Shown here piece by piece: positions 1 through 64,000 of a DNA stretch of 64,000 nt. This stretch comes from a bacterium (GTDB lineage: Bacteria > Patescibacteriota > Microgenomatia > Woykebacterales > RBG-16-39-9b). The notes below the pieces were generated by a model. The model searched no databases. It was not told where the DNA came from and saw only the letters and a program-made list of their open reading frames with translations. Location: NCBI GenBank assembly GCA_030704665.1, contig JAUYID010000009.1:857702-921701 (forward strand), in the 5' to 3' direction. Position numbers and translations under genes: made by a program. Numbering within the stretch: the first letter of the stretch is position 1; every line of letters begins with the position of its first letter.

Positions 1-2
1 CG

Positions 3-131
3 CCACAGGGGCATCATGGTCCTCCACCGCCTCCGCCTCATCACGGACCACCTCCACATCATTTGGAGATGATGGAAGCTTTGAGACGAATAGAGGATAA
101 GTTGTCTAGAATAGAAGAAAAGATTGGTTAA
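3..131 (+). CDS. C-terminal fragment of a His/Pro-rich protein (partial, runs off the window start)
   Basis: Frame open from nt 3 to TAA at 129-131: ...PQGHHGPPPPPPHHGPPPHHLEMMEALRRIEDKLSRIEEKIG*. GC-rich; followed by the perfect palindrome GAGTAGGCCTACTC at 139-152. Confidence 0.3.
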   Translation, partial: PQGHHGPPPPPPHHGPPPHHLEMMEALRRIEDKLSRIEEKIG

Positions 132-241
132 ACAAAAAGAGTAGGCCTACTCGAAAATTTAGTTGTACTGAAATTAAGAAACCAGTTTAGGCTATTGTGA
201 CTGAAGTAAAACTATTTAATTACAATAGAAAGGAATCCTCT

Positions 242-667
242 ATGACAGCGAACAAGAAGAAAACCAAGGGATTTTCAGACGAAGAGCGAGACGCAATGAA
301 GGAGCGCACCCTGGAACTGCGGGCAAACAAGGCGGACGGTGAAAGCGCCGTGCTCGCTAAGATCGCCGAAATGCCGGAACCGGATCGCGCCATGGCCAAT
401 CGGATCCATACTGTCATTAAAGAAAGCGCGCCAGAGCTCTCGCCGAAAACCTGGTACGGTATGCCCGCGTATGCTAATAATGACGGCAAGGTCGTCTGTT
501 TCTTCACAGCTGCGTCAAAGTTCAAATCAAGGTACGCGACGCTCGGCTTCAATGATACAGCGAAGCTAGACGAAGGCCACATGTGGCCGACCTCCTTCGC
601 GATCACGAAGTTAACAGATGCCGAAGAAGCAGAAATCACCGCGCTCGTGAAAAAAGCAGTGGGTTGA
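242..667 (+). CDS. DUF1801 (YdhG-like) domain protein
   Basis: Track ORF 197-667. ATG at 242 preceded by AAAGGAA. Sequence (KTWYGMPAY...KVVCFF...[10 protein letters not shown]) resembles the DUF1801 family. GC clearly higher than the core genes. Confidence 0.55.
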
Positions 668-686
668 GAACAAACCTTTTGTCCTA

Positions 687-2015
687 TTAGGAAGCTCTGG
701 CAAATTCAACTGCGTTATCTGGTTTTATAAATGGCAAGCGATCTTCGATAAAAGCGAATCTTCTGGGGTAATTCTCTTGCAGGTATCTCGAGTTGGTAGT
801 GTAAATTCTGACAGATTCAGCAAAGTCCTCGCTCATTATCGTGTCCTCACCACTTCCATAGATATCAGCGTGCCTTAAAGCGTAATCACTGACAAATTTT
901 CTTCTTAAAGATGATGCCTCGGTTTCAACTATATTCTTATACTGTGTTCGAGCTTCTTGATCTCCTTGAAAACCAAAGCGATGGGCAAACTCATGTGAGA
1001 CCGTACCCAAAATAAAGGCCCTCATTTTATCCTCGTCAGACTCCAAATCTATGTCCGCTAAATAATCATAATCTCCTGGCTTTTCTACCCCAAAGGCCCT
1101 CAACTCAATATGATGGAAACCTCCGTGGTCACCGGCTGTAGCTCGAACCTTGTAAAGGTTTTTGACTTTACTTGGATCATCTACTCCTTCAAGGAACATA
1201 GCAGCTTGAAGATAGCGGTCTCTGTCATCTGCGATCAAGACTACACCCTCCCAGTGAGCAATATTTCTCTGGTGCAGTTCATTTCCTCTTTGAATATCCT
1301 TTTCCCCGATAAATATTTGATACTGATCATTTTTCGAAATCTTTGCAATTTTTGCTTTTCTAACTCCTTCAGGGCTGAAGGTAGCCTGCAAAAACTGCAG
1401 AACTTTCTCATTGGGAATTTTTGGATCTTCGGTAGTTCCAAACCCCTCAATTTTTGGCCCGACTAGGAGCAGTCTTTTCGCCTCTTCGTAGTTCTGAGCC
1501 ATATTATTGACTAGAATTGACTCAACCCCAACCTCTATTTCTGTTCTGTCATCAGGAATCTTATTAGCAATATCATCAACCACCGCCCGGAAGTCTGTCT
1601 CCAAAGAGTTTAACCTCTGATTTTCTTCTTCTGTTGTTAGGCTCAACTCCCGAAGAGATGCCAAACGGTGTCTTCCACTGACCAATACTCTGTTCGATTC
1701 AGAAGAGTACTGGACCCCAAAAAATTTATGATTATACTTTTTTTCTGCTTCAAGAATTCTAGCCTTTACTTCCTCCGGATTCCAACCTTCGTTTGCTTCC
1801 AAAACCTGGATCGCAAACTCGTTGTACGCATCAATTGCCTCTTGTGGAGTAAATTTAAACCCCTCGTCCTCTTTGGAAAACAGAAGCTTGACTCCAAAAG
1901 CAGCTTCAGCTGGTGGTTTGGAAAAATCTTTTTCTTTTCCAGCCCGGAAATTCTCTTGGGCCTTTTTAGCATCAAAATCAATTGCTTCTGGTCCGGAATT
2001 CTCAATTTCACTCAT
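687..2015 (-). CDS. hypothetical cytoplasmic protein with an HExxH zinc-metallopeptidase-like motif
   Basis: 442-aa ORF with no signal peptide. Contains HEFAHRFG (HExxH) and a coiled-coil-like region. No confident family assignment. Confidence 0.45.
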   Translation of the reverse strand: MSEIENSGPEAIDFDAKKAQENFRAGKEKDFSKPPAEAAFGVKLLFSKEDEGFKFTPQEAIDAYNEFAIQVLEANEGWNPEEVKARILEAEKKYNHKFFGVQYSSESNRVLVSGRHRLASLRELSLTTEEENQRLNSLETDFRAVVDDIANKIPDDRTEIEVGVESILVNNMAQNYEEAKRLLLVGPKIEGFGTTEDPKIPNEKVLQFLQATFSPEGVRKAKIAKISKNDQYQIFIGEKDIQRGNELHQRNIAHWEGVVLIADDRDRYLQAAMFLEGVDDPSKVKNLYKVRATAGDHGGFHHIELRAFGVEKPGDYDYLADIDLESDEDKMRAFILGTVSHEFAHRFGFQGDQEARTQYKNIVETEASSLRRKFVSDYALRHADIYGSGEDTIMSEDFAESVRIYTTNSRYLQENYPRRFAFIEDRLPFIKPDNAVEFARAS

Positions 2016-2134
2016 GCTTTGATTATAAGATCTGGATATTTAAAAAGAAACGATCTGGTTCCTAAAGTTAAAGCTTATATAAGCAATTAGAGGCTACCCT
2101 TCTAGCACTTTGGTGTTAAGATAGAAAATAAAAT

Positions 2135-2620
2135 ATGATTGGTAGAGTCAAGTACATGGCAATTTTTGTTTCCATCCTTCTTGCCTTTATGGCGATGTCG
2201 GCTATGGCAGTTGCCATGGAAGGTCAAACCGGTGGAGTCTTTGGTGAAAGGATGCTTTTCGGGTTCTCGGCAGATTTTTGGATTCTTCGGGTAATGGTTC
2301 CACTCTTTCTGCTTCCTGTAATAATTGTTGCCGGTCTTGAATCACGAATAGTTGGAACACTTGCCATTGCTTACGTCATTGGCAGTGTAGTTGAAGATTT
2401 TTTCTGGTTCGTTGTTAATCCATACTACGGTCTGGGAAAGTGGAATAGTACTGACGCTACCTGGCCTAACTGGATTAAAATTGGACCTTTTGAACTACCT
2501 CTTTTCTACCTTATCAGCTTTGCAGTGACGCTAATATTGTGGTTTGTCTTTTTCAAAAATGCCAACAGGGTTAATTTATTTTTTAAGAAGTATTTACCTT
2601 GGGCAACGACTAAACTTTGA
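2135..2620 (+). CDS. hypothetical integral membrane protein (4-5 TM)
   Basis: 161-aa ORF; strongly hydrophobic segments throughout. Confidence 0.4.
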   Translation: MIGRVKYMAIFVSILLAFMAMSAMAVAMEGQTGGVFGERMLFGFSADFWILRVMVPLFLLPVIIVAGLESRIVGTLAIAYVIGSVVEDFFWFVVNPYYGLGKWNSTDATWPNWIKIGPFELPLFYLISFAVTLILWFVFFKNANRVNLFFKKYLPWATTKL

Positions 2621-2797
2621 CTCGCCTCGACATATTCAAAACGCTTCTTTGCTTGCAACCATCTGCCTTTTAAAGCAGCTAGACTCTCCAAATTGGGTTT
2701 ATATTTGGTCAACTTTTTAACATTTTTGCTATCTAGACGTATAATTGTAAAATCCCGAATTCTTAAGAATTGACAGATCAAAAGAAGGAGACTGATC

Positions 2798-3766
2798 TTG
2801 AAGAGGGACCGAGGATACAAGCTAGTGGTACTTTTAGTCGCTACTGGCGTGATCGCTATTGGTGAAAGACTCCGTCACTGGCTCAAGGATACGAAGAGTG
2901 GCCTGCAGCTTGATGACGATGACCCTGCGGGATTTCATCCTCGTGACGAAATCATCTGGAGACTTGCCCAGGCGGTCATTCTTCCTTTGGGTTACCTGAA
3001 GTGGTGGACTGGCACTCTGGAAGTAAGGGGTAAAGAAAACGTCGAGACGGCTATTGCCAGCCGCAAGGGTACCCAAGTAGTGGGGAACCACAAAGCGATA
3101 CCTGATGCCTTCACTCCCCAAACTGCCATCAGGTTTCTCGGGCATGTCCGACTCGCCGAAGACCATTTTCGCTCTGTCATCGGCATGGTCTTCGTCAACC
3201 GCCGACCCATACTCAGCAAAGTTCTTGAAGGTGGGGACTACATACCCATTGTTCCGGAACGAATGCTCGAAAATGAATTCCTGCGCACCCTGACCCCTGC
3301 CGAACGCAAAACGCATTTGAGAAACGCTAGGCGCATCAATTCCGCAGCTTTCCCACTGATGCGAAAGTTCCTTGGCTTGAGGTACTGGACTCTCCTCTAC
3401 CCCGAGGCAACTCGTGTCTTGGAGCCGGGAATGAAAAAAGTCCATGACGGAGTGGCAACTGCCTTGCGACACCCGGGAACGAACCTTCTGCCCGTAGCCC
3501 AGATCGGCACGGATCAGATGTGGAAGCCTGGGAGTTGGCGACCTCAACCGCTGAGCAAAATCACGGTCATCTTTGGTGAACCGATCAGCTCTGAGGAAGC
3601 CGAGACTCGTGCCCGAAAGATCAGCCAACGCTACGGTGTCAGTGAGGATCGAGCCCTGTGCGATCTGGTCATGCGCCGAATTGCTCGACTCATGATCGAA
3701 AACGGTCACCCGCAGTACGCCGGCTTCTACGCCAAACCTCGCCGCGAACGTCTTGGAGTGAGCTAA
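2798..3766 (+). CDS. 1-acyl-sn-glycerol-3-phosphate (lysophospholipid) acyltransferase family protein
   Basis: TTG start with AAGGAG RBS 8 nt upstream. VVGNHKAIPDAF matches the NHxxxxD acyltransferase motif, plus an N-terminal TM segment. GC roughly 55% against roughly 42% in the core genes (estimated by eye). Confidence 0.55.
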   Translation: MKRDRGYKLVVLLVATGVIAIGERLRHWLKDTKSGLQLDDDDPAGFHPRDEIIWRLAQAVILPLGYLKWWTGTLEVRGKENVETAIASRKGTQVVGNHKAIPDAFTPQTAIRFLGHVRLAEDHFRSVIGMVFVNRRPILSKVLEGGDYIPIVPERMLENEFLRTLTPAERKTHLRNARRINSAAFPLMRKFLGLRYWTLLYPEATRVLEPGMKKVHDGVATALRHPGTNLLPVAQIGTDQMWKPGSWRPQPLSKITVIFGEPISSEEAETRARKISQRYGVSEDRALCDLVMRRIARLMIENGHPQYAGFYAKPRRERLGVS

Positions 3767-3876
3767 GGAGGTATGTAAAGTGGTCGAGTAGATCCTGCAA
3801 ACTCGACCACTTAACTTCTTTAAAGCCTTTTGGCTATTTTTGTTGTATATTCAAATCAAGGAGGTGATTCACAAAG

Positions 3877-4092
3877 ATGGCAGAAGAAAATAATTTATTC
3901 AAAGTTCAACATGTTGAAAAGGTAATCAACAACACTGGTTCGGGGGCTATTTACGGTTTGGGCATCATTGGAGCTCTGATTTATTTCTTACAACGAGCTG
4001 ACAGCTTTTGGGCAGTGCTACTGGGAATTGCAAAGGCTGTTTTTTGGCCAGCAGTTATTCTCTATGAAGTTTTGAAGCTTCTAAACTTGTAA
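3877..4092 (+). CDS. small two-TM membrane protein, hypothetical
   Basis: 71-aa ORF; AAGGAGG RBS directly upstream (3862-3868); hydrophobic. Confidence 0.4.
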   Translation: MAEENNLFKVQHVEKVINNTGSGAIYGLGIIGALIYFLQRADSFWAVLLGIAKAVFWPAVILYEVLKLLNL

Positions 4093-4160
4093 GGACGGAG
4101 GATTCGAGAGGTTTCGGAAAATTTTTGTCTACAAAAGCTCTAGCTCTAATTATTTTTTTT

Positions 4161-4946
4161 CTAGTCGGCAGCGAAAACAACGAAGGTAACTAGCTTGTGT
4201 TTCTGACCCAAATCTCTCTGGTAAAGACCCACCCTTCGATTTTTCTTCAGCTCGCGTCCCCACTCTTTTCGAGTCTCAAAATTCTGGTTCTTTTCTCCTT
4301 GGGCTTGTGGAAGTTTTTGGCTGGTAGCTTTGAGGCTAGTGAAACTATCAAGGTGACTATAAATGGTTTCCAGCTCATCATAGTCGTGTTGGTTCGGGTG
4401 TTGGTTAGGCGTCGGCTCACTCGTGTAATCCATGCAACTTCCCAGGGGTAAGTTGTAGAAGTCCTCATCCTGATGATCAAGTCCCAGGGTATGTCCTACC
4501 TCCTGACACATTACCAAATTTCTCCAGCCAGGACTGTTGTAGGTAGAAGTTTTAAAATAGGTATCATTCAGTTTGGTTACTGCTTGAGTGATGTGACCCC
4601 CACTCACCCAAATTTGAGCAAGCCCAAGCCAACCGTTTCTACCGTAGGTGTAGCTACAAACTTCAAGACGCCCAGCTGTCGGCCGACAGCGCCGGGCATT
4701 AGTCGATCCAGCTACAACCGCTAGATCAAGAACTGACGACTGACTCCAGTCAGAGGCGGTAGTCCGCAAATACTGGTCCCAAGCTAGGGAAACGTTGTCT
4801 CCAGTTTTAAGAGTAAAAGGATTGGCTGTTCGTGCCCAATGAAAATTACCCCAAGAGTGGTTTGCCGAAGACAAAGGAGGTGCAATAAGTAAAAAAATCC
4901 AAAAGAAGGATGCTAAAAGCAAAGTTTTTCGGTTTGAAAATTTCAT
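4161..4946 (-). CDS. secreted metzincin-like zinc metalloprotease (variant QExxHxxGxxH motif)
   Basis: N-terminal signal peptide (MKFSNRKTLLLASFFWIFLLIAPPLSSA). Motif QEVGHTLGLDH has the exact HExxHxxGxxH spacing with Q at the first position. A downstream SCMDY looks like a Met-turn. Confidence 0.5.
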   Translation of the reverse strand: MKFSNRKTLLLASFFWIFLLIAPPLSSANHSWGNFHWARTANPFTLKTGDNVSLAWDQYLRTTASDWSQSSVLDLAVVAGSTNARRCRPTAGRLEVCSYTYGRNGWLGLAQIWVSGGHITQAVTKLNDTYFKTSTYNSPGWRNLVMCQEVGHTLGLDHQDEDFYNLPLGSCMDYTSEPTPNQHPNQHDYDELETIYSHLDSFTSLKATSQKLPQAQGEKNQNFETRKEWGRELKKNRRVGLYQRDLGQKHKLVTFVVFAAD

Positions 4947-5087
4947 ATTTTTCTATCTTTACTTTAGCGTTTTTTTTACTCTAAGTCAAACCAAATCTTT
5001 TCACTGCTCGCGTGTGAGACTTCTTCGCTTCGACTTCGCGGTCCCGCGGTTCGGCCGCTATCTTAGTATCAAGTTCAATCCGAAAAA

Positions 5088-5639
5088 TTAAACTCTCTTG
5101 TACATGAGAATATGGTCGTCGTGGCCCTTTTCCAGCTTGACACCGTCGGGAAGTCTGCCATATTCGGAAAAGCCAAACTTTTCATAAATCTGCTTGGCTT
5201 TTTCATTTTTGGCAAAGACTGAAAGTTTAACTATTTCAAGCCCCTTGAGATTTTTCTTCCCTTCCGAGATGACAGTTTCAAAAAACTTCGAGCCAATCCC
5301 TTCGTCGCGAAAACCGCGAGCAATGGAAATTCCCAGGCCAGCAATATGTTGACTGGTTCTGACACCCAAATCCAAATTCACAATTCCAATCAATTTTTCT
5401 CCAAAAAAGGCGAGTAACTCTACCGACCGGCCTTCCTCAACCGCCTCGATTTTCCGCTCAACATATTTTTTCTCTTCCTCAGGCACCAACTCTTCCCCCT
5501 GATAGCTGATGAAGGTTCGTTCCTGGGAGATGACGTTCATGTAGTCACACATTGCCTTTGCATCTCCGTCTTGGATATATCGAATAAGAAAATTTCGACC
5601 TTTTTTACTTTTTCCTTCAAAAACTATTTTTCCTACCAT
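5088..5639 (-). CDS. GNAT family N-acetyltransferase
   Basis: 183 aa; acetyl-CoA binding motif RGFRDEGIGSKFFE (Q/RxxGxG/A-like). Confidence 0.7.
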   Translation of the reverse strand: MVGKIVFEGKSKKGRNFLIRYIQDGDAKAMCDYMNVISQERTFISYQGEELVPEEEKKYVERKIEAVEEGRSVELLAFFGEKLIGIVNLDLGVRTSQHIAGLGISIARGFRDEGIGSKFFETVISEGKKNLKGLEIVKLSVFAKNEKAKQIYEKFGFSEYGRLPDGVKLEKGHDDHILMYKRV

Positions 5640-5653
5640 AAATTCTTCCAGAA

Positions 5654-6628
5654 TTATAATGCTTCACTAGTGTACTTCAAACCTACTTTACCAAGGTGTA
5701 ACCAATAATCGTTCTCCTCGGAGGTGTTTTGGTTAAATTCTCTTTCTTTGGTAGCCCCAATTATGTGGGTCGCGTGAGCGATCTTCACAAATAAAGGTAA
5801 GTATTCCAATTCCTCCTTGGTAAGAGACACAACTTTTTGATATTCCTGCAATGCCAACTTGTAGTTATCCGGAAATGCCTCTAGCTTGTCTTCGTCAAAA
5901 AGGATGTTGCAAAGAAGAACCGCTAGCTCTTGAATCCTTGGGTAGTAATTGCTAACCGAAAAATCAATTAGGAAAATCTCTCCTTTTTTATCTCTGATCA
6001 CGTTAGTTTTGATGATATCTCCATGGACAAGACAATGGGGTAGTGTGTCTAGGTTAATCCGCGCAAAATTTTCTAAGAGCGGTGTAATTAATTGAGCGTC
6101 TTCTTTCTCAAGAAATTTTTCGATTTTTTCGAATTCTTTTGGAAAACTCGTTATCGCCCAACTGTCGTAAATAAACGCGGGTTTGAGATGAATATTATTT
6201 ATCTTGGCTGCTTCACGAACCAGGATTTTTAACTCTTCCTTGTCGGGTACACTTTTTGACTGGTAGAAACTCTCACCGTTAATGAACTCCATGACACAAA
6301 GTCGTATGTCTACCCCATCAAATTTCTTTTGAAAAAAGTAATCCCCACCAAAACCGAGCAATTTTGGATGCTTTACCCCAGCTTCCAGCACTTCTTCAAT
6401 GATTTTCAAATAACGTAGGCAATTGTCGAGATCACGAAAAGTGGCGAAAATTTTAACAAAAAACTTTCCTTTTTCGGTCTCTAGAACAAGGTTAAAATCT
6501 TCATACCCAGAGGTTAAAGTTTTCCAAGAAAAGTATTGACCAAAACCATAGGATAGACAGACCTCCTTGAGCAAAGGTTCAATCTCGCCTTCATAGCCAA
6601 TTCTTTTCTGAAAATCTTTTTCCGTCAT
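5654..6628 (-). CDS. aminoglycoside phosphotransferase (APH)/choline-kinase-like family kinase
   Basis: 324 aa. Catalytic-loop HGDIIKTNVI (HGDxxxxN) and IDFSVS (DFG-like) motifs typical of the APH/HSK-II fold. Confidence 0.6.
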   Translation of the reverse strand: MTEKDFQKRIGYEGEIEPLLKEVCLSYGFGQYFSWKTLTSGYEDFNLVLETEKGKFFVKIFATFRDLDNCLRYLKIIEEVLEAGVKHPKLLGFGGDYFFQKKFDGVDIRLCVMEFINGESFYQSKSVPDKEELKILVREAAKINNIHLKPAFIYDSWAITSFPKEFEKIEKFLEKEDAQLITPLLENFARINLDTLPHCLVHGDIIKTNVIRDKKGEIFLIDFSVSNYYPRIQELAVLLCNILFDEDKLEAFPDNYKLALQEYQKVVSLTKEELEYLPLFVKIAHATHIIGATKEREFNQNTSEENDYWLHLGKVGLKYTSEAL

Positions 6629-6703
6629 AATCTAACTTGCTGGCATTTTAGCACTTTGACACTAAATCCTAAAGAAGATTAAGATTACCTTGGAGGTGAG
6701 ATC

Positions 6704-7087
6704 GTGAAATTTGCTGGACCGATCGTCTTTTCGACACCAGCCGAGGCCGGCCCATCAACTAGACAGGCCGGCCAAAACCACCGGGAGGAATTGAGAAGCT
6801 TCGCTGACCAACTCGAAGCCGAGGAGCCCTCGATCGCACAAAGAGCAACCTTAGCCACGACCTGGTTGCACGACGTTCGTCCTGACATCCGTTTCGGAAT
6901 TGCTTCCGAATTCAACGACGAGCGGTGGGTGATTTTCATTTACCTACCAGAAGAAGACCGAACCAGTTTCCTATACGAATACGACGGGATTCTGAAACGC
7001 TACGGGGGAAACGGTCTGGTCTTTGAGGTTCAGGAGAAGGGAGATTACGATTCGGAAATCTTCGACACCGAACCAATCGAAGTCTAG
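6704..7087 (+). CDS. hypothetical protein (GC-rich ORF)
   Basis: 127-aa ORF overlapped by an 84-aa antisense ORF; the longer + frame was chosen. Followed by a 9-bp-stem hairpin. No family recognised. Confidence 0.3.
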   Translation: MKFAGPIVFSTPAEAGPSTRQAGQNHREELRSFADQLEAEEPSIAQRATLATTWLHDVRPDIRFGIASEFNDERWVIFIYLPEEDRTSFLYEYDGILKRYGGNGLVFEVQEKGDYDSEIFDTEPIEV

Positions 7088-7111
7088 CCTTCCCAAGCGG
7101 AAACCATATCT

Positions 7112-7144
7112 ACAGGTGTGGGACCAATCGCCTCTCACACCTGT
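7112..7144 (+). terminator. stem-loop (ACAGGTGTG-15 nt-CACACCTGT) downstream of 6704-7087
   Basis: Perfect 9-bp inverted repeat seen directly. There is no U-tract, so function as a terminator is uncertain. Confidence 0.3.
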
Positions 7145-7202
7145 AACCAACCATTTGAAAAGTAACTTACTCAGACATTCACAAGATCTTTTTTCGGCCC
7201 TA

Positions 7203-7613
7203 TTAATGAATATGTACAGTGGCCTTTCCTTGACAGGCTTCGCAGTTTTCCCGCCTATTTAACTTTATGTTTAAATCAATTAGAGCTGCAGAGCTTAGGA
7301 ATAGAATACCCATAACCAGAAACAAGATACTCACTCCGGGGGCTGTATTTGCATAGATCACACCTGTTCCACCAGTGATTGAAAGTACTAAGGGATAAAT
7401 ATTATGGTGGCCCCTGTAGCTGAGATAAAAACTCAAGACGCTGATCGATATCAAGCCAATTAAAATTGGTGTGAGTACCTTCGCTAAAGCGAAAAGAAAG
7501 CTAACTTGACCAACCGCTATAAAAGCGGCCGTAAAGGTACAAAGTGGACACATTGCCACCAAGGGGGTTGCAATCCAAGAGACAAAGTTTCCTAGTCCTG
7601 AGAAGTTTTTCAC
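7203..7613 (-). CDS. small integral membrane protein with a CPLC motif (MerT-like?), co-operonic with copA
   Basis: 136 aa; 4 TM-like segments; CPLC in TM1 and CEAC near the C-terminus; overlaps the copA stop by 4 nt. Confidence 0.4.
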   Translation of the reverse strand: MKNFSGLGNFVSWIATPLVAMCPLCTFTAAFIAVGQVSFLFALAKVLTPILIGLISISVLSFYLSYRGHHNIYPLVLSITGGTGVIYANTAPGVSILFLVMGILFLSSAALIDLNIKLNRRENCEACQGKATVHIH

Positions 7614-9868
7614 ACTTCAACCAGACTTTTCTCGGCCCTATTGAGCAAGACTGCATTGGTCGCCACTATTATTGACGAAGCACTCATCAGCAACGCCGAG
7701 ACTTCTGGCCGCAGTGAGATTCCAAAATTCGGATAAAGGATGCCAGCCGCAACCGGTATCGCCAACAAGTTGTAAATTGACGCCCAGAAAAGATTTTGCT
7801 TCATCTTGGTTACGGTTGCTTTAGAAAGACGAATTGCCCGAAGCACATCGACTGGATCGGATTTCATTAAGACGACCTTGGCAGTTTCAATCGCGACATC
7901 AGTCCCTGCACCAATAGCAATTCCGATATCCGCTTGGGCGAGGGCCGGAGCATCGTTCACCCCATCCCCCACCATTGCCACAAACTTTCCTTCTTCCTGT
8001 AGTTTCTTGACATAATTAGCCTTTTCTCCCGGAAGTACTTCAGCGAAGACCCGTTTTATTCCAATCTTTTTAGCTACGGCTTCAGCGGTTTTCTGATTAT
8101 CCCCAGTAATCATTGCCACTTCTATACCAAGTTCAGTTAGTCTTTCAACTGCTCTCTTAGCGGTAGGTTTAATTGGGTCGGCTGCTGCCAATACTGCCTT
8201 TACCAGACGGTTTACGGCCAAAATCATAATCGTATTACCACCTTCCAAAAATTCATCAATCTTCTTTTCCAAGTTGTTTATTTCAACCTGATTTTCTTTC
8301 ATTAATTTAACTGTCCCCACCAAGACTTCTTGACCGTCAACTCTCGCCTTCACGCCTAGACCGGAAAGATTTTCAAATCCCTCAACCTTAGTTGGCAGAG
8401 AAAGTTTGCGATTTTTAATTTCTTCAAGCACTGCCTCACTCAGTGGGTGGGAAGATTTTTCTTCTGCGGCTCCGATTAACCTTAACGCCTCATTTTCATC
8501 AAAGGCTGACACAGTCGCAACTGCGTTTACCCTTGGCTTTCCTTCCGTCAAAGTACCCGTTTTATCAAGAACCACTGCTTCGATCTTTGAAACTTGTTCG
8601 AGAGTTGGGGCGTCTTTAATCAAAATGTTGTGCTTGGCGCCAAGTCCAGTCCCAACTGCTACTGCGGTTGGGGTCGCTAACCCCAAAGCATCAGGACAGG
8701 CAATTACAGTTGTTGATATAGCAAAGGTTAGGGCAAAAAGAAGTGGTTGGCCGATGATGAAGAACCAAACCGCAAAGGTGAGCAGTCCTCCACCAACGGC
8801 AACAATAACTAAGTATTTTGCAAAACGATCGGCTAGTTTTTGCCCCGGAGCCTTGGAGTTCTGGGCAAGCTCGACCATTTTGACAATCTGTGCAAGCGCA
8901 GTATCTTGGCCAATTTTGGTTGCTTTAAATCTAACTGAGCCATTGGTATTTATTGAACCGCCCACTACTTGATCACCTTTTTTCTTGGCAACGGGAATAG
9001 ATTCACCGGTAACCAATGACTCATCAATGGCGGTTTCACCTTCCGTAATCTCTCCATCAACCGGTACCTTGTCACCGGGTTTGAGAACCAGAATGTCTCC
9101 AAGTTTAACTTCAGAAGTTGGAATTAATTGTTCTTTTCCATCACGAACTACCCTTGCTTGTGGAGGAACGAGGGCAAAAAGAGCTTGAAGTGCATCTGTT
9201 GTACCGCGCCTGGATTTCATTTCCATCCAGTGACCAAAGAGTACAAAAGTAATCAAAAGGGCTGCAGCTTCGTAGTAGGAGTCGGCACTGCCTAAAAAGC
9301 TAAGTAAAACACTAAAAGCATAGGCGGCCGTGATACCAACTGCTATTAGTACGGCCATGTTGAGAGTTTTTGCTTGCAGGGCTTTGTAAGTGGAGTAGAG
9401 GAAAATCCAGCCGGAATAGAAAAAGACTGGGGTCGTTAAAATAAACAGTATCCAGGTTGCTGGAATAGGCTCAGGCAAGCTCAATTTGAAAAACTCAGTA
9501 CCTAATGGTGAGTAAGCGATGATTGGACCTGACAAAACCAAAGCGAAGAAAAATTTGTTGCGAATGTCCAGTTCCATGAGTCTGGCCATCTCTCTACCCG
9601 CCAAGCCAGTGTGTTCCATCCCCATACTCATCGTCATACTCATCTTGAACTTTTCCCACCAACCCATTTCCAAGGTAGGTTTCATTTCGTGATCAGCATG
9701 ATCATGACGGTGAATTTCCCCTTCGTTTTTCTCATTCTGACTTCTGACCTCTGACTTCTTAGTTTCCTCCAGCCTCATCCCACATTTTGGACAACTTCCT
9801 GGTTGGTCGGAGACAACTTCAGGATGCATCGGACAGACGTAGGTAATCTTGCGAATTGATTCGCTCAT
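7610..9868 (-). CDS. copA: copper-translocating P1B-type ATPase
   Basis: 752 aa. Motifs DKTGTLT, CPD (CPx), GDGVNDAP and TGE present. N-terminal CPMHPE...CPKCGM metal-binding module and a His-rich stretch HRHDHADHE. Confidence 0.9.
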   Translation of the reverse strand: MSESIRKITYVCPMHPEVVSDQPGSCPKCGMRLEETKKSEVRSQNEKNEGEIHRHDHADHEMKPTLEMGWWEKFKMSMTMSMGMEHTGLAGREMARLMELDIRNKFFFALVLSGPIIAYSPLGTEFFKLSLPEPIPATWILFILTTPVFFYSGWIFLYSTYKALQAKTLNMAVLIAVGITAAYAFSVLLSFLGSADSYYEAAALLITFVLFGHWMEMKSRRGTTDALQALFALVPPQARVVRDGKEQLIPTSEVKLGDILVLKPGDKVPVDGEITEGETAIDESLVTGESIPVAKKKGDQVVGGSINTNGSVRFKATKIGQDTALAQIVKMVELAQNSKAPGQKLADRFAKYLVIVAVGGGLLTFAVWFFIIGQPLLFALTFAISTTVIACPDALGLATPTAVAVGTGLGAKHNILIKDAPTLEQVSKIEAVVLDKTGTLTEGKPRVNAVATVSAFDENEALRLIGAAEEKSSHPLSEAVLEEIKNRKLSLPTKVEGFENLSGLGVKARVDGQEVLVGTVKLMKENQVEINNLEKKIDEFLEGGNTIMILAVNRLVKAVLAAADPIKPTAKRAVERLTELGIEVAMITGDNQKTAEAVAKKIGIKRVFAEVLPGEKANYVKKLQEEGKFVAMVGDGVNDAPALAQADIGIAIGAGTDVAIETAKVVLMKSDPVDVLRAIRLSKATVTKMKQNLFWASIYNLLAIPVAAGILYPNFGISLRPEVSALLMSASSIIVATNAVLLNRAEKSLVEV

Positions 9869-9896
9869 AAAATAAAAATAACTGTGTTAATTTTTC

Positions 9897-10601
9897 CTAA
9901 AGCGCTTTCTTCAGAGCCTCTTCAACAGAGCTGAGAATCTCCTCGTTACTCACCCGCATTGTCGAGTAGTCAGCTATCCAAGCAATCTTACCTTCCTTGT
10001 TGACCAAAACAAAGGTGTGTCCCGGACGATCTGAGTGCATTTGTGATGGCATTGAAAGCACTCCGTAGGTTTGCGACATTTCTCGGTCCGCATCTATCAG
10101 GATAGGTATTTCCTTGATTCCTTCTGCTCGCAATATTGGTTTCCACTCAGCAGCAGAATCAACACCAACGGTAACAATTTCCGTCTGTATTTGTTCAAAA
10201 GAAGCTAAATCTCTCTCCAAAGTACCAATTTGTTTCCAACAGGGTTGGCACATTAACCCCTCTTGAAAATAAAGCAAGATATTTTTTCCTGAATAATCGG
10301 CCAAAGACACTTGCCTACCATCGGCCGCTGGCAGTCTAAAGCTCGGTGCCGAAGCACCAAGCTTCAAATTACTAGTTTGCGCTAGTCCAGACGTAGCTGA
10401 ACCACCTTGCTCAGTAGGTTTGGCTGTTAACCAAAGGTAACCTAGGCCCAGAATCAACAGCAGCAAACTAAAACCGAAGGCCAATTTTGTAGTCAACGAT
10501 TTTATTTTCTCAGATTTTCTGTTTTGCTCTTGAAAATCTTTGAGAAACTGGCGTTTTTCTTTTTTTGACAGCGCTGACAGGTCAGTTTGTTTCTGATTCA
10601 T
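9897..10601 (-). CDS. membrane-anchored thioredoxin-fold thiol:disulfide oxidoreductase (TlpA/redoxin family)
   Basis: 234 aa; N-terminal TM; CQPC active site within a redoxin-like domain. Confidence 0.65.
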   Translation of the reverse strand: MNQKQTDLSALSKKEKRQFLKDFQEQNRKSEKIKSLTTKLAFGFSLLLLILGLGYLWLTAKPTEQGGSATSGLAQTSNLKLGASAPSFRLPAADGRQVSLADYSGKNILLYFQEGLMCQPCWKQIGTLERDLASFEQIQTEIVTVGVDSAAEWKPILRAEGIKEIPILIDADREMSQTYGVLSMPSQMHSDRPGHTFVLVNKEGKIAWIADYSTMRVSNEEILSSVEEALKKAL

Positions 10602-11475
10602 CAGTTTTCACCTCCTTCTTTGGTGTTTTTGAGAAGAAGCCTTTGTAGATAAACAAGCCCGCAATTACAAACAAAATCACTAAAAAGATAAAGTCTGGTA
10701 AGCCTTTGGTGGCAAGCGCAATGCTCTCAATTTGGGAGCTAGCATAACCTGAAAGGGCTTTTTGCCAACTCGGAGCCAAAGACTCATTACCTACCCAAGC
10801 TAGGTAAAGCACGAAAATACCCATCAACAAAAACATTGTTCCAGAAGCAAGGTTTGTGGTGTGAGAGTGAAATTGTTTTCCGAAGACTTTAAAAGAGAAT
10901 AATTTGCCTTTGACGAGTGGGCTTTTGGACCATTCAAATTGATCCCAGAAATAAGCCATCACAAAAAGAGGAAAGACCATTCCAAAAACATAGATCAGAC
11001 TGAGAATAAGGGCTTGAACTAAGCTAGCTGAAATCGCAGTTAGCGTCAGCACTCCGGCCAAAACCGGAGCGCAGCAAGAGCTAGCTGCCCCAGAAAAAAC
11101 CCCCAGAATAAAAACAGAGGTGTAGTTTTGTGGGTTCCATTTCACTGCTGTCTTAGCAAAAGGTAGTTCAAAACTTTTGCCTAACAGGGAAAATAACCCT
11201 AGAAATACCAAAAAGATTCCGGCAAGCAGAAAAATTTCTTGATGAAACCTACTAAAAACCTGAGCTAGAGCTGCTACACCAATTCCGATCGGTACCAGAA
11301 CTACCGCGACTCCAGCGCCAAAAACAGTTGTTACCTTGAGAATATCAACTCGGCTTTTGAAAGCGTGGGCAAAGTACGATGGCAACATAAACGTGATGCA
11401 ACAGGGAGCGATCAAAGCTAACATCCCGCCAAAAAAAGCGGCTACTGCGGAGGTGTTAAAAAGAAGTGCTTGCAT
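10582..11475 (-). CDS. ccdA: CcdA/DsbD-family transmembrane thiol-disulfide transporter
   Basis: 297 aa polytopic membrane protein. Paired cysteines in TM1 (APCC) and a later TM (SSCCAPV), as in CcdA. Confidence 0.6.
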   Translation of the reverse strand: MQALLFNTSAVAAFFGGMLALIAPCCITFMLPSYFAHAFKSRVDILKVTTVFGAGVAVVLVPIGIGVAALAQVFSRFHQEIFLLAGIFLVFLGLFSLLGKSFELPFAKTAVKWNPQNYTSVFILGVFSGAASSCCAPVLAGVLTLTAISASLVQALILSLIYVFGMVFPLFVMAYFWDQFEWSKSPLVKGKLFSFKVFGKQFHSHTTNLASGTMFLLMGIFVLYLAWVGNESLAPSWQKALSGYASSQIESIALATKGLPDFIFLVILFVIAGLFIYKGFFSKTPKKEVKTDESETN

Positions 11476-11480
11476 AAATT

Positions 11481-11672
11481 TTAACCTTCAGTGGCAAATT
11501 CGCTTGGAGCTTTTCTAAATTCTTCAAGACAGTTTGCAGAGCAAAAATAGTACGTTTTGCCCTTGAAACTTGCCTTCAAATCCTCGTTTCGCAAAACTCG
11601 CATTCCGCAAACTGGATCGCTGGCCATCTCTTTTTCGGCGGCGAAATATTTACTAAAATTAAAAAATTTCAT
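11481..11672 (-). CDS. YHS-domain (TRASH-like) copper-binding protein
   Basis: 63 aa; CGM...YYFCSANC motif. Confidence 0.65.
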   Translation of the reverse strand: MKFFNFSKYFAAEKEMASDPVCGMRVLRNEDLKASFKGKTYYFCSANCLEEFRKAPSEFATEG

Positions 11673-11684
11673 GTCTTCCTCGAA

Positions 11685-11870
11685 TTATTTTTTCTGAATC
11701 TGCTTCCAAAGCCAAACTATCCCAAGGACCAAAGCAATAATTACCAAGATCCAGGTTAGCAACATAAAAACCATCATCGACCCAAAGAAAAAGGGTGAGC
11801 TTCCATACATATGATCAAAGTAAACTGGACCGGCAGAGTCGGTTGCTCGATAAAACATAGGGCCAAACAT
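11685..11870 (-). CDS. small single-TM protein, hypothetical
   Basis: 61-aa ORF between csoR and the YHS gene; hydrophobic core. Confidence 0.3.
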   Translation of the reverse strand: MFGPMFYRATDSAGPVYFDHMYGSSPFFFGSMMVFMLLTWILVIIALVLGIVWLWKQIQKK

Positions 11871-11876
11871 TTATTT

Positions 11877-12137
11877 TCACCTCCTTTTGAAAACTTCTAA
11901 GAGCTCTTCTAAGGCTTTCTCGTCACTCTTTCCACCCAACTTTGGTACTACACAGGTATGTAAGTGTGAGTTCAGAATGACCTCATCAGATTTTTTTATT
12001 GCTGCCTGGACCGCGGACGATTGCAAGAGCACGTCCGGGCAGTACTCACCATCATCAACCATTTCAATAACTCGACTCAAATGTCCCCGAGCTCTCTTTA
12101 GTCTTTTTAAAACTTGCTCTTTAATTTCTTGGTTCAT
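11877..12137 (-). CDS. csoR: CsoR/RcnR-family metal-sensing transcriptional repressor
   Basis: 86 aa. RLKRARGHLSRVIEMVDDGEYCPDVLLQSSAVQAAI matches the CsoR fold, with the Cys-His-Cys ligand set (C...H..C) present. Confidence 0.8.
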   Translation of the reverse strand: MNQEIKEQVLKRLKRARGHLSRVIEMVDDGEYCPDVLLQSSAVQAAIKKSDEVILNSHLHTCVVPKLGGKSDEKALEELLEVFKRR

Positions 12138-12167
12138 AGGTTTTTACCAAATTTAAACCATCTTCTA

Positions 12168-12213
12168 GTATCCCCCCATGGGGGTTATACCCTAACTATA
12201 CACTTCTTGTCAA
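12168..12213 (-). promoter_or_regulatory. candidate sigma-70-type promoter (TTGACA-18-TATAAC) with overlapping GC-rich palindrome (CsoR-type operator) upstream of csoR
   Basis: Minus strand: -35 at 12213-12208, -10 at 12189-12184. Palindrome TATCCCCCCATGGGGGTTATA at 12169-12189 overlaps the -10 and +1 region. Confidence 0.5.
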
Positions 12214-12256
12214 GGATAGGAAAGTCTTTTATCTTGATCTAGCAGAAGGTTCGGGG

Positions 12257-13027
12257 TTAAACGTGTAGAAGCTTGATAGTTGCATACACAGCCACTACCC
12301 CAACAACAAAAAATATTGCTTGGTGGAATTTCCGATCGCGCAAATAAAGATGCTGAAGCTCGGGGATAATGTCAGAAGCGGCAATATAGATAAACATTCC
12401 ACTAGTAAAAGCCAGAATAAGGCCTAAATAAGGGCTTATAAGCTCTGATAGAAATAAAGCCAGCAAGGCCCCTAATATCGCCGTCATTCCCGACAAAATA
12501 TTAAAAAATATCACTTTTTTCGCCCCGAGATCGCTTCTCAGCAAAATAGTAAAATCTGATATTTCTTGAGGAATTTCATGAGTAGCTACAGCCAAAGAAG
12601 TAGTAATCCCGATAGGAACACTTACCAAAAAACTGCTGGCGATAGCAAAACCATCGATAAAATTGTGAAAGCCATCACCAAACAAAATCAAACTAACTAT
12701 GGATTTTCTTCTTGAACCCTCCAACTTTTCTTGATCTTGCTCATGAGGATGAAAGGCAACGAAAAACCTCTCTAGAAAAAAGAAGGTAACCAGCCCCAGC
12801 AAGGCAGCCAAAAATATATTTGGGTCTTGCTTTGTTTCTCTCAAAGCCTCTGGTAGAAGGTCCAAAAAGGCAGTCGCAAGCAAAACACCCGCAGCAAAGG
12901 AAAGTAAAAGCACACTATTTTCTCCTTCCCAAAGCCTGCGTTTCAGCAATATTAAACCTCCAGCCAAAGACAAAATACTGCCAATGAAGGTAAAGACCAA
13001 AACGTAGATAGTTGTTTCAAGACTCAT
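12257..13027 (-). CDS. zupT: ZIP-family zinc/metal transporter
   Basis: ZIP signatures HNFIDGFAI and HEIPQEISDF. ATG at 13027 preceded by GGAG RBS; the longer track start (13051) has no RBS. Overlaps the zur stop. Confidence 0.75.
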   Translation of the reverse strand: MSLETTIYVLVFTFIGSILSLAGGLILLKRRLWEGENSVLLLSFAAGVLLATAFLDLLPEALRETKQDPNIFLAALLGLVTFFFLERFFVAFHPHEQDQEKLEGSRRKSIVSLILFGDGFHNFIDGFAIASSFLVSVPIGITTSLAVATHEIPQEISDFTILLRSDLGAKKVIFFNILSGMTAILGALLALFLSELISPYLGLILAFTSGMFIYIAASDIIPELQHLYLRDRKFHQAIFFVVGVVAVYATIKLLHV

Positions 13028-13442
13028 TTTTACACTCCCTACAAAGACCAAAGAATTCTAAATTGTGGTCTTCGATTTTGAAATTAGTTTTTTGAGCAGT
13101 TTTTTCTACAAACTCTTCGGCCGCCAGACTACTCAAATCTTCAAGCTTTCCGCAATTGCGGCAAACGACATGGTGATGATGGGGTCGATCACTAACTAGC
13201 TCGTAAGAGAAACCGTTTTTATCAAAGCTAAGCCGTTTAACCAGATTTAGTCCTTCAAGCATCTCCAGATTGCGATAAACGCTCGTCAAATTTGCTTTCG
13301 GAAGTTTGGTAGTTATTCCGAAAAAAACAGCCGCCGGGGTGAGAGGCAGCTTCGTTTTTTCAAGGACGGCAATAATTTCCTGGCGCACATCAGTAATTTT
13401 GACTTTGTTTTCTTTTAGAAATCCCAAGATATCTTTTCTCAT
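13017..13442 (-). CDS. zur: Fur-family metalloregulator (likely Zur)
   Basis: HHHHVVCRNCGK...CRECK (paired CxxC) and Fur-type DNA-binding N-terminus. Start moved to ATG 13442, because the track's TTG-13490 extension would translate through the promoter and operator. Confidence 0.7.
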   Translation of the reverse strand: MRKDILGFLKENKVKITDVRQEIIAVLEKTKLPLTPAAVFFGITTKLPKANLTSVYRNLEMLEGLNLVKRLSFDKNGFSYELVSDRPHHHHVVCRNCGKLEDLSSLAAEEFVEKTAQKTNFKIEDHNLEFFGLCRECKNES

Positions 13443-13490
13443 GTTGCAAATTACTTGCAACAATATATGCAACTCACTTGCATTTGTCAA
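13443..13490 (-). promoter_or_regulatory. consensus promoter (TTGACA-17-TATATT) plus perfect 7-5-7 palindrome GTTGCAAGTAATTTGCAAC (candidate Zur box) upstream of zur-zupT
   Basis: Minus strand: -35 at 13490-13485, -10 at 13467-13462. Palindrome at 13461-13443 lies between the -10 and the ATG. Confidence 0.5.
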
Positions 13491-13505
13491 GAGCTTTTTT
13501 GGCTT

Positions 13506-13877
13506 TTAGTTGGGTAAAAGTCTTTTGATATGGGCCACGACCTGAGACGGAAGTGTGTTGGCTTTAATTAAATATTCGGTCGCTCCGAGTTTAATCGCTC
13601 GGCGCAAAAATTTGTCGTCGTCCAGGTTCGTCAGAACTACTACCGGCGTCTCGGTGGTTTTTGGATTTGCTTTGATCTTCTCCAAAACATGAAAGCCGTC
13701 AAACCCTGGAATCATAATATCGAGAACCACCAAATCAACTTCTTCTTTTCCTAGCATATCAACCGCTTTCGGACCGGTATCCGCAACCGAAATAGCAAAT
13801 CCGGCTTTTTCAAGTTGATGCTGGTAGGCCTCGCGTTCAATATTGTCGTCCTCTACAAAGAGAATTCTTTTGGCCAT
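13506..13877 (-). CDS. stand-alone response regulator receiver (CheY-like) protein
   Basis: 123 aa. Acidic pocket (VEDD...D at LVVLDIMIP) and a conserved K; no output domain. Confidence 0.7.
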   Translation of the reverse strand: MAKRILFVEDDNIEREAYQHQLEKAGFAISVADTGPKAVDMLGKEEVDLVVLDIMIPGFDGFHVLEKIKANPKTTETPVVVLTNLDDDKFLRRAIKLGATEYLIKANTLPSQVVAHIKRLLPN

Positions 13878-14437
13878 GATCTAAATTTTACACGAAGACA
13901 AGGATTTAGCAAACTATTTTTCTTTTTGTGACCTAGCTTACGCTGAATCTAGCTCATGCCCAACCTTCTCTGGTTTAAAGATCTCTCTATCTTGAGTTGA
14001 TTGTGAGAGTGAATTTAGGTAAATGATTAAACAAAGTTTAGGATGGGGAGGGAGCGTGCTTTCACAGAGGCTCCCTTCCACAAGCAGCACTCTCCCCTTC
14101 ACGCCTACCTCGATAACGACTTCATCCACCCAACAGTACCAAGAAACGTGGCTATTCCAATAGTGAACAAAACCACGCCCGAGTTCCACATCGTTGAGCT
14201 TCTGTTCACCAACATGAGGATTTCCCCAGCCAGGGCAATCTCACACTCAATGAACATAAGTGGTACCAGGACAATAATGTCCTCGAGACTAGGTAGATTC
14301 GAGACTACCTTAGACACAGTTCAACCTCCTCTACTTTCCGTTTTTTGCTATTCTAGCATATTTTCTAGCCCTTGCTACCTAACTTGACTTTTTCTACACT
14401 GGTTTCTATATTTAACTGACCAAAGGAGGTATTTATT

Positions 14438-14818
14438 ATGATTCGTGGTTTAGAATCCGTCATGCTTTTTAGTGGGAGCCCAAAAGAATTGGCCAACTTT
14501 TATCAAGACAAGGTGGGTCTAAAGATAAAAGAAGAATTCGAAGCCGAAGATGGAGCGGCTGGCTTTGAAATGCAAATTGGTGATGGTGGTTTGCTCTATA
14601 TCAACCCTAGCTCAGAAGTAAACGGTAAAGCAAAGGACCCGCAAAGAATGATGCTTAATATCGAAGTCGATGATGCCGAAAAAGAAGCTGACCGTCTCAA
14701 ATCATCTGGAGTAGAGCAAATCGAACCTGTCTACCATATGGAAGGTTACGGTTTGATTTCCACTTTTGCCGATCCAGATGGAAACTACTTTCAGCTTGCT
14801 CAGGTTCGCGCTTCTTGA
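14438..14818 (+). CDS. VOC (glyoxalase/bleomycin-resistance) family protein
   Basis: 126 aa with a strong RBS AAAGGAGGT. A plausible VOC/glyoxalase-fold protein by size and sequence character; no diagnostic motif confirmed. Confidence 0.6.
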   Translation: MIRGLESVMLFSGSPKELANFYQDKVGLKIKEEFEAEDGAAGFEMQIGDGGLLYINPSSEVNGKAKDPQRMMLNIEVDDAEKEADRLKSSGVEQIEPVYHMEGYGLISTFADPDGNYFQLAQVRAS

Positions 14819-14874
14819 GTTGGGAAAATGAAACATGGTTTGAAAAGAACCTGTTGTTGTGTCAGAATTAAGAC

Positions 14875-15072
14875 ATGTTTGAAACAAACCGGGCTGATAG
14901 TCCTCTAGTTCGTTTGAAACGAATTAGCCCACTTTTTTGGGGAATTCTACTTCTTGCCCTGGCCTCTTTGTTGGTTCTAATACCTTGGCGTTTTTTCAAA
15001 CTCTTGGCAATCCTTCCTCTAGTAATTGGGGGCCTTTTGGTTTACCAAGCCATTTGGCACAACAAGTATTAG
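14875..15072 (+). CDS. small two-TM membrane protein, hypothetical
   Basis: 65-aa hydrophobic ORF. Confidence 0.3.
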   Translation: MFETNRADSPLVRLKRISPLFWGILLLALASLLVLIPWRFFKLLAILPLVIGGLLVYQAIWHNKY

Positions 15073-15106
15073 TCCAACCCTCTATTACACCTATTCCAAC
15101 TTAACT

Positions 15107-15571
15107 TTATCGTTTTGGAGATTGTTTGCGGGCGCGAGCTTTTCCAGCAAAACCGTATTTGCGTCTTTCTTTTTCTCGTGGGTCACGCGTCAAAAGTTTT
15201 TTCTTTGCCAAAGGCTCACGAAGGGTTTCATCAAAAGTAATCAAAGCATTGGCAATCCCATGGACAGTTGCTCCAAGCTGGCTGGATATACCCCCACCGC
15301 GTACTTTTACTGAGACGCCAAGTTGACCGACTCTATCAACAACGTTGAGTGGTTCTTTTAAATTTGCTTTCAGAGCCTGACCCTTAAAATAGTCTTCGGC
15401 TGGCTTTTCATTGACGGTGATTTTTCCATTCTTTTCTAGCCAAATCCGCACCCGAGCAACGGCTCGTTTTCGTCTTCCCACCGCACCAAACCACTCAACT
15501 TTCTTGCTTGGTTTTTCTTTTTCCGGCTCTTCAGTTGTTTTTTCTAGTGCTTCTTTTTTTGCTTTTGCCAT
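15107..15571 (-). CDS. rpsI: 30S ribosomal protein S9 (K/E-rich N-terminal extension)
   Basis: GRRKRAVARVRI...GGG..QLGA..HGIA motifs. Confidence 0.9.
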   Translation of the reverse strand: MAKAKKEALEKTTEEPEKEKPSKKVEWFGAVGRRKRAVARVRIWLEKNGKITVNEKPAEDYFKGQALKANLKEPLNVVDRVGQLGVSVKVRGGGISSQLGATVHGIANALITFDETLREPLAKKKLLTRDPREKERRKYGFAGKARARKQSPKR

Positions 15572-15574
15572 ATT

Positions 15575-16051
15575 TTAAACCTCAAGTGTTTCAAATTTTT
15601 GCGCCTCGTGTGGATGACTAGATCCAGAGTAGATAAACAGATGTCTTCGCAAAGATTTGCCCATTCTGTTTTTTGGTAGCATACCAAAAACTGCGTGATT
15701 AATTATCTCCTCAGGTTTTTGACTTCTCAATTGAGCTAGGGTCCTTTCTCTCAATCCTGAGGGGTAGCCGGAGTAACGATAGTACTTTTTGTTTTCTTCT
15801 TTTCGACCGCTGACTTCAACTTTTCCGGCATTGATGATCACGACTCTGGATTGTGGGATTTCATAGCTTTTTCGCTTTGGGTCGTTTTTGTCCAAAAGGA
15901 TACTGGCGACTTTGGCCGCTACTTTACCCAAAATGCTTCCTTGAGCATTAACCAAATACCAGTTTATTGGTTTGCTGGTTACTTGCTTCTTAACTCTCGT
16001 TTTGTTTAAAACGTTACTTTTTACTTGTTTTTCTTTCTTTTTTTGTTCCAT
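15575..16051 (-). CDS. rplM: 50S ribosomal protein L13 (N-terminal extension; start uncertain)
   Basis: WYLVNAQGSILGKVAAKVA...GMLPKN motifs. Track start overlaps the rplQ 3' end by 38 nt. Confidence 0.85.
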   Translation of the reverse strand: MEQKKKEKQVKSNVLNKTRVKKQVTSKPINWYLVNAQGSILGKVAAKVASILLDKNDPKRKSYEIPQSRVVIINAGKVEVSGRKEENKKYYRYSGYPSGLRERTLAQLRSQKPEEIINHAVFGMLPKNRMGKSLRRHLFIYSGSSHPHEAQKFETLEV

Positions 16052-16499
16052 CTTTGCTTACCTGCGCTTTGGCTGGCGTTGTTTTCTTTACCTTGGTTGT
16101 TTTTGTTTCTTTCTTAGCCTCTACCACTTCCTCAGTCTTCTTCACTTTGTTTGGAGCAGAAACCTCTTCGACAAATTCTATTTTTGCCATTTTTGCCCTA
16201 TCCCCGAAACGGGGGTTAAGTTTGGTGATACGAAGATAACCTCCTGGTCGGGTTTTGAATTTGGGTCCCACCAGATCAAACATTTTGGCAACTGCGTTGG
16301 GATTCCCTAGTGAACCCGCGACTTGGCGGCGAGAGTGAATGTCTGCTTTTTTTGCTTTTGTTATCAGTTTTTCAAGGATTGGTCTGACCGCCTTAGCCTT
16401 AGCTTGTGTTGTCTCGATCTTCTCATGAAGAATCAAAGAAACAGCTAAGCTCCTAAATAAGGCTTTTCTTTGATTTGTGTTGCGGCCAAACTTTCTCAT
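16014..16499 (-). CDS. rplQ: 50S ribosomal protein L17 (Lys-rich C-terminal tail)
   Basis: MRKFGRNTNQRKALFRSLAVSLILHEKIETT is a typical L17 N-terminus. Confidence 0.9.
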   Translation of the reverse strand: MRKFGRNTNQRKALFRSLAVSLILHEKIETTQAKAKAVRPILEKLITKAKKADIHSRRQVAGSLGNPNAVAKMFDLVGPKFKTRPGGYLRITKLNPRFGDRAKMAKIEFVEEVSAPNKVKKTEEVVEAKKETKTTKVKKTTPAKAQVSKDGTKKERKTSKK

Positions 16500-16504
16500 T
16501 ATCT

Positions 16505-17401
16505 TTAGAATCCCTTTTCTTTAAGTCTTTGTTCAATGTCGCTGATTGATTTTGCGCCCATATTTTTGAGTTTAACCAACTCTTCTTTGGGGGTTTCAAT
16601 GAGCTGGCCGACAGTATTAATATCGGCATTTTTCAACGAATTCGTAATTCGGGTCGAAAGCTCTAGCTCTTCAATCAAAGCTTCTTGATCAATTTTTGGT
16701 TTCGGTGCAGATTCTTTTTCTTTTTTAGCACTTTTCTTCTGTTCAACCAAAACATTGAAGTAGCTGGTCAGGATTTTCGCAGCTTCTTTCACTGCCTCTG
16801 CCGGGCTTACAGTTCCGTCTGTGGCGACATTCAAGGTCAGTTTGTCAAAATTGGTAATTTGTCCGACACGAGTGGCCTCAACTTTGTAATTTACCTTGCT
16901 TACTGGAGTAAAGGTTGCGTCCAAAGGAATGGTGCCAATACCCAAAGACCTTCGATCCTCAACCGGAACGTAACCAATTCCCTTTTCAGCTGTCAGATCC
17001 ATCTCAACTTTGGATTTGGTATCCGAAAGTGAGGCGATGTGTTGATCGGGGTTGGTAATTTTTACTCCCGCCGGTAATTTAATATCGGCAGCAGTAATAT
17101 CCTTGGGTCCTTTTACTTCCAAAGTGAGCTTGACTGGCTTGTCGGAATCTATCTGCAAACGGATTTTCTTTAAGTTCAAAAGTATCTCAACTACATCCTC
17201 CTTAACACCCTTGATAGTCGAATACTCATGGGCAACACCAGCTATTTTTACTTGAGTAATCGCCCCACCGGGAAGCGAGGAAAGCAGGATACGACGCAAA
17301 GAGTTACCCAAGGTCATACCATAACCTTGTGGAAGTGGCTCGACAACGATTGAGCCGTCTTTGCTACCACCTTCTTGGTGAATTTTAACTTGGTCTACCA
17401 T
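16505..17401 (-). CDS. rpoA: DNA-directed RNA polymerase alpha subunit
   Basis: N-terminal domain (LGNSLRRILLSS), a Lys/Glu-rich insert, and a C-terminal domain. Confidence 0.9.
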   Translation of the reverse strand: MVDQVKIHQEGGSKDGSIVVEPLPQGYGMTLGNSLRRILLSSLPGGAITQVKIAGVAHEYSTIKGVKEDVVEILLNLKKIRLQIDSDKPVKLTLEVKGPKDITAADIKLPAGVKITNPDQHIASLSDTKSKVEMDLTAEKGIGYVPVEDRRSLGIGTIPLDATFTPVSKVNYKVEATRVGQITNFDKLTLNVATDGTVSPAEAVKEAAKILTSYFNVLVEQKKSAKKEKESAPKPKIDQEALIEELELSTRITNSLKNADINTVGQLIETPKEELVKLKNMGAKSISDIEQRLKEKGF

Positions 17402-17456
17402 TTATACCTCCAAAAATAATAATAAACGACCTTTCAAGGCCTCAGCTTAAAGAAGC

Positions 17457-18080
17457 TTATCGACTATAAAACTCGACAATCAACTGTTCGTTGATGTCAG
17501 CACCAATATCTTCTCGGCTGGGCAAAGTTTTGACTCTACCAACCAAGGCCTTGCGTTCCAACCATTCGGGAACACTGTCTTTGGTTGCTTCAACAGCCTC
17601 TTTTACCAATTCAAACTTTTGTGCCTTTTCGCTCAAACTAATGACATCTCCGCTTTTGGTTGCGAAGGAAGGAATATCAACCTTTTTTTCATTGACTCGA
17701 ATGTGCCCATGATTAGCTAGTTGTCGAGCCTGTGCTCGAGAAGCAGCCAAACCGAGCCGGTAAACAACATTATCAAGCCTGGTCTCAAGGTTTTGCAAGA
17801 GCGTTTCTCCGGTTGCGCCTTTTTTCTTGGCCGCTGCTTCGTAGTAGCGTCGAAATTGTCTTTCAAGCAGCCCGTACATTCGCTTTACTTTTTGCTTTTC
17901 GCGCAGCTGGATACCGTAATCAGAAACCTTACGTCGACTAGATTTATTACCGTGCTGTCCCGGAGGAACAGCCCCTTTTTTTGAAATTGGATGCTTTGTG
18001 AGACTTCTTTTTCCCTTTAGGAAAAGGTTTGTGCCCTCACGACGATCCAGTCTAAATTTTGGTCCAGTATAGCGTGCCAT
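17457..18080 (-). CDS. rpsD: 30S ribosomal protein S4
   Basis: MARYTGPKFRLDRREG... Confidence 0.95.
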   Translation of the reverse strand: MARYTGPKFRLDRREGTNLFLKGKRSLTKHPISKKGAVPPGQHGNKSSRRKVSDYGIQLREKQKVKRMYGLLERQFRRYYEAAAKKKGATGETLLQNLETRLDNVVYRLGLAASRAQARQLANHGHIRVNEKKVDIPSFATKSGDVISLSEKAQKFELVKEAVEATKDSVPEWLERKALVGRVKTLPSREDIGADINEQLIVEFYSR

Positions 18081-18452
18081 TTAAACCCTACGTCTCTTTC
18101 TTGGTTTTGGTCCATTGTGCGGTATCGGAGTGACATCGGCAATTGCTTTGATCGCCAAACCACTATTGCGCAAAGCCCTGATCGCTGCATCCCGGCCCGC
18201 TCCTGGTCCCTTGACATAAACTTCAACGTCTCTAACCCCTGCCTCGTTTAGTTTTCTACTCAAATTCTCGACCGCGGTTGAAGCAGCATAAGGAGTTGAT
18301 TTTCGCGCTCCTTTAAAGCCTGACGCCCCGGCACTACTCCAGGCGATAGTGTTTCCGGTCATATCAGTGACAGTCACCAGAGTGTTGTTAAAACTGGCAC
18401 TGATAAAAACTTTGGCTGAACCGACTTGTTTTCTTTCTTTTGCTTTTGCCAT
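18081..18452 (-). CDS. rpsK: 30S ribosomal protein S11
   Basis: ...[13 protein letters not shown]...[13 protein letters not shown]. Confidence 0.95.
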
Positions 18453-18874
18453 TATTTAGTTTCCTTTTTTGCCGTTGTGGTGGCGGCCTGTTCCATCTTT
18501 ACCAAAACTTCTTTCTTCATCGCTCCAATTGTTACTCTTTTACCTCGTTTTGTTCTTGAGTTACTTTTTGTTCTTTGTCCTCGAACTGGTAGGCTTTTTC
18601 TATGTCTTAAACCACGGTAAGTACCTATGTCCTCCAAACGGCGGATGTTTTGCCCAACCATTCTTCGCAGGTCCCCCTCAACTGGAATTTGCTCAACTGC
18701 TTTTTGGATCTTGGAAAGCTCTTCTTCCGATAAATCTTTGACTCGCTTGTCTGGGTCGATTTTAGCTGTTTCGACAACTTTTTTGGCCAGCGTCGGACCG
18801 ATACCATAGATGTAAGGTAAAGAAAAAACTATTTTTTTGTTGTTTGGCAGTTCAATTCCAGCTATTCTGGCCAT
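18452..18874 (-). CDS. rpsM: 30S ribosomal protein S13
   Basis: [14 protein letters not shown]...; ATG at 18874 (the track ORF uses an upstream TTG). Confidence 0.95.
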
Positions 18875-18912
18875 ATTTAGCAACCTTTAATTCTATAACT
18901 TCTAGTCTAAAA

Positions 18913-18963
18913 ATATCGACCGTAATACTAATTTTTAGTTTTCCAAAAACAACCTTTTGGTCG
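18913..18963 (-). repeat. intercistronic element copy A (rpmJ-rpsM gap): core flanked by 7-bp arms ATCGACC/GGTCGAT
   Basis: Minus-strand sense: ATCGACCAAAAGGTTGTTTTTGGAAAACTAAAAATTAGTATTACGGTCGAT. Begins with an ATG (18975) 6 nt after the rpmJ stop, giving a 41-codon mini-ORF (18850-18975) that runs into rpsM. Confidence 0.6.
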
Positions 18964-18981
18964 ATATAATTGCTCATAGTA

Positions 18982-19095
18982 ACTTAGCCCTGTCGTTGTT
19001 TGTGACGAGGGTTTACACAAATAACAAAAAGCGTTCCTCTACGCTTTACAATTTTACAGTTTATACAACGTTTTTTTATTGATGCTTGCACTTTC
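18982..19095 (-). CDS. rpmJ: 50S ribosomal protein L36 (zinc-ribbon C+ form), GTG start; absent from the ORF track
   Basis: GTG AAA GTG...: (M)[36 protein letters not shown], 37 aa, with the C-x2-C-x12-C-x4-H signature. Confidence 0.85.
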
Positions 19096-19133
19096 ACAGT
19101 AAACAACCTTACTTTCTATGATTTAGTTTAACA

Positions 19134-19173
19134 GTATCGACCGTAATACTAATTTTTAGTTTTCCAAAAACAA
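19134..19173 (-). repeat. intercistronic element copy B (infA-rpmJ gap), first 40 nt identical to copy A, upstream arm replaced
   Basis: 19134-19173 is identical to 18913-18952. The other arm is GCCCGGGG instead of GGTCGAT. Confidence 0.55.
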
Positions 19174-19200
19174 CCCCGGGCAGGTTTACAGTAATCAATG

Positions 19201-19437
19201 TTAACGATCCCGATAGACAATTCTGCCTTTGGTTAGATCGTAGGGTGTGATCTCAACCCGTACTTTGTCACCAGGCAAAATTCGAATGTAATGCATTCTC
19301 ATCTTACCGGCCAAATGAGCCGTGATCACTTTTCCTGCCAACACCTCAGGAGCAGTCTTATCAACTTCCACTCGAAAAAGAGTATTGGGCATATTCTCAA
19401 CTACTTTTCCAGTTATTTCAATATTTTCACTAGCCAT
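19201..19437 (-). CDS. infA: translation initiation factor IF-1
   Basis: 78 aa; S1-like OB-fold; ...[21 protein letters not shown]... Confidence 0.95.
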
Positions 19438-19469
19438 AATTTAGCCTGAGTATTTTAGCAGAAAACTAC

Positions 19470-20213
19470 CTACTGGGTCAACACTACAGGTCCTTTTTTG
19501 GTAATCGCGACTGTTCTTTCAAAAAGACCCGACAAACTTCCGTCACGGCTTGCAATAGTCCAGCCATCCTCTAAAAGAACAACCGGCCCCTTCCCTTGGT
19601 TGTAAATCACCTCAATCGCAATCACCATACCTTCTTTCAGAACCGGTCCAGTCTCCTTCTTTCCAATACCTGGAACCAAAGGATCTTCATGCAAGGCTGT
19701 CCCAACACCATGACCCACCAGCTCTTTTACTACAGAATACCCTGCTTTCTCAACAGTTGTTTGGATGGTTGAGCTGATGTCCCCCACTCTGTTACCAACC
19801 TTTGCCTGGGCAATTGCCTTGTTCAGAGCTTCCTTTCCTGTCTTTAAGAAATTCTGGACCTCTGCTGAAACTCTCCCAACTGCGAAGGTCTCTGCCATGT
19901 CGGAGTGAAACCCTTGGTAAAGTGCTCCAATATCAATTCCTACTATGTCTCCCTCTTTAAAAGCTACCGCAGTGGGAATTCCGTGAACTACCAATTCGTT
20001 TTCAGTCACACAAATACTATACTGATAGTCCTCAACGGTCATGAAAGAGGGTTTTGCACCTTCTTTTTTTATGACTTCCTGAGCGGTCTTGTCAAGAGCG
20101 AGACCCGTCACACCACTTTTAATGTGCTTTTCTATTTCACCTAAAGCTTTGGCGGCAATTCGACCGGCCTCTGCCATAGTTTTTATTTCTTCTTTAGTTT
20201 TCAAATAAGCCAT
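19470..20213 (-). CDS. map: type I methionine aminopeptidase
   Basis: 247 aa; pita-bread fold with metal ligands D..D..H..E..E. Confidence 0.9.
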   Translation of the reverse strand: MAYLKTKEEIKTMAEAGRIAAKALGEIEKHIKSGVTGLALDKTAQEVIKKEGAKPSFMTVEDYQYSICVTENELVVHGIPTAVAFKEGDIVGIDIGALYQGFHSDMAETFAVGRVSAEVQNFLKTGKEALNKAIAQAKVGNRVGDISSTIQTTVEKAGYSVVKELVGHGVGTALHEDPLVPGIGKKETGPVLKEGMVIAIEVIYNQGKGPVVLLEDGWTIASRDGSLSGLFERTVAITKKGPVVLTQ

Positions 20214-20727
20214 CCAAAACCTTTTCTACTTCTGCTTCTGCTGGAGTGTTGTCTACTTCAAAAAATTTCACTCCGCGATTTTTGTAAAGTTCGATGACTG
20301 GAGTCACTTTTTCTTTGTACCAACCCAACCTCTTTTTGATACCCTCTTCAGTATCATCAACACGACCTCTATCCAACATGCGCTTGAGTGCTTCTGTTTC
20401 AGAAAGGCTAACCATGATGATCAGGTCTGGTTGCTTGCTCATCAGCCCTTCTTGAACCAGGTTTCTCGGCGCGCCGTCGAGAATAAAACCCTTTTCCGTA
20501 TCTGATTCATTTATTCTTTTGTTAACGATCTGCATAGTTAAATCATCAGGAGACAGCCCACCCCGATCATAAAGACTTTTAACGCGCCTTCCTGTTTCAG
20601 AATCTTCCTCTCGGAGTTGTCGAAAAATATCTCCAGTCGCAATAAAAGGTACTTTTAACTTTCCTGCCAAATATTTTCCGATTGTACTCTTTCCGGCTCC
20701 CTGAGCGCCAAAGAGAAAAATATTCAT
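20194..20727 (-). CDS. adk: adenylate kinase (short form without zinc lid)
   Basis: P-loop GAQGAGKST... Confidence 0.9.
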   Translation of the reverse strand: MNIFLFGAQGAGKSTIGKYLAGKLKVPFIATGDIFRQLREEDSETGRRVKSLYDRGGLSPDDLTMQIVNKRINESDTEKGFILDGAPRNLVQEGLMSKQPDLIIMVSLSETEALKRMLDRGRVDDTEEGIKKRLGWYKEKVTPVIELYKNRGVKFFEVDNTPAEAEVEKVLDGLFEN

Positions 20728-22013
20728 TATCTGTTTAAAAAGCCTTCATAGGATCGCATGATCAACTGCGACTCAAGTTGTTTTGAAGTTTCAAGTATGA
20801 CAGAAATGACAATTAAAAGTCCCGTTCCACCAAAAGCAAGAGTACTTACGTGACTGATATTGGTAATAATAAAAGGCATTACCGCCACAACACCAAGAAA
20901 ACTACCACCAACCAAAGTCAGACGGGTAGCAATAAAGTTTAGGTAGTCTGAAGTTGCTTTTCCGGGACGAATTCCAGGTATAAAACCACCGTATTTTTTG
21001 ATTTCGTCAGCAACTTTGACTGGATTAAAGACAATCGAGGTATAAACGTAAGTAAAAGCTAAGACCAAAACAAAGTAAATACCACTATAAAAATAGCTGC
21101 TATCGTTGAACAAGTCTCTGACAAACTTTGCGATATTCGCGACCTGGTGGTTTTGAGAAGTAGCAAAAAAGGTCCCCAACATCCCTGGGACCAAAATGAT
21201 TGAAACTGCAAAAATAATTGGGATGACACCAGCTTGGTTAATACGAATCGGTAAGTGAGTAGTCTGGCCTCCGTAGAGTCGGTTCCCCCGAATACGACGG
21301 GCGTATTGAATCAAGATTTGCCTCTGTCCTTCATTACCAATGATAACCCCAACAATTAAAATGATTCCCAAAGCTACGACCAAGCCAATGGTAAGAAGGT
21401 TGTCCGGCGTCAAAATCTCTTTGGTTTGCAGCAGAGTAACTGGCAACCGACCAACGATACCAGCGAAAATTAAAATTGAGATACCGTTTCCAATACCTTG
21501 TTCGGTTATTAGCTCTCCTAGCCACATCAACATGATTGTCCCAGCAACCAAAGTCGCCATGATAGTCACCAGTTCGATTAGATTTAAGTTCAGCAAAACT
21601 CCGCCACCTGATCTTTGCAAAAAGACTATCACTCCGTAGGATTGAACAATAGCAATTGGCACCGTCAGGTAGCGCGTGTACTGATTGATTTTTTGTCGTC
21701 CGTACTCGCCTTCTTTTTGTAAAGCTTCTATTTGTGGAACGACTACCCCCAAGAGCTGCATTATGATGGAAGCATTGATGTACGGATTCAATCCCAAGGC
21801 GATTATTGAAAAGTTAAACAAAGTACCCCCTGAGAAAAGATCCAGCAGCTGTAAAATTTGATTTCCACTCACCAAGCTTCTCAAAGCATTAAGATCAACA
21901 CCGGGTATAGGAACGTGGGCTGCTAGGCGGAATAGGACGATGATCCCAAGAGTAAAAAGTATCTTTTGCCGCAGGTCGGGAGTTTTCCAAATGTCGGTCA
22001 GCAGTCTAAACAT
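20727..22013 (-). CDS. secY: preprotein translocase subunit SecY
   Basis: 428 aa, 10 TM, SecY signatures. Confidence 0.95.
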
Positions 22014-22437
22014 GCTCTACTTTCCCTTTGGACTTCTCAATTTCCTTTTTGGCTGATTGTGTAGTCGGTAACTGAATGTTTAGTGCTTTGCTGATTTTCC
22101 CGGCGACAATCTTGATTTTTTTTGTCGCATCGCTTGCGCTTATGATCTTTTTTTCAACAAGAGAGTCTAAATTAACACTGTCTCCGCTGTTGAATATTTC
22201 TAAAGAAGAAAGGCTAACTGCAAGTTTCGACCCCGGTCTTTTGTTTCCGACACCACGTTGGAAAGGCAGACGTTTGATGATTGGCAATTGACCACCCTCA
22301 AAACTTAGCGGTAGTTTGCCCCGGGCTTTTTGCCCTTTCATTCCTCGACCAGAGGTTTTTCCTTTTCCCGAGGACTCTCCACGACCCACTTTTTTGGCTC
22401 TTTTGGAAACTACTTTTCCCAGTTCATGCATTTTCAT
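22006..22437 (-). CDS. rplO: 50S ribosomal protein L15
   Basis: ...[25 protein letters not shown]... Confidence 0.9.
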
Positions 22438-22988
22438 TTTTTTGCCTCTTTCTTGGTTTTCTTTTCTCTTTTAGCAAGAACAACAGCTTTTTCCCTAACA
22501 TCCGTAGCCGCCTCTGTTTTCTTTTCTTCTTTCTTTTCTTTTTGTGGTACTGCTCGCAAACTTTTCAATGCTTCGAGTGTTGCATAAACATTGGAGGCTT
22601 TGTTTGAAGTACCCAAGACCTTGGAAAGGATATCATGAATACCTGCTGCTTCCAGTACAGCGCGGGCAGCCCCGCCGGCGATTACTCCGGTGCCTGGGTA
22701 AGCAGGTTTGAGAAGTAGTTTGGCGGCTCCAGTTTTTATATAAACTTCATGAGGAATAGTCCCGTCCACCATTGGCACTTCAATCAAGTGCTTTTTCGCG
22801 TAAGCAACGCCTTTTCTAATCGCTGCCTGGACTTCAGGAGCTTTCCCCAAACCAACTCCAACCCTACCTTTGTTGTCACCAACCACGACTAGGACGGAGA
22901 AGCCGATTTTGTTTCCACCTTTAGTTTTTTTGGAAACACGGCTTACTCGAACTATTTTTTCGCTAAACTCACCTTGTTCGTACATCAT
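22434..22988 (-). CDS. rpsE: 30S ribosomal protein S5 (Lys-rich C-terminal tail)
   Basis: S5 dsRBD plus C-terminal domain. Directly abuts rplO, so there is no rpmD. Confidence 0.9.
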
Positions 22989-23338
22989 TAAAATTCAAGC
23001 CCTCCTTCACGGGCTCCTTCTGCCAAAGCTTTTACCCGACCATGATAAAGATATCCCGAGCGATCAAAAACTACTTTTTTGATCTTTTCCTTCAAAGCTT
23101 TTTCAGCAAGAAGCTTTCCAGCAGCAAAGGCCTTTTCAGTTTTTTTCTGGTTTTTCCCTTCTTTTAAGACCCTATCTCCAACTGAAAGTAGTGTTTTTCC
23201 AACGGTATCGTCGATTAACGAGGCGTAAATATGTGTGTTGGAACGAAAAACATTCAACCTTGGTACCAGGGCGGTTCCAGAAATCTTTGCCCTGATAGCT
23301 GTCTTTCTCTTTAATTTTCTGACAATTTTGCTTCTCAT
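22988..23338 (-). CDS. rplR: 50S ribosomal protein L18
   Basis: ...[18 protein letters not shown]... Confidence 0.9.
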
Positions 23339-23340
23339 CT

Positions 23341-23889
23341 TTAGGCTCCAGTTCCTACTTTTCCGGCCTTACCAGCCTTACGACGGATTTGCTCACCCTC
23401 ATATTTAATTCCCTTGCCTTTATAAGGTTCTGCTGGCCGGACTTTGCGGATTTTTGCGGCTACCTCACCAACCAATTGCTTGTCTATCCCTGATACAGTA
23501 ATTTTGTTTTCTTTGACCAAAAAGACGATCCCTTCCGGTGGGTCTATTTCAACTTGGTGGGAATAACCAACTGAAAGAACTAATTTCTCTCCTTGCAAGG
23601 TGGCCCGAAAGCCAACTCCGGAAAGCTCGAGTGTCTTTGAAAAACCCTCAGAAACCCCTTGAACCATATTGGCGATCAAGCTACGTATCAAACCATGAAG
23701 TGCTTTGACTCTTTTCTCTTCACTACCAACACTTACTTTGGCAGCACCTGTTTCAACCTCGACTTTGACTTCAGAAGGAACTTTCTGCCAAAGCTCTCCC
23801 TTTGGCCCCACAACACTAACACCACCTCGATCAAGGCTTATTTGTACTGCACTAGGTATTACCACTGGTTGTTTGCCAATTTTGCTCAT
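23341..23889 (-). CDS. rplF: 50S ribosomal protein L6
   Basis: [14 protein letters not shown]... Confidence 0.9.
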
Positions 23890-24282
23890 TTACCAACCCT
23901 CACAAATTACTTCTCCCCCGATACCCATCTTTCGCGCTTCCGCTCCAGACAAAATACCTTTTGGGGTACTCATGATAGAAAATCCCAGGCCACTCAAAAC
24001 TTTTTTAATCTCTTTTTTGCCTCGATAGGTTCTTAAACCTGGTCTTGAAACTCTTCTGATTTTGGTCAGAACAGGTTTTCCGTCTTCGTATTTAAGTTGA
24101 AGATCGAGTTCTTTAAACTTACCTTCCTTATTTACCTGGACCCCAGTCAAATACCCCAACCCTACCAATTTCTTGGCAACTTCCTCGCGCAGTTTTGAAT
24201 GCGGTACCACCACCTCTTCTTTAGAGGCAGAATACCCGTTGCGGATCGCTGTCAGCATATCTCCAATAATATCTCTGCTCAT
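23890..24282 (-). CDS. rpsH: 30S ribosomal protein S8
   Basis: M..D.IGDMLTAIRN... Confidence 0.95.
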   Translation of the reverse strand: MSRDIIGDMLTAIRNGYSASKEEVVVPHSKLREEVAKKLVGLGYLTGVQVNKEGKFKELDLQLKYEDGKPVLTKIRRVSRPGLRTYRGKKEIKKVLSGLGFSIMSTPKGILSGAEARKMGIGGEVICEGW

Positions 24283-24286
24283 AAAT

Positions 24287-24472
24287 TTACCAACTAGCCT
24301 TTACCACACCTGGTAAGTTTCCCTGGTGAGCTAAATTTCTAAAACAAATCCGGCAAAGGCCAAATTTTCGTATGTAGGCTCGAGAACGTCCACAGACCAA
24401 GCACCGATTGTGTTGCCGGGTTGTAAACTTTGCCGTTCTTTTTGATTTTACGATCATTGCTGTTCTTGCCAT
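24287..24472 (-). CDS. rpsZ: 30S ribosomal protein S14, type Z (zinc-binding)
   Basis: 61 aa; [22 protein letters not shown]. Confidence 0.95.
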
Positions 24473-24487
24473 AATTTCTAAATATCC

Positions 24488-24556
24488 TTACGTCCTATCC
24501 TCATTAAATTTAGCAGTTATAGCGACAACCTCTCGGTCTGAATAATTTTTCATCAT
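24488..24556 (-). repeat. degenerate intercistronic element copy F (rplE-rpsZ gap)
   Basis: ATGATGAAAAATTATTCAGACCGAGAGGTTGTCGCTATAACTGCTAAATTTAATGAGG resembles the 5' half of copy A (AATTAT..GACC.A.AGGTTGT). Its ATG overlaps the rplE TGA by 1 nt (TGATG), giving a 22-codon mini-ORF. Confidence 0.4.
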
Positions 24557-25095
24557 CAACTTACCTTTCTGAATGGAAAACCTAGGTTTTCCAACAAACT
24601 CATCGCTTCTTCTTTATTTTTTGTCGTTGTCGTCAGGGTAATTTCCATTCCTGATTGGCTATCCCCTTTGGTGTACTCAATCTCAGGAAAGACTGTCTTT
24701 TCCTTAAACCCTAGAGTATAGTTCCCATTCTCATCAAAACTGCTAGCCGCGATGCCACGGAAGTCACGGACTCGAGGCAAAACAATCCGTGTCATTTTTT
24801 CAACAAAGTCCCACATCCTTTTTCCCCGCAGGGTGACTTTTGCTCCAATCAGCTGCCCTTTACGAATTTTGAATGACGCGATCGCTGCTCGAGCAGCTCT
24901 TAAAGAAGGCTTTTGTCCGGTGATCTTCACCAAATCAGTTTGAATCGCCTCAACTGCTTTTTGATCGGCAGCTACTTTACCAAATCCAACATTAATTGTC
25001 ACCTTTGAGAGTTTGGGCACACTCATTGGGTTTTTGTAGTCAAACTGTTTGGTAAGTTTTTCCTTTATTTCTTTTTCGTAGATTTCTTTTAACAT
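24556..25095 (-). CDS. rplE: 50S ribosomal protein L5
   Basis: 179 aa; L5 signatures. Confidence 0.95.
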   Translation of the reverse strand: MLKEIYEKEIKEKLTKQFDYKNPMSVPKLSKVTINVGFGKVAADQKAVEAIQTDLVKITGQKPSLRAARAAIASFKIRKGQLIGAKVTLRGKRMWDFVEKMTRIVLPRVRDFRGIAASSFDENGNYTLGFKEKTVFPEIEYTKGDSQSGMEITLTTTTKNKEEAMSLLENLGFPFRKVS

Positions 25096-25099
25096 TTTT

Positions 25100-25405
25100 T
25101 TAAAAACTCTGTTTACATTTTTTGCAAATTCGCAATTTTTCTTTCCCCTTTACTTCAAAACTGACTCTGGTAGGCAAATTGCACTTAGGGCAAACCAAAG
25201 CTACATTACTTATTGCCAAGGGTTTGATGATATCAACTATTCCAGCCTGCGCAACGCCTTTTCTTGATTTCAAATGTTTTTTGTACATATTGATACCGGC
25301 AACAGCTACTTTGGCTTCAGAGGTAAAAACTTTCTCGACTTTACCAGTCTTGCCTTTATCTTTTCCCAAAGTAACTATTACATTGTCACCTCTTTTAATT
25401 TTCAT
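25100..25405 (-). CDS. rplX: 50S ribosomal protein L24 (variant with C-terminal CxxC...CxxC)
   Basis: MKIKRGDNVIVTLGKDKGKTGKV...; the C-terminus CPKCNLPTRVSFEVKGKEKLRICKKC replaces the usual DPKTG...KKSG. Confidence 0.9.
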   Translation of the reverse strand: MKIKRGDNVIVTLGKDKGKTGKVEKVFTSEAKVAVAGINMYKKHLKSRKGVAQAGIVDIIKPLAISNVALVCPKCNLPTRVSFEVKGKEKLRICKKCKQSF

Positions 25406-25428
25406 TTTCGGGCTCCTAGAAAGAAAGC

Positions 25429-25500
25429 ATCGACCAACATATTAATTTTTACTGTCTGTAAAATTGCACCCTGCTTCTCCGAAACAACCTTCTGGTCGAT
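25429..25500 (-). repeat. intercistronic element copy C (rplN-rplX gap), same ATCGACC/GGTCGAT arms, 31-nt insertion in the core
   Basis: ATCGACCAGAAGGTTGTTT[cggagaagcagggtgcaattttacagacagt]AAAAATTAATATGTTGGTCGAT. The 35-codon mini-ORF at 25402-25509 starts 2 nt after the rplN stop, and its TGA overlaps the rplX ATG (ATGA). Confidence 0.55.
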
Positions 25501-25511
25501 ATAGTTCATTC

Positions 25512-25880
25512 TCAAACCACCTCTGGGGCAAGAGAAACTATTTTTAAAAACCCTTTGTCTCGAATTTCACGAGCGACGGGACCAAAAATACGAGTCCCTT
25601 TTGGATTGCCCGCGTTGTCAATCACTACGGCCGCGTTTTCATCAAAGCGAACATGGCTACCGTCGGCTCTTCTTTTTTCTTTCTTTGATCGAACCAAAAG
25701 CGCTCTGACAATCTCAGAATCTTTTACCGTTCCGTTTGGATCTGCTTTTTTCACCACGCAGGTTACCACATCCCCAATGCGGGCAAAGCGTTGCCTTGAC
25801 CGTGCGGGTATGCCGATCACCATCAAACTCTTTGCGCCAGAATTGTCGGCAACTTTTAATATACTGCGGTTCTGAATCAT
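25512..25880 (-). CDS. rplN: 50S ribosomal protein L14
   Basis: [17 protein letters not shown]... Confidence 0.95.
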
Positions 25881-26125
25881 TTCTTTTCTACCTCTTTTGC
25901 TTGTCCCTCACTAAGGACTTCAATTACTCTGTGGTACTTTAATTTCGAAATTGGTTTGGTTGCTTCGAAACGCACTGTATCTCCTTGTTTTACCCCCAAC
26001 TCATCGTGAACGTGAAACCTTGAGGTTCTCTTCAGACGTTTTTTATAAACGCTGTGGGCAAAAGTACGCTCAACCTCAACTACGACAGTGTTTTTCATTT
26101 TTGTACTGACTACTTTTCCAATCAT
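25877..26125 (-). CDS. rpsQ: 30S ribosomal protein S17
   Basis: 82 aa; S17 OB-fold. Confidence 0.9.
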
Positions 26126-26316
26126 TGTGCGATTTCCTTTTCTCTGGCAGCAGTTAAAATACGGGCCAGCTCTTTTCTCTTTTCTCTGAGCTCATGAATA
26201 TTCTTGAGCTTTCTTTGTTGTTTTTGAACCCCCAGGTTGACTAAAGTTTTTTTACTTTCGTCTGCCAAAACCTTCAATTCTTTTAGATTTTTTTCCGTAA
26301 ATTTAGTTTTGTTCAT
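26122..26316 (-). CDS. rpmC: 50S ribosomal protein L29
   Basis: 64 aa; helical L29. Confidence 0.85.
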   Translation of the reverse strand: MNKTKFTEKNLKELKVLADESKKTLVNLGVQKQQRKLKNIHELREKRKELARILTAAREKEIAQ

Positions 26317-26318
26317 TT

Positions 26319-26732
26319 TTAAATCAAGTGCTTTGTTATAAATTTCACTCCTAGAGGAAGCTTTCTGGCCGCCAACCTCATTGCTTCGGCGGCAACTTCC
26401 TCGCTGACCCCACCCATCTCGAAAAGGATAAGTCCAGGTTTGACCACAGCAACATAGCGATCGACCGCACCTTTGCCACTACCCATCCGTGTTTCAGGTG
26501 GCTTCTTGGTGACCGGTTTATCAGGGAAAACTCTGATCCAGATCCTTCCCCCTCTTTTTGTGTAGTGAGTCATAGCTCGACGAGCGGCTTCAATCTGACG
26601 AGCACTCACCCAACCACTCTCCTGTGCCTTCAAACCGTAGTCACCAAACTCTAAACTCGAACCTCGGGTCGCTACTCCACCCATATTACCTCGGAAACCT
26701 CTTCGATATTTCACTCTTTTGGGTTGTAGCAT
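26319..26732 (-). CDS. rplP: 50S ribosomal protein L16
   Basis: [11 protein letters not shown]... start at the internal ATG; the track ORF is extended upstream into the rpsC 3' end. Confidence 0.9.
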
Positions 26733-26733
26733 A

Positions 26734-27372
26734 TTAGCCTTCCTTTTCCTCTTTTTCCCGATAAATCCAAACTTTGACTCCGACCACTCCCGCCGTAGCA
26801 GTCTTGGCTGGAACCGTCGCAAAATTAATATTGGCTCTCAATGTGTGCAAAGGAATGCTGCCAATTGCGATCTTTTCTCTGCGCGCAATTTCCGCTCCGC
26901 CCAGCCTGCCACTAACCAAAATCTTGACCCCTTTGGCTCCTGAACGCATAACTCTTTCAGCAGCGTTGGCGATGACTCTCTTCGGGTGCATTCTCTTTTC
27001 AATTTGATCAGCGATACTTCTACCCACCAGAAAAGCATCCAAATCTGGTCTTTTTATTTCCTCGACATTTAAGGTAACTTTTTGATCAATCAGAGCCTCG
27101 AGCTGCCTCTTTAGTTCTTCGACGCCCTGCCCGCTTCTTCCAATCACCATACCTGGTCGTGAAACAAAAACGGTAACGTCTAGTTTGTTCAAAGAGCGTT
27201 CGATTAAAACTCTACTAATCCCTGCTGGGCGCAGTTTTTTAGTAATCAACTCTCGGATTTTTAGATCATCCTGGAGCAGATTCTTGTAGCGGGTACCGGT
27301 TGTAATCCAACGAGAATTCCAGTCTTTATTGATCGGCAGTCTAAAAGCGGTTGGGTTTACTTTTTGTCCCAT
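26734..27372 (-). CDS. rpsC: 30S ribosomal protein S3
   Basis: [12 protein letters not shown]... start by homology; KH domain. Confidence 0.9.
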
Positions 27373-27415
27373 TTCAACAAATCTCCTTCTCAATTAGAAA
27401 ATATTTACTCATATG

Positions 27416-27748
27416 TTACTTAGCCTCCAATGTCACACGAACGTGGCTAGTTCGTTTGATAATCTTGTGAGCCATTCCCCGGCTTCGGGGGCGAAATCGT
27501 TTCAATTTTGGCCCTTCCATAGTTTCAATAGTTTTGATAAACATTTTCTCCTCATCAAGTTTGTTGTTTTTGCTTGCGTTGCTGACAGCAGATTTAAGCA
27601 CTTTCAGCAAGGGTGAAGCTGAACTCTTTTCGAGAAAACGAAGATAATTGATTGCTTCAAGTGCCTTTTTCCCTTTCAAGCTCTCTGCCACAAGACGAAC
27701 TTTGCGGGGAGAAATTCTTAAATTGTTTGCTTCTGCTGTAACCAACAT
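27416..27748 (-). CDS. rplV: 50S ribosomal protein L22
   Basis: 110 aa; L22 signatures. Confidence 0.9.
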   Translation of the reverse strand: MLVTAEANNLRISPRKVRLVAESLKGKKALEAINYLRFLEKSSASPLLKVLKSAVSNASKNNKLDEEKMFIKTIETMEGPKLKRFRPRSRGMAHKIIKRTSHVRVTLEAK

Positions 27749-27760
27749 ATTTTTTAACTG

Positions 27761-28045
27761 CTAGGTTGGTGAACTGGTCCTTTCAACCACTCGCCCATGA
27801 GATCGAAACGTTCTGGTTGGGGCGAACTCTCCAAGTTTGTGTCCCACCATCGGCTCGCTGATAAAAACGGAGATAAAGTTTTTGCCGTTGTGAATACTAA
27901 GAGTGAGCCCAACCATCTCGGGCGAAATACTGCTGGCACGTGCCCAAGTTTTTATTGGGCTTCTGTCGCCGGCCTCCTTGGCTTTCACAATTTTCTTTTG
28001 CAGTTTTTTGTCAATGTAAGGACCTTTGGATAAAGATCGACTCAT
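27761..28045 (-). CDS. rpsS: 30S ribosomal protein S19
   Basis: ...KGPYID..L.KK...[23 protein letters not shown]. Confidence 0.95.
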
Positions 28046-28046
28046 T

Positions 28047-28874
28047 TTAGCGTTTCCTTCTTTCTACAATAAATTTATTTGACTGTTTATTCTTTTTTCT
28101 TGTTTTCTTACCTAGGGTTGGTTTGCCCCAAGGGGTTTTAGGGGAGCTCATACCAATTCCACTTCTACCTTCACCACCACCGTGCGGATGGTCCCTTGGT
28201 GACATAGCAACTCCTCGAACAGTCGGACGAATTCCTAAATGGCGCTTTCGTCCTGCTTTTCCAAAAGTCATGTTTTTCCAGTCAGCTCTACCTAAAACTC
28301 CAACCGTAGCCATACAGGTAAGAAGGATCTTGCGTACCTCTCCAGAAGGTAATTTCAGGTTGGCATAGGGGGCCTCTTTGGCCATTAAAACTGCGCTTGA
28401 GCCAGCGCTGCGAACAATTTGTGCTCCTCTTCCCGGAATCAATTCAATACCATGAACAACTGTTCCCAAAGGAACTGATTTCAAAGGCATACTGTTGCCA
28501 ACTCGAACGTCCACCTTCTCTCCTGAAACAACTTTGTCACCAACTTCTAAACCCTCTGGAGCCAAAATATATCTTTTTTCCCCATCAACATAGTTTAACT
28601 GAGCAATCAAGCTGCTGCGGTTGGGATCATATTCCAGGGAAACAACTTTGGCAGGAATATTGAATTTATCCCTTTTAAAATCAACGACTCGAAGAAATCT
28701 TTTGTGTCTTCCCCCGATATGGCGTGTGGAGATGTGTCCCTTGTTGTCACGACCACCGGTCTTGCGCAGAATAGTGGTCAGAGACTTCAAAGGCTTCTTC
28801 TTTGTAGTTTCATCTTCAACTTTTGTCATAAAGCGTTGAGAAGAATTACCCCCAACGACTCTTTTTATAGCCAT
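28047..28874 (-). CDS. rplB: 50S ribosomal protein L2
   Basis: 275 aa; ...[13 protein letters not shown]... Confidence 0.95.
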
Positions 28875-28875
28875 T

Positions 28876-29172
28876 TTAGCTTGCCTTTACCTCAAACGAA
28901 TCTAATTTTTGACCTTTTTTCAAAATAACAACTGCTTTCTTGACCGGGCTTTGTACCGCTCGTTCCCGTCGACCCCAAACTCTCGAAGTTTTTCCTTTGG
29001 TTGTAATAGTACGAACGGTAACGACATCAACATCGAAGGCTTTTTTGAAGGCGTTTTTGATCTCCCCTTTACTGGCCGCAAGGCCCACTTCAAAAGTGTA
29101 TTCCCCTAGTTGAGCCTGAGTCAGGCTTTTCTCTGAAATCACCGGCCTGATAATAACGTCATTAATTCCCAT
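28876..29172 (-). CDS. rplW: 50S ribosomal protein L23
   Basis: Start at internal [16 protein letters not shown]; the track ORF is extended upstream. Confidence 0.85.
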
Positions 29173-29860
29173 GGTTGTAAAACTTCTCCATCTCCAATAA
29201 GGCATTTTTTGTAAAGATTAGGTTTTTGTGATTCAAAACTTCGTAAGTGTTTAAATTTTTAAAGTCTACTAACTCAACTTCCGGTAAATTCTTGAAGGCT
29301 TTCTTCAAAGCTTTCGTTTCTTCGACTACAACAAAGACTTTCTCTTTTAAAGCTAGCTTCTTGATGACTTCGGCAGCCAATTTGGTCTTTTGTTCTTTCA
29401 ATTCAAGCTTATTTAAAACAGTGACTTCCTTGGCAGCTGCTTTGGCTGACAAAGCGTTACGAAGCGCTGCTTGTTTCATTTTCTTTGGTAGGTCCAAACT
29501 AAAATCTCGCTTGTGCGGCCCGTGGGTGATACCACCTCCCCGCCAAAGCGGTGAACGAATTGAACCAGCTCGAGCTCGTCCAGTTCCTTTTTGACGCCAA
29601 GGCTTGGCCCCACCACCAGCAACCTCAGCTCTAGTTTTGGTTTCCGCTCCCAAACCCCTTTGGTTGGCGAGAAAAACACGCACGGCTTGACTGAGTAAGG
29701 CTTTGTTTAATTTCTCCCCGAAAATAGCCTTTGGTAACTCCATATCCTCAATCTTCTCACCCTTAATATCAAAAACGCTCACCAAAAGAGGATTGTGAGA
29801 AGGGGTTTTTTCTTTTTTTACTTCTTTCTTGATTGTTTTAGTTGGCATTGTTTTCCTCAC
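29162..29860 (-). CDS. rplD: 50S ribosomal protein L4
   Basis: 232 aa; L4 signatures. Confidence 0.9.
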   Translation of the reverse strand: MRKTMPTKTIKKEVKKEKTPSHNPLLVSVFDIKGEKIEDMELPKAIFGEKLNKALLSQAVRVFLANQRGLGAETKTRAEVAGGGAKPWRQKGTGRARAGSIRSPLWRGGGITHGPHKRDFSLDLPKKMKQAALRNALSAKAAAKEVTVLNKLELKEQKTKLAAEVIKKLALKEKVFVVVEETKALKKAFKNLPEVELVDFKNLNTYEVLNHKNLIFTKNALLEMEKFYNHGN

Positions 29861-30644
29861 TTACTGGACTTGTTTCAGTTGTTACTTCTGGTGTTTTTAC
29901 TTCCTGTCCTGGAGAAACTTCTTCTTTGTTTTCCTCAGATTCCTTTTCCCCACCCAAGTTGGGCACGGCCGGAATTTCTGGTTCATGATAAGCTTTTGGC
30001 TTCTTGATGGATTTTTTGATAATTAGCTGACTTCCAACCGGGCCGGGAACGGAACCTTTCACCAAAAGTAGGTTGTTGTCTTTGTCTACCTCAAGTATTT
30101 GTAAACCTTGAACCGTCACCCTTTCATGACCCATGTGACCGGCCATCTTGGTTCCTTTGAAAACTCTACCTGGCGTCGTACCGGAACCAATAGAACCTGG
30201 TGCCCGATGACGATCTGACTGACCATGAGTCTTTGGCCCCCCGTGAAATCCGTGTCTTTTCACTCCACCAGCAAACCCTTTACCTTTTGAGGTTCCAGTC
30301 ACGTCAACCAAAGAGCCTTTGCGAAAAACTTCTTCCAAATGGATCTCTTGGCCAAGGCTTAAATCCCCCTCAAAGGCCACTTCTGCTAGCCTTGAAAGAT
30401 TCTTTTCTATCCCTGCTTTTTTAAAGTGCCCGGCCAGAGCCTTGGTAAGGTGTTTTTTTTCACCAGAACCAATTTGAGCTGCCTTATAACCATCTGTTTC
30501 TTTGCTTCGTAGACCGACTAAATAGTTTGGCTCAACTACTATTTTGGTCACCGGCACTGCCCGACCATGGCTATCAAAAGCCCGGTCCATCTTTGATTTT
30601 TTTCCTAGCAATGCTTTCAACATAATTCTTAACAATTTTTCCAA
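29838..30644 (-). CDS. rplC: 50S ribosomal protein L3 (about 55-aa acidic C-terminal extension)
   Basis: L3 core followed by an E/K/T-rich tail. Confidence 0.9.
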
Positions 30645-30692
30645 ACGAAAAAGGCCTCATCGGCCCTTTTCACTTATACACCAACCAAGTTG

Positions 30693-31001
30693 TTACATCT
30701 TAATTTCGATGTCTACCCCGGCGGGTAGTTCTAGGTGCATGAGCGCGTCCAATGTTTTTGGCGTAGGCTCGATAATATCGATCAAGCGTTTGTGGGTCCG
30801 TATCTCGAATTGTTCTCGAGCATCCTTGTCCACGTGAGGAGAGGTAGTAACTATGAACCGCTCCCTGTCCGTTGGTAAGGGAACTGGGCCAGCTACTTTC
30901 GCTCCTGTGCGAATCGCTGTATCTAATATTTCTTCAGCTGAGTCATCAATGACCCGGCTATCATAAGACTTTAAACGTACTCGAATACGACCTTTTGGCA
31001 T
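30693..31001 (-). CDS. rpsJ: 30S ribosomal protein S10
   Basis: [14 protein letters not shown]... Confidence 0.95.
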
Positions 31002-31034
31002 ATAAGTCCTTGTGCTCTAAGCTTTTAAGACTTC

Positions 31035-32225
31035 TTAGGCAACAATCTTGGTAATAACACCCGCTCCAACAGTGTGTCCACCCTCACGGATAGCGAAGCG
31101 AAGTCCCTCTTCTAGAGCAACTGGGCCAATCAATTTAACCTTCATCACTGTGTTGTCACCTGGCATAACCATTTCCGTACCTTCTTTCAGAGTTGCTTCT
31201 CCAGTCACATCAGTAGTTCTGAGATAAAACTGAGGACGGTAGCCGGAAAAGAAAGGAGTGTGACGCCCACCTTCTTCTTTGGTCAAAACATAAACCTCAG
31301 CTTCAAATTCGGTGTGAGGTTTGATTGATCCTGGTGCGGCGACAACTTGTCCGCGCTCAACGTCGTCTTTTTCAATACCTCGAAGAAGTAGTCCAACGTT
31401 GTCTCCCGCTTGACCCTCGTCAAGTTGTTTACGGAACATTTCAACTCCGGTAACAACCGTAGTAGTAGTTTTCTCGCGAATTCCAACGATTTCGACTGTT
31501 TCGTTTACTTTTACCTTACCTCGCTCAGCTCGGCCAGTAACAACTGTTCCTCGACCTTTGATTGAGAAAACATCCTCAACTGGCATCAGAAAGGGTTTGT
31601 CGAGATCACGAGTCGGGGTTGGAATGTAGTCATCAACAGCCTTCATCAACTCTTCAATACTCTTGATACCCTCAGCATCACCCTCAAGAGCCTTCAAGGC
31701 TGATCCCCGAATAATTGGGATATCTTTTCCTGGGTATTCGTATTTGTTGAGTAATTCTCTAATTTCCTCTTCGACCAGATCAAGAAGGTCCTTGTCATCA
31801 ACTGTGTCGCATTTGTTCATAAAGACGACAATTGCTGGTACTCCAACCTGACGAGCAAGGAGGATGTGCTCTCGGGTTTGGGGCATTGGACCATCCGCAG
31901 CCGAAACAACTAAAATCGCTCCATCCATTTGGGCGGCTCCTGTAATCATGTTCTTGATGTAGTCAGCGTGTCCTGGAGCATCGATGTGAGCATAGTGTCT
32001 CTTCTCAGTCTCGTATTCCACATGCGCAAGCGCAATGGTGATACCACGCTGTCTCTCTTCTGGAGCGTTGTCGATACTGTCAAAGGCGCGGAATTCCGCC
32101 ATACCCTTTTCAGCTAATACTTTACTAATGGCTGCGGTAAGAGTTGTCTTACCGTGGTCAACGTGACCAATAGTTCCCACATTTACATGTGGTTTACTTC
32201 TGTCAAACTTTTTGGCTTCTGCCAT
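31035..32225 (-). CDS. tuf: elongation factor Tu
   Basis: 396 aa; [18 protein letters not shown]. Confidence 0.98.
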
Positions 32226-32399
32226 TTTAATTCCTCCTTTAGGACCTTTTAAACTTAGTTTCTGTTCTTTCTAATCAATTTGCTCTTAGCTTCGTTTCAG
32301 GCTCGTTCGCACGTTTTACTATTTTAGCAGACTCAGTCAAATACGCTAGCCCCTTCTTTCTCTTCTGGTTGCTTTACCCGCTTTTAGCCTCAAACAACC

Positions 32400-34502
32400 C
32401 TATTTCGCACCCTTAGCTACAATAGTTGCCCCAATATTTACTGGTACTTCTTGGTAGTGGGACGGTTCCATATTGAAGTTGGCTCTTCCTTGGGTCATAC
32501 TGCGCAAGGCCGTCGCATAACCAAACATTTCGGCCAGGGGTACAATCGCTTTGACTACCCGAGCGTTGCCTCTTTGTTCGCTACCTTCAATCTGGGCTCT
32601 TTTACTGGACAAATCACCAATGACATCGCCCATAAACTCTTCTGGGGTTGTGACTTCAATACGCATAATTGGCTCAAGGATAACAGGCTCTGCTTTGGCA
32701 GCCGCGTCTTTGACCGCCATCGAACCGGCAATTTTAAAGGCCGCCTCAGAGGAATCGACCTCGTGATAACTCCCATCGTAAACCGCAACTTTAAGATCAA
32801 CTGTAGGGAAGCCGGCAACTACTCCATTTTCCAGAGCTTCCTTGATTCCTTTTTCAATCGCTGGAACATACTCTCTAGGAATTGAACCCCCAACTATTTC
32901 AGAAACAAATTCGTAACCTTCGCCCCGCCCTTTTGGTTCAACTCGAACTAAAGCGTGACCGTATTGACCACGGCCTCCAGTTTGCCGAATGTATTTTCCC
33001 TCACCCTGCGCATTCTTTCGAATCGTCTCTTTGTAAGCAACCTGGGGTTTTCCGACGTTGGCCTCAACATTAAATTCTCGTTTCATGCGATCAACGATAA
33101 TTTCCAGATGCAACTCTCCCATTCCGGAAATGATCGCTTGTCCGGTGTCTTGATCAGTTTTCATGCGGAAAGTTGGATCTTCTTCGGCTAGTTTAGCTAG
33201 AGAAAGTCCCATTTTTTCTTGGTCAGCCTTGGTTTTGGGCTCAATTGCCAAAGAAATCACCGGCTCGGGAAATTTAATTGCTTCCAAAACAATTGGTTTC
33301 TCTTCAGCACAAAGAGTGTCCCCAGTGAAAGTATCTCTCAATCCCACTGCTGCCCCGATCTCACCAGCACCAATTTCGGTAATTTCTTCCCGTGTGTTGG
33401 CGTGCATCAGCAGTATACGTCCCACTCGTTCGCGGGTCGATTTTGTAGAGTTGTAGATGTAAGAACCAGCCGTCATTTTCCCTGAATAAACTCGAAAATA
33501 AGTCAGTCGCCCCACAAAAGGATCAGTCATGACTTTGAAAGCGAGAGCAGCAAAAGGCTCATCGGCACTGGTTTTCCTTTCCTCTTCACTACCGATTTTC
33601 GGATTTAGACCTTTAACTGCTTCTTTGTCCAATGGGGAAGGAAGGTAGTCAACTACTGCATCCAACAGGGGCTGAACTCCTTTATTTTTCAGTGCTGAAC
33701 CAGCCATAACGGGAATAAGTTTGTACGCCAAAGTCGCACTACGAAGACCAGATTTTAATTCTTCTTCGGAAAGCTCTTTACCATCCAAATATTTTTCCAA
33801 AAGCTCGTCGCTCTGCTCGGCGATTGCTTCAACCAGTTTTGAGCGGAACTCTTCAACTTTGTCTTTCATTTCCGCTGGAACCTCACCTATTGTTGGTTCT
33901 TTAGCCATTTCTTCAGTGTAGGTGATTGCTTTGCGGGTGATGAGGTCGACCATACCTTTAAAACCCTGCTCTTCGCCAATTGGAAGCTGAATTGGATGGG
34001 CATTGGCTCCAAGGCGTTCTTTGATAGAAGCTAAACTCATGTAAAAATCTCCGCCGGTGGCGTCGAGTTTGTTGATGAAACAAATTCGGGGGACGTTGTA
34101 TTTGTCAGCTTGGCGCCAAACTGTTTCGCTTTGAGGCTCAACTCCCATCTTGCCGTCGAAAACTACCACCCCACCGTCAAGAACCCGTAGGGAACGCTCT
34201 ACTTCAGCGGTAAAGTCAACGTGCCCCGGGGTATCAATAATATTGATGCGGTGCTTGACACCAGCGTTGGGGCCTTCCTTCGTCTCCCAAAAAGCGGTGG
34301 TCGCAGCCGAAGTGATCGTAATTCCTCGCTCCCGCTCCTGAGCCATCCAGTCCATGACCGCGGCTCCCTCATGAACTTCCCCAATTTTGTAAGTTTTTCC
34401 AGTATAAAAGAGGATACGCTCAGTCACCGTGGTTTTCCCGGCATCAATGTGAGCGATAATCCCAATATTGCGAATTTTGTCTAAACCAACTTCTTTAGCC
34501 AT
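32400..34502 (-). CDS. fusA: elongation factor G
   Basis: 700 aa; [21 protein letters not shown]. Confidence 0.98.
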
Positions 34503-34692
34503 AAAATTTCCAAACTAGGACCAAAAACAAAACAACAACGAAAATCAAAATTATTTTCCAAAACTCAGCGTGGATCGGCTTTCCACCTTTTCTCAACCAA
34601 GGAGAGACTGTATTAGCTCTTTCAACCTTTGCTTCGAGTTCATTTATCTCCGTATTCAAGTCTTCAACCGAACTAGTTTCTTTTTCCATCAA
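34495..34692 (-). CDS. small C-terminally anchored single-TM protein, hypothetical (between rpsG and fusA)
   Basis: 65-aa ORF, overlaps the fusA start by 8 nt. Acidic/coiled N-terminus plus a hydrophobic tail ([15 protein letters not shown]). Confidence 0.35.
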
Positions 34693-34738
34693 AAAACACC
34701 TCTTCGGTGCTCTTGGCAGTTAGTTTTTAACTGCCGTT

Positions 34739-35212
34739 TTACCAGCGAAAGTGGGCAAATGCTTTGTTTGCTTCTGCCATTCGATGGGTATCGTCACGCT
34801 TTTTGATCGCTGCTCCGGTGTTGTTGGCTGCATCGGTAAATTCAGCGGCTAGTTTCGCGGCCATACTTTTATATTCTGTGCTTGGGCGAGCCTTGGCAGC
34901 AGTAATGATCCAACGAATGGCGAGAGCTTCTTTACGGTCCCCACGCACTTCGTTTGGAACTTGATAGTTGGCTCCACCAATCCGGCGGGAGCGAACTTCC
35001 ATCTTTGGGGAAACATTTTTTATCGCGGTTTCAAAAGTCTCGAGGGGGTTTTTGTCTTGTTTTTCGATTTCAGAAAGGGCACCGTAAACAACTTTCTCAG
35101 CCACAACTTTTTTTCCAGCTTCCATGAGACGGTTGACGAAACGGGTGAGAACTCGGCTACCATAAATTGGGTCGTTAGGAAGTTTTCTCTTTGGAACTCT
35201 TTTACCACGCAT
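34739..35212 (-). CDS. rpsG: 30S ribosomal protein S7
   Basis: 157 aa; S7 signatures. Confidence 0.95.
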   Translation of the reverse strand: MRGKRVPKRKLPNDPIYGSRVLTRFVNRLMEAGKKVVAEKVVYGALSEIEKQDKNPLETFETAIKNVSPKMEVRSRRIGGANYQVPNEVRGDRKEALAIRWIITAAKARPSTEYKSMAAKLAAEFTDAANNTGAAIKKRDDTHRMAEANKAFAHFRW

Positions 35213-35214
35213 CT

Positions 35215-35631
35215 TTATTCACTCTTCCCTTTCTTCGCACCGTAAAGACTACGTCCTTGTTTGCGGCCCTCAACCCCACCAGTATCGTAATGCCCGCGGA
35301 TGATATGGTACTTCACACCCGGTAGATCTTTAACACGACCACCGCGAACCAAAACAATTGAGTGTTCTTGCAAATTGTGACCGATTCCCGGAATGTAAGC
35401 GGTAATTTCTTTTCGGTTGGAAAGTCGCACACGAGCCACTTTACGCAGTGCTGAGTTTGGTTTTTTCGGAGTCATTGTTTTGACCACGACACAAACTCCC
35501 CGCTTCATTGGGTTAAAGGTGCTTACCGGCTTTCTAGTTCGAGCATTGAAGCTAGAACGCAGCGCCGATGCCTTTACTTTTTTGCTTACTTTGGCTCGTC
35601 CCTTGCGGACAAGTTGAGAAATTGTAGGCAT
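35215..35631 (-). CDS. rpsL: 30S ribosomal protein S12
   Basis: [12 protein letters not shown]...[10 protein letters not shown]... Confidence 0.98.
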
Positions 35632-35646
35632 AATTTGATCCTAGGC

Positions 35647-35675
35647 ATTATACGTGCTCGGAAGCTAACTGTCAA
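35647..35675 (-). promoter_or_regulatory. consensus sigma-70 promoter (TTGACA-17-TATAAT) for the rpsL-led gene array
   Basis: Minus strand: -35 at 35675-35670, -10 at 35652-35647. Predicted TSS about 9 nt upstream of the rpsL ATG, so the leader is very short. Confidence 0.55.
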
Positions 35676-35751
35676 CAATTATTGATTATGGTTTAGAATA
35701 ATTCTCTGTGGTAAAGTTTATAAACAGTTCTGCTTTGGAAAGGAAAGTCTT

Positions 35752-36330
35752 ATGAAACCGCTTTTTATTTTGATCGGAGCAGTGGTAAGCGTTGGCGCAA
35801 TCGTTTTAGCACTAACTTCAGAACCTGCAAAGGAGGCAAGTAAAATGGATGAAACTGTCAAGCGTACTTATGACAAATTCCCCGGAGTTCTTCCCGACGA
35901 GCAGCTAAAAAATCGTACTGTCACAATCAAAACAGCAAAAGGTGAGCTTGTGATAGAACTTTTTGGCACGGAGGCACCAAAAACCGTTAGCAATTTCATT
36001 TTTTTAGCTGAAAATAAATTTTACAATGGACTTACCTTTCACCGCCGCGAGGAAGACTTCGTCATTCAAGGTGGAGATCCCAATGGTGATGGAACTGGTG
36101 GGCCTGGCTACGATTTCGAAGATGAAGCAGTGACCCGAAACTATGACCGAGGGGTTGTAGCGATGGCCAATTCTGGTTCGGATACAAATGGGAGCCAATT
36201 TTTCATTATGCTCGCTGACAACCCAAATCTGCCAAGAAATTACACTATTTTTGGAAAAGTAACCTCTGGACTTGAGGTCGTAGACAAAATCCAAGTTGGA
36301 GACGTCATGACTGAGGTCTCGGTAAACTAA
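35752..36330 (+). CDS. ppiB: membrane-anchored cyclophilin-type peptidyl-prolyl cis-trans isomerase
   Basis: N-terminal TM plus cyclophilin motifs (FHRREEDFVIQGGDPNGDGTGGPGY, GSQFFI). Confidence 0.9.
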   Translation: MKPLFILIGAVVSVGAIVLALTSEPAKEASKMDETVKRTYDKFPGVLPDEQLKNRTVTIKTAKGELVIELFGTEAPKTVSNFIFLAENKFYNGLTFHRREEDFVIQGGDPNGDGTGGPGYDFEDEAVTRNYDRGVVAMANSGSDTNGSQFFIMLADNPNLPRNYTIFGKVTSGLEVVDKIQVGDVMTEVSVN

Positions 36331-36650
36331 TGGCTGCGGTGGTCTTAACCAAAGTCAAAATCTATTCAACCCTCTGGTCAAAAGTCAAAGGAGTGATCGG
36401 AGAATCTGAACCAAAGGGGTTTGGGGAGGGAGTTGCTTTACCAGGGGTCAATTCGATTCATACTTTCTTTGTCTCTTTTCCAATTGACCTTGTCTTTCTG
36501 GACAAAGGTAATCGAATAACTAGGTTGGTAGACGGTCTGAAACCATGGCGAGTCTCGCCTCTTGTTTTCCAAGCCAAAACAACCCTAGAATTAAAGACGG
36601 GCTCGATCAAACACCTGGGTTTAAAGCTAGGAGATCAAGTAAAGTATTAG
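36330..36650 (+). CDS. DUF192 family protein
   Basis: IHTFFVSFPIDLVFLD matches the DUF192 signature. Confidence 0.6.
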   Translation: MAAVVLTKVKIYSTLWSKVKGVIGESEPKGFGEGVALPGVNSIHTFFVSFPIDLVFLDKGNRITRLVDGLKPWRVSPLVFQAKTTLELKTGSIKHLGLKLGDQVKY

Positions 36651-39600
36651 GCTTCAGCGACTAGTTCTTTGCTGACTTTAGGCTCTTTTTTAGTTTCTTT
36701 TTCAGTAACCTCAGCTTCAGCAATATCTACTTCTTCAGCTGCCACAACCGGAGTTTCTTCAAGATTTTCTACTTTGGCAGTAAGTCGTGCACTTTCACCA
36801 GTAGGAATGAGACGACCAATGATAACGTTTTCTTTAAGTCCTCTCAGGTAATCAATTTTTCCGCTAGTCGCAGCGTCGGTCAGAACTGAAGTAGTCTCTT
36901 GGAAAGAAGCTGCGGATAAAACTGATTCGGTATAAAGAGCCGCTCTGGTAATTCCCAGGATAACAACAGCCGCGGTTGCTGGTTCTCCACCTTGGGCCAA
37001 AACCTTGGCGTTTTCTTCAGCAAAGCGGACTTTGTCCACCAACTCTCCGGGTAGAAGCGCAGTGTTTCCGGAAGTTTCAATTCGAACTTTTTCGCTCATT
37101 TTTCTGACAATTGTCTCAAAGTGTTTGTCGTTGATTGGAGCTCCCTGAGATTCGTAAACTTTCTGCAACTCTCCAATCACGTATTGCTGAACCGCACGAA
37201 TCCCTTTTGTCTCAAGCAAGGTTTTCAGGTCTAAATGCCCGCTCGTGAGCGGGTCTCCAGCTTCAACTTGGTCATCATCTTTGACTCGAAGCTCACTTGT
37301 AACTGGGATGACGTATTCTTTTTCCACTTTTGAACCCTTGTCGCTAGCAGTGATTCGAACCTTTCTTCCCTCATCACTATCAACAACCGCTACTTTACCA
37401 GGGAGTTCGCTGATAACCGCTGGGGTCTTTGGTGTGCGAGCCTCAAAAATTTCATCGACACGTGGCAGACCCTGAGTGATATCCAAACCAATGATACCTC
37501 CCAAATGGAAAGTCCTCATCGTCAACTGAGTTCCAGGCTCTCCAATTGATTGGGCAGCAATGACCCCAACAGGAGTTCCCATACCTACTACTTTTTTGGT
37601 TGAAAGATCACGTCCGTAACAGGACTGGCAAACCCCGAACTTAGTTTCACAAGTGAGAACCGAACGCATCAAAGCTTCTTTTACCTCTGCTTTTTCCAAG
37701 TCAGCCAGGTCTTCCTCAGCCACGATGACACCAGCTTTTTTGGCCACTTTTCCATTTTTCCCTTTTATAGCTACTGCCGCGACCCTACCGACTAGTCTTT
37801 CCAAAAACTTCCCGGGCCGCTCCTCTTCCTGCCGGAAAAGAAGACCTTCTTTGGTTCCACAATCTTCTTCTCTGATCAATAGATCATGGGCCACATCAAC
37901 CAAACGTCGGGTGAGATAACCTGCATCCGCGGTTTTGAGAGCTTTGTCCACTAGTCCTTTTCTGGCTCCTCGAGTTGAAGTGAAATATTCGTAAACATCG
38001 AGACCTTCCCGGTAGTTACTTTTTTGGGGTAATTCCACAATTCGGCCAAGAGGGTCTGCGATCAGTCCTCTCATTCCAGCTAGTTGTTTGATCTGGTCCC
38101 GACTACCGCGTGCCCCAGATTCTTGCATCATTTTCAACGGGTTGTTGGGGCTGAGATTTCTCCAGGTTAGTTCGTCAATTTCCGTGGTTAGTTCTGCCCA
38201 AAGTTCCTCTGAAAGTCGTACCTTTTCTGTTTCCGTGATCAAACCACGACGCAAGTTTTTTTCAATTTCTTCAACTTTTTTGTCTGTTTGAGCAATCAAT
38301 TTTGCTTTGTTGGGAATAATCTCGCAATCAGTGATCGACATTGAAAGCCCTGATTCAGTTACATACAAAAAGCCAAGATCTTTCAAGTCGTCAATCATTT
38401 TTACCGTCCGGTCTTTGCCAAGTAAATTTTGGCTTTTACTAAACAGACCCTTCAAGATTGGTCCTTTCACCAAATCGTTGAAGTAGCGCAGCTCTTCAGG
38501 CAAGGCTAGATTAAAAAGTAATCTTCCCACTGTAGTTTTGAGCACCTCACCTTTGTAAAAAAGGTTTATCGGCTCTTGAACTGAGATTTTTCCAGATTGA
38601 TAAGCAGTAATTGCATTTTCTTCTGAGTAAAGTCCCTTGGGTTCAGCCTCAAGCATTTTAGTTAAATAAAAACAGCCAAGAAAAACGTCTTGTTTTGGAG
38701 TCATGATTGGCTCACCGTCCGCAGGTCGAAGCAGGTTGTTGGTTGACATCATCAGGTTAATTGCCTCCTCCTGGGACGCCATTGACAAAGGAACATGAAT
38801 CGCCATTTGGTCCCCATCAAAATCAGCTCCATAACCAGTAGTGACGGAAGGGTGAATACCAATGGCACTCCCTTCGGTCAGAATTGGAAAGAAAGCCTGC
38901 ATACCCAGACGGTGTAGGGTTGGAGCCCGGTTCAGAAGAACAGGGTGGTTTTTGGTGATTGCCTCCAAAATATCCCAGACTTCAGTTCCTCGTCGTTCAA
39001 AAACATGTTTCGCACTTTTTACGTTGGGGGCATACCCCTGGAAAATAAGTTCTCGCAAAACAAAGGGCTTGAAAAGCTCCAAAGCCATTTCTTTTGGTAG
39101 TCGACATTCATTTAGTTTAATGTCTGGTGCGACAATAATTACACTTCGTCCAGAATAATCAACTCTTTTTCCGAGAAGGTTCTGGCGAAAACGTCCTTGT
39201 TTACCTTTAAGCATGTCGGAAAGCGAGCGCAGTTGTTGGACTCCGGCTCGAGTAGTAGTTGGTCTTTGACTTGCATCAATAAGCGCGTCAACAGCTTCTT
39301 GAAGCATTCTCTTTTCATTTCGCAAAATGATTTCTGGAGCTCCGAGATCCGTTAGTCTCTTTAGCCGGTTGTTGCGGTTGATGACGCGACGATATAGGTC
39401 ATTTAAATCACTTGTCGCAAACCTTCCCCCTGAGAGCTGGACCATTGGTCGCAAATCAGGTGGAATGACCGGTAAAGATTCAAGAATCATCCAGTCCAAT
39501 TTAATATCGGCGTTGCGAAAACCCTCGACAACACGTAGTCTTTTTGTCGCTTTCAACTGCTTTTGTCCAGTTGAGTTTTGGAATTCTTCCCTCAACCCTC

Positions 39601-40441
39601 GCGCAAGCTCATTCAAATCGAGAGTTTTCAGTATTTCCAGCAAGGCTTCTGCCCCCATTCCAACTTTCATAAAACCTTCGACCTTGTAGTCGGCAAGCCT
39701 CTGATACTCGTCTTCCGAAAGTAGGGACATTTTCTTGATTGTCTTGATACGGTCAGAAAGAGTTTTGCTAATCTCTTCAACACGAGCCATCTCTGCCGCT
39801 TCCTCTTCTTTGAGAGACGCTAGGCGTGCTTTTTCTTTCAGTTTCAGCTCATCAACGATCAACTCCCGTTGCTCTTTGTTTTTTACCCCAACTTTTTCAA
39901 CCTCTTCTTTGACTTCCTTGTCAATTTCCTTGCTCCGTTCTTCAAATTCTTTCTTTACTTCTTCTTGGCGGTTTTTGACTTCTTCGCTGAGTGAAGAAAG
40001 AGCCTGCGCTCTTTTGTCCTCATCGGTATCTACCACTAGATATTCTGCAAAATAAACAACCGCATCCAGGCTACGGGGGGTAATGTCAAGTAGTTGGGAG
40101 AGTTTGCTTGGAGTTCCTTTGAAAAACCAAACGTGAGCTACTGGAGCAGCAAGCTTGATATGACCCATTCTTTCGCGACGTACTTTGGACTGGGTAACCT
40201 CAACTCCACACTTGTCACAAATAACTCCGCGGTAACGAATTCTTTTGTATTTTCCACAATAACATTCCCAATCTTTGGTTGGCCCAAAGATTTTCTCATC
40301 AAAAAGCCCATCCTTTTCTGGTTTAAAGGTTCGGTAGTTTATGGTTTCTGGTTTGGTAACTTCCCCGTGAGACCAAGACTTGATGTCTTCCGGACTTGCC
40401 AGAATTATTCTTAAAGCTGCGAAATCTTTGACTTCATTCAT
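36647..40441 (-). CDS. rpoC: DNA-directed RNA polymerase beta' subunit
   Basis: 1264 aa; NADFDGD motif, zinc fingers. Confidence 0.98.
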   Translation of the reverse strand: MNEVKDFAALRIILASPEDIKSWSHGEVTKPETINYRTFKPEKDGLFDEKIFGPTKDWECYCGKYKRIRYRGVICDKCGVEVTQSKVRRERMGHIKLAAPVAHVWFFKGTPSKLSQLLDITPRSLDAVVYFAEYLVVDTDEDKRAQALSSLSEEVKNRQEEVKKEFEERSKEIDKEVKEEVEKVGVKNKEQRELIVDELKLKEKARLASLKEEEAAEMARVEEISKTLSDRIKTIKKMSLLSEDEYQRLADYKVEGFMKVGMGAEALLEILKTLDLNELARGLREEFQNSTGQKQLKATKRLRVVEGFRNADIKLDWMILESLPVIPPDLRPMVQLSGGRFATSDLNDLYRRVINRNNRLKRLTDLGAPEIILRNEKRMLQEAVDALIDASQRPTTTRAGVQQLRSLSDMLKGKQGRFRQNLLGKRVDYSGRSVIIVAPDIKLNECRLPKEMALELFKPFVLRELIFQGYAPNVKSAKHVFERRGTEVWDILEAITKNHPVLLNRAPTLHRLGMQAFFPILTEGSAIGIHPSVTTGYGADFDGDQMAIHVPLSMASQEEAINLMMSTNNLLRPADGEPIMTPKQDVFLGCFYLTKMLEAEPKGLYSEENAITAYQSGKISVQEPINLFYKGEVLKTTVGRLLFNLALPEELRYFNDLVKGPILKGLFSKSQNLLGKDRTVKMIDDLKDLGFLYVTESGLSMSITDCEIIPNKAKLIAQTDKKVEEIEKNLRRGLITETEKVRLSEELWAELTTEIDELTWRNLSPNNPLKMMQESGARGSRDQIKQLAGMRGLIADPLGRIVELPQKSNYREGLDVYEYFTSTRGARKGLVDKALKTADAGYLTRRLVDVAHDLLIREEDCGTKEGLLFRQEEERPGKFLERLVGRVAAVAIKGKNGKVAKKAGVIVAEEDLADLEKAEVKEALMRSVLTCETKFGVCQSCYGRDLSTKKVVGMGTPVGVIAAQSIGEPGTQLTMRTFHLGGIIGLDITQGLPRVDEIFEARTPKTPAVISELPGKVAVVDSDEGRKVRITASDKGSKVEKEYVIPVTSELRVKDDDQVEAGDPLTSGHLDLKTLLETKGIRAVQQYVIGELQKVYESQGAPINDKHFETIVRKMSEKVRIETSGNTALLPGELVDKVRFAEENAKVLAQGGEPATAAVVILGITRAALYTESVLSAASFQETTSVLTDAATSGKIDYLRGLKENVIIGRLIPTGESARLTAKVENLEETPVVAAEEVDIAEAEVTEKETKKEPKVSKELVAEA

Positions 40442-40467
40442 AGTTTTTTTCCGCTTTCAATTGAAAT

Positions 40468-40515
40468 ATCAACCGCAGTACAAATTTTTAAGTTTTTCAA
40501 AAACCAGCCGTTGAT
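40468..40515 (-). repeat. intercistronic element copy D (rpoB-rpoC gap), arms ATCAAC/GTTGAT
   Basis: ATCAACGGCTGGTTTTTGAAAAACTTAAAAATTTGTACTGCGGTTGAT. The 30-codon mini-ORF at 40438-40530 has its ATG overlapping the rpoB TGA (ATGA) and its TGA overlapping the rpoC ATG (ATGA). Confidence 0.6.
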
Positions 40516-40526
40516 TGATAATTCGT

Positions 40527-43500
40527 TCATTCAACAACTTCCTCTTTCAGCTGTTTTTCAGTTGGTTCTTCAACTTCTTCTTTATTTGTTGCCTTGGCTT
40601 CTTCGTTTCCTTCCTCAATCTCAAGAGGAGAATTCTTACTTTCTATTTCCTCAACAGAAGCTTCTATTTCTTCCCCCGCTGCTACGGCAAGTTCTTGACC
40701 AGCTTCTTCAGCTTTGGCCTCTTCAACAAGTTCTTTGGTAGTTTCTGGCTTCTCCTCTTCGATTTGCGCTCCCAAAAGCTCGACTTTTAACCCGAGCCCG
40801 TTCAACTCTTTGACCAAAACTTTAAACGATTCCGGAACAGTTGATTCAGGAATATCAGTTCCCTTGACAATGGCTTCAAAAGCTTTGGCTCGACCAACTA
40901 CATCATCAGATTTTATGGTCAGCATCTCCTGTAAGGTGTGAGAAGCACCATAAGCTTCTAGGGCCCAGACCTCCATTTCCCCTAGCCTCTGGCCTCCCAT
41001 TTGAGCTTTTCCTCCCAACGGTTGTTGAGTGACCAAAGAGTACGGTCCAGTACTACGCGCATGAACTTTTTCATCAACCATGTGAACAAGTTTCATGATG
41101 TAACTGACACCAACCGTGATTGGGTTGGCAAAAACTTCCCCGGTTTTTCCGTTGTAGAGAGTCACTTTTCCACTGACCGGCAAACCAGCTTTTTTCAGTT
41201 CTTCTTCGATTTCTTCTTCTTTAGCACCACCGAAAGCGGGGATGGCGGCGTTGTAACCCTGTTTGGCAGCGGCCCAACCCAAGTGTGTTTCGAGTAGCTG
41301 GCCCAGATTCATACGAGAAATGATTGAGAGTGGTGAAAGAATAATATCAATCGGAGTTCCATCCTCAAGATGAGGCATATCTTCAATCGGAACTACTTTG
41401 GAAATTACTCCTTTGTTTCCGTGACGCCCCGCCAGCTTGTCTCCAACAGTAATTTTTCTTGTTTGGGCAACTTTTACTTTGATCAAGCGCTGGACCCCAG
41501 GTTCAATCTCATCGCCAGCCTCCTTGGAAAGAATTTGTACTCCAACCACAGTTCCACTTTCTCCGTGAGGCATACGCAAAGATGTATCCCGTACTTCACG
41601 TGCTTTTTCACCAAAAATAGCTCTGAGTAACCTTTCCTCAGCAGTAAGCTCGGTTTCTCCTTTAGGGGTAATTTTTCCCACCAAAATATCGTTTGGACCA
41701 ACCTCAGCTCCGATGTAAACAATCCCTTGTTCGTCGAGATTGGCCAAAGCCTCTTCTCCAACGTTCGGAATATCTCGCGTGGTTTCTTCAGGACCTAGTT
41801 TAGTTTCAGTCACAGAAGCTTCAAACTCTTCAATGTGGATTGAAGTCAAAAGGTCTTCTTGCACCAGTCTTTCTGAAATAATAACCGCGTCTTCATAGCC
41901 GTAACCCTCCCAAGACATGTAGGCTATAAGTAAGTTTTGTCCCAAAGCGAGCTCTCCGTTTTCAGAAACTGGTCCATCAGCGACAATTTGGCCTTTTTTG
42001 ACCTTTTCACCTATTTTGGCAATTGCCTTTTGAGTGTAAGCAGTATTTTGATTTGATTTAACAAACTTAGAAAGCTCAAGAGTGTATTCTTTTTTACCGG
42101 CTTCTTCGATTTTTATCATTTGACCGTCTACATAGCTGACTCGACCATCAACCGGACTCATGAGTACTCGTCCCATGTTTTCAGCTACAACGCTCTCCAT
42201 GCCTGTCCCAACGATGGGCGCCCTTGGTTTGATCAGAGGAACAGCCTGAGCTTGCATATTCGCTCCCATCAAAGCTCGGTTCGCATCGTCGTGGGCTAAG
42301 AAAGGAATCAGTGAACTAGAAGCACCAACGATCTGCCAAGGGACAACATCGATAAAATCTACTTGAGAAGAAAGGGCGGTAGTAAAAGAAGCTTTATGTC
42401 GGACCGGGACACGACTGTCCAAAATGTAACCTTTCTTGTCGAGACTAATATTTGCATGGGTGATAAAATATTGCTCTTCATCATCGGCCATCATCCAAAC
42501 AATTTCGTCAGTGACCCGAGCCTTACCGTCTTTTGTTTTCTCAACCTTTCGATAAGGGGTTTCCAAAAAGCCATATTCGTTGATTCTTCCCATCAAGGCC
42601 AGGTGAGTGATCAATCCAATGTTTGGCCCTTCCGGGGATTTGATTGGATCAATACGACCGTACTGGGAGTTGTTGATGTCATGAACTGAGAAACTAGCTC
42701 TTTCGCGAGTCAAACCACCTGGCCCCATCACAGAAAGACGGCGCAAATGTTCAAGCTCGGAAAGGGAATTAATCTGGTCCATAAACTGCGAGAGCTGTGA
42801 GCCAGCAAAGAATTCGTTCAACCGCGCTACCACAGGTCGAGCGTTGATCAGTGAGGTTGGAGTGACCATAGTCAGATCAGCTGAAATACTCATTCTTTCT
42901 TTGACCACCCGTTCCATCTGCAACAAACCAACTCGCAAAACGTTCTGGACTAGCTCACCAACCGTTCGAACACGTCGGTTTCCGAGATGATCAATATCAT
43001 CGGCTTCTCCTTGACCGTTGTTGAGCTGAATCAAAAATCTAGTGGCCGCAATGATGTCATCTTGTGTCAAGATCCAGTGCTCAGAATCGTTGGTAACCTC
43101 AATTCCCAATCTCTTGTTGAGCTTGTAACGACCCACTTTCCCCAAACTGTAGCGCCGAGGATTGAAGAAAAGGTTTTCGAGTAGAACTTTGGCATTTTCC
43201 AAAATTGCAGGGTCTCCGGGGCGCATTTTGTGATAAATCTCAAGATAAGCTTCGTCAGGACCACTAGTCGAATCCTTGGCTAGAGTCGTATCAATGTAGT
43301 GGTGGTCTTCGTTCTTGTCTACTTCAGAGAAAAGTTCTCGTATTTTTTCATCTGACCCAAAGCCAATTGCTCGCAACAAGGTCGTTGCCGGAATGCGACG
43401 TTTTCGGTCGATTCTCACGGTCAGAAGGTCGTTTTTCGCGGTTTCAAACTCAAGCCAACTACCTCGGGTCGGCCGCAGCTCTGCTTTAAACAAGGCTCTT

Positions 43501-43937
43501 CCTGTCGCCGGCTCAATCTCAGCAGAATAGAAAATTCCCGGACTTCGAGTAAGTTGGGTAACCACCACTCTTTCGACACCGTTGATGATGAAGGTACCGG
43601 AAGTGGTCATGAGGGGAACATCACCCAAAAAGACCTCTTGCTCAAGAGTTTCTCCGGTTTCTTTGTTCAGCAAACGAGTTTTGACTCGGAGTGGAGCTGA
43701 GTAAGTAACACCTTTCTCAATTGCTTTGATAGGGTCGTATTTTGGTTCTCCGAGACTGTGCTCGAGAAAATAAAGAGAGAAGTTTTTCCCAGTAAAATCT
43801 TCAATTGGGCTGACTTCAGCAAGTAAATCGGCAATACCTTCTTTGATTAGCCAATCGTAGGATCTAATTTGTGGTTCTATTAAGTTGGGCAAAGGAAATT
43901 CATGACCTGCTGTCCCAAAGATTCGGCGAGAGCTCAT
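40527..43937 (-). CDS. rpoB: DNA-directed RNA polymerase beta subunit (acidic C-terminal tail)
   Basis: 1136 aa; rpoB signatures. Confidence 0.98.
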   Translation of the reverse strand: MSSRRIFGTAGHEFPLPNLIEPQIRSYDWLIKEGIADLLAEVSPIEDFTGKNFSLYFLEHSLGEPKYDPIKAIEKGVTYSAPLRVKTRLLNKETGETLEQEVFLGDVPLMTTSGTFIINGVERVVVTQLTRSPGIFYSAEIEPATGRALFKAELRPTRGSWLEFETAKNDLLTVRIDRKRRIPATTLLRAIGFGSDEKIRELFSEVDKNEDHHYIDTTLAKDSTSGPDEAYLEIYHKMRPGDPAILENAKVLLENLFFNPRRYSLGKVGRYKLNKRLGIEVTNDSEHWILTQDDIIAATRFLIQLNNGQGEADDIDHLGNRRVRTVGELVQNVLRVGLLQMERVVKERMSISADLTMVTPTSLINARPVVARLNEFFAGSQLSQFMDQINSLSELEHLRRLSVMGPGGLTRERASFSVHDINNSQYGRIDPIKSPEGPNIGLITHLALMGRINEYGFLETPYRKVEKTKDGKARVTDEIVWMMADDEEQYFITHANISLDKKGYILDSRVPVRHKASFTTALSSQVDFIDVVPWQIVGASSSLIPFLAHDDANRALMGANMQAQAVPLIKPRAPIVGTGMESVVAENMGRVLMSPVDGRVSYVDGQMIKIEEAGKKEYTLELSKFVKSNQNTAYTQKAIAKIGEKVKKGQIVADGPVSENGELALGQNLLIAYMSWEGYGYEDAVIISERLVQEDLLTSIHIEEFEASVTETKLGPEETTRDIPNVGEEALANLDEQGIVYIGAEVGPNDILVGKITPKGETELTAEERLLRAIFGEKAREVRDTSLRMPHGESGTVVGVQILSKEAGDEIEPGVQRLIKVKVAQTRKITVGDKLAGRHGNKGVISKVVPIEDMPHLEDGTPIDIILSPLSIISRMNLGQLLETHLGWAAAKQGYNAAIPAFGGAKEEEIEEELKKAGLPVSGKVTLYNGKTGEVFANPITVGVSYIMKLVHMVDEKVHARSTGPYSLVTQQPLGGKAQMGGQRLGEMEVWALEAYGASHTLQEMLTIKSDDVVGRAKAFEAIVKGTDIPESTVPESFKVLVKELNGLGLKVELLGAQIEEEKPETTKELVEEAKAEEAGQELAVAAGEEIEASVEEIESKNSPLEIEEGNEEAKATNKEEVEEPTEKQLKEEVVE

Positions 43938-44050
43938 TCAATAAGGCCTTTCAGCTTTCCAAGCTAGATAAATTTGATTAATAAAACAAAAAACACGACG
44001 GTACAACTCGTACTTTGTGTACGCCGAAGGAAATATTAACTTACGCCGAA

Positions 44051-44079
44051 ATAATACCCAAAAGAATACTTCCTGTCAA
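44051..44079 (-). promoter_or_regulatory. consensus sigma-70 promoter (TTGACA-17-TATTAT) upstream of rpoB
   Basis: Minus strand: -35 at 44079-44074, -10 at 44056-44051, about 115 nt upstream of the rpoB ATG. Confidence 0.5.
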
Positions 44080-44100
44080 TACTAAAGTTTGACGGTTAGT

Positions 44101-45156
44101 CTATAGATATTTAGCCACATTTGCATTGTGTTCGTCAAGGGTCTTTGCAAAATGGACTTTGCCTTCTTTGTCGTGGAGATAATAATAATAATCCGTTTCT
44201 TGTGGTGAAATCACTGCTTTGATTGAACTTAGGCCGGGATTGCAAATAGGTGCTGGTGGTAAGCCTGCATTTTTGCGGGTGTTGTAGGAACTTACAATTG
44301 CCAAATCTTCCCTGTCCAGGTTTTTCTTCCACCAAGTTTGCTCTCCTTGTTGGTAACCCAGCGCATACTGAATCGTCGCGTCAACCTCAAGACGCATTCC
44401 GATTTTTAAACGTTTGAGCAAAATTCCTGCAATGATTGGCCTTTCCGCGCTTGACCTGGATTCTCTTTCCACCAAAGAAGCAAGAACAACGGTTTCTGCT
44501 AAACTCCTTGTCGATTGACCGATACTTGATTTTAACTCTGCTGTTCTTTTGTCAAAGTTTTTGCGCAAAATACTCGCAACTGTTTTACCATCCGCCTCAA
44601 CAGGAATCAAATAAGTATCCGGAAACATGTAGCCTTCGCGACTAGCTTTGAGAAAATCTTCTTCTTTTACTGGAAACTCTTTGGACAACTTTTCAGCCAT
44701 CTCTTCAACTCGTAGGCCTTCGCGCAGGGTGATCCATTTGTCCACTCGTCCAACAGCTAGTGCTTGCAGAACCTCCTCAGGTTTCAATCCAGTTTTAATC
44801 TTAAAACTTCCTGCCTGAACTGCTGGCTCTTTGTTGTTCAGACGCAAATAAATCCTGAAAGCCACTGAGTTGCGAATGATTCCCTCTTCTTCAAGTTTTT
44901 GAGCTACCTGCAGAAAGGAGTCTCCTTTGTTGATGATGATTACTTTTTCTTTTTCGGCAGTCGTCGGTTTTATGTTTGCTTGATACCACAAAACAGCCGA
45001 GCCAAAAATCAAACTCAACAAAACTAGGAAAACAATGACCAACAAGGAAAGGCTTGTCAAAAATTTTTGGAAAAGTTTTTTAGATTGCAACATTGTTTCT
45101 TTTTTCTTGATCCAAATACTCCTGTAATAGGTTAGCTGCAACAGCAGAATCTTCAT
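44101..45156 (-). CDS. mltG: endolytic murein transglycosylase MltG/YceG
   Basis: 351 aa; N-terminal TM plus a YceG-like domain. Confidence 0.8.
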   Translation of the reverse strand: MKILLLQLTYYRSIWIKKKETMLQSKKLFQKFLTSLSLLVIVFLVLLSLIFGSAVLWYQANIKPTTAEKEKVIIINKGDSFLQVAQKLEEEGIIRNSVAFRIYLRLNNKEPAVQAGSFKIKTGLKPEEVLQALAVGRVDKWITLREGLRVEEMAEKLSKEFPVKEEDFLKASREGYMFPDTYLIPVEADGKTVASILRKNFDKRTAELKSSIGQSTRSLAETVVLASLVERESRSSAERPIIAGILLKRLKIGMRLEVDATIQYALGYQQGEQTWWKKNLDREDLAIVSSYNTRKNAGLPPAPICNPGLSSIKAVISPQETDYYYYLHDKEGKVHFAKTLDEHNANVAKYL

Positions 45157-45454
45157 TTTTCTTTTTTGAAGTCTGGCCCGCGATTTTTGTCGTCAAAGTT
45201 TCATCGACTTTGACAAGCTCGATTTTAACTATTTCCTCTAACTCATCAGCAAATTTTTCTGCTCCAATACTATCTGGATGAGGAATTCCAAAAACCACTG
45301 TCTTGACTTGGTGCTCGTCAATGAGTTGTAAGATCCTTTGTCTTGCTTGACCAGGATTTTTTATTCTCAAAACCGGCAAGGGGGTCGCCAGGTTTCCTTC
45401 ACTGATAGCCAAACCAATTTTTGCTAAACCGTAATCAACGCCAAGAAAACTCAT
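45080..45454 (-). CDS. ruvX: Holliday-junction resolvase-like / pre-16S rRNA nuclease YqgF
   Basis: MSFLGVDYGLAKIGLAIS... RNase H-like fold. Confidence 0.85.
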   Translation of the reverse strand: MSFLGVDYGLAKIGLAISEGNLATPLPVLRIKNPGQARQRILQLIDEHQVKTVVFGIPHPDSIGAEKFADELEEIVKIELVKVDETLTTKIAGQTSKKKNEDSAVAANLLQEYLDQEKRNNVAI

Positions 45455-46962
45455 TCTTCTTTTTCTAAACTAACTTTAATTTTACTAGCCGAAAAAGGAA
45501 GAAATCCAACCCTTCCATAAAAATTGGGGGTAATTTTTATGGAATGATCCTTGAACCCTTCTAGAGAATCTAAATATTTGTTCGCCGCGGATAGTCTTTT
45601 TCTAGCTAAGTCTTTTTTGACTTTATTTAGATCTAAATTGGGAATCAAAGACGCCTTTATTTTTCCGTCAATTTGATAGCTATCCCCATCTTTCTTTGCT
45701 ATCTTTGCCTCAACCTCTGAGTTTTCCTCATCAACTTTTAGATTTTCCGAAATATCCAACCCTTGACTCAAAATTGAGATTACGTCAGCTTCTTTGATAA
45801 AGATTGCGTTTGTAGCTACTTCCATGTTTAAAGAAACCTCAGCTGCCTCTTCGCCAATATTTTTATCGTAAGTTTCTTTGGAAACAGTTGTTTCGACGCT
45901 TCCGGAAACCAAAATCAAGTCTGGGTTTTTGGTCTTAATTTCATCTGTTGCCTTTTTGGTAAGTTTTTTTAGTAAACTGGCCCGTAGAGCTTTCCGATCA
46001 GCATCAGAAATAATCGCCAGAGTTTTAGTCGTCCCACCGCTGAAAGCAGTGTCATTTTTAGCATAAACTTCGCCTGGATCAGCACTTCCAACCTTAAAGT
46101 TAGTATCAGCAGCGTAGTTACCTTCTGCTCCAGTTTTGGCAGCGGTAACGTTAACACCTGTTTGCTTCGGGGGCGCCCCAAAGCCAGCTGAGCCTTCAGC
46201 TGTGACATCCTCTTCTGTAACAAAAGTTATGCTACCGGTTGTAGGTGTAATCGCTGTACCTTTGACAAAGAGGCGATCAGAAGTAGTACTATTGTAAATA
46301 GTAACCCTCCCCTTGGCAGCAGTACCAACTGTTTTTGTCCCAGTTGCTTTGGCACTCTCGGTGTCAGACTTAACCACCTCTTCCCCCGTCGCAGCAAGAG
46401 TTTCCGCCTCACCAGAACCGCCAACAACCGCGGTTATCTCAGCAGTTGCGTCTTTGGTTGAGGTTCTGTAGGTAAGAGTTACTTCTGCACTTGGCAGGGT
46501 CCAAAGGAAAATAAAGGCTGCGACTACAAGCGAAACAACCCCACCTCCAAGAAAGAGCCAGCGCTTCGAGATTCTGTTCAAGCTCGGAAATTTTGGCAAC
46601 TTTCCTTTTGGTTTTTCCGACTCTGGAACTGCGTCAATTTGTGGAGCCAGCGCCGCCACTGGAGCTTCAATTGGAAATTGCCCTGCTAAGCTGGCAACGT
46701 CCTGCCCTTCAACAAAACCAAGGTCTTCTTCTTTTGGTGCTGGAGTAACTTCTGGTTTCAGAGTAGCCGGAGAAGGTGCATCACCGAAATTGACTGATTT
46801 GCCCGCCTCGGCTGCAAAGCGTTTGATGATTTCTTTGTTGATGGCGTTTTCCAAAACCATGGAGTTTTCAACTATCCGCAACTCAATTTTTTCCTCATCT
46901 GATTTTTGGATTTTTTCCAAGATTTGATTCAGTTTTGCGTTCGCGTCAAACTCTAGCTCCAT
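45451..46962 (-). CDS. hypothetical bitopic membrane protein (cytoplasmic N-domain, TM, Thr/Gly/Ala-rich extracytoplasmic region)
   Basis: 503 aa; TM around residues 145-165; low-complexity T/G/A-rich middle section. Confidence 0.4.
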   Translation of the reverse strand: MELEFDANAKLNQILEKIQKSDEEKIELRIVENSMVLENAINKEIIKRFAAEAGKSVNFGDAPSPATLKPEVTPAPKEEDLGFVEGQDVASLAGQFPIEAPVAALAPQIDAVPESEKPKGKLPKFPSLNRISKRWLFLGGGVVSLVVAAFIFLWTLPSAEVTLTYRTSTKDATAEITAVVGGSGEAETLAATGEEVVKSDTESAKATGTKTVGTAAKGRVTIYNSTTSDRLFVKGTAITPTTGSITFVTEEDVTAEGSAGFGAPPKQTGVNVTAAKTGAEGNYAADTNFKVGSADPGEVYAKNDTAFSGGTTKTLAIISDADRKALRASLLKKLTKKATDEIKTKNPDLILVSGSVETTVSKETYDKNIGEEAAEVSLNMEVATNAIFIKEADVISILSQGLDISENLKVDEENSEVEAKIAKKDGDSYQIDGKIKASLIPNLDLNKVKKDLARKRLSAANKYLDSLEGFKDHSIKITPNFYGRVGFLPFSASKIKVSLEKEE

Positions 46963-47928
46963 TTAGTACTCCAAATATTCTCTGGCCAAAGAAAAGACCC
47001 CTGTGTCACTGGCCGGAATAGTCTCAATAATCTCCTTTTTAGTTATTTCTGGCTCTTGTTCATAAAAAAGTTTTTCTTTCCAGGGGAAATTCTGTAACTC
47101 GTTTTCAACTTGATCTAGATCTATTTCGTCTTCGTCAGGGTAGAGCCAGATACTGCTTGGTCTTTTTTCTTTGTCCAAAAGGGAAATGACCGCCTCTATC
47201 CCGATTGACAGATAGGCAAGTCCTGATGTACCAAGATCAAAAGGAAGAATTTCGAAAATATGACCTTCGGAAAGCAAAGCCGCCTCGGATTTCTCTTTGC
47301 CAACTCTGAGTACCAAGGCATCGTTGAGGTTCTGTTTGAGTAGTTCACGACTGACCGCAAAAGAGCTTGGCAAGATTTTACTGACTTTCAAATCAAGCTC
47401 GTCAATCATTTGATCGAAAAGGGCTAGCTCCTCTGGTGCTTTGAGAGCAACAAAGCAGGCAAAATCAGCTTTTTGCCCTTTTAAGCCGATTGGATTAGTC
47501 AGAGTTGCATTGTCAATTTTGGCTGAAGCAACAGTTGAGAAGAAAACTTTAAGCGGTTCGGCTTCTATAGAAGCGGCGACCTTTTCCAAAACCGTTTCTA
47601 CTTCACTTTCATCAATTGCCTCTTGTGGGTTTGGCCGAGTCACTCGAGCAATGGTGGTAGTCGTCCGCAGTATTCCGTCGGTGACTCCAATGATGGCTTT
47701 TTTGGGAATATCGCCAGCAATAGCGGCCAAAGCATCAATAGCTTCAAGAACAGACTCGAAAATATTTTCGTAAGCAGAAAAGTTTTTTCTTCCCACTGAA
47801 ACTAAGTGTGGTTTGGAATCTACAAGGTTAAAACTGGCAGCAGTGACCCGACCTAAACCAATTTCGAGAACTAGAAATTGATTGCCTTTGGTTTTTCTGG
47901 AAGGAAATAGTTTTTTGAACAGCTTCAT
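46963..47928 (-). CDS. hypothetical protein, possibly PilM/FtsA-like actin-fold ATPase
   Basis: The N-terminus LVLEIGLGRVTAASF resembles the PilM/FtsA phosphate-1 loop; weak. Confidence 0.35.
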   Translation of the reverse strand: MKLFKKLFPSRKTKGNQFLVLEIGLGRVTAASFNLVDSKPHLVSVGRKNFSAYENIFESVLEAIDALAAIAGDIPKKAIIGVTDGILRTTTTIARVTRPNPQEAIDESEVETVLEKVAASIEAEPLKVFFSTVASAKIDNATLTNPIGLKGQKADFACFVALKAPEELALFDQMIDELDLKVSKILPSSFAVSRELLKQNLNDALVLRVGKEKSEAALLSEGHIFEILPFDLGTSGLAYLSIGIEAVISLLDKEKRPSSIWLYPDEDEIDLDQVENELQNFPWKEKLFYEQEPEITKKEIIETIPASDTGVFSLAREYLEY

Positions 47929-47959
47929 GACAGTGACTGTATTTTAACAGATTTTGTCG

Positions 47960-49912
47960 TCAAGAGAGAACCGCACGAATTCTTCTTTGCCCAGCACCTA
48001 GAGCTTCCTCTTTAACTATCTTAAATTCTCCAACCTGAGAGGTGTGCTCAACATGTGGTCCACCACAGTATTCGGTTGAGTAACCGCCAATTTCGTAGAT
48101 TGAAACCTTATCACCATATTTATCTTTAAACAAGCCAATTGCGCCTTTTTTGTCTGCTTCATAGGGTGTTATGAGCTCTTTTTTCACTTGCAAATCATCT
48201 TTAATTTTTGAATTAACAATTTCCTCTACCTTTCGAATTTGCTCGTCGGTAAGTTTTTCGCCGTGGGAGAAATCAAAACGTATTCTTTCCGGTGTAATGT
48301 TGCTTCCTGTCTGATGAACCTGTTCCCCAAGAACATCGCGGAGAGCTTGGTGAAGTAAATGGGTCGCGGTGTGACCACGCACCGTCAGATCAGAATGATC
48401 AGCTAGGCCACCTTTGAATTCTCCGGCTGAGACTCCACGCGAGACTTCTTGGTGTTTTTTAAACTCATCTTCAAAACCTTCAATATCAACAAAAAGTTTA
48501 GCGGCTTGAGCAAGCTCAACAATCATTTCAATTGGAAAACCGAAACTTTGATAGAGATCAAAACTTTCTTTTGCTTCGATTGTTGCGTTTTGGATTTCCT
48601 CCTTGGTCAAACCAAACTCTTTTTCAGTCTTGCCAGTGTTACCAGCATAAAAGTCTCGGAACAACTCTCGACGGTGTGGTAGCTTCATCACTTGACTGTA
48701 TTTAGTCTCTGTAACTGGAACTTTCTTCTCGAAAAGTTTTTTTGAATTGGCTAGGCCCTCTTCAATTGCTCGGTTAAACCTTTCGACCTCACTTTGAATC
48801 TCCTTGTGAATAACTTCTTGTTTTTCTTTTAGCTCTGGGTAGGCACTTTCATAAACCACTACCAGGTCTTTGACTAGGTCAGTGACAAGACTCTTCTTCC
48901 CTTTGATGAAATCAAGATGCCGAACTGCTCGCCTGAGCAGCTTGCGGAGAACATAACCTCGCTCAGTATTGGTTGGGACAATTCCCTCGGCGAGCAGGAA
49001 AAGACTCGCTCGAAGATGGTCGGCAATTATTCGAGCTGAGCTTTCTTCGTATTGTTTCGAATTTGCTTTAATCAGCTCGATACTTTTTTCAAATAAATCT
49101 GTTTCGTAACCACTTTTCTTCCCATTCAAAACCGCCAAGGCTCTTTCCAGACCCATGCCAGTATCAACACTTTGCATCGGCAATTTTTCTAGCGTCCCAT
49201 CCTCCCAGCGATTGTATTCCATGAACACATCATTCCAAATTTCTACCCAACGACTATCAGCGTCAACCGAACCCTCCGGACCGGAATCACCGGTCCAATA
49301 AAACATTTCCGTGTCTGGTCCACACGGACCAAACGGTTCTTTGAATTCACCACTATCTTGTTCCCTTTTAGCAGTTGGCCACCAATTGTGTTCTTTGCCA
49401 AGATAAAAAATCCTTTTTTCGGGAATTCCCAGCTCTTGCCAAACTTGAGCTGACTCCTCGTCCCTCGGTGCGTCTTTGTCCCCAGCAAAAACCGAAACGG
49501 CTAGTTTTTCGATTGGGATGCTTAGTTCTTTCGTAAGGAATTCAAAGGAAAACTCAATCGCCTCCTTTTTCCAATAGGAACCTTTGGTTCCTGCGCTTCC
49601 TTTGGAATCTAAGTCCCCGATTGACCAATTACCAAGCATTTCAAAAAAAGTATGGTGGACTAGGTCTCCGACTTCTTCAATGTCATCGGTGCGTAAACAT
49701 TTTTGACAATCGGCCAATCTTCTGGATGGTGGTTCTTTTTTCCCGCTCAAGTAAGGAATGAGAGGCTGCATTCCCGCAGAAGTAAAAAGAACTTTTTCTT
49801 TGCCTTCAAGTTGTTGGCTCTCATCTGGAACAAGGGGATAAGAGGGAATGATCTTGTGCCCCTGCTTTTCAAAAAATTTTAAGTATTTTTCACGTAGCTG
49901 CGCGGCTGTCAT
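47960..49912 (-). CDS. alaS: alanine--tRNA ligase, short form (about 650 aa; C-terminal C-Ala domain absent)
   Basis: Start MTAAQLREKYLKFFEKQGH by homology; catalytic and editing (HTATHLLH) domains present. Confidence 0.9.
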   Translation of the reverse strand: MTAAQLREKYLKFFEKQGHKIIPSYPLVPDESQQLEGKEKVLFTSAGMQPLIPYLSGKKEPPSRRLADCQKCLRTDDIEEVGDLVHHTFFEMLGNWSIGDLDSKGSAGTKGSYWKKEAIEFSFEFLTKELSIPIEKLAVSVFAGDKDAPRDEESAQVWQELGIPEKRIFYLGKEHNWWPTAKREQDSGEFKEPFGPCGPDTEMFYWTGDSGPEGSVDADSRWVEIWNDVFMEYNRWEDGTLEKLPMQSVDTGMGLERALAVLNGKKSGYETDLFEKSIELIKANSKQYEESSARIIADHLRASLFLLAEGIVPTNTERGYVLRKLLRRAVRHLDFIKGKKSLVTDLVKDLVVVYESAYPELKEKQEVIHKEIQSEVERFNRAIEEGLANSKKLFEKKVPVTETKYSQVMKLPHRRELFRDFYAGNTGKTEKEFGLTKEEIQNATIEAKESFDLYQSFGFPIEMIVELAQAAKLFVDIEGFEDEFKKHQEVSRGVSAGEFKGGLADHSDLTVRGHTATHLLHQALRDVLGEQVHQTGSNITPERIRFDFSHGEKLTDEQIRKVEEIVNSKIKDDLQVKKELITPYEADKKGAIGLFKDKYGDKVSIYEIGGYSTEYCGGPHVEHTSQVGEFKIVKEEALGAGQRRIRAVLS

Positions 49913-49962
49913 TTGGTGAATTATATGAAACCAAGGTAGTCTTTGCAATCAAGTGGGCCAAA

Positions 49963-50376
49963 CTAACTTTCTTTTTGCAGTTTTGAAGTCTTGTAAATCT
50001 CGGGTTTTAGGCCGCGAAGACGTACAATTTTTACTTCTCCTAGCCGATGCCTTCTTAAATCTCTTTTTAACTCCGCTACTGTCGGTTTCTGATCATAGCC
50101 CAAAGCTAAAATATCTATTTTGTGGCTTCTCAAAGTACGGTAAAAGTTGTGGGTTTTAGAGCCGAGGATGACCTGGTCTGCTAGTTTAAACCTTCTAATT
50201 TTTTGCGCCCGGCTTTTTTCTGAGTTCAATGGAAGTTTATTTTTGACCCGCTGAACGTGAAAGTCCCGAGCAACCACCACCAACAAGGAGTCACCCAGTT
50301 TCTTGGCTTGCTTGAGAAAACTTGCGTGTCCTGGATGGAAAACATCAAAAGTTCCAAAGATAACTACTTTTTTCAT
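49963..50376 (-). CDS. cytidylyltransferase-like nucleotidyltransferase (RibL/TagD-like)
   Basis: GTFDVFHPGH (HxGH) motif. Confidence 0.65.
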   Translation of the reverse strand: MKKVVIFGTFDVFHPGHASFLKQAKKLGDSLLVVVARDFHVQRVKNKLPLNSEKSRAQKIRRFKLADQVILGSKTHNFYRTLRSHKIDILALGYDQKPTVAELKRDLRRHRLGEVKIVRLRGLKPEIYKTSKLQKES

Positions 50377-50397
50377 TTTTATTTTGTCTTGGGAATT

Positions 50398-50592
50398 TTA
50401 CTCTTCTTTGAAGTTCGAATCTAGTTTTTCTTTTGTCTGGTCCAAAATTTTGTTTCCTTCTTTTTCCAGTTTCTTTTTAAACTCCTTGCCTTGCGGGGTG
50501 GAAAAAAACCAAGATAAACCAACTCCAAGAAGTACGCCAAATAAAAGGCCTTTGAAAATTCCGTCGGAGCGCTCTTCAGAATCTTTACTCAT
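50398..50592 (-). CDS. small YtxH-like membrane-associated protein
   Basis: 64 aa; one TM plus a charged helix. Confidence 0.35.
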   Translation of the reverse strand: MSKDSEERSDGIFKGLLFGVLLGVGLSWFFSTPQGKEFKKKLEKEGNKILDQTKEKLDSNFKEE

Positions 50593-50872
50593 CTTTTTTT
50601 CCTTTTGAATCCTTGCTAAAACTTTTTTTGAAGGCTAGTGCAAGACTGAGAAAATCTTTGGCAAGACTGACATACTCCGAGGCAGAAAAGGTTGGTCGAA
50701 AGATTTTGTTTTCCAAAAAACTCACCATTGCTTCGGCTCGGGAGAGAACATTGCGAATTTTTCTGACTCCTTGGTGAATTTCGTAGAGAATAAAAATAAT
50801 GAGGACGCCAATGCCAATGAGAACCAGCCCAACCGAAATGTAGACGATTTGTAAAAAAGAGGCAGTATCCAT
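50585..50872 (-). CDS. small membrane protein, hypothetical
   Basis: 95 aa, N-terminal TM. Confidence 0.35.
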   Translation of the reverse strand: MDTASFLQIVYISVGLVLIGIGVLIIFILYEIHQGVRKIRNVLSRAEAMVSFLENKIFRPTFSASEYVSLAKDFLSLALAFKKSFSKDSKGKKDE

Positions 50873-50924
50873 GATTTTTTAGCTAGGTTTTGACAATATC
50901 ACAGTTTATTTTTCGGAGCAAGAG

Positions 50925-51812
50925 CTAGGGGAAGCTTTTTTCGATCGTTTCCCCTTCTTTACCCAAAATTGACTCTTTCCCCTCAAAGGTAGTTGTAGTT
51001 GAGCCGGCGTTGTGACTGATTAAGCGTATTCTTCTTTCGGCCTGAAAGACTCTTTCCGCCCCAGAGGCCAAAACCCCTTCAAAGGAAATTTTGCCGTCAA
51101 CCTCAGCACTGATACTGACTGCGTTTGGTCCAATTTTTATTTTCAGCTCAACTTTTGTTTTTGGGGGCGGTTCATTTTCAGTTTTTGGACTAACTACTAG
51201 CGTTCGCTTTTCAGTAGAAATTTTTCCAAAACGATTGGCGGCAGTGACAGTGATCGTGTTGACCCCTTCCGGGAGACTAACCGCAACTGAAAAACTTCCA
51301 CCTGGATCAAGCTGCACTTCCTGACCGTTAATTTTCAAAATCGCGTCAGGCCAGGTGCGACCAACTACATTGGCTTGATCTCCTTGGATTTTCGTATTGT
51401 CCTTTGGTTCTACGACCTCTAGAAAAGGTGTGCCAGTGAAGCTTCGATACTGAACAAAGAGATAACCGAGGACGAGACTCATCACGACAAGGGCGACAAA
51501 ACCAGTCACCCAACGAGGAGTCAGACGGAAGCTGGAGGGGTTTTTCAGGATCGTTCGGCGAGGTAGGACAACTTTCTTCTCGTCAAACTCACGGCGGTAG
51601 AAAGCGAGGACATCCTCAGCCGAGATCCCAAGAAATTTTCCATAATTTTTAAGTAAACCTCTGACGAAAATCGGCGAGGGAAGGGCTTGCCAAACCCCCT
51701 CCTCAAGAAGAAGTAGAGTTTTTTTGCGAATCTTGGTGGCTTGTTCGACGTCTTCAAGGCTCAAGCCCTTGTTTTTTCTGGCTTCCGAAAGGATTTGTCC
51801 TACCCGTTTCAC
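50925..51812 (-). CDS. rodZ: RodZ-like cytoskeleton protein (HTH plus TM plus C-terminal Ig-like domain)
   Basis: GTG start; HTH (LSLEDVEQATKIRKKTL); TM; beta-rich C-terminus. Confidence 0.7.
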   Translation of the reverse strand: MKRVGQILSEARKNKGLSLEDVEQATKIRKKTLLLLEEGVWQALPSPIFVRGLLKNYGKFLGISAEDVLAFYRREFDEKKVVLPRRTILKNPSSFRLTPRWVTGFVALVVMSLVLGYLFVQYRSFTGTPFLEVVEPKDNTKIQGDQANVVGRTWPDAILKINGQEVQLDPGGSFSVAVSLPEGVNTITVTAANRFGKISTEKRTLVVSPKTENEPPPKTKVELKIKIGPNAVSISAEVDGKISFEGVLASGAERVFQAERRIRLISHNAGSTTTTFEGKESILGKEGETIEKSFP

Positions 51813-51841
51813 GATTTTACTTTCCCAAAAGTAAGAGCAGT

Positions 51842-51892
51842 ATCGCGCGCATAATAAATTTTTAGTTTTTCAAAAACAAGCCTTAGCGCGAT
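51842..51892 (-). repeat. intercistronic element copy E (ftsK-rodZ gap), arms ATCGCGC/GCGCGAT
   Basis: ATCGCGCTAAGGCTTGTTTTTGAAAAACTAAAAATTTATTATGCGCGCGAT; no in-frame ATG start in this copy. Confidence 0.55.
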
Positions 51893-51926
51893 ATAAACTT
51901 TTTTTAATATATTAGCTTAGTTGCTT

Positions 51927-54038
51927 CTACGCTTCTTGTCCTTCCCCCCCTCCAAGGACCCGGGCAGGATCTTTGACGAGCACATCTCGAGCTTTTGATC
52001 CGTCTTGACTGCCAACCACTCCAGCAGCTTCCAGTTCGTCCAAAATCCGAGCTGCCCGAGCGTAACCAACCGAGAGTTTTCTTTGCAAAAGCGAAGCACT
52101 AGCACGATCAAATTGGCAAACTATCCGAACCGCTTCTTCAAAAAGTTCGTCTTGGGAGCCTCCCCCGTTTCCAACTCTTCCAGCTCTAGCATTGACGGGC
52201 ATAGTGGTTACTTCTTCAGTATACTGCGGTTCAACTCCAGATTTTTTCAAAAACTCGATCAGCTTGTTGGTTTCCGGTTCGGAAACAAAAACTCCTTGGA
52301 TACGTTGCGGTTTTGAAGCGTCTGGGGGAACATAAAGCATGTCTCCTCGGCCGAGAAGTTTATCGGCCCCAACTTGGTCAATGATGACACGAGAATCGAC
52401 CTGAGAAGCAACGTTGAAAGCAATACGCGCTGGGATATTAGCCTTGATCAGACCGGTAATAACATCAACACTAGGTCGCTGGGTGGCCAAAATCATATGA
52501 ATCCCTGTCGCTCGACTCATTTGGGCTAAACGAGTAATCGCGTCTTCGACTTCGACCGGAGCAAAGAGCATCAAGTCAGCGAGCTCATCGATAATAATGA
52601 TGATGTAAGGCAGGGCCTGAAAACCACTCATCTCGTTGAAAGAATCGATGTTGCGTGCTCCGACTTCAGCAAATTTTTTGTACCTTTTTTCCATTTCCGT
52701 GACCGCCCATTTTAGTGCAGAAATGACTTTTTCTGCTTCGGTGATAACCGGGGTAAGAAGGTGGGGAATTCCGTTCCAGCCCGAAAGCTCAACTATCTTC
52801 GGGTCCACTAGAATTAATTTAACCTCGGATGGCGTTGCCCGAAAAAGTAAGGTGGCAATAAAAGCATTTATGGCGACACTTTTTCCTGATCCGGTCGAGC
52901 CGGCGATAAGAACGTGCGGCATTCTTGCTAAGTCTGTCACCAAGGGACTGCCAGAAACATCGAGCCCCAAAGCAAGACTAATCTTTGATTTTGCCTTCTG
53001 CATTGAACCAGAAACCAAAACTGATTTGAGAGGAACTGTTTCCGGAGTGATGTTGGGAACTTCAATACCTACCAAGGATTTTCCCGGAATCGGGGCTTCA
53101 ATTCGCACTGTTCCGGTCGGGGCGGCTAGTCCAAGAGCAATGTCGTTGGCTAGTGAAGTAATTTTAGTCAGTTTGGTTCCCAGCGCAATTTCGAGTGCGT
53201 ACTGAGTCACCGCCGGTCCCATGTTGACTTCAACTACGCGTGCCTGAATACCAAAACTTTCGAGCGTTTTCTCAATGACAGCGGCACTGTTTTTTATATC
53301 CCCACGAACTGCTTTCGAACCAATCGTTTCTGAAAGCATGTCGAGCGGGGGGTATTCCCAAACTTGGTTCTCCGCTGGCAGATTGCTCACCATCGCTGTA
53401 GTCAAAGCAGTTGGATCGACTGGATCTTTTTCTTTACTTTCGTCCATACCCTTGGTCTTAAAGGGCAACCTTTCGTCTTTTGGCTCTTTGTTTCTTAACT
53501 CCGCAATTTTACTGTAAGCATTTTTACTACCAGCAAAGCCAAGCCCAAAAGCTTGCCCCAAAAGTTCAAAAGTCCTCTCCAGCGAGGTATTAAAGATAAC
53601 GACAAAGGAAGCAATACTCAGAACGAGAAAAGTAAACCCAGCTCCGAGACTAGATAAAAAAGTAGCGGTGAAGTTAAAGAGATAGCGACCAACTATTCCA
53701 GCCGCTGAAGGAAAAAACCAAGCCGTAAGCGCGTCTAAGCAAATAATAAAACCGGCCAGTCCTGCGGCAGTGTTGGCTGAAACGAAACTCCAGCGAGCCT
53801 TGAGAGCAAGTAGTGCAGCTTCCGCCATGGCAAAGGGAACCAAAAAGGTCAGCCAACCAAAATAATCAAACAGTTTTAATTTAACTATCTCGGCTAGCCC
53901 GGGACCACCAAAAAATGCTAGTAAACTTAGAATTGAAGCCAGTAGCAAAAAGAGTCCAGCCACTGTCTGGGCGGTTTTTTTCTTTATCTTTAATTTAAAT
54001 GGAGAACGAGAGCCGTAGCGGCGTGAACGATAAGCCAT
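51927..54038 (-). CDS. ftsK: DNA translocase FtsK/SpoIIIE
   Basis: 703 aa; N-terminal TM segments, Walker A GSTGSGKS, C-terminal winged-helix gamma domain. Confidence 0.9.
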   Translation of the reverse strand: MAYRSRRYGSRSPFKLKIKKKTAQTVAGLFLLLASILSLLAFFGGPGLAEIVKLKLFDYFGWLTFLVPFAMAEAALLALKARWSFVSANTAAGLAGFIICLDALTAWFFPSAAGIVGRYLFNFTATFLSSLGAGFTFLVLSIASFVVIFNTSLERTFELLGQAFGLGFAGSKNAYSKIAELRNKEPKDERLPFKTKGMDESKEKDPVDPTALTTAMVSNLPAENQVWEYPPLDMLSETIGSKAVRGDIKNSAAVIEKTLESFGIQARVVEVNMGPAVTQYALEIALGTKLTKITSLANDIALGLAAPTGTVRIEAPIPGKSLVGIEVPNITPETVPLKSVLVSGSMQKAKSKISLALGLDVSGSPLVTDLARMPHVLIAGSTGSGKSVAINAFIATLLFRATPSEVKLILVDPKIVELSGWNGIPHLLTPVITEAEKVISALKWAVTEMEKRYKKFAEVGARNIDSFNEMSGFQALPYIIIIIDELADLMLFAPVEVEDAITRLAQMSRATGIHMILATQRPSVDVITGLIKANIPARIAFNVASQVDSRVIIDQVGADKLLGRGDMLYVPPDASKPQRIQGVFVSEPETNKLIEFLKKSGVEPQYTEEVTTMPVNARAGRVGNGGGSQDELFEEAVRIVCQFDRASASLLQRKLSVGYARAARILDELEAAGVVGSQDGSKARDVLVKDPARVLGGGEGQEA

Positions 54039-54139
54039 TTAGAGTAATTCTCGCATATCACCTGCTCGAATTCAATCTAGGCAAGCAGGAGTTTTAATGT
54101 AGCAAAAAATACTAAGAAAGTCAACTACTATGGGGTAAA

Positions 54140-54592
54140 TTACTGTTGTTCGTTAAAGACTCTTTTGGCTTCTTCGCGCAGAGTTCCTTTTCTCAAAATA
54201 AAACCCTCAGGCACCAGTTCTTCAATTCCCATATGCCAATGGGAGGAATCACTGAAGCTATCGAAAGAGTCCTGCCGACTCATAGCAATAACTACCTCGT
54301 TAATTCGTGACCAGAGAAGGGCGCCAACGCACATCATGCACGGCTCACAACTGGCGTAAAGAATGCAGCCGTTTAGTCTGCGGGATTTCAACGTTTTGGA
54401 GGCTTTGCTGATTGCCAAAGTTTCGGCGTGCTGAGTCGGATCTTCCTTTTCATGAGTAGTGGTATGGGCTTTGGCAAGAATTTTGCCGTCTTTGACGATA
54501 ACCGCGCCAAATCTTTTTGGTCCTTTAGTCTTCTTTGACTCCTCGATAGCCAAAGTCATAAACTTTTCGTCTTGATTATTTTTGTTTAACAA
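54140..54592 (-). CDS. tadA: tRNA-specific adenosine deaminase
   Basis: HAE...PCxxC (CEPCMMC) deaminase motif. Confidence 0.85.
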   Translation of the reverse strand: MLNKNNQDEKFMTLAIEESKKTKGPKRFGAVIVKDGKILAKAHTTTHEKEDPTQHAETLAISKASKTLKSRRLNGCILYASCEPCMMCVGALLWSRINEVVIAMSRQDSFDSFSDSSHWHMGIEELVPEGFILRKGTLREEAKRVFNEQQ

Positions 54593-54806
54593 TTTTAGAA
54601 ACTAATTTTGCTGATAAAAGTATGGGTAACAGAAAGAAAATTAGACTTAAAATTTCTATCAAGACCCCTATCCTACTAGTTGGCCCAGTACCAATACAAT
54701 TGACACCGTCAAGCTCACAAACAAATTTTAGAAGAAACAAACCTAGTAAAACCTCGAAGAGGATCGTGGAGGCTACAACAATACTAGCAATTAAGTACTT
54801 CTTCAC
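54576..54806 (-). CDS. small membrane protein, hypothetical
   Basis: 76 aa, two TM. Confidence 0.3.
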   Translation of the reverse strand: MKKYLIASIVVASTILFEVLLGLFLLKFVCELDGVNCIGTGPTSRIGVLIEILSLIFFLLPILLSAKLVSKIVKQK

Positions 54807-54808
54807 AG

Positions 54809-56578
54809 TTAAACATTAACAATAACAGGTAGCACCATCGGGCGGCGCTTGGTTTTTTGATAGAGGAAGCGCTCAAGATCATTCGTCACTTTTTCTCGGA
54901 CCGCAAGCCAGTTTTTCACTTTTTTCTGATCTTTATTTCCGTTCAGGGATTTTTTAACCACTTCGGTGGCTTCTTTGATCAAGCTTTCTGACTCTTTCAT
55001 GTAAACAAAGCCACGGCTGACAAGGTCTGGCTCACCAATAAGTTCATTGTGAGCTTTTTTCATGGTAATGATGACGACGACAATACCTTCTTCAGCCAGA
55101 ACTTTTCTATCCCGTAAAACGATTTGGCCGACATCGCCCACACCAATCCCGTCAACAAAGATCGCTTCCGTGTTGATATCCCCGGCGGTGTGGACTCCGG
55201 CGTGATCAAATTCGATGACTTCCCCCTCATCAAGAAGAAAAATGTTCTGATGGGGAACTCCGGCCTCTTCCGCTAGAATCGCGTACTGACGCATTTGTCT
55301 TTGCATCGCTGAGATGGGAACGACAAATTTTGGTTTGGTCAGGGAGAGCATCAGGAGTAGTTCTGCCTGCGCACCGTGACCGGAAACGTGAAAGTCTGAG
55401 GTAATGTCTGAATATTTAACATCTGCCCCCAACCGGGACAAATTGTCAATCATGTCATAGACTGCATCTTGGTTGCCCGGAATCGGGTCAGCTGAGAAAA
55501 TGACTTCATCACCGTCTTTAATAGAGATATAAGAGTGGTCCCCATTGGCAATACGGTTCAGAGCTGAACCAGGCTGTCCTTGAGAACCGGCAACTACAAT
55601 TGTCAGTTGTTTGTCCGGGATTCGATCCATGTCCTCCTGTTTAACAAAAATTTCCTTGGGAATTGAAAGGTAACCTAGCTCAAGGGCGGTCTGAACATTT
55701 TGATCCATTGACCGACCAACGATAACTACTTTGCGACCAAATTTTACTGAAGCGTTGATAGCTTGCTGTAGTCTAGAGATGTTGGAAGCAAAGGTTGTAA
55801 TAAAAACCCGACCGTGGGCTTTGCTCATCGCCTCTTCAAAGCGGTCTTGGATTGCCAATTCAGAAAGCGTGTTACCTGGTTTTTCACTGCGCAAACAATC
55901 ACTCATCAAGGCAAGGACTCCACTCGCACCTTTTTCACTCAAAAAGTCAGCATCAGTAGTTTTGCCATCAACCGGAGTCCAGTCGAATTTATAGTCTCCG
56001 GTGTGAATCGTCGTTCCAACTGGGGTAGTAAGAGCATAGCCAACCGAATCCGGAATTGAGTGGCTGACTCGAAAAGCTTCAATTTTGAAAGCTCCGAGCT
56101 GAAAGCTTTGCCGGGGCTCAATACGGTTCAGCTTGGTAAAGTTGAGTTTGTTCTGCTCTTTAAGCTTGGCCTCGATCATCCCAATCGTAAGCTTAGTTCC
56201 AAAAATTGGGGTTGAAAGCTGGTCAATCAAATAAGGCAAAGCTCCGATATGATCTTCGTGTCCATGGGTAATGAGAATACCGCGAATTTTCTTTAAACGA
56301 TCTTTCAGATACGTAATATCTGGAATAACCATATCAACTCCGTACATTAGCTCAGAGGGAAAACCCATACCGCAGTCAACAATAACAATATCGTCGTTGT
56401 ACTCGTACACATACATGTTTTTGGTGACCTGTCCGTTTCCTCCCAAAGGAATGAAACGCAACTTTCCAGGTTGAAAGGAATGAACTTTATCTACTTTCTC
56501 TTTTTGCTGAGGTTGATGTTGATTACCTCGGTTTTGGTGTTTTGGATAAAACTTTTTGTTTTTTGGATTTTTGCTCAT
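54809..56578 (-). CDS. rnj: ribonuclease J
   Basis: 589 aa; metallo-beta-lactamase HGHEDHIG plus beta-CASP. Confidence 0.9.
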   Translation of the reverse strand: MSKNPKNKKFYPKHQNRGNQHQPQQKEKVDKVHSFQPGKLRFIPLGGNGQVTKNMYVYEYNDDIVIVDCGMGFPSELMYGVDMVIPDITYLKDRLKKIRGILITHGHEDHIGALPYLIDQLSTPIFGTKLTIGMIEAKLKEQNKLNFTKLNRIEPRQSFQLGAFKIEAFRVSHSIPDSVGYALTTPVGTTIHTGDYKFDWTPVDGKTTDADFLSEKGASGVLALMSDCLRSEKPGNTLSELAIQDRFEEAMSKAHGRVFITTFASNISRLQQAINASVKFGRKVVIVGRSMDQNVQTALELGYLSIPKEIFVKQEDMDRIPDKQLTIVVAGSQGQPGSALNRIANGDHSYISIKDGDEVIFSADPIPGNQDAVYDMIDNLSRLGADVKYSDITSDFHVSGHGAQAELLLMLSLTKPKFVVPISAMQRQMRQYAILAEEAGVPHQNIFLLDEGEVIEFDHAGVHTAGDINTEAIFVDGIGVGDVGQIVLRDRKVLAEEGIVVVIITMKKAHNELIGEPDLVSRGFVYMKESESLIKEATEVVKKSLNGNKDQKKVKNWLAVREKVTNDLERFLYQKTKRRPMVLPVIVNV

Positions 56579-56584
56579 AATTTT

Positions 56585-57205
56585 TTAGAAAAGTCCCATT
56601 TGAGGGTCTGACTCATCCGTTTCCGGTTTATTTAATTCTAACCCATGATCAGGGTCTTTGAGAACTTCGGAGTTGTCATGAAAATCTTTTTTAAAAGCTT
56701 CCATCAAGCCAGTTGAGCGTAAAGCCGCTGCCGGGTGGTACATAGGCAAAACCACTTGGTTACCAGCCCGAACTACTTGACCATGGACAAAACTAATCTT
56801 TGCGCTGGGCAAATAGCGGGCCAAAGAATACCTTCCCAAAGTAACAATGAGCTTTGGCCGTATTATCTCTACTTGCTGGTCTAGCCAGAGCCGGCAAGCT
56901 GAAATTTCCGCCGGTAGGGGGTCTCTGTTTTCCGGCGGCCGGTGTTTAACGACGTTGCCAATGAAAACTTCCTCCCGTTTCATCCCGATTTCTCCCAAAA
57001 CTTGGTTTAACAATATTCCTGCTCGTCCAACAAAAGGGCGGCCCTGCTGGTCTTCGTAAAAACCCGGCCCCTCACCAATGAAAACAACCTTCGCCTCTGG
57101 ATTGCCTTCCCCGGGAACCGCATGGGTCGTGCCTTTCCAAAGTTCACAACGCTGACAAACTTCAATCTTTTTTGCAATATCAGCTAAGAGAGCTGTTTTG
57201 TCCAT
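56585..57205 (-). CDS. udg: family 4 uracil-DNA glycosylase
   Basis: GEGPG motif, Fe-S cysteines, conserved FVGRAG. Confidence 0.85.
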   Translation of the reverse strand: MDKTALLADIAKKIEVCQRCELWKGTTHAVPGEGNPEAKVVFIGEGPGFYEDQQGRPFVGRAGILLNQVLGEIGMKREEVFIGNVVKHRPPENRDPLPAEISACRLWLDQQVEIIRPKLIVTLGRYSLARYLPSAKISFVHGQVVRAGNQVVLPMYHPAAALRSTGLMEAFKKDFHDNSEVLKDPDHGLELNKPETDESDPQMGLF

Positions 57206-57236
57206 CTCTTCGGGCTTAATACCAATCAGAAAGTGG

Positions 57237-59312
57237 CTAGAACTTCTTTGCTAAGTTTAGACGACCTTGACTATCGATTTCCGTCACTCGGACTTTCATC
57301 GAATCTCCCACCTTGACCTCTTTGTGAATGTCTTCAACTCGGTAAGGAGCTATCTTGGAGATATGTACCAGACCTTCCTTGCCGGGCATGATCTCAACAA
57401 AAGCCCCAAACTCCATCACTTTTTTGACCATTCCGTCGTATTCTTCGCCTGGCTTTGGCTCATGAGTCAGACCTTCAATCCAGGTCTTCGCCTTCTCAGC
57501 GGCGGCGGGGTCAGAACCGGAAATCATCACTGTTCCGTCATCCTCAATGTCAATAGCAACCCCAGTTTCGTCAATGATCTTGTTGATTGTTTTTCCACCA
57601 CTACCAATGACCTCACCGATTTTCTTGGGTGGAATGTGCATGACGGTCACTCGTGGAGCGTATTTTGACAGATCGGAGCGAGTTTCGGGAATTGTGGAGA
57701 GCATCTTACTGAGAATAAAGGCGCGTCCTTCTTTGGCAGCAGCAAAGGTTTCTTCAACCATTTTTTGGCTCAAACCATCGATCTTGACGTCGAGTTGAAT
57801 CGCGGTAATTCCCTTCTCACTACCAGCGATTTTGAAATCCATATCTCCGTAAAAATCCTCAAGGGCTTGGATATCAGTCAAGACTTTGTACTTTTCTCCC
57901 TCGGTAACCAATCCCATAGCTACTCCCGAAACGGGAGCGGAAATTGGTACTCCGGCATCCATCAGGGCTAGAGTTGATCCACAAGTCGCTCCCATTGAAG
58001 TTGATCCAGAAGAAGACATCACTTCGGAGACCAGCCGTATTGTATAGGGAAACTTATCTTCTGCCGGAATTACTGGCTTGAGAGCCTTCTCTGCCAAAGC
58101 TCCGTGACCAATTTCACGCCGACCTGGGGAGCCAACCCGACGTACCTCTCCGGTTGAGAAAGGAGGAAAAGTGTAGTGGTGCATAAAACGTTTTGTATCT
58201 TCACCCTCCATACCATCAATTATTTGTTCTAGAGATGTAGACGCCAGTGTTGCCACGGTAAGAACTTGAGTGTCTCCACGGGTAAAGAGCCCTGATCCAT
58301 GAGTTCGAGGCAGAAGACTTACCTCAGTAGTGATTTTGCGAACTTCAGTCAATTCTCTACCATCCGGTCTTTTTTGATCTTTGATGATTGCTTCTCGAAC
58401 CATTTTTTTGACGGTCTCTTCAAAAATTTCGCTTATTTCGTCTTTGGAGATTCTTTCCTCAAACTCTGCAAACAGCTCTTCTTTAAATTCTAGAGCCGAT
58501 TCTTCTCTAGCAGCTCTTTCTGGGTTGAATAGCTTCTCTTTGAACCCCGATTTAATTTTTTCTACAATTTCTTTTTTGATTGTTTCGTCAATTTTCTTTG
58601 GCTCGTATTCTTTCTTGATTTGCCCCATCTCGGAAGTAAACTCTTCGATAAATTTCAGCACTGGAGCAGCGTTTTTACGGGCAAACTCAATGGCTTTGAT
58701 CATAACGTCTTCAGGAACCTCTCTGGCTCCCGCCTCAATCATGACGACTTTATCTTTGTTGAAAGAGACCGTCAGCTCGAGCTCAGAAGTTTCCAAATCG
58801 GTTTTGGTTGGGTTGAGGATAAATTCCCCGTCTTTGTAACCAACTTTGGCGGCCGAAACCGGTCCGGCCCAGGGCACGTGCGAGCTATGCAAAGCTGCTG
58901 AAGCGGCGATCAAGGCGACAATATCAGGATCGTTTTCTTGGTCGTAAGAAAGAATCGTCAAGATGACTTGAACTTCGTCAAAATAGTCCTTGGGGAAAAG
59001 CGGTCGAATCGAGCGGTCCACGAGACGTCCGTTGAGAATTGCGTCTTCCGTAGGTCTACCTTCCCGTTTAACAAAACGAGAACCAGAAATTCGCCCGGCA
59101 GCATAGAGCCTTTCTTCATAATCAACTGACAGTGGAAAATAACCCAAATCCTCCTTTGGAGTAGAGGCAACTACTGTTGCCAGTAGAACAGTGTCTCCAT
59201 AGCGAGCGATAATGGCCCGATCGGCTTGATTGGCGATTTTGCCGGTATCAAACGACAAAGTCCGTCCACCCCAAGAAATTTCTTTCTTGATTTCTTTTTT
59301 TACTTTATTCAT
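57237..59312 (-). CDS. pnp: polyribonucleotide nucleotidyltransferase (PNPase)
   Basis: 691 aa; 2 RNase PH domains, KH and S1. Confidence 0.95.
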   Translation of the reverse strand: MNKVKKEIKKEISWGGRTLSFDTGKIANQADRAIIARYGDTVLLATVVASTPKEDLGYFPLSVDYEERLYAAGRISGSRFVKREGRPTEDAILNGRLVDRSIRPLFPKDYFDEVQVILTILSYDQENDPDIVALIAASAALHSSHVPWAGPVSAAKVGYKDGEFILNPTKTDLETSELELTVSFNKDKVVMIEAGAREVPEDVMIKAIEFARKNAAPVLKFIEEFTSEMGQIKKEYEPKKIDETIKKEIVEKIKSGFKEKLFNPERAAREESALEFKEELFAEFEERISKDEISEIFEETVKKMVREAIIKDQKRPDGRELTEVRKITTEVSLLPRTHGSGLFTRGDTQVLTVATLASTSLEQIIDGMEGEDTKRFMHHYTFPPFSTGEVRRVGSPGRREIGHGALAEKALKPVIPAEDKFPYTIRLVSEVMSSSGSTSMGATCGSTLALMDAGVPISAPVSGVAMGLVTEGEKYKVLTDIQALEDFYGDMDFKIAGSEKGITAIQLDVKIDGLSQKMVEETFAAAKEGRAFILSKMLSTIPETRSDLSKYAPRVTVMHIPPKKIGEVIGSGGKTINKIIDETGVAIDIEDDGTVMISGSDPAAAEKAKTWIEGLTHEPKPGEEYDGMVKKVMEFGAFVEIMPGKEGLVHISKIAPYRVEDIHKEVKVGDSMKVRVTEIDSQGRLNLAKKF

Positions 59313-59338
59313 TTACTTTTAAGCTGGAAAAGAGTGAG

Positions 59339-59393
59339 GAACCAACGTGACCAAAAATTCTTTCTTTTTAAGAAACCTTGGTTACATCGGTTC
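59339..59393 (-). promoter_or_regulatory. long imperfect hairpin in the rpsO-pnp intergenic leader (candidate RNase III/autoregulatory site)
   Basis: GAACCGATGTAACCAAGG...24 nt...TTGGTCACGTTGGTTC on the transcript strand (roughly 13 of 16 positions pair, by eye). Confidence 0.4.
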
Positions 59394-59439
59394 AATCACT
59401 TCTTTCCAAAACCTCCTTTTTTAATTTTTAAATTTTAAT

Positions 59440-59709
59440 CTACTTACTTAAACCCAGTTTTGAAACAATCGACTTGTAGCGATCTGGGTCTTTTCTGGTC
59501 AAATAAACCAAGATTCGACGTCGTTTATTGACCATTTGCAGCAAACCACGTCGAGAGTGAACATCTTGTTTGTGCTCTTTCAAATGTTCAGTCAAGCGTT
59601 TGATTCTTTCAGAAAGCAAAGCAATTTGGACCTCTGGTGAACCAGTGTCCCCTTGATGCTGGGCAAAATCCTGCAAAATCTTTTGTTTTTCGTCTTTCTC
59701 TAATGCCAT
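59440..59709 (-). CDS. rpsO: 30S ribosomal protein S15
   Basis: 89 aa; S15 signatures. Confidence 0.95.
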
Positions 59710-59782
59710 TTTTACCTCAATTTAACTGACTTTGCTTCAATTATAACAGATTCGAGGCTAAGCTCGCAACCGCAGAAGACTC

Positions 59783-60583
59783 TTAGCTAGTTTTTGAACT
59801 CCTCATCACCTCTGGCGAAAACCAATCAACTCCTTTTTCTGCTTCAGTGAGACCAGTGCTAACTGTTCCAGGAAAGTTTTTAATTTTGGTACAGTAAGCT
59901 GCGTGCTCAAAAGTAAGTGGGTTTTTCACCTCTTCAAAGTTTTTGGTTGCGCTGCGCATTCCAAACAAAAGTAGCTCCGCCACCTTTGAGTTAGCCGCAA
60001 TATGAGTCTGCTCGAAAACAGTACTGACCAAGCCGCTGATTGAGTCCTCTTGTCCATCAACTACATTTACCTTCCCGTAACTAGCGTTACTGGCCTGATT
60101 GTCAATATTGATGGTCGGAATGGATTGGAAAATATTGCGGTCAATTTTTTCAGCTGACAGCTCGCTTGGATTGGAAATCCCAAGAGAAATAATTAGATCA
60201 TAATCTACTCCCCGATGAGAGTACTCAACTGCAGTTGGGTCAAGTTTCTTCCCAGAAGGGGTGATGATCAAATTAAACTTTTCTCCTTCAACACTGTAAC
60301 TAACTTTTTCAATCATGTTTTGCGACCAGTTAAATGAAACGACCAGATTGATCGGATCCAGATGGCTTTTTATCGTCGCAACCTTTTCCAAATTCTTGGC
60401 TGCATCCGGAAGGGTACCAAAACAAACAACCTCAACATTTTTTCCAATTTGCCCCCCAATCTCAGCCCAAGACAAGGCAGCGGCAACACTATCGGTACTA
60501 GGTTGATCCGAAAGTATGACTAAAGCTTTTTGAGCATTTCTCAAAAGATCCAGTATTTGTGTTCCTGCAATATTGATCTTCAT
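59783..60583 (-). CDS. hypothetical protein (position and N-terminus reminiscent of DHH/NrnA-like proteins, but no DHH motif)
   Basis: 266 aa, located between rpsO and infB; weak resemblance only. Confidence 0.3.
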   Translation of the reverse strand: MKINIAGTQILDLLRNAQKALVILSDQPSTDSVAAALSWAEIGGQIGKNVEVVCFGTLPDAAKNLEKVATIKSHLDPINLVVSFNWSQNMIEKVSYSVEGEKFNLIITPSGKKLDPTAVEYSHRGVDYDLIISLGISNPSELSAEKIDRNIFQSIPTINIDNQASNASYGKVNVVDGQEDSISGLVSTVFEQTHIAANSKVAELLLFGMRSATKNFEEVKNPLTFEHAAYCTKIKNFPGTVSTGLTEAEKGVDWFSPEVMRSSKTS

Positions 60584-60629
60584 AGATTTGTAATTGTAAC
60601 CTAAGCAGGGAAATAGGTAAACCTATAGG

Positions 60630-62075
60630 TCAACGAACAGCTTCAATTATATCACCGACTGCAAAATCAGCTTTTCCTTCCAGAGTCATGCCAAATTCAT
60701 CACCAACAGAGGCTGAATTGATGTCTTCTTGCAAATGTTTCATCGTTTTGATTTTCGCAGTACCGAGATTTCTTTCCCCGCGCGTAATATTTACTTTGTC
60801 TCCTTTACTCAGCTGGCCTTCGCTAACCTTACAACCAGCAACTCGGGCCGCATCGGCTTTGAAAATAGCGACAACCTCAGCTTTACCGACTACCTCTTCT
60901 TTTTTGACGTTGAGCAAAGCATCAACCCCTTCTTTGAGTTCGTCAAGCAATTCGTAAATAAGATTGTAGCTTCGGATCAGGACCTTGTCTTCCGCAGCTA
61001 AACTCGCGACCGTTTTTGAAACCGGAGCGTTAAAAGCAATGATGATCGACTTGGTTGAGGCAGCAAGCAAAATATCTGACTCAGTCACTTCCCCGGTTTC
61101 TTTGTGGACCACATTTACTTTACCTTCAGAAACCTCAATACTTTCAATTGCAGCGTTGATCGCTTCCAACGACCCGGCTGTGTCAGCTTTGAGAAGGAGG
61201 CGAACTTCTTTTACTTTTGGAACAAAGATATCGTCTCTTTCTTGTTGTTTCTTTTCTTCACCCACTTTGCCTTTTCCCAGGGTAAAAACTTCCCCAACCG
61301 CCGGGACGGCAGTCAAACCCAAAATGCCTACCGGCATTGAGCCCACGGCTTGGCTAACTCGTTCTCCGTTAGAAGTAATCAAAGCCTTGATACGTCCACT
61401 GGCACTATTACTGACAACCTGGTCCCCGACTTTTAGTGATCCTTTTTTTACCAAAATTGTTGCTACCGCTCCGCGATATTTATCCAAGCTGGAGTCGATG
61501 ACGACACCCTCAAAATTTGCTTGGGAAGTATCTTTCAACTCTGCTAAATCGCTCACCAAAAGAATCATTTCAAGAAGTTCTTTGACCCCCTCGCCGCTTT
61601 TGGCAGAGATCGGCACGGCTACCACGTCTCCACCATAACCTTCAACCAAGACGCCTTCGGCTGCTAAGCCTTTTTTCACTCGTTCTACATTGGCTCCGGG
61701 AGCGTCCATTTTGTTGATGGCCACTACCATGGGAACGTTGGCAGCTTTGATATGACTGATTGATTCTTTGGTTTGCGGCATGACCCCATCGTCAGCAGCA
61801 ACAACAAGAACTACAAGGTCGGTAACGGCAGCTCCTCGGGAACGCATGGCGGAAAAAGCCGCGTGTCCCGGAGTATCAATGAAAGTGATTATTCTGCCGT
61901 TTACTTCTGCTTGATAAGCGCCGATGTGCTGAGTGATGCCTCCATGCTCTGAAGAAGCAACACGGGCTTTGCGAATGTAGTCTAGTAACGTAGTTTTACC
62001 GTGGTCAACGTGCCCCATGACAGCGACCACTGGGGGACGGGTTTGAATTTTAGCATTTGTTTTTGCTTTTGCCAT
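60630..62075 (-). CDS. infB: translation initiation factor IF-2, short form (G domain to C-terminus only)
   Basis: 481 aa; [18 protein letters not shown]. Confidence 0.95.
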
Positions 62076-62100
62076 AAAAATTTCTCAAAAAGAAAGTTTC

Positions 62101-63186
62101 TCATTTCGAACTTTTCTTGGTTGTTTTCTTTCTAGTCTTTTTGGCAGGTTTTGCCTTCGTCTCTTTCTTCCCTTTCTTTGCTTTGGTTGTTTTCTTTTTC
62201 GTTTCCTTTTTCTCAGGTTTTTTCTCTTCTTCATCTTCGAAGCTGGTAAGCCCAGCTCCCTTGATATCAATTCTCCAGCCAGTGAGTTTGGCCGCCAGAC
62301 GGACGTTTTGGCCATCTTTTCCAATCGCGAGAGAAAGCTGGTCTTCAGGAACCTCCACGTGAGCCGTTTTTTCCTCAGTAGCAACACTAACTTTGTCGAC
62401 CGTTGCTGGAGAAAGCGCGGCGGCGACAAATTTTGCTGGGTCATCGCTATAGGCAATTACGTCTATTTTTTCATTTCCCAACTCAGCAATGACTGCTTGC
62501 ACCCGAACACCTTTTTGTCCGACACAGCTACCAACCGGGTCAACGCCGGCTTGACGAGAAGAAACTGCGACCTTGCTGCGGGCACCGGCCTCACGGGAGA
62601 TGGCTTTGATTTCTACAATATTCGAACCGATTTCCGGAACTTCAAGTTTAAAAAGGCCCTCAACTAATCCTTTGCTCGAGCGCGAGACGATGATATCCTG
62701 ACCTCGTGAAGATTCCTTGATTCCAACGATATAGAATTTTAATCTTTGGTTGAGGCGGTACTCCTCTCCGGGAATTTTTTCGACTCCGGGCATGATAGCT
62801 TCGGTTTTCCCCAAATCTACCACCACATTTGGCCCTTCCAACCTTTGGATCATGCCGTTGGTGATAGTACCAACTCTTTTTTCATATTCGGAGAAAATTG
62901 CTCCCTTTTCCGCTTCTCGTATTCGTTGCAGAAGAACTTGTTTGGCTGTTTGTGCAGCAATTCGACCAAAGCCTTCCGGAGTGACATCCTTACCGTCTTT
63001 ATAGACTTTGGCTTCTCCACTCGTCGGGTCAATATCAGCATCAAGCTCCTCAACTTCCCCACCATAATCTTTTCGGTAGGCAGCTTTGATTGCTTCCTTG
63101 ATGATAGAAACAACCTCAGCCGGATCTATCCCGCGCTCAGCGGCGGCTTGGTTGAGAGCAGCTGCAAATTCTGTTCGTAGAGCCAT
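62101..63186 (-). CDS. nusA: transcription termination/antitermination factor NusA (Lys-rich C-terminal tail)
   Basis: N-terminal domain, S1, KH1 and KH2, followed by a roughly 50-aa K-rich tail. Confidence 0.9.
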   Translation of the reverse strand: MALRTEFAAALNQAAAERGIDPAEVVSIIKEAIKAAYRKDYGGEVEELDADIDPTSGEAKVYKDGKDVTPEGFGRIAAQTAKQVLLQRIREAEKGAIFSEYEKRVGTITNGMIQRLEGPNVVVDLGKTEAIMPGVEKIPGEEYRLNQRLKFYIVGIKESSRGQDIIVSRSSKGLVEGLFKLEVPEIGSNIVEIKAISREAGARSKVAVSSRQAGVDPVGSCVGQKGVRVQAVIAELGNEKIDVIAYSDDPAKFVAAALSPATVDKVSVATEEKTAHVEVPEDQLSLAIGKDGQNVRLAAKLTGWRIDIKGAGLTSFEDEEEKKPEKKETKKKTTKAKKGKKETKAKPAKKTRKKTTKKSSK

Positions 63187-63250
63187 GTTTTTTCCTTTTT
63201 GTAACTACACCTTATAACTGAGCGAAGACTGCTTTTTTTTGATCTCTGAT

Positions 63251-63278
63251 CAAAAAAAGTGGGTTTTTAATTCCCACT
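63251..63278 (-). terminator. intrinsic-terminator-like hairpin (AGUGGG-9 nt-CCCACU + U7) inside the nusA leader; candidate attenuator
   Basis: Seen directly. The U-tract can alternatively pair with a downstream A8 run via GAUCAGAGAUC (63232-63257). Confidence 0.45.
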
Positions 63279-63311
63279 AATCTAGTCTCTTACATTGAAT
63301 TGTCGAAGTTT

Positions 63312-63340
63312 AATATACCACTCCGGATTTTTTAGGTCAA
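63312..63340 (-). promoter_or_regulatory. consensus-like promoter (TTGACC-17-TATATT) for nusA-infB
   Basis: Minus strand: -35 at 63340-63335, -10 at 63317-63312. Confidence 0.5.
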
Positions 63341-63353
63341 GATAGGCAGCGTT

Positions 63354-64000
63354 TTAAGGGGAGACTTTAGTTACTTTATCAAAAGTTGCGGTCGAGAGCT
63401 TAGTTGCATCGTGAGCAGTCACCGCCAAGGTATCATAAACAGTGTTGTTCATGGGGAAACTCACACTTCCAACCTGGGTCCAACTAACTCCGTTACTTGA
63501 TTTGTAGGCTGTGTAGGTATTTACAGTTCTCTTCAGTCTCAACCAACAGTTGGGGAAAGAGCAACTAGTGTTGGGGTTGACGTAAACCGCAGAAGCGTTG
63601 GTTGAGTTGCGGTATTGGAAGGCAATCCCGTGACCTGGGGTGACCGCGACAAAGACGTTCTTTGCCCCCTGAGCTGTACTTTCTCGCATCATTACTCCTG
63701 CTTTGGCCCATTCATTCGTGTTCGTTTGAGAAGTAACACGAGCAGTAAAGACCTGGTCGCGGGATCTGCCTGAATAAAGAGCTCGGAAGGAATCGGCTGT
63801 ATTCCAAATATCATTACCCGAACCTTTCAGGGTATAAATCCCACCGGAAAGAGTTGAAGATCCAGCCAAACCACCACCAATATCGGTTTGAATCCAGCCT
63901 GAAATTGCTCCTTTACAGTACTTTGCCTTGACAAACCAATCTGAGACAATATCTTGATCCTTAGAGTCCAAACTCCCATCTGTATTTAGATCAAAACGCT
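63354..64000 (-). CDS. partial CDS (N-terminus beyond window): beta-rich, concanavalin-A-like/LamG-like domain protein
   Basis: Frame stays open to the window end (the track 'M' is an internal TTG). Gly/Ser/Thr/Asn-rich beta-strand-like sequence. Confidence 0.4.
   Translation of the reverse strand, partial: RFDLNTDGSLDSKDQDIVSDWFVKAKYCKGAISGWIQTDIGGGLAGSSTLSGGIYTLKGSGNDIWNTADSFRALYSGRSRDQVFTARVTSQTNTNEWAKAGVMMRESTAQGAKNVFVAVTPGHGIAFQYRNSTNASAVYVNPNTSCSFPNCWLRLKRTVNTYTAYKSSNGVSWTQVGSVSFPMNNTVYDTLAVTAHDATKLSTATFDKVTKVSP

Follow-up and report, generated by a model that had tools for sequence, protein, structure and literature searches.

What are the short sequences that recur in the gaps between genes of the ribosomal and RNA polymerase operons of a Woykebacterales bacterium, and how did they come to lie there? 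The window, i.e., the whole stretch of 64,000 nucleotides that was analysed (about 43% GC), carries all its major genes on the minus strand, and these include the str-S10-spc-alpha ribosomal cluster, rpoBC, ftsK, nusA-infB and others. Its S13 protein equals that encoded by a 938-kb NCBI MAG, and Candidatus Woykebacteria (CPR/Patescibacteria) are the closest named relatives. An earlier note, made from this DNA, had described at least six copies of an intercistronic element of about 50 nt with a conserved core, complementary arms and small open reading frames (mini-ORFs). We find that these are probably non-autonomous, orientation-specific repeats of about 85-105 nt, which have been inserted, and sometimes lost, at the stop/start junctions of operons in a narrow Woykebacteria-like clade of CPR bacteria.

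A repeat family at operon junctions

The existence of the family was confirmed by core counts, an unsupervised repeat search, a profile HMM and a covariance model. The 25-nt core GGTTGTTTTTGRAAAACTAAAAATT occurs three times at three or fewer mismatches, against zero expected from 100 shuffles. In the unsupervised search, a five-copy family was the top family (18903-18954, 19124-19175, 25417-25468, 40456-40507 and 51830-51881). The profile HMM matched five window copies at E 1e-13 to 1e-18 and nothing else within the window. Searching with a covariance model had been proposed earlier; when trained without copies B and C, the model recovered both of them (B with 40.8 bits and C with 34.9 bits; E 3e-6 and 6e-5) and missed a degenerate copy. 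The copies in the window are as follows.

Copy A, full unit: 18875..18977, minus strand, between the rpmJ stop (18984-18986) and the rpsM start (18874)
Copy A, parts: minus strand, ATG 18977-18975, left arm 18967-18959, right arm 18921-18913
Copy A, inner hairpin: 18938..18950, minus strand, AU-rich, GUUUU-UGG-AAAAC, with the alternative pairing UUUUUGG/CUAAAAA
Copy A, tail: 18889-18875, minus strand, type 1 with the Shine-Dalgarno (SD)-like motif TAAAGG
Copy B: 19098..19198, minus strand, between the infA stop and the rpmJ GTG start (19097)
Decayed copy: 24473..24553, minus strand, between rplE and rpsN, with a 21-codon mini-ORF
Copy C: 25406..25509, minus strand, between rplN and rplX, arms 25500-25493 and 25436-25429, rplX start 25405
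Copy D: 40442..40530, minus strand, between rpoB and rpoC, arms TATCAATC (40520-40513) and GGTTGATA (40474-40467)
Copy E: 51813..51897, minus strand, between ftsK and a RodZ-like HTH gene (GTG start 51812)

Five of these copies are highly significant, occupying the infA/rpmJ, rpmJ/rpsM, rplN/rplX, rpoB/rpoC and ftsK/rodZ-like junctions, so that the count of at least six holds in full for five. The sixth (24473-24553) is a decayed relic that is only partly recognisable and is scored by neither the profile HMM nor the covariance model. Its resemblance is confined to the ATG and left-arm region (24553-24525, about 30 nt), where 6 of 2000 shuffles reach the score of its alignment with copy A, and relatives have a tight junction where this copy forms an insertion of 83 nt. 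On these grounds we accept it as a decayed copy of the repeat. A seventh copy, K, is located at the hrcA/grpE junction about 8 kb past the right edge of the window. Since this is a heat-shock operon, the family is not confined to ribosomal operons. Altogether, seven copies were found within about 73 kb of this 938-kb genome.

Five further copies were collected from relatives, giving a sample of 12 copies in four genomes (the window genome, L037, L043 and L045). All 12 lie in spacers between co-directional genes of one operon and in the same orientation as the genes, which is the minus (coding) strand for every window copy; the placement given earlier is thus true of all copies. Tandem arrays were found by TRF at none of the copies, and each junction has one unit.

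Anatomy of the unit

Read in transcript sense, and with the five copies from relatives included, the unit is about 85-105 nt long. This is about twice the length first given, and the unit has its own start codon and SD sequence. Most copies begin with a start codon 3 or 6 nt ahead of TATATC, and the frame set by this codon is always TAT ATC GAC. An outer stem of 8-9 bp is formed by the left arm ATATCGACC and the right arm GGTCGATAT, with an AU-rich core between them. The left arm is followed by AAGGTTGTTTTTGRAAAACT, which contains a 5-bp AU inner hairpin, and then by AAAAATT, a TATTAT-like octamer and the right arm. The remaining tail of 25-45 nt ends with an SD-like motif placed 6-10 nt before the downstream start; in the window copies, the distance from the end of the right arm to the downstream start codon is 23-38 nt.

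Two types of tail can be distinguished. Type 1 (...ATAGAAAGTAAGGTTGTTTAMWT) is found in A, B, the L037 rpsK/rpsD copy, the L045 infA/rpmJ copy and a short form at L043 rplE/rpsN, and type 2 (ATTTTCTCGCRGGAGCTMGAAR) in C, the L043 rplN/rplX copy and the L045 rplW/rplB copy. Type 1 occurs at four junctions and type 2 at two. Neither type is limited to a single junction, so that the tail must be part of the element and travels with the core.

Individual copies depart from this plan in several ways. In copy B, the core and right arm (19175-19134) equal those of copy A over 40 nt and the left arm has been lost, just as described earlier. The core of copy C is expanded or decayed, and its type-2 tail carries the SD GGAG. 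A 31-nt insertion had been reported in this copy; the difference comes to 21 alignment columns against A, and C exceeds the L043 rplN/rplX copy by 18 nt. The arms of D were said to pair over 6 bp only. They are indeed complementary, but over eight pairs in register, including one compensatory A-U and one G.U. The arms of E, TATCGCGC (51893-51886) and GCGCGATA (51848-51841), include two compensatory pairs, and this copy has neither a start codon nor a mini-ORF, in line with the earlier statement that it has no ATG. At L043 rplE/rpsN, a 30-nt short form joins the left arm straight to the tail end, which is explained by deletion between two internal AAGGTTGTTT repeats. Decay and rearrangement of the kind typical of repeats are thus seen in the degenerate copy, the lost arm of B, the L043 short form and the expanded core of C.

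The core might also be read as an internal sigma-70 promoter cassette (TTGTTT, 16-17 nt, TATTAT-like box) that boosts the downstream gene. Copies E and K have TTGTTT-17-TATTAT and copy H has TTGTTT-16-TATTAT, the -10-like box precedes the start codon by 34-49 nt, a usual spacing for a short 5' UTR, and promoters borne by MITEs are documented (PMC10969869). Against this, the promoters at the operon heads of this genome are canonical TTGACA-17-TATAAT and are flagged by a consensus scan (-35 and -10 each at least 4/6, spacing of 16-18 nt), by which the sense-strand core of no copy is flagged because the -35 hexamer matches only 3/6. The -10 boxes of the cores are mostly poor, and a usable -35 or -10 is lacking in copy D (CTGGTT...TGTACT), in the L037 and L043 copies (TAGTTT) and in the L045 infA/rpmJ copy. 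A promoter would also leave the paired arms and the mini-ORFs unexplained. The promoter reading is therefore rejected for most copies, with E, K and H nearest to the consensus, and as an account of the family it is very unlikely. A terminator or attenuator was likewise rejected; a weak hairpin followed by five U (CGACC-AAAA-GGTTG) was flagged in copy A, but E, H and the L037 copy do not share it.

Filled and empty junctions in relatives

The same junctions were compared in relatives, of which five were obtained via S13 homologues and one via a DNA pattern. Identity of ribosomal proteins to the window is 81% for L039 and L045, 78% for L043, 74% for L037 and 66% for L048. Junctions that measure 83-109 nt in the window measure 2-10 nt in relatives with about 74-83% ribosomal protein identity. 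One example of such an empty site, at rplN/rplX, reads GGTTTAGAAATG. Conversely, some junctions that are tight in the window are filled in a relative: rpsK/rpsD has a copy only in L037 (E 1e-14), and rplW/rplB only in L045 (E 2e-13). The tight junctions of the relatives, taken together with their own copies elsewhere, identify the copies as insertions with patchy occupancy.

Two junctions are filled in more than one genome. infA/rpmJ is occupied in the window and L045 and empty in L039, and rplN/rplX is occupied in the window and L043 and empty in L039, L045 and L037. Because these genomes are not sisters, repeated gain and/or precise loss is needed, and the pattern of occupancy is indeed discordant with relatedness as given by the matrix of ribosomal protein identity. 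The covariance model found no repeat copies in the sampled regions of L039, L041/L047 and L048, and a pattern scan of metagenomes returned only two contigs. A spacer at L048 rplW/rplB was considered as a relic of the element and found unsupported, as 517 of 2000 shuffles reach its score.

Being lineage-specific insertions that are patchy among close relatives, the repeats behave as mobile DNA. We infer that the element itself moves, and that its gains and losses are not due to recombination alone. Against ongoing mobility, the junctions shared by non-sister genomes could each represent an ancient insertion followed by precise losses. Exchange between copies may also have taken place within the genome: A and B lie 221 nt apart and have identical cores, whereas the L045 copy at the same junction as B (infA/rpmJ) has a different core, which suggests gene conversion of B.

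The source of the repeat was sought in several ways. Among 185,579 species-representative genomes, the core pattern gave 35 matches, all of them due to chance, mostly in sequences coding for VFEKLKI and none with arms. Viral contigs gave no match with the core pattern, and an arms-only pattern gave 17, which equals the chance expectation, none of them with the core. BLAST against phages and plasmids returned no match. No transposase or autonomous parent with the repeat arms is found in about 200 kb, where the arm 8-mers occur only inside the copies, and none of ten unannotated or neighbouring ORFs of the window is a transposase. Direct repeats flank the copies; they are 3-8 nt long, variable and always centred on the start codon ATG, and copy D has the 8-nt repeat TGAATGAA. 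As these repeats are inseparable from the ATG borne by the element, they do not demonstrate a target duplication of fixed length.

Pairing of the arms

The earlier note had proposed that complementary arms with compensatory changes point to an RNA stem or a palindromic DNA site. Pairing of the arms is indeed maintained. In a MAFFT alignment of ten copies, 88.9% of the cells in the nine outer pairs are paired, against 24-43% when the partner is slid, and three pairs are changed on both sides, a number that none of 500 shuffles reaches. In an alignment fitted to the model, which is biased toward structure, 93% of cells pair and there are seven double-sided changes, four in the outer and three in the inner stem; over both alignments the slid-partner control gives 24-47%. 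In the outer stem, double changes are contributed by D (G-C to A-U, plus a G.U) and E (A-U to C-G, C-G to G-C) alone, and in the inner hairpin by single copies, so that the putative covariation rests on few events. These compensatory changes argue for pairing in a single-stranded state, either in mRNA or in an ssDNA intermediate, and not for a duplex protein-binding site. Of the two proposals, a single-stranded stem is favoured over a palindromic duplex site.

All nine two-armed copies form the outer stem when folded to minimum free energy (-10.6 to -17.6 kcal/mol, z -1.6 to -4.1). Copy A, which scores 84 bits with the covariance model, has an arm-to-arm fold of -16 kcal/mol (z -4.1). Folds of whole junctions are unremarkable (z -2.3 to +0.5). 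G.U and A.C combinations number 7 and 5, counts that do not single out a functional strand.

Is the repeat then an RNA cis-element selected by the host, for mRNA processing or stability or for tuning of translation, e.g., the stoichiometry of rpmJ, rpsM, rplX, rpoC and others? Both stems are kept by compensatory changes, the outer stem folds in every two-armed copy, and all copies are sense-oriented in transcribed spacers of highly expressed operons. There is also precedent among co-transcribed MITEs, of which Correia is cleaved by RNase III and ERIC by RNase E (PMC10969869). The strongest point for a role at the level of the host is found at infA/rpmJ. Here, the right arm and tail of copy B are 93% identical (42/45) to those of the L045 copy, while infA, rpmJ and rpsM are only 73-76% identical in DNA between the two genomes, 62% of third positions differ in rpmJ, and third positions of the flanking genes are near-saturated. 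This suggests that the right arm and tail of these copies are constrained or were recently exchanged, and together with the compensatory changes in the stem it suggests that the element is under more constraint than a passive passenger would be, or else recent exchange.

Several observations run against such a cis-element. The same operons are expressed in close relatives without the repeat, and copies are decaying, as seen from the degenerate copy, the core of C and the lost arm of B. A canonical RNase III substrate has about two helical turns, for which the 9-bp stem is too short. The unremarkable folds of whole junctions and the ratio of G.U to A.C, which gives no clear signature of the sense strand, are further against it. 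Rfam has no fitting family either: no window match reaches the gathering threshold, and the best permissive matches are far under the cut-off (e.g., Alpha_RBS with 18 bits against 38). We therefore regard a host-selected RNA element as rather unlikely.

Another reading goes further and holds that the repeat is no passenger and that the hairpin is selected in its single-stranded form. There are two options for such a hairpin. It could be a mobilisation substrate that targets start codons, used by a hairpin-recognising or RNA-mediated system in a genome without an obvious transposase. Alternatively, the mini-ORF, hairpin and SD could form a domesticated cassette that re-tunes translation or mRNA processing in the ribosomal, rpoBC and heat-shock operons. 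We consider this reading unlikely. For a mobile intercistronic repeat, the explanation that we prefer, the hairpin may either serve mobilisation through a single-stranded intermediate or merely be tolerated in the mRNA.

Mini-ORFs and probable translational coupling

A mini-ORF spanning from the upstream stop to the downstream start is present at nine of 12 sites, while 1.11 are expected from shuffled spacers; counted by junction, there are seven in nine. The mini-ORFs have 21-41 codons; relative to the upstream stop they start at -4 to +6 nt, and relative to the downstream start they end at -18 to +20 nt. An exact ATGA overlap with the downstream start is found in three copies: C, D and the L043 rplN/rplX copy. 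The mini-ORF of D (30 codons) has an ATGA overlap at either end, one involving the rpoB stop and the other the rpoC start (40441). The mini-ORF of C (35 codons) overlaps the rplX start and is called as a 35-aa gene. No mini-ORF is seen in three of the 12 copies (E, the L045 infA/rpmJ copy and K). The earlier description of the mini-ORFs in A, C, D and the degenerate copy is correct, and so is that of the ATGA overlaps in C and D; the mini-ORF of copy B (29 codons) starts with TTG and had been missed.

It is conceivable that the mini-ORFs are real genes for small proteins, in which case the repeat would be a set of paralogous micro-genes. Six copies have the N-terminal M-x-(N/K)-Y-I-D-x-K-V-V in common, the frame of the ATG relative to TATATC never varies, and one mini-ORF, that of C, has been called as a gene. 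However, when a profile of the translated mini-ORFs was run against 5.8 billion proteins, mini-ORF C was the sole match. Indels of 1-2 nt between copies shift the frame after ...KVV, and the nucleotides stay alignable. Moreover, three copies have no start codon, and the lengths and C-termini are dictated by the position of the next gene's start. A micro-gene family is thus most improbable, and the view that conservation is at the level of nucleotides or structure rather than peptide holds.

What is maintained can be seen by comparing C with the L043 rplN/rplX copy. These differ by 18 nt, and yet the frame is kept at both ends, so that the maintained feature is an open frame bridging stop to start. 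Such a frame is what translational coupling requires, and on the basis of the sequence we predict that the mini-ORFs are translated. The earlier suggestion of a coupling device is consistent with the excess of mini-ORFs, with translation itself as the predicted part.

Since the junctions are tight in relatives, the SD of the downstream gene would lie in the 3'-terminal part of the upstream coding sequence. Once the repeat had been inserted, this resident ribosome-binding site would serve the start codon of the element. Ribosomes would then translate the mini-ORF through the hairpin and terminate at or near the start of the next gene, exactly at ATGA in three copies. The element's own SD would support initiation downstream, and in this way both coupling and expression of the operon would survive the insertion.

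Relation to known elements

Although the family is new, its kind is likely to be known already, namely that of MIRU-like or MITE-like intercistronic repeats. Full-text literature searches gave no report of such elements in Patescibacteria. The earlier note was aware of no described element of this form, but such elements are on record, as MIRUs are described (PMC12548453, PMC3184786) and MITEs share features (PMC10969869). MIRUs insert at start codons inside operons and have an ORF whose coupling with the gene that follows is at -4 nt (PMC12548453, citing Supply et al. 1997). The stop/start ORF mechanism inferred above presumably preserves coupling in MIRUs as well. MIRUs are 40-100 bp long, operon-internal and co-transcribed; both occupied and empty sites are known, and the units have imperfect TIRs, direct repeats of four nucleotides and ORFs that overlap the neighbouring genes (PMC3184786).

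The family studied here resembles MIRUs in being short intercistronic operon repeats co-oriented with the genes, in having filled and empty sites, insertion at start codons and a coupled ORF (ATGA), in its imperfect inverted repeats and possibly in its short flanking direct repeats. It differs in that single units are found, never tandem arrays as at the VNTR loci of MIRUs; in its clean 8-9 bp stem with compensatory changes and its own SD-bearing tail; and in that the exact -4 overlap is present in only three of 12 copies. In addition, this repeat is AU-rich and in CPR, whereas MIRUs are GC-rich and in Actinobacteria, the two being compared by description. Sequence homology to the MIRU of Mycobacterium is unlikely, as composition (27-38% GC here) and host are against it.

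MITEs such as Correia/NEMIS, ERIC and Chunjie are similar in being small and non-autonomous, with inverted-repeat arms, dispersed copies and RNA hairpins in co-transcripts (PMC10969869). Chunjie is tolerated inside operons, and Correia may carry promoter-like boxes (PMC10969869). The repeats here are likewise small, have inverted repeats and multiple copies and code for no transposase, with arms that are subterminal on the 3' side. On the other hand, those MITEs measure 100-250 bp and have terminal TIRs of at least 20 bp and fixed target duplications, e.g., TA (PMC10969869), whereas here the arms are 8-9 bp and subterminal, with 25-45 nt beyond the right arm, the flanking direct repeats vary in length, and there is one orientation.

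Rickettsia palindromic elements (RPEs) are also palindromic, have invaded essential genes of a reduced genome and leave frames open, but they are inserted in-frame inside coding sequences and become part of the protein (PMC10969869), whereas the present repeats are intergenic with a separate mini-ORF. REP/BIME elements (RAYT, Y1/HUH) and elements derived from IS200/IS605 share short intercistronic hairpins, stems kept by structure and a strong orientation bias. Mobilisation as a single-stranded hairpin, as in the REP/RAYT case, would explain the compensatory changes, and we take it as a mechanistic lead only. The present repeat has no GTAG/GTGG head, and its stem is not GC-rich and encloses a large loop of about 37 nt; approximately 200 kb of sequence contained neither a RAYT nor a TnpA gene. 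The covarying palindrome also recalls integron attC sites, but this reading was rejected, as the repeats lie between core operon genes whose order is conserved and have arms unlike the RYYYAAC/GTTRRRY motifs.

Implications

Few gene arrays in bacteria are as conserved as the S10-spc-alpha and rpoBC operons, and genomes of CPR/Patescibacteria are small and streamlined. Four or five insertions have nevertheless taken place within those operons of this genome, each leaving a downstream start codon, an SD and a coupled upstream ORF. Such insertions are unexpected in a streamlined CPR genome and in the most conserved operons, though no new principle is involved. If the preferred explanation of a mobile intercistronic repeat holds, MIRU-style insertion at start codons with preserved coupling would have arisen outside mycobacteria. 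The filled and empty junctions form a natural set for studying translational coupling.

There are also practical consequences. "Genes" of 29-41 codons annotated between ribosomal protein genes in this clade should be regarded with caution, as they are mini-ORFs of the element. The repeat also explains assembly breaks inside the ribosomal operon of such organisms; in the Logan assembly of the source sample, contigs break exactly at copies A and B.

The rplW/rplB spacer in related genomes

In two sequences from related genomes, L045 (262-357) and L048 (163-258), the spacer between rplW and rplB is 84 nt long, and it carries in each a 31-codon mini-ORF of equal length that ends in the same way (...GN*) and overlaps the start of rplB. 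The L045 spacer is a clear copy of the element, the intercistronic repeat studied here. The similarity of the L048 spacer to this copy at the sequence level was not significant, since 517 of 2000 shuffles did as well.

The ribosomal operon around copies A and B

Copy A of the element lies between rpmJ and rpsM, and copy B between infA and rpmJ. The Rfam family Alpha_RBS, which represents the alpha-operon leader to which S4 binds, gave a weak, sub-threshold match on the minus strand at window 18842-18942 (18 bits, where the gathering score is 38; E 0.056). This match spans the copy A tail and the start of rpsM and is probably compositional.

In the Logan assembly of short reads from the source sample (SRR13727534), the breaks fall exactly at copy B and copy A (the end of contig L036 and the start of contig L050), so that this assembly has the organism's ribosomal operon divided among contigs. 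In both genomes with an element upstream of rpmJ, this gene starts with GTG (TTTACTGTGAAAGT; window 19097 and about 9880 of L045), and ATG is the start in all five relatives in which the junction upstream of rpmJ is empty. Also present in the 5′ flank of copy B is TTGATTACTGTAAAC, which nearly duplicates the end of the tail together with the rpmJ start (TTGTTTACTGTGAAA).

Other signals and repeats in intercistronic spacers

Three other spacers of the window hold hairpins or promoter-like boxes.

30645-30692, minus strand: GC hairpin followed by a T-run (AAAAGGGCCGATGAGGCCTTTTTCG), between rpsJ (S10) and rplC (L3) within the S10 operon
32226-32399, minus strand: fusA/tuf spacer of 174 nt with promoter-like TTGACT...TAAAAT
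34693-34738, minus strand: perfect 7-bp hairpin (GGCAGTT-AAAAAC-TAACTGCC) in the intercistronic spacer of rpsG (S7) and fusA

The first looks like an intrinsic terminator or an attenuator placed between the first two genes of the operon. In the fusA/tuf spacer, a strong SD (AAAGGAGG) precedes tuf, and together with the promoter-like boxes it suggests that tuf has a promoter to itself within the str operon. The rpsG/fusA hairpin is unrelated in sequence to the element family.

Repeats of other kinds were also seen. The 165-nt rpsD/rpoA spacer of L037, from another related genome (11546-11712), contains a unit of ~70 nt twice (CTACTCKCGWTAGMGAGCAGTC...GTTTATAGCCG.TAGG), which is an intercistronic repeat different from the element; the element itself also occurs once in this genome. 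Immediately 3′ of copy K, which lies in the hrcA/grpE spacer beyond the right edge of the window, two direct copies of ~30 nt (GCGCAGAGCGCGAAGCGATCTAAGACCGAAGG / GTGCAGAGCGCGAAGCGATCTATA; L049 1255-1330) were found by eye and were not reported by TRF at score 30. In contrast to the element, they are GC-rich.

Follow-up and report, generated by a model that had tools for sequence, protein, structure and literature searches.

REP and BIME sequences are extragenic palindromes mobilised by RAYT transposases; REPs are found clustered and in either orientation, and are not known to have start codons at their two ends or to contain a bridging open reading frame (ORF). Delivery of ribosomes by a short ORF is exemplified by tap-repA of plasmid R1. 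In natural short-ORF delivery and in bicistronic design, as outlined in PMC12548453, the stop codon of the short ORF overlaps the next start and its translation melts inhibitory structure, the peptide itself being irrelevant. The account in that source also covers MIRUs (mycobacterial interspersed repetitive units; Supply et al. 1997), short repeats in the intercistronic gaps of operons that are oriented with the genes and apparently insert at start codons. A MIRU ORF is described there as coupled to the downstream gene at a -4 spacing, and the interpretation offered is that expression is thereby disturbed as little as possible by the insertion (PMC12548453). Rickettsia palindromic elements (Ogata et al. 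2000), in the description given in PMC10969869, are palindromic selfish repeats inserted in frame within coding sequences and becoming host protein, and they are tolerated in essential genes because they are still translatable.

We analysed a stretch of 64,000 nt (GCA_030704665.1 JAUYID010000009.1:857702-921701), referred to here as the window; coordinates are window positions and the features described all lie on the minus strand. The source organism belongs to an uncultured Woykebacteria lineage. Between rpoB (40527-43937; 1136 aa, identified through the Pfam domains of its orthologues) and rpoC (36647-40441; 1264 aa) is a gap of 85 nt, filled entirely by a mini-ORF of 30 codons, MNELSINGWFLKNLKICTAVDISIESGKKL plus TGA (40438-40530), that starts with ATG and stops with TGA. 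The rpoB stop TGA (40529-40527) and the mini-ORF ATG (40530-40528) have TG in common within an ATGA at 40527-40530, and the mini-ORF stop TGA (40440-40438) and the rpoC ATG (40441-40439) do so within a second ATGA at 40438-40441, the spacing being -4 in both cases. A reading of the DNA made from the sequence alone had described this ORF with its two overlaps and had placed the spacer in a repeat family. The coordinates confirm the former, and the latter is borne out by five copies in the window, detected by repeat search, nhmmer and covariance model. A GAGGA Shine–Dalgarno sequence in the 3′ end of rpoB (40540-40544) stands 9 nt before the mini-ORF ATG, with an anti-Shine–Dalgarno duplex energy of -6.0 kcal/mol versus -3.5 for rpoC's own upstream region. 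The latter has a Shine–Dalgarno strength that is average for the genome and an A-rich leader, so independent initiation of rpoC is possible.

The repeat family comprises 10 copies, of which 5 lie in the window and 2 elsewhere in the sample, on other contigs; two related genomes supply the remaining 3. Nine were found independently of ORFs. The tenth, L146c, was found via its ORF, as were the peptides P0244 and P0245, and all three are biased for that reason. The occupied junctions are rpoB–rpoC, rplN–rplX, rpmJ–rpsM, infA–rpmJ (in two genomes), ftsK–rodZ-like, hrcA–grpE, mreB–GT4, rplW–rplB and rpsK–rpsD. Every copy sits between a stop codon and the next start codon of co-directional genes within operons, as one unit per junction and never in tandem arrays; rpmJ lies between the neighbouring copies at 18909-18972 and 19130-19192. 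All ten are in sense orientation, the covariance model scoring 56-86 bits on the sense strand versus 19-20 bits on the reverse, a uniformity that could stem from strand bias of insertion rather than from function. Copies are about 85-110 nt long and AT-rich (25-39% GC), and have in common a 9-bp stem (P1), a conserved core and, in the tail, a Shine–Dalgarno sequence. P1 positions pair in 89.9% of cases across copies versus 31-46% when the partner is slid, RNAalifold recovers the stem, and three of its pairs have changed on both sides in compensatory fashion. Beyond the stem, conservation continues for 3-9 nt on the 5′ side and for 20-40 nt on the 3′ side, and tails with AGGAGC or TAAGGTTG are common to copies at different loci.

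The copy at rpoB–rpoC spans 89 nt (40442-40530, beginning with its ATG and running up to, but not into, the rpoC ATG), with a covariance-model core at 40462-40526. Its P1 has the 5′ arm TATCAATC (40513-40520) and the 3′ arm GGTTGATA (40467-40474); the stem is weakened, has a CAAT/GTTG variant of the family's CGAC/GTCG, and is absent from the minimum-free-energy fold of this copy. The P2 hairpin GTTTT-TGA-AAAAC (40492-40504) and the conserved core TAAAAATT (40483-40490) are present, and an extra T (40491) ahead of the core abolishes an in-frame TAA. The stem of this copy has suffered more than its ORF. The sister copy at rplN–rplX (25402-25509, core 25423-25507) has a 35-aa ORF that begins 2 nt past the rplN TGA and whose stop overlaps the rplX ATG as ATGA, with indels of -3 and +21. 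At rpmJ–rpsM (18852-18977, core 18909-18972) a 41-aa ORF begins 6 nt past the rpmJ stop and terminates 20 nt inside rpsM, and at infA–rpmJ (19109-19198, core 19130-19192), where the 5′ stem arm is lost, the ORF begins with TTG 2 nt past the infA stop and ends 14 nt ahead of the rpmJ GTG. The fifth window copy, between ftsK and a RodZ-like gene (51809-51899, core 51836-51899), has two compensatory pairs in its stem (CGCGC/GCGCG) and an open frame ending as GTGA on the downstream start, with GTT in place of a canonical start codon. A further weak match of the covariance model, at 59335-59398, is an unrelated hairpin.

Wider searches returned no further copies. Among GTDB representative genomes, 80 loci surrounding rpoC contained none, the nearest representative RpoC being 61% identical, and neither L147 (SecY 70% identical) nor L148 (a 4.7-kb contig) held a recognisable copy. 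A metagenome scan for GTTTTTGRAAAAC(N)TAAAAATT gave 56 matches, none with the stem, which are attributable to chance or to coding sequence (VFEKLKI). Across the genomes compared, the repeat is specific to one lineage of Candidatus Woykebacteria (Patescibacteria).

Filled and empty junctions were compared at rpoB–rpoC, rplN–rplX, rpmJ–rpsM and rplW–rplB. The three closest relatives (RpoC 83-85% identical) have no element between rpoB and rpoC; their junctions read TAAaatATG, TAG plus 8 nt plus ATG, or an ATGA overlap, corresponding to a 3-nt gap, an 8-nt gap and a 4-nt overlap. The element is likewise absent from rplN–rplX in relatives, where gaps are 2-4 nt, and from rpmJ–rpsM. The occupied junctions vary between genomes, copies being found at rplW–rplB and infA–rpmJ in L144 and at rpsK–rpsD in L145. 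At the compared sites the left start codon of the element takes the position that the gene's own start has in empty sites. The mini-ORF ATG is at the position of the relatives' rpoC ATG, and the GAGGA upstream of it is the relatives' rpoC Shine–Dalgarno sequence. In the rpsK–rpsD copy the left start is a TTG 2 nt past the stop. A target-site duplication of ATGAA, or of the 9-bp ATGAAYGAA, fits rpoB–rpoC and rplN–rplX and not the other sites. ATGA(A/G)C..TATATCG is also common to copies, and the left ATG could on that account be part of the element itself. An insertion within an older rpoB 3′ end, prompted by the resemblance of GAAAGCGGAAAAAAACTATGA to GAAGAGGCAAAAAAATGA of L141, was considered and dropped, since that stretch of the tail has its homologue in the AGGAGC..GAAAATG tail of copies at other loci.

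The best reading of these comparisons is that the rpoB–rpoC spacer is a repeat copy inserted at the rpoC start codon in one lineage. This bears directly on the proposal of the sequence-only reading that the mini-ORF enforces strict coupling of the β and β′ subunits, which finds no support in the closest relatives: their junctions are tighter and direct, with no element. The best reading of the mini-ORF is accordingly that it limits the damage done by an insertion, and not that it is a device evolved to enforce stoichiometry.

Taken together, the comparative data favour, at a probability of about 0.58, a MIRU-like repeat that inserted at a start codon and whose ORF relays ribosomes, keeping the older direct coupling. 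The repeat would be co-transcribed with rpoBC. A ribosome finishing rpoB at UGA would reinitiate at the overlapping AUG, aided by the GAGGA 9 nt upstream, read 30 codons while melting the hairpins en route, terminate at the UGA sharing bases with the rpoC AUG, and begin again at that AUG. Such serial restarts would make the ORF a peptide-indifferent relay and the insertion neutral for β′ synthesis. As with MIRUs, which are interpreted as acting in this way, the frame of the element has probably stayed open to let ribosomes through from rpoB to rpoC, which would render the insertion harmless. Of the earlier proposal, then, serial double termination–reinitiation is allowed by the anatomy, and the comparative evidence favours a translated relay.

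A bridging ORF is present in 6 of the 9 copies found without reference to ORFs versus 2 of 17 element-free co-directional spacers (Fisher p=0.008). In these six, a canonical start lies at most 6 nt from the upstream stop (two overlap it) and the stop falls between 14 nt before and 20 nt after the downstream start. Four of the 10 copies terminate as NTGA on the downstream start; the -4 spacing is found at both ends of the rpoB–rpoC copy and at the 3′ end of the rplN–rplX copy and of L146c, and the L144a ORF begins as TAATG. A complete ORF is missing from 3 of the 10, the ftsK–rodZ-like copy having no start codon and L137c and L144b having closed frames. In L144b the frames are closed although the stem is perfect; a stem can therefore persist once the ORF has gone.

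These counts must be weighed against the possibility, which we regard as the less likely, that the ORF is incidental. The repeat would then be of the REP type, a palindrome, selfish or structural, with a stem-loop exerting its effect on DNA or mRNA (mobilisation, processing or stabilisation). rpoC would be initiated independently from its A-rich leader, and two of the three frames would be closed by the conserved core, leaving the third open by chance. Dinucleotide-preserving shuffles of the rpoB–rpoC spacer with fixed flanks speak for this, since 40% contain some bridging ORF and 19% the exact double-ATGA ORF. Taken alone, the rpoB–rpoC mini-ORF is within chance, and an excess over chance exists only across the repeat family. 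Over the family's spacers, shuffles yield a bridging ORF in 2-40% of cases per spacer, a statistic that overstates significance because the copies are homologous. Neutral decay from an ORF-bearing ancestor is another null: at about 20% divergence the ORF is retained in 25% of cases, which gives P(≥6 of 9)=0.009, and at 10% divergence, as for young copies, retention is 44% (P=0.15), 6 of 9 is unremarkable and the null is not rejected. Evidence of selection for the bridging ORF is thus suggestive only, with p about 0.01-0.15 by choice of null.

An incidental ORF is also consistent with stem compensations that alter the encoded residues, with L137c, which has no ORF, and with the average Shine–Dalgarno sequence of rpoC. 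Comparison of frame with stem and core in orthologous spacers, which the sequence-only reading had proposed, gave a mixed outcome. infA–rpmJ is the sole clearly orthologous site. There every frame of the L144 copy is closed although its stem remains, as an incidental ORF would allow, and the window copy has the ORF but is missing the 5′ arm of the stem. A spacer at rplW–rplB that is possibly orthologous retains the ORF and its overlaps, with neither stem nor core. Against an incidental ORF stand the excess over control spacers, the survival of ORFs through frame changes and in-frame indels, start codons that coincide exactly with the former start site downstream of the former Shine–Dalgarno sequence, the four NTGA overlaps, and a P1 that is weak in the rpoB–rpoC copy and outside its minimum-free-energy fold.

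If the frame is kept, its product could in principle be what matters, the repeats forming a small protein-coding gene family with a functional peptide of roughly 30-40 aa (M-x-YIDQKVV-x-KLK-x-TVDIF). YIDQ(K/E)VV..KLK..TVDIF is common to several copies, and five are called by gene callers. The shared residues, however, are the translated palindromic arms TATATCGACC and GGTCGATAT. The same nucleotides are read in different frames among copies, the rpoB–rpoC copy, L145c and L146c each using a different frame for one half of the element; the rpoB–rpoC and rpmJ–rpsM peptides are 28% identical, and compensatory stem changes swap residues (DQ to AL, TVD to ARD). Lengths and C termini are set by the neighbouring gene, and there is no Pfam match. 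We consider a functional peptide extremely improbable. The 30-aa product of the rpoB–rpoC mini-ORF was never called as a gene in a collection of 15 billion proteins. If the relay reading holds, annotation systematically overlooks mini-ORFs of this kind or calls them haphazardly.

A portable transcription signal is very unlikely, be it a terminator, an attenuator or a promoter within the operon that serves rpoC and the other genes lying downstream of copies. The conserved core is AT-rich and lies upstream of genes, and the genome uses canonical sigma-70-type hexamers, the promoter scan having found a promoter-like TTGACA-17-TATTAT upstream of rpoB (44051-44079). Yet the same scan found no promoter-like or terminator-like match on the sense strand of the rpoB–rpoC spacer, no hexamer pair at 16-18 nt spacing is conserved across copies, and a U-run after the stem is absent from most of them. 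Rfam gave no match in the window at gathering scores and none at E≤1 in 40380-40600.

The stem more likely serves the element, through spread or RNA stability, than the host. We tentatively raise the possibility of an undescribed mobile element of the candidate phyla radiation that homes to start codons at operon junctions and is translationally transparent, bringing its own start, an open frame, a portable Shine–Dalgarno sequence and a stop that shares bases with the start of the host gene. The conserved hairpin and core might be a recognition site for a mobilisation machinery, or might have been co-opted for control at the RNA level in operons encoding ribosomal proteins and RNA polymerase. 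Were this so, the MIRU strategy would have been invented independently in ultra-small genomes, and an insertion mechanism that targets start codons would be implied. If the favoured ribosome relay holds, selfish DNA can colonise the most constrained junction of a streamlined genome, that between the two largest RNA polymerase subunits, given ribosome passage. The family would also be a natural set of bicistronic-coupling parts open to testing, with the same junctions with and without insert in sister genomes, and a handle on translational coupling in Patescibacteria, a group not yet genetically tractable.

Set beside the known systems, the Woykebacteria element resembles MITEs, which are small non-autonomous repeats able to sit within operons, but its inverted repeat is internal rather than terminal and it occurs in one orientation only. 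Nor is there a clear target-site duplication beyond the start codon, although ATGAA is present on both sides at two sites. With REP and BIME sequences it has in common a short palindromic repeat just past stop codons in transcribed intergenic regions, and a stem kept by compensatory changes. Its copies differ in being single, sense only and bracketed by start codons, most with a bridging ORF, and neither RAYT nor any other transposase appears in the gene tables for about 100 kb of the 938-kb genome and its lineage. Like Rickettsia palindromic elements it is a translatable palindromic selfish repeat, but it lies between genes: rpoB ends at its own TGA, and the mini-ORF is in another frame with its own start and stop. 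The rpoB–rpoC mini-ORF, whose stop overlaps the next start, also recalls bicistronic design. Known cases, however, are single locus-specific leaders or engineered parts, whereas these mini-ORFs are on a dispersed repeat, and at rpoB–rpoC there are two couplings in series between two long genes.

MIRUs are GC-rich and belong to Actinomycetota. Homology with them, judged by composition, is unlikely because the Woykebacteria element is 25-39% GC. The element differs further in that its copies are single units where MIRUs form tandem arrays (VNTR), in its 9-bp covarying stem and small internal hairpin, and in the Shine–Dalgarno-bearing tail that it brings. It is nonetheless like a MIRU in being short, dispersed in operon gaps, sense-oriented and located at start codons, with an ORF at the -4 spacing. 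If the relay is correct, the MIRU strategy would have arisen independently in a very distant phylum.

On the minus strand, rpoB (43937..40527) and rpoC (40441..36647) are bridged by a 30-codon mini-ORF (40530..40438) that starts with ATG and encodes MNELSINGWFLKNLKICTAVDISIESGKKL. Re-reading of coordinates and frame reproduced the geometry claimed by the sequence-only reading exactly, with ATGA at both ends: the ATG overlaps the rpoB TGA and the TGA overlaps the rpoC ATG. Dinucleotide-preserving shuffles of the 85-nt spacer, both flanks fixed, yield some bridging ORF in 40% of cases and the exact double-ATGA ORF in 19%; hence the single rpoB|rpoC instance is not beyond chance. A scan of the spacer found no sense-strand promoter or terminator consensus, and a canonical TTGACA-17-TATTAT lies upstream of rpoB.

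That the spacer belongs to a family of repeats was borne out by searching for repeats, by nhmmer and by a covariance model, which showed that the window has five copies of a single element, each on the minus (sense) strand: rpmJ|rpsM (core 18909-18972), infA|rpmJ (19130-19192), rplN|rplX (25423-25507), rpoB|rpoC (40462-40526) and ftsK|rodZ-like (51836-51899). The consensus is TATATCGACC-AAAAGGTT-GTTTT-TGR-AAAAC-TAAAAATTWGTATTAC-GGTCGATAT, followed by a tail holding the next gene's Shine-Dalgarno (SD) sequence. The 9-bp outer stem, P1, carries compensatory changes (CGCGC/GCGCG at ftsK|rodZ-like, CAAT/GTTG at rpoB|rpoC). Across ten copies, 89.9% of its cells are paired, against 31-46% with the partner slid; three pairs are changed on both sides, and RNAalifold recovers the stem. 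The small inner hairpin, P2 (GTTTY/RAAAC), has one T-A to C-G exchange. Copies at different loci have tails in common (..AGGAGCnnGAAAATG, and ..ATAGAAAGTAAGGTTGTTTAnnATG), and the element thus brings the SD and its spacing along. No Rfam family matches the element, and a core scan of JGI metagenomes gave chance matches only. Two further family mini-ORFs were called in other metagenome contigs (P0244, MKTYIDQEVVSEKLKIDFTVEIFSQGARKWQ; P0245, MEIYIDQEVVFEKLKLINITIDIFSRTQK). A long hairpin in the rpsO|pnp spacer (59335-59398, minus; AGTGATTGAACCGATGTAACCAAGG...TTGGTCACGTTGGTTCCTCACT) gave a weak covariance-model match of 15.8 bits and was rejected as a copy because its structure differs; it is perhaps a pnp-leader-type processing stem.

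RpoC and SecY searches assign the window to Candidatus Woykebacteria (Patescibacteria) and to an NCBI MAG containing a 938-kb contig. Among GTDB representatives, the closest shares just 61% identity over the RpoC N-terminus and carries no copy of the element; protein look-ups gave access to contigs from closer relatives. In the three closest (RpoC 83-85% identical) rpoB|rpoC lacks the element, the junctions having a 3-nt gap (...TCCTAAaatATGAATGAA), an 8-nt gap (...GTTTAGgaaggactATGAACGAA) and a 4-nt ATGA overlap (...AAAAAATGAATGAA), whereas the window reads ...GAGGAAGTTGTTGAATGA[89-nt insert]ATGAATGAAGTC. The relatives use as rpoC SD the same GAGGA that lies 9 nt upstream of the mini-ORF ATG (duplex energy with the anti-SD, -6.0 kcal/mol). 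Comparison of the filled and empty junctions therefore places the mini-ORF ATG at the old rpoC start position, behind the old SD. The present rpoC upstream region pairs with the anti-SD at -3.5 kcal/mol, about the median for this genome. In relatives, rplN|rplX has a 2-4 nt gap and rpmJ|rpsM short, element-free gaps, and copies lie elsewhere: at rplW|rplB and infA|rpmJ in contig L144 and at rpsK|rpsD in L145. Two more, at hrcA|grpE (L137) and mreB|glycosyltransferase (L146), come from the window genome's own sample. We consider it very probable (about 0.95) that the rpoB|rpoC spacer is an inserted repeat copy. Patchy distribution and clean empty sites indicate, at the level of sequence comparison, that the element is mobile; no transposase was found in about 100 kb of sequence.

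Several side observations concern these contigs. L137 is 100% identical to the window across an 11.9-kb overlap, and its hrcA|grpE spacer has a tandem direct repeat (GCAGAGCGCGAAGCGATCTA x2; L137:1262-1316) directly 3' of the element copy. The rpmJ start is GTG in two genomes with filled infA|rpmJ (window 19095-19097; L144:11628) and ATG in three with it empty (L143, L145 and L148). Several GTDB MAG records closest by RpoC (L001, L004, L005, L007 and others) are titled 'uncultured Gammaproteobacteria' or 'Dehalococcoidales', probably mislabelled.

Bridging frames recur among the copies with varied ends. They start at ATG 2 nt past the stop and end in an ATGA overlap at rplN|rplX; run from ATG 6 nt past the stop to 20 nt inside rpsM at rpmJ|rpsM; and, at both infA|rpmJ in the window and rpsK|rpsD in L145, run from TTG 2 nt past the stop to 14 nt before the next start. 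The L144 rplW|rplB frame opens with a TAATG overlap and ends 8 nt inside rplB, and that of L146, a copy found via its ORF, starts at ATG 14 nt past the stop and ends in an ATGA overlap. At ftsK|rodZ-like the frame is open to a GTGA overlap with GTT at the expected start, and the copies at hrcA|grpE (L137) and infA|rpmJ (L144) are closed, with no ORF start. The reading frame itself is not constant: the 5' half of the rpoB|rpoC copy is read in a shifted frame, an extra T at 40491 removing an in-frame TAA, the 3' halves of the L145 and L146 copies are read in other frames, and rplN|rplX has indels of -3 and +21. Peptide motifs in common (YID.., ..VDI) are the palindromic arms translated, and no Pfam family matches the mini-ORF peptides. 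These features speak against the peptide being functional and favour indifference to its sequence.

Is translatability itself selected? A complete bridging ORF occurs in 6/9 copies found by DNA alone and in 2/17 element-free co-directional spacers of 50-181 nt from the same genomes (Fisher p=0.008); one of those two may be an element remnant. Shuffle expectation is 2-40% per spacer, with trials that are not independent since the copies are homologous. Under a homology-aware null of neutral decay from an ORF-bearing ancestor, the ORF is retained in 44%, 25% and 17% of cases at 10%, 20% and 30% substitution, and the probability of at least six of nine is 0.15, 0.009 and 0.0014, respectively. Given core divergence from consensus of 3-31% (mean about 19%), the case for such selection is suggestive, not decisive. 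Whether orthologous spacers keep the stem and lose the frame has a mixed answer at infA|rpmJ, the only pair that is clearly orthologous: in L144 the stem persists and no frame is open, and the window copy keeps the ORF with its 5' arm lost. The 84-nt rplW|rplB spacer of the more distantly related L147 (3126-3209) has a TAATG-initiated 31-codon ORF with the same end point inside rplB and a tail (TTTCTTCTTGCAAGGAG..ATG) resembling the element's short tail, with no recognisable element stem or core. This Woykebacteria relative (SecY 70% identical) has further bridging mini-ORFs at rplB|rpsS (4035-4089, 15 aa) and rplV|rpsC (4724-4764, 17 aa); its spacer mini-ORFs may be copies that are older and have diverged, or may reflect a habit general to the clade.

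In the proposed relay, the rpoBC transcript would include the spacer, ribosomes would reinitiate at the AUG overlapping the rpoB UGA, translate 30 codons while unwinding local structure, terminate at the UGA overlapping the rpoC AUG and reinitiate there. In the minimum-free-energy fold of the rpoB|rpoC copy, pairing around the AUG joins the rpoB 3' end to the 5' arm; P1 is itself weak here. Native -4 and -1 overlaps are common in the window (for example 7610/7613, 22434/22437, 45451/45454, 20727 and 22988), so the relay would reuse the genome's normal coupling grammar. Insertion, start-codon position, ORF geometry, stem covariation and lack of promoter or terminator signals are established by sequence; a translated relay has somewhat better than even odds, and it is best read as compensating for the inserted repeat. 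Serial reinitiation is thus credible as a relay but not as a specialised stoichiometry device, and the suggestion that the mini-ORF enforces strict beta/beta' coupling is not supported, as relatives couple more tightly without the element.

A leader ORF lies in the rpsG|fusA spacer (34495-34738, minus), conserved in position, variable in length and ending 8 nt inside fusA (..TATGGCTAA). The window version is 64 aa long and its C-terminus is hydrophobic; L138 (15733-15801) has 7 codons, MENKKYG, and L141 (15844-16246) has 83 + 49 aa. Two hairpins upstream (34735-34715; 34709-34697, then T6) look like a terminator or attenuator.

Among known repeats, REP elements resemble the element as palindromes and Rickettsia palindromic elements (PMC10969869) in their 'stay translatable' strategy; it lacks defining features of each. 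By analogy, the closest precedent is the mycobacterial interspersed repetitive unit, MIRU (Supply et al. 1997), which, as far as the summary in PMC12548453 describes it, is likewise dispersed between cistrons, sense-oriented, apparently inserted at start codons and equipped with a coupled ORF. The Woykebacteria element differs in not being tandemly repeated, in being palindromic with covariation and in its SD-bearing tail, and the two are almost certainly unrelated in sequence.
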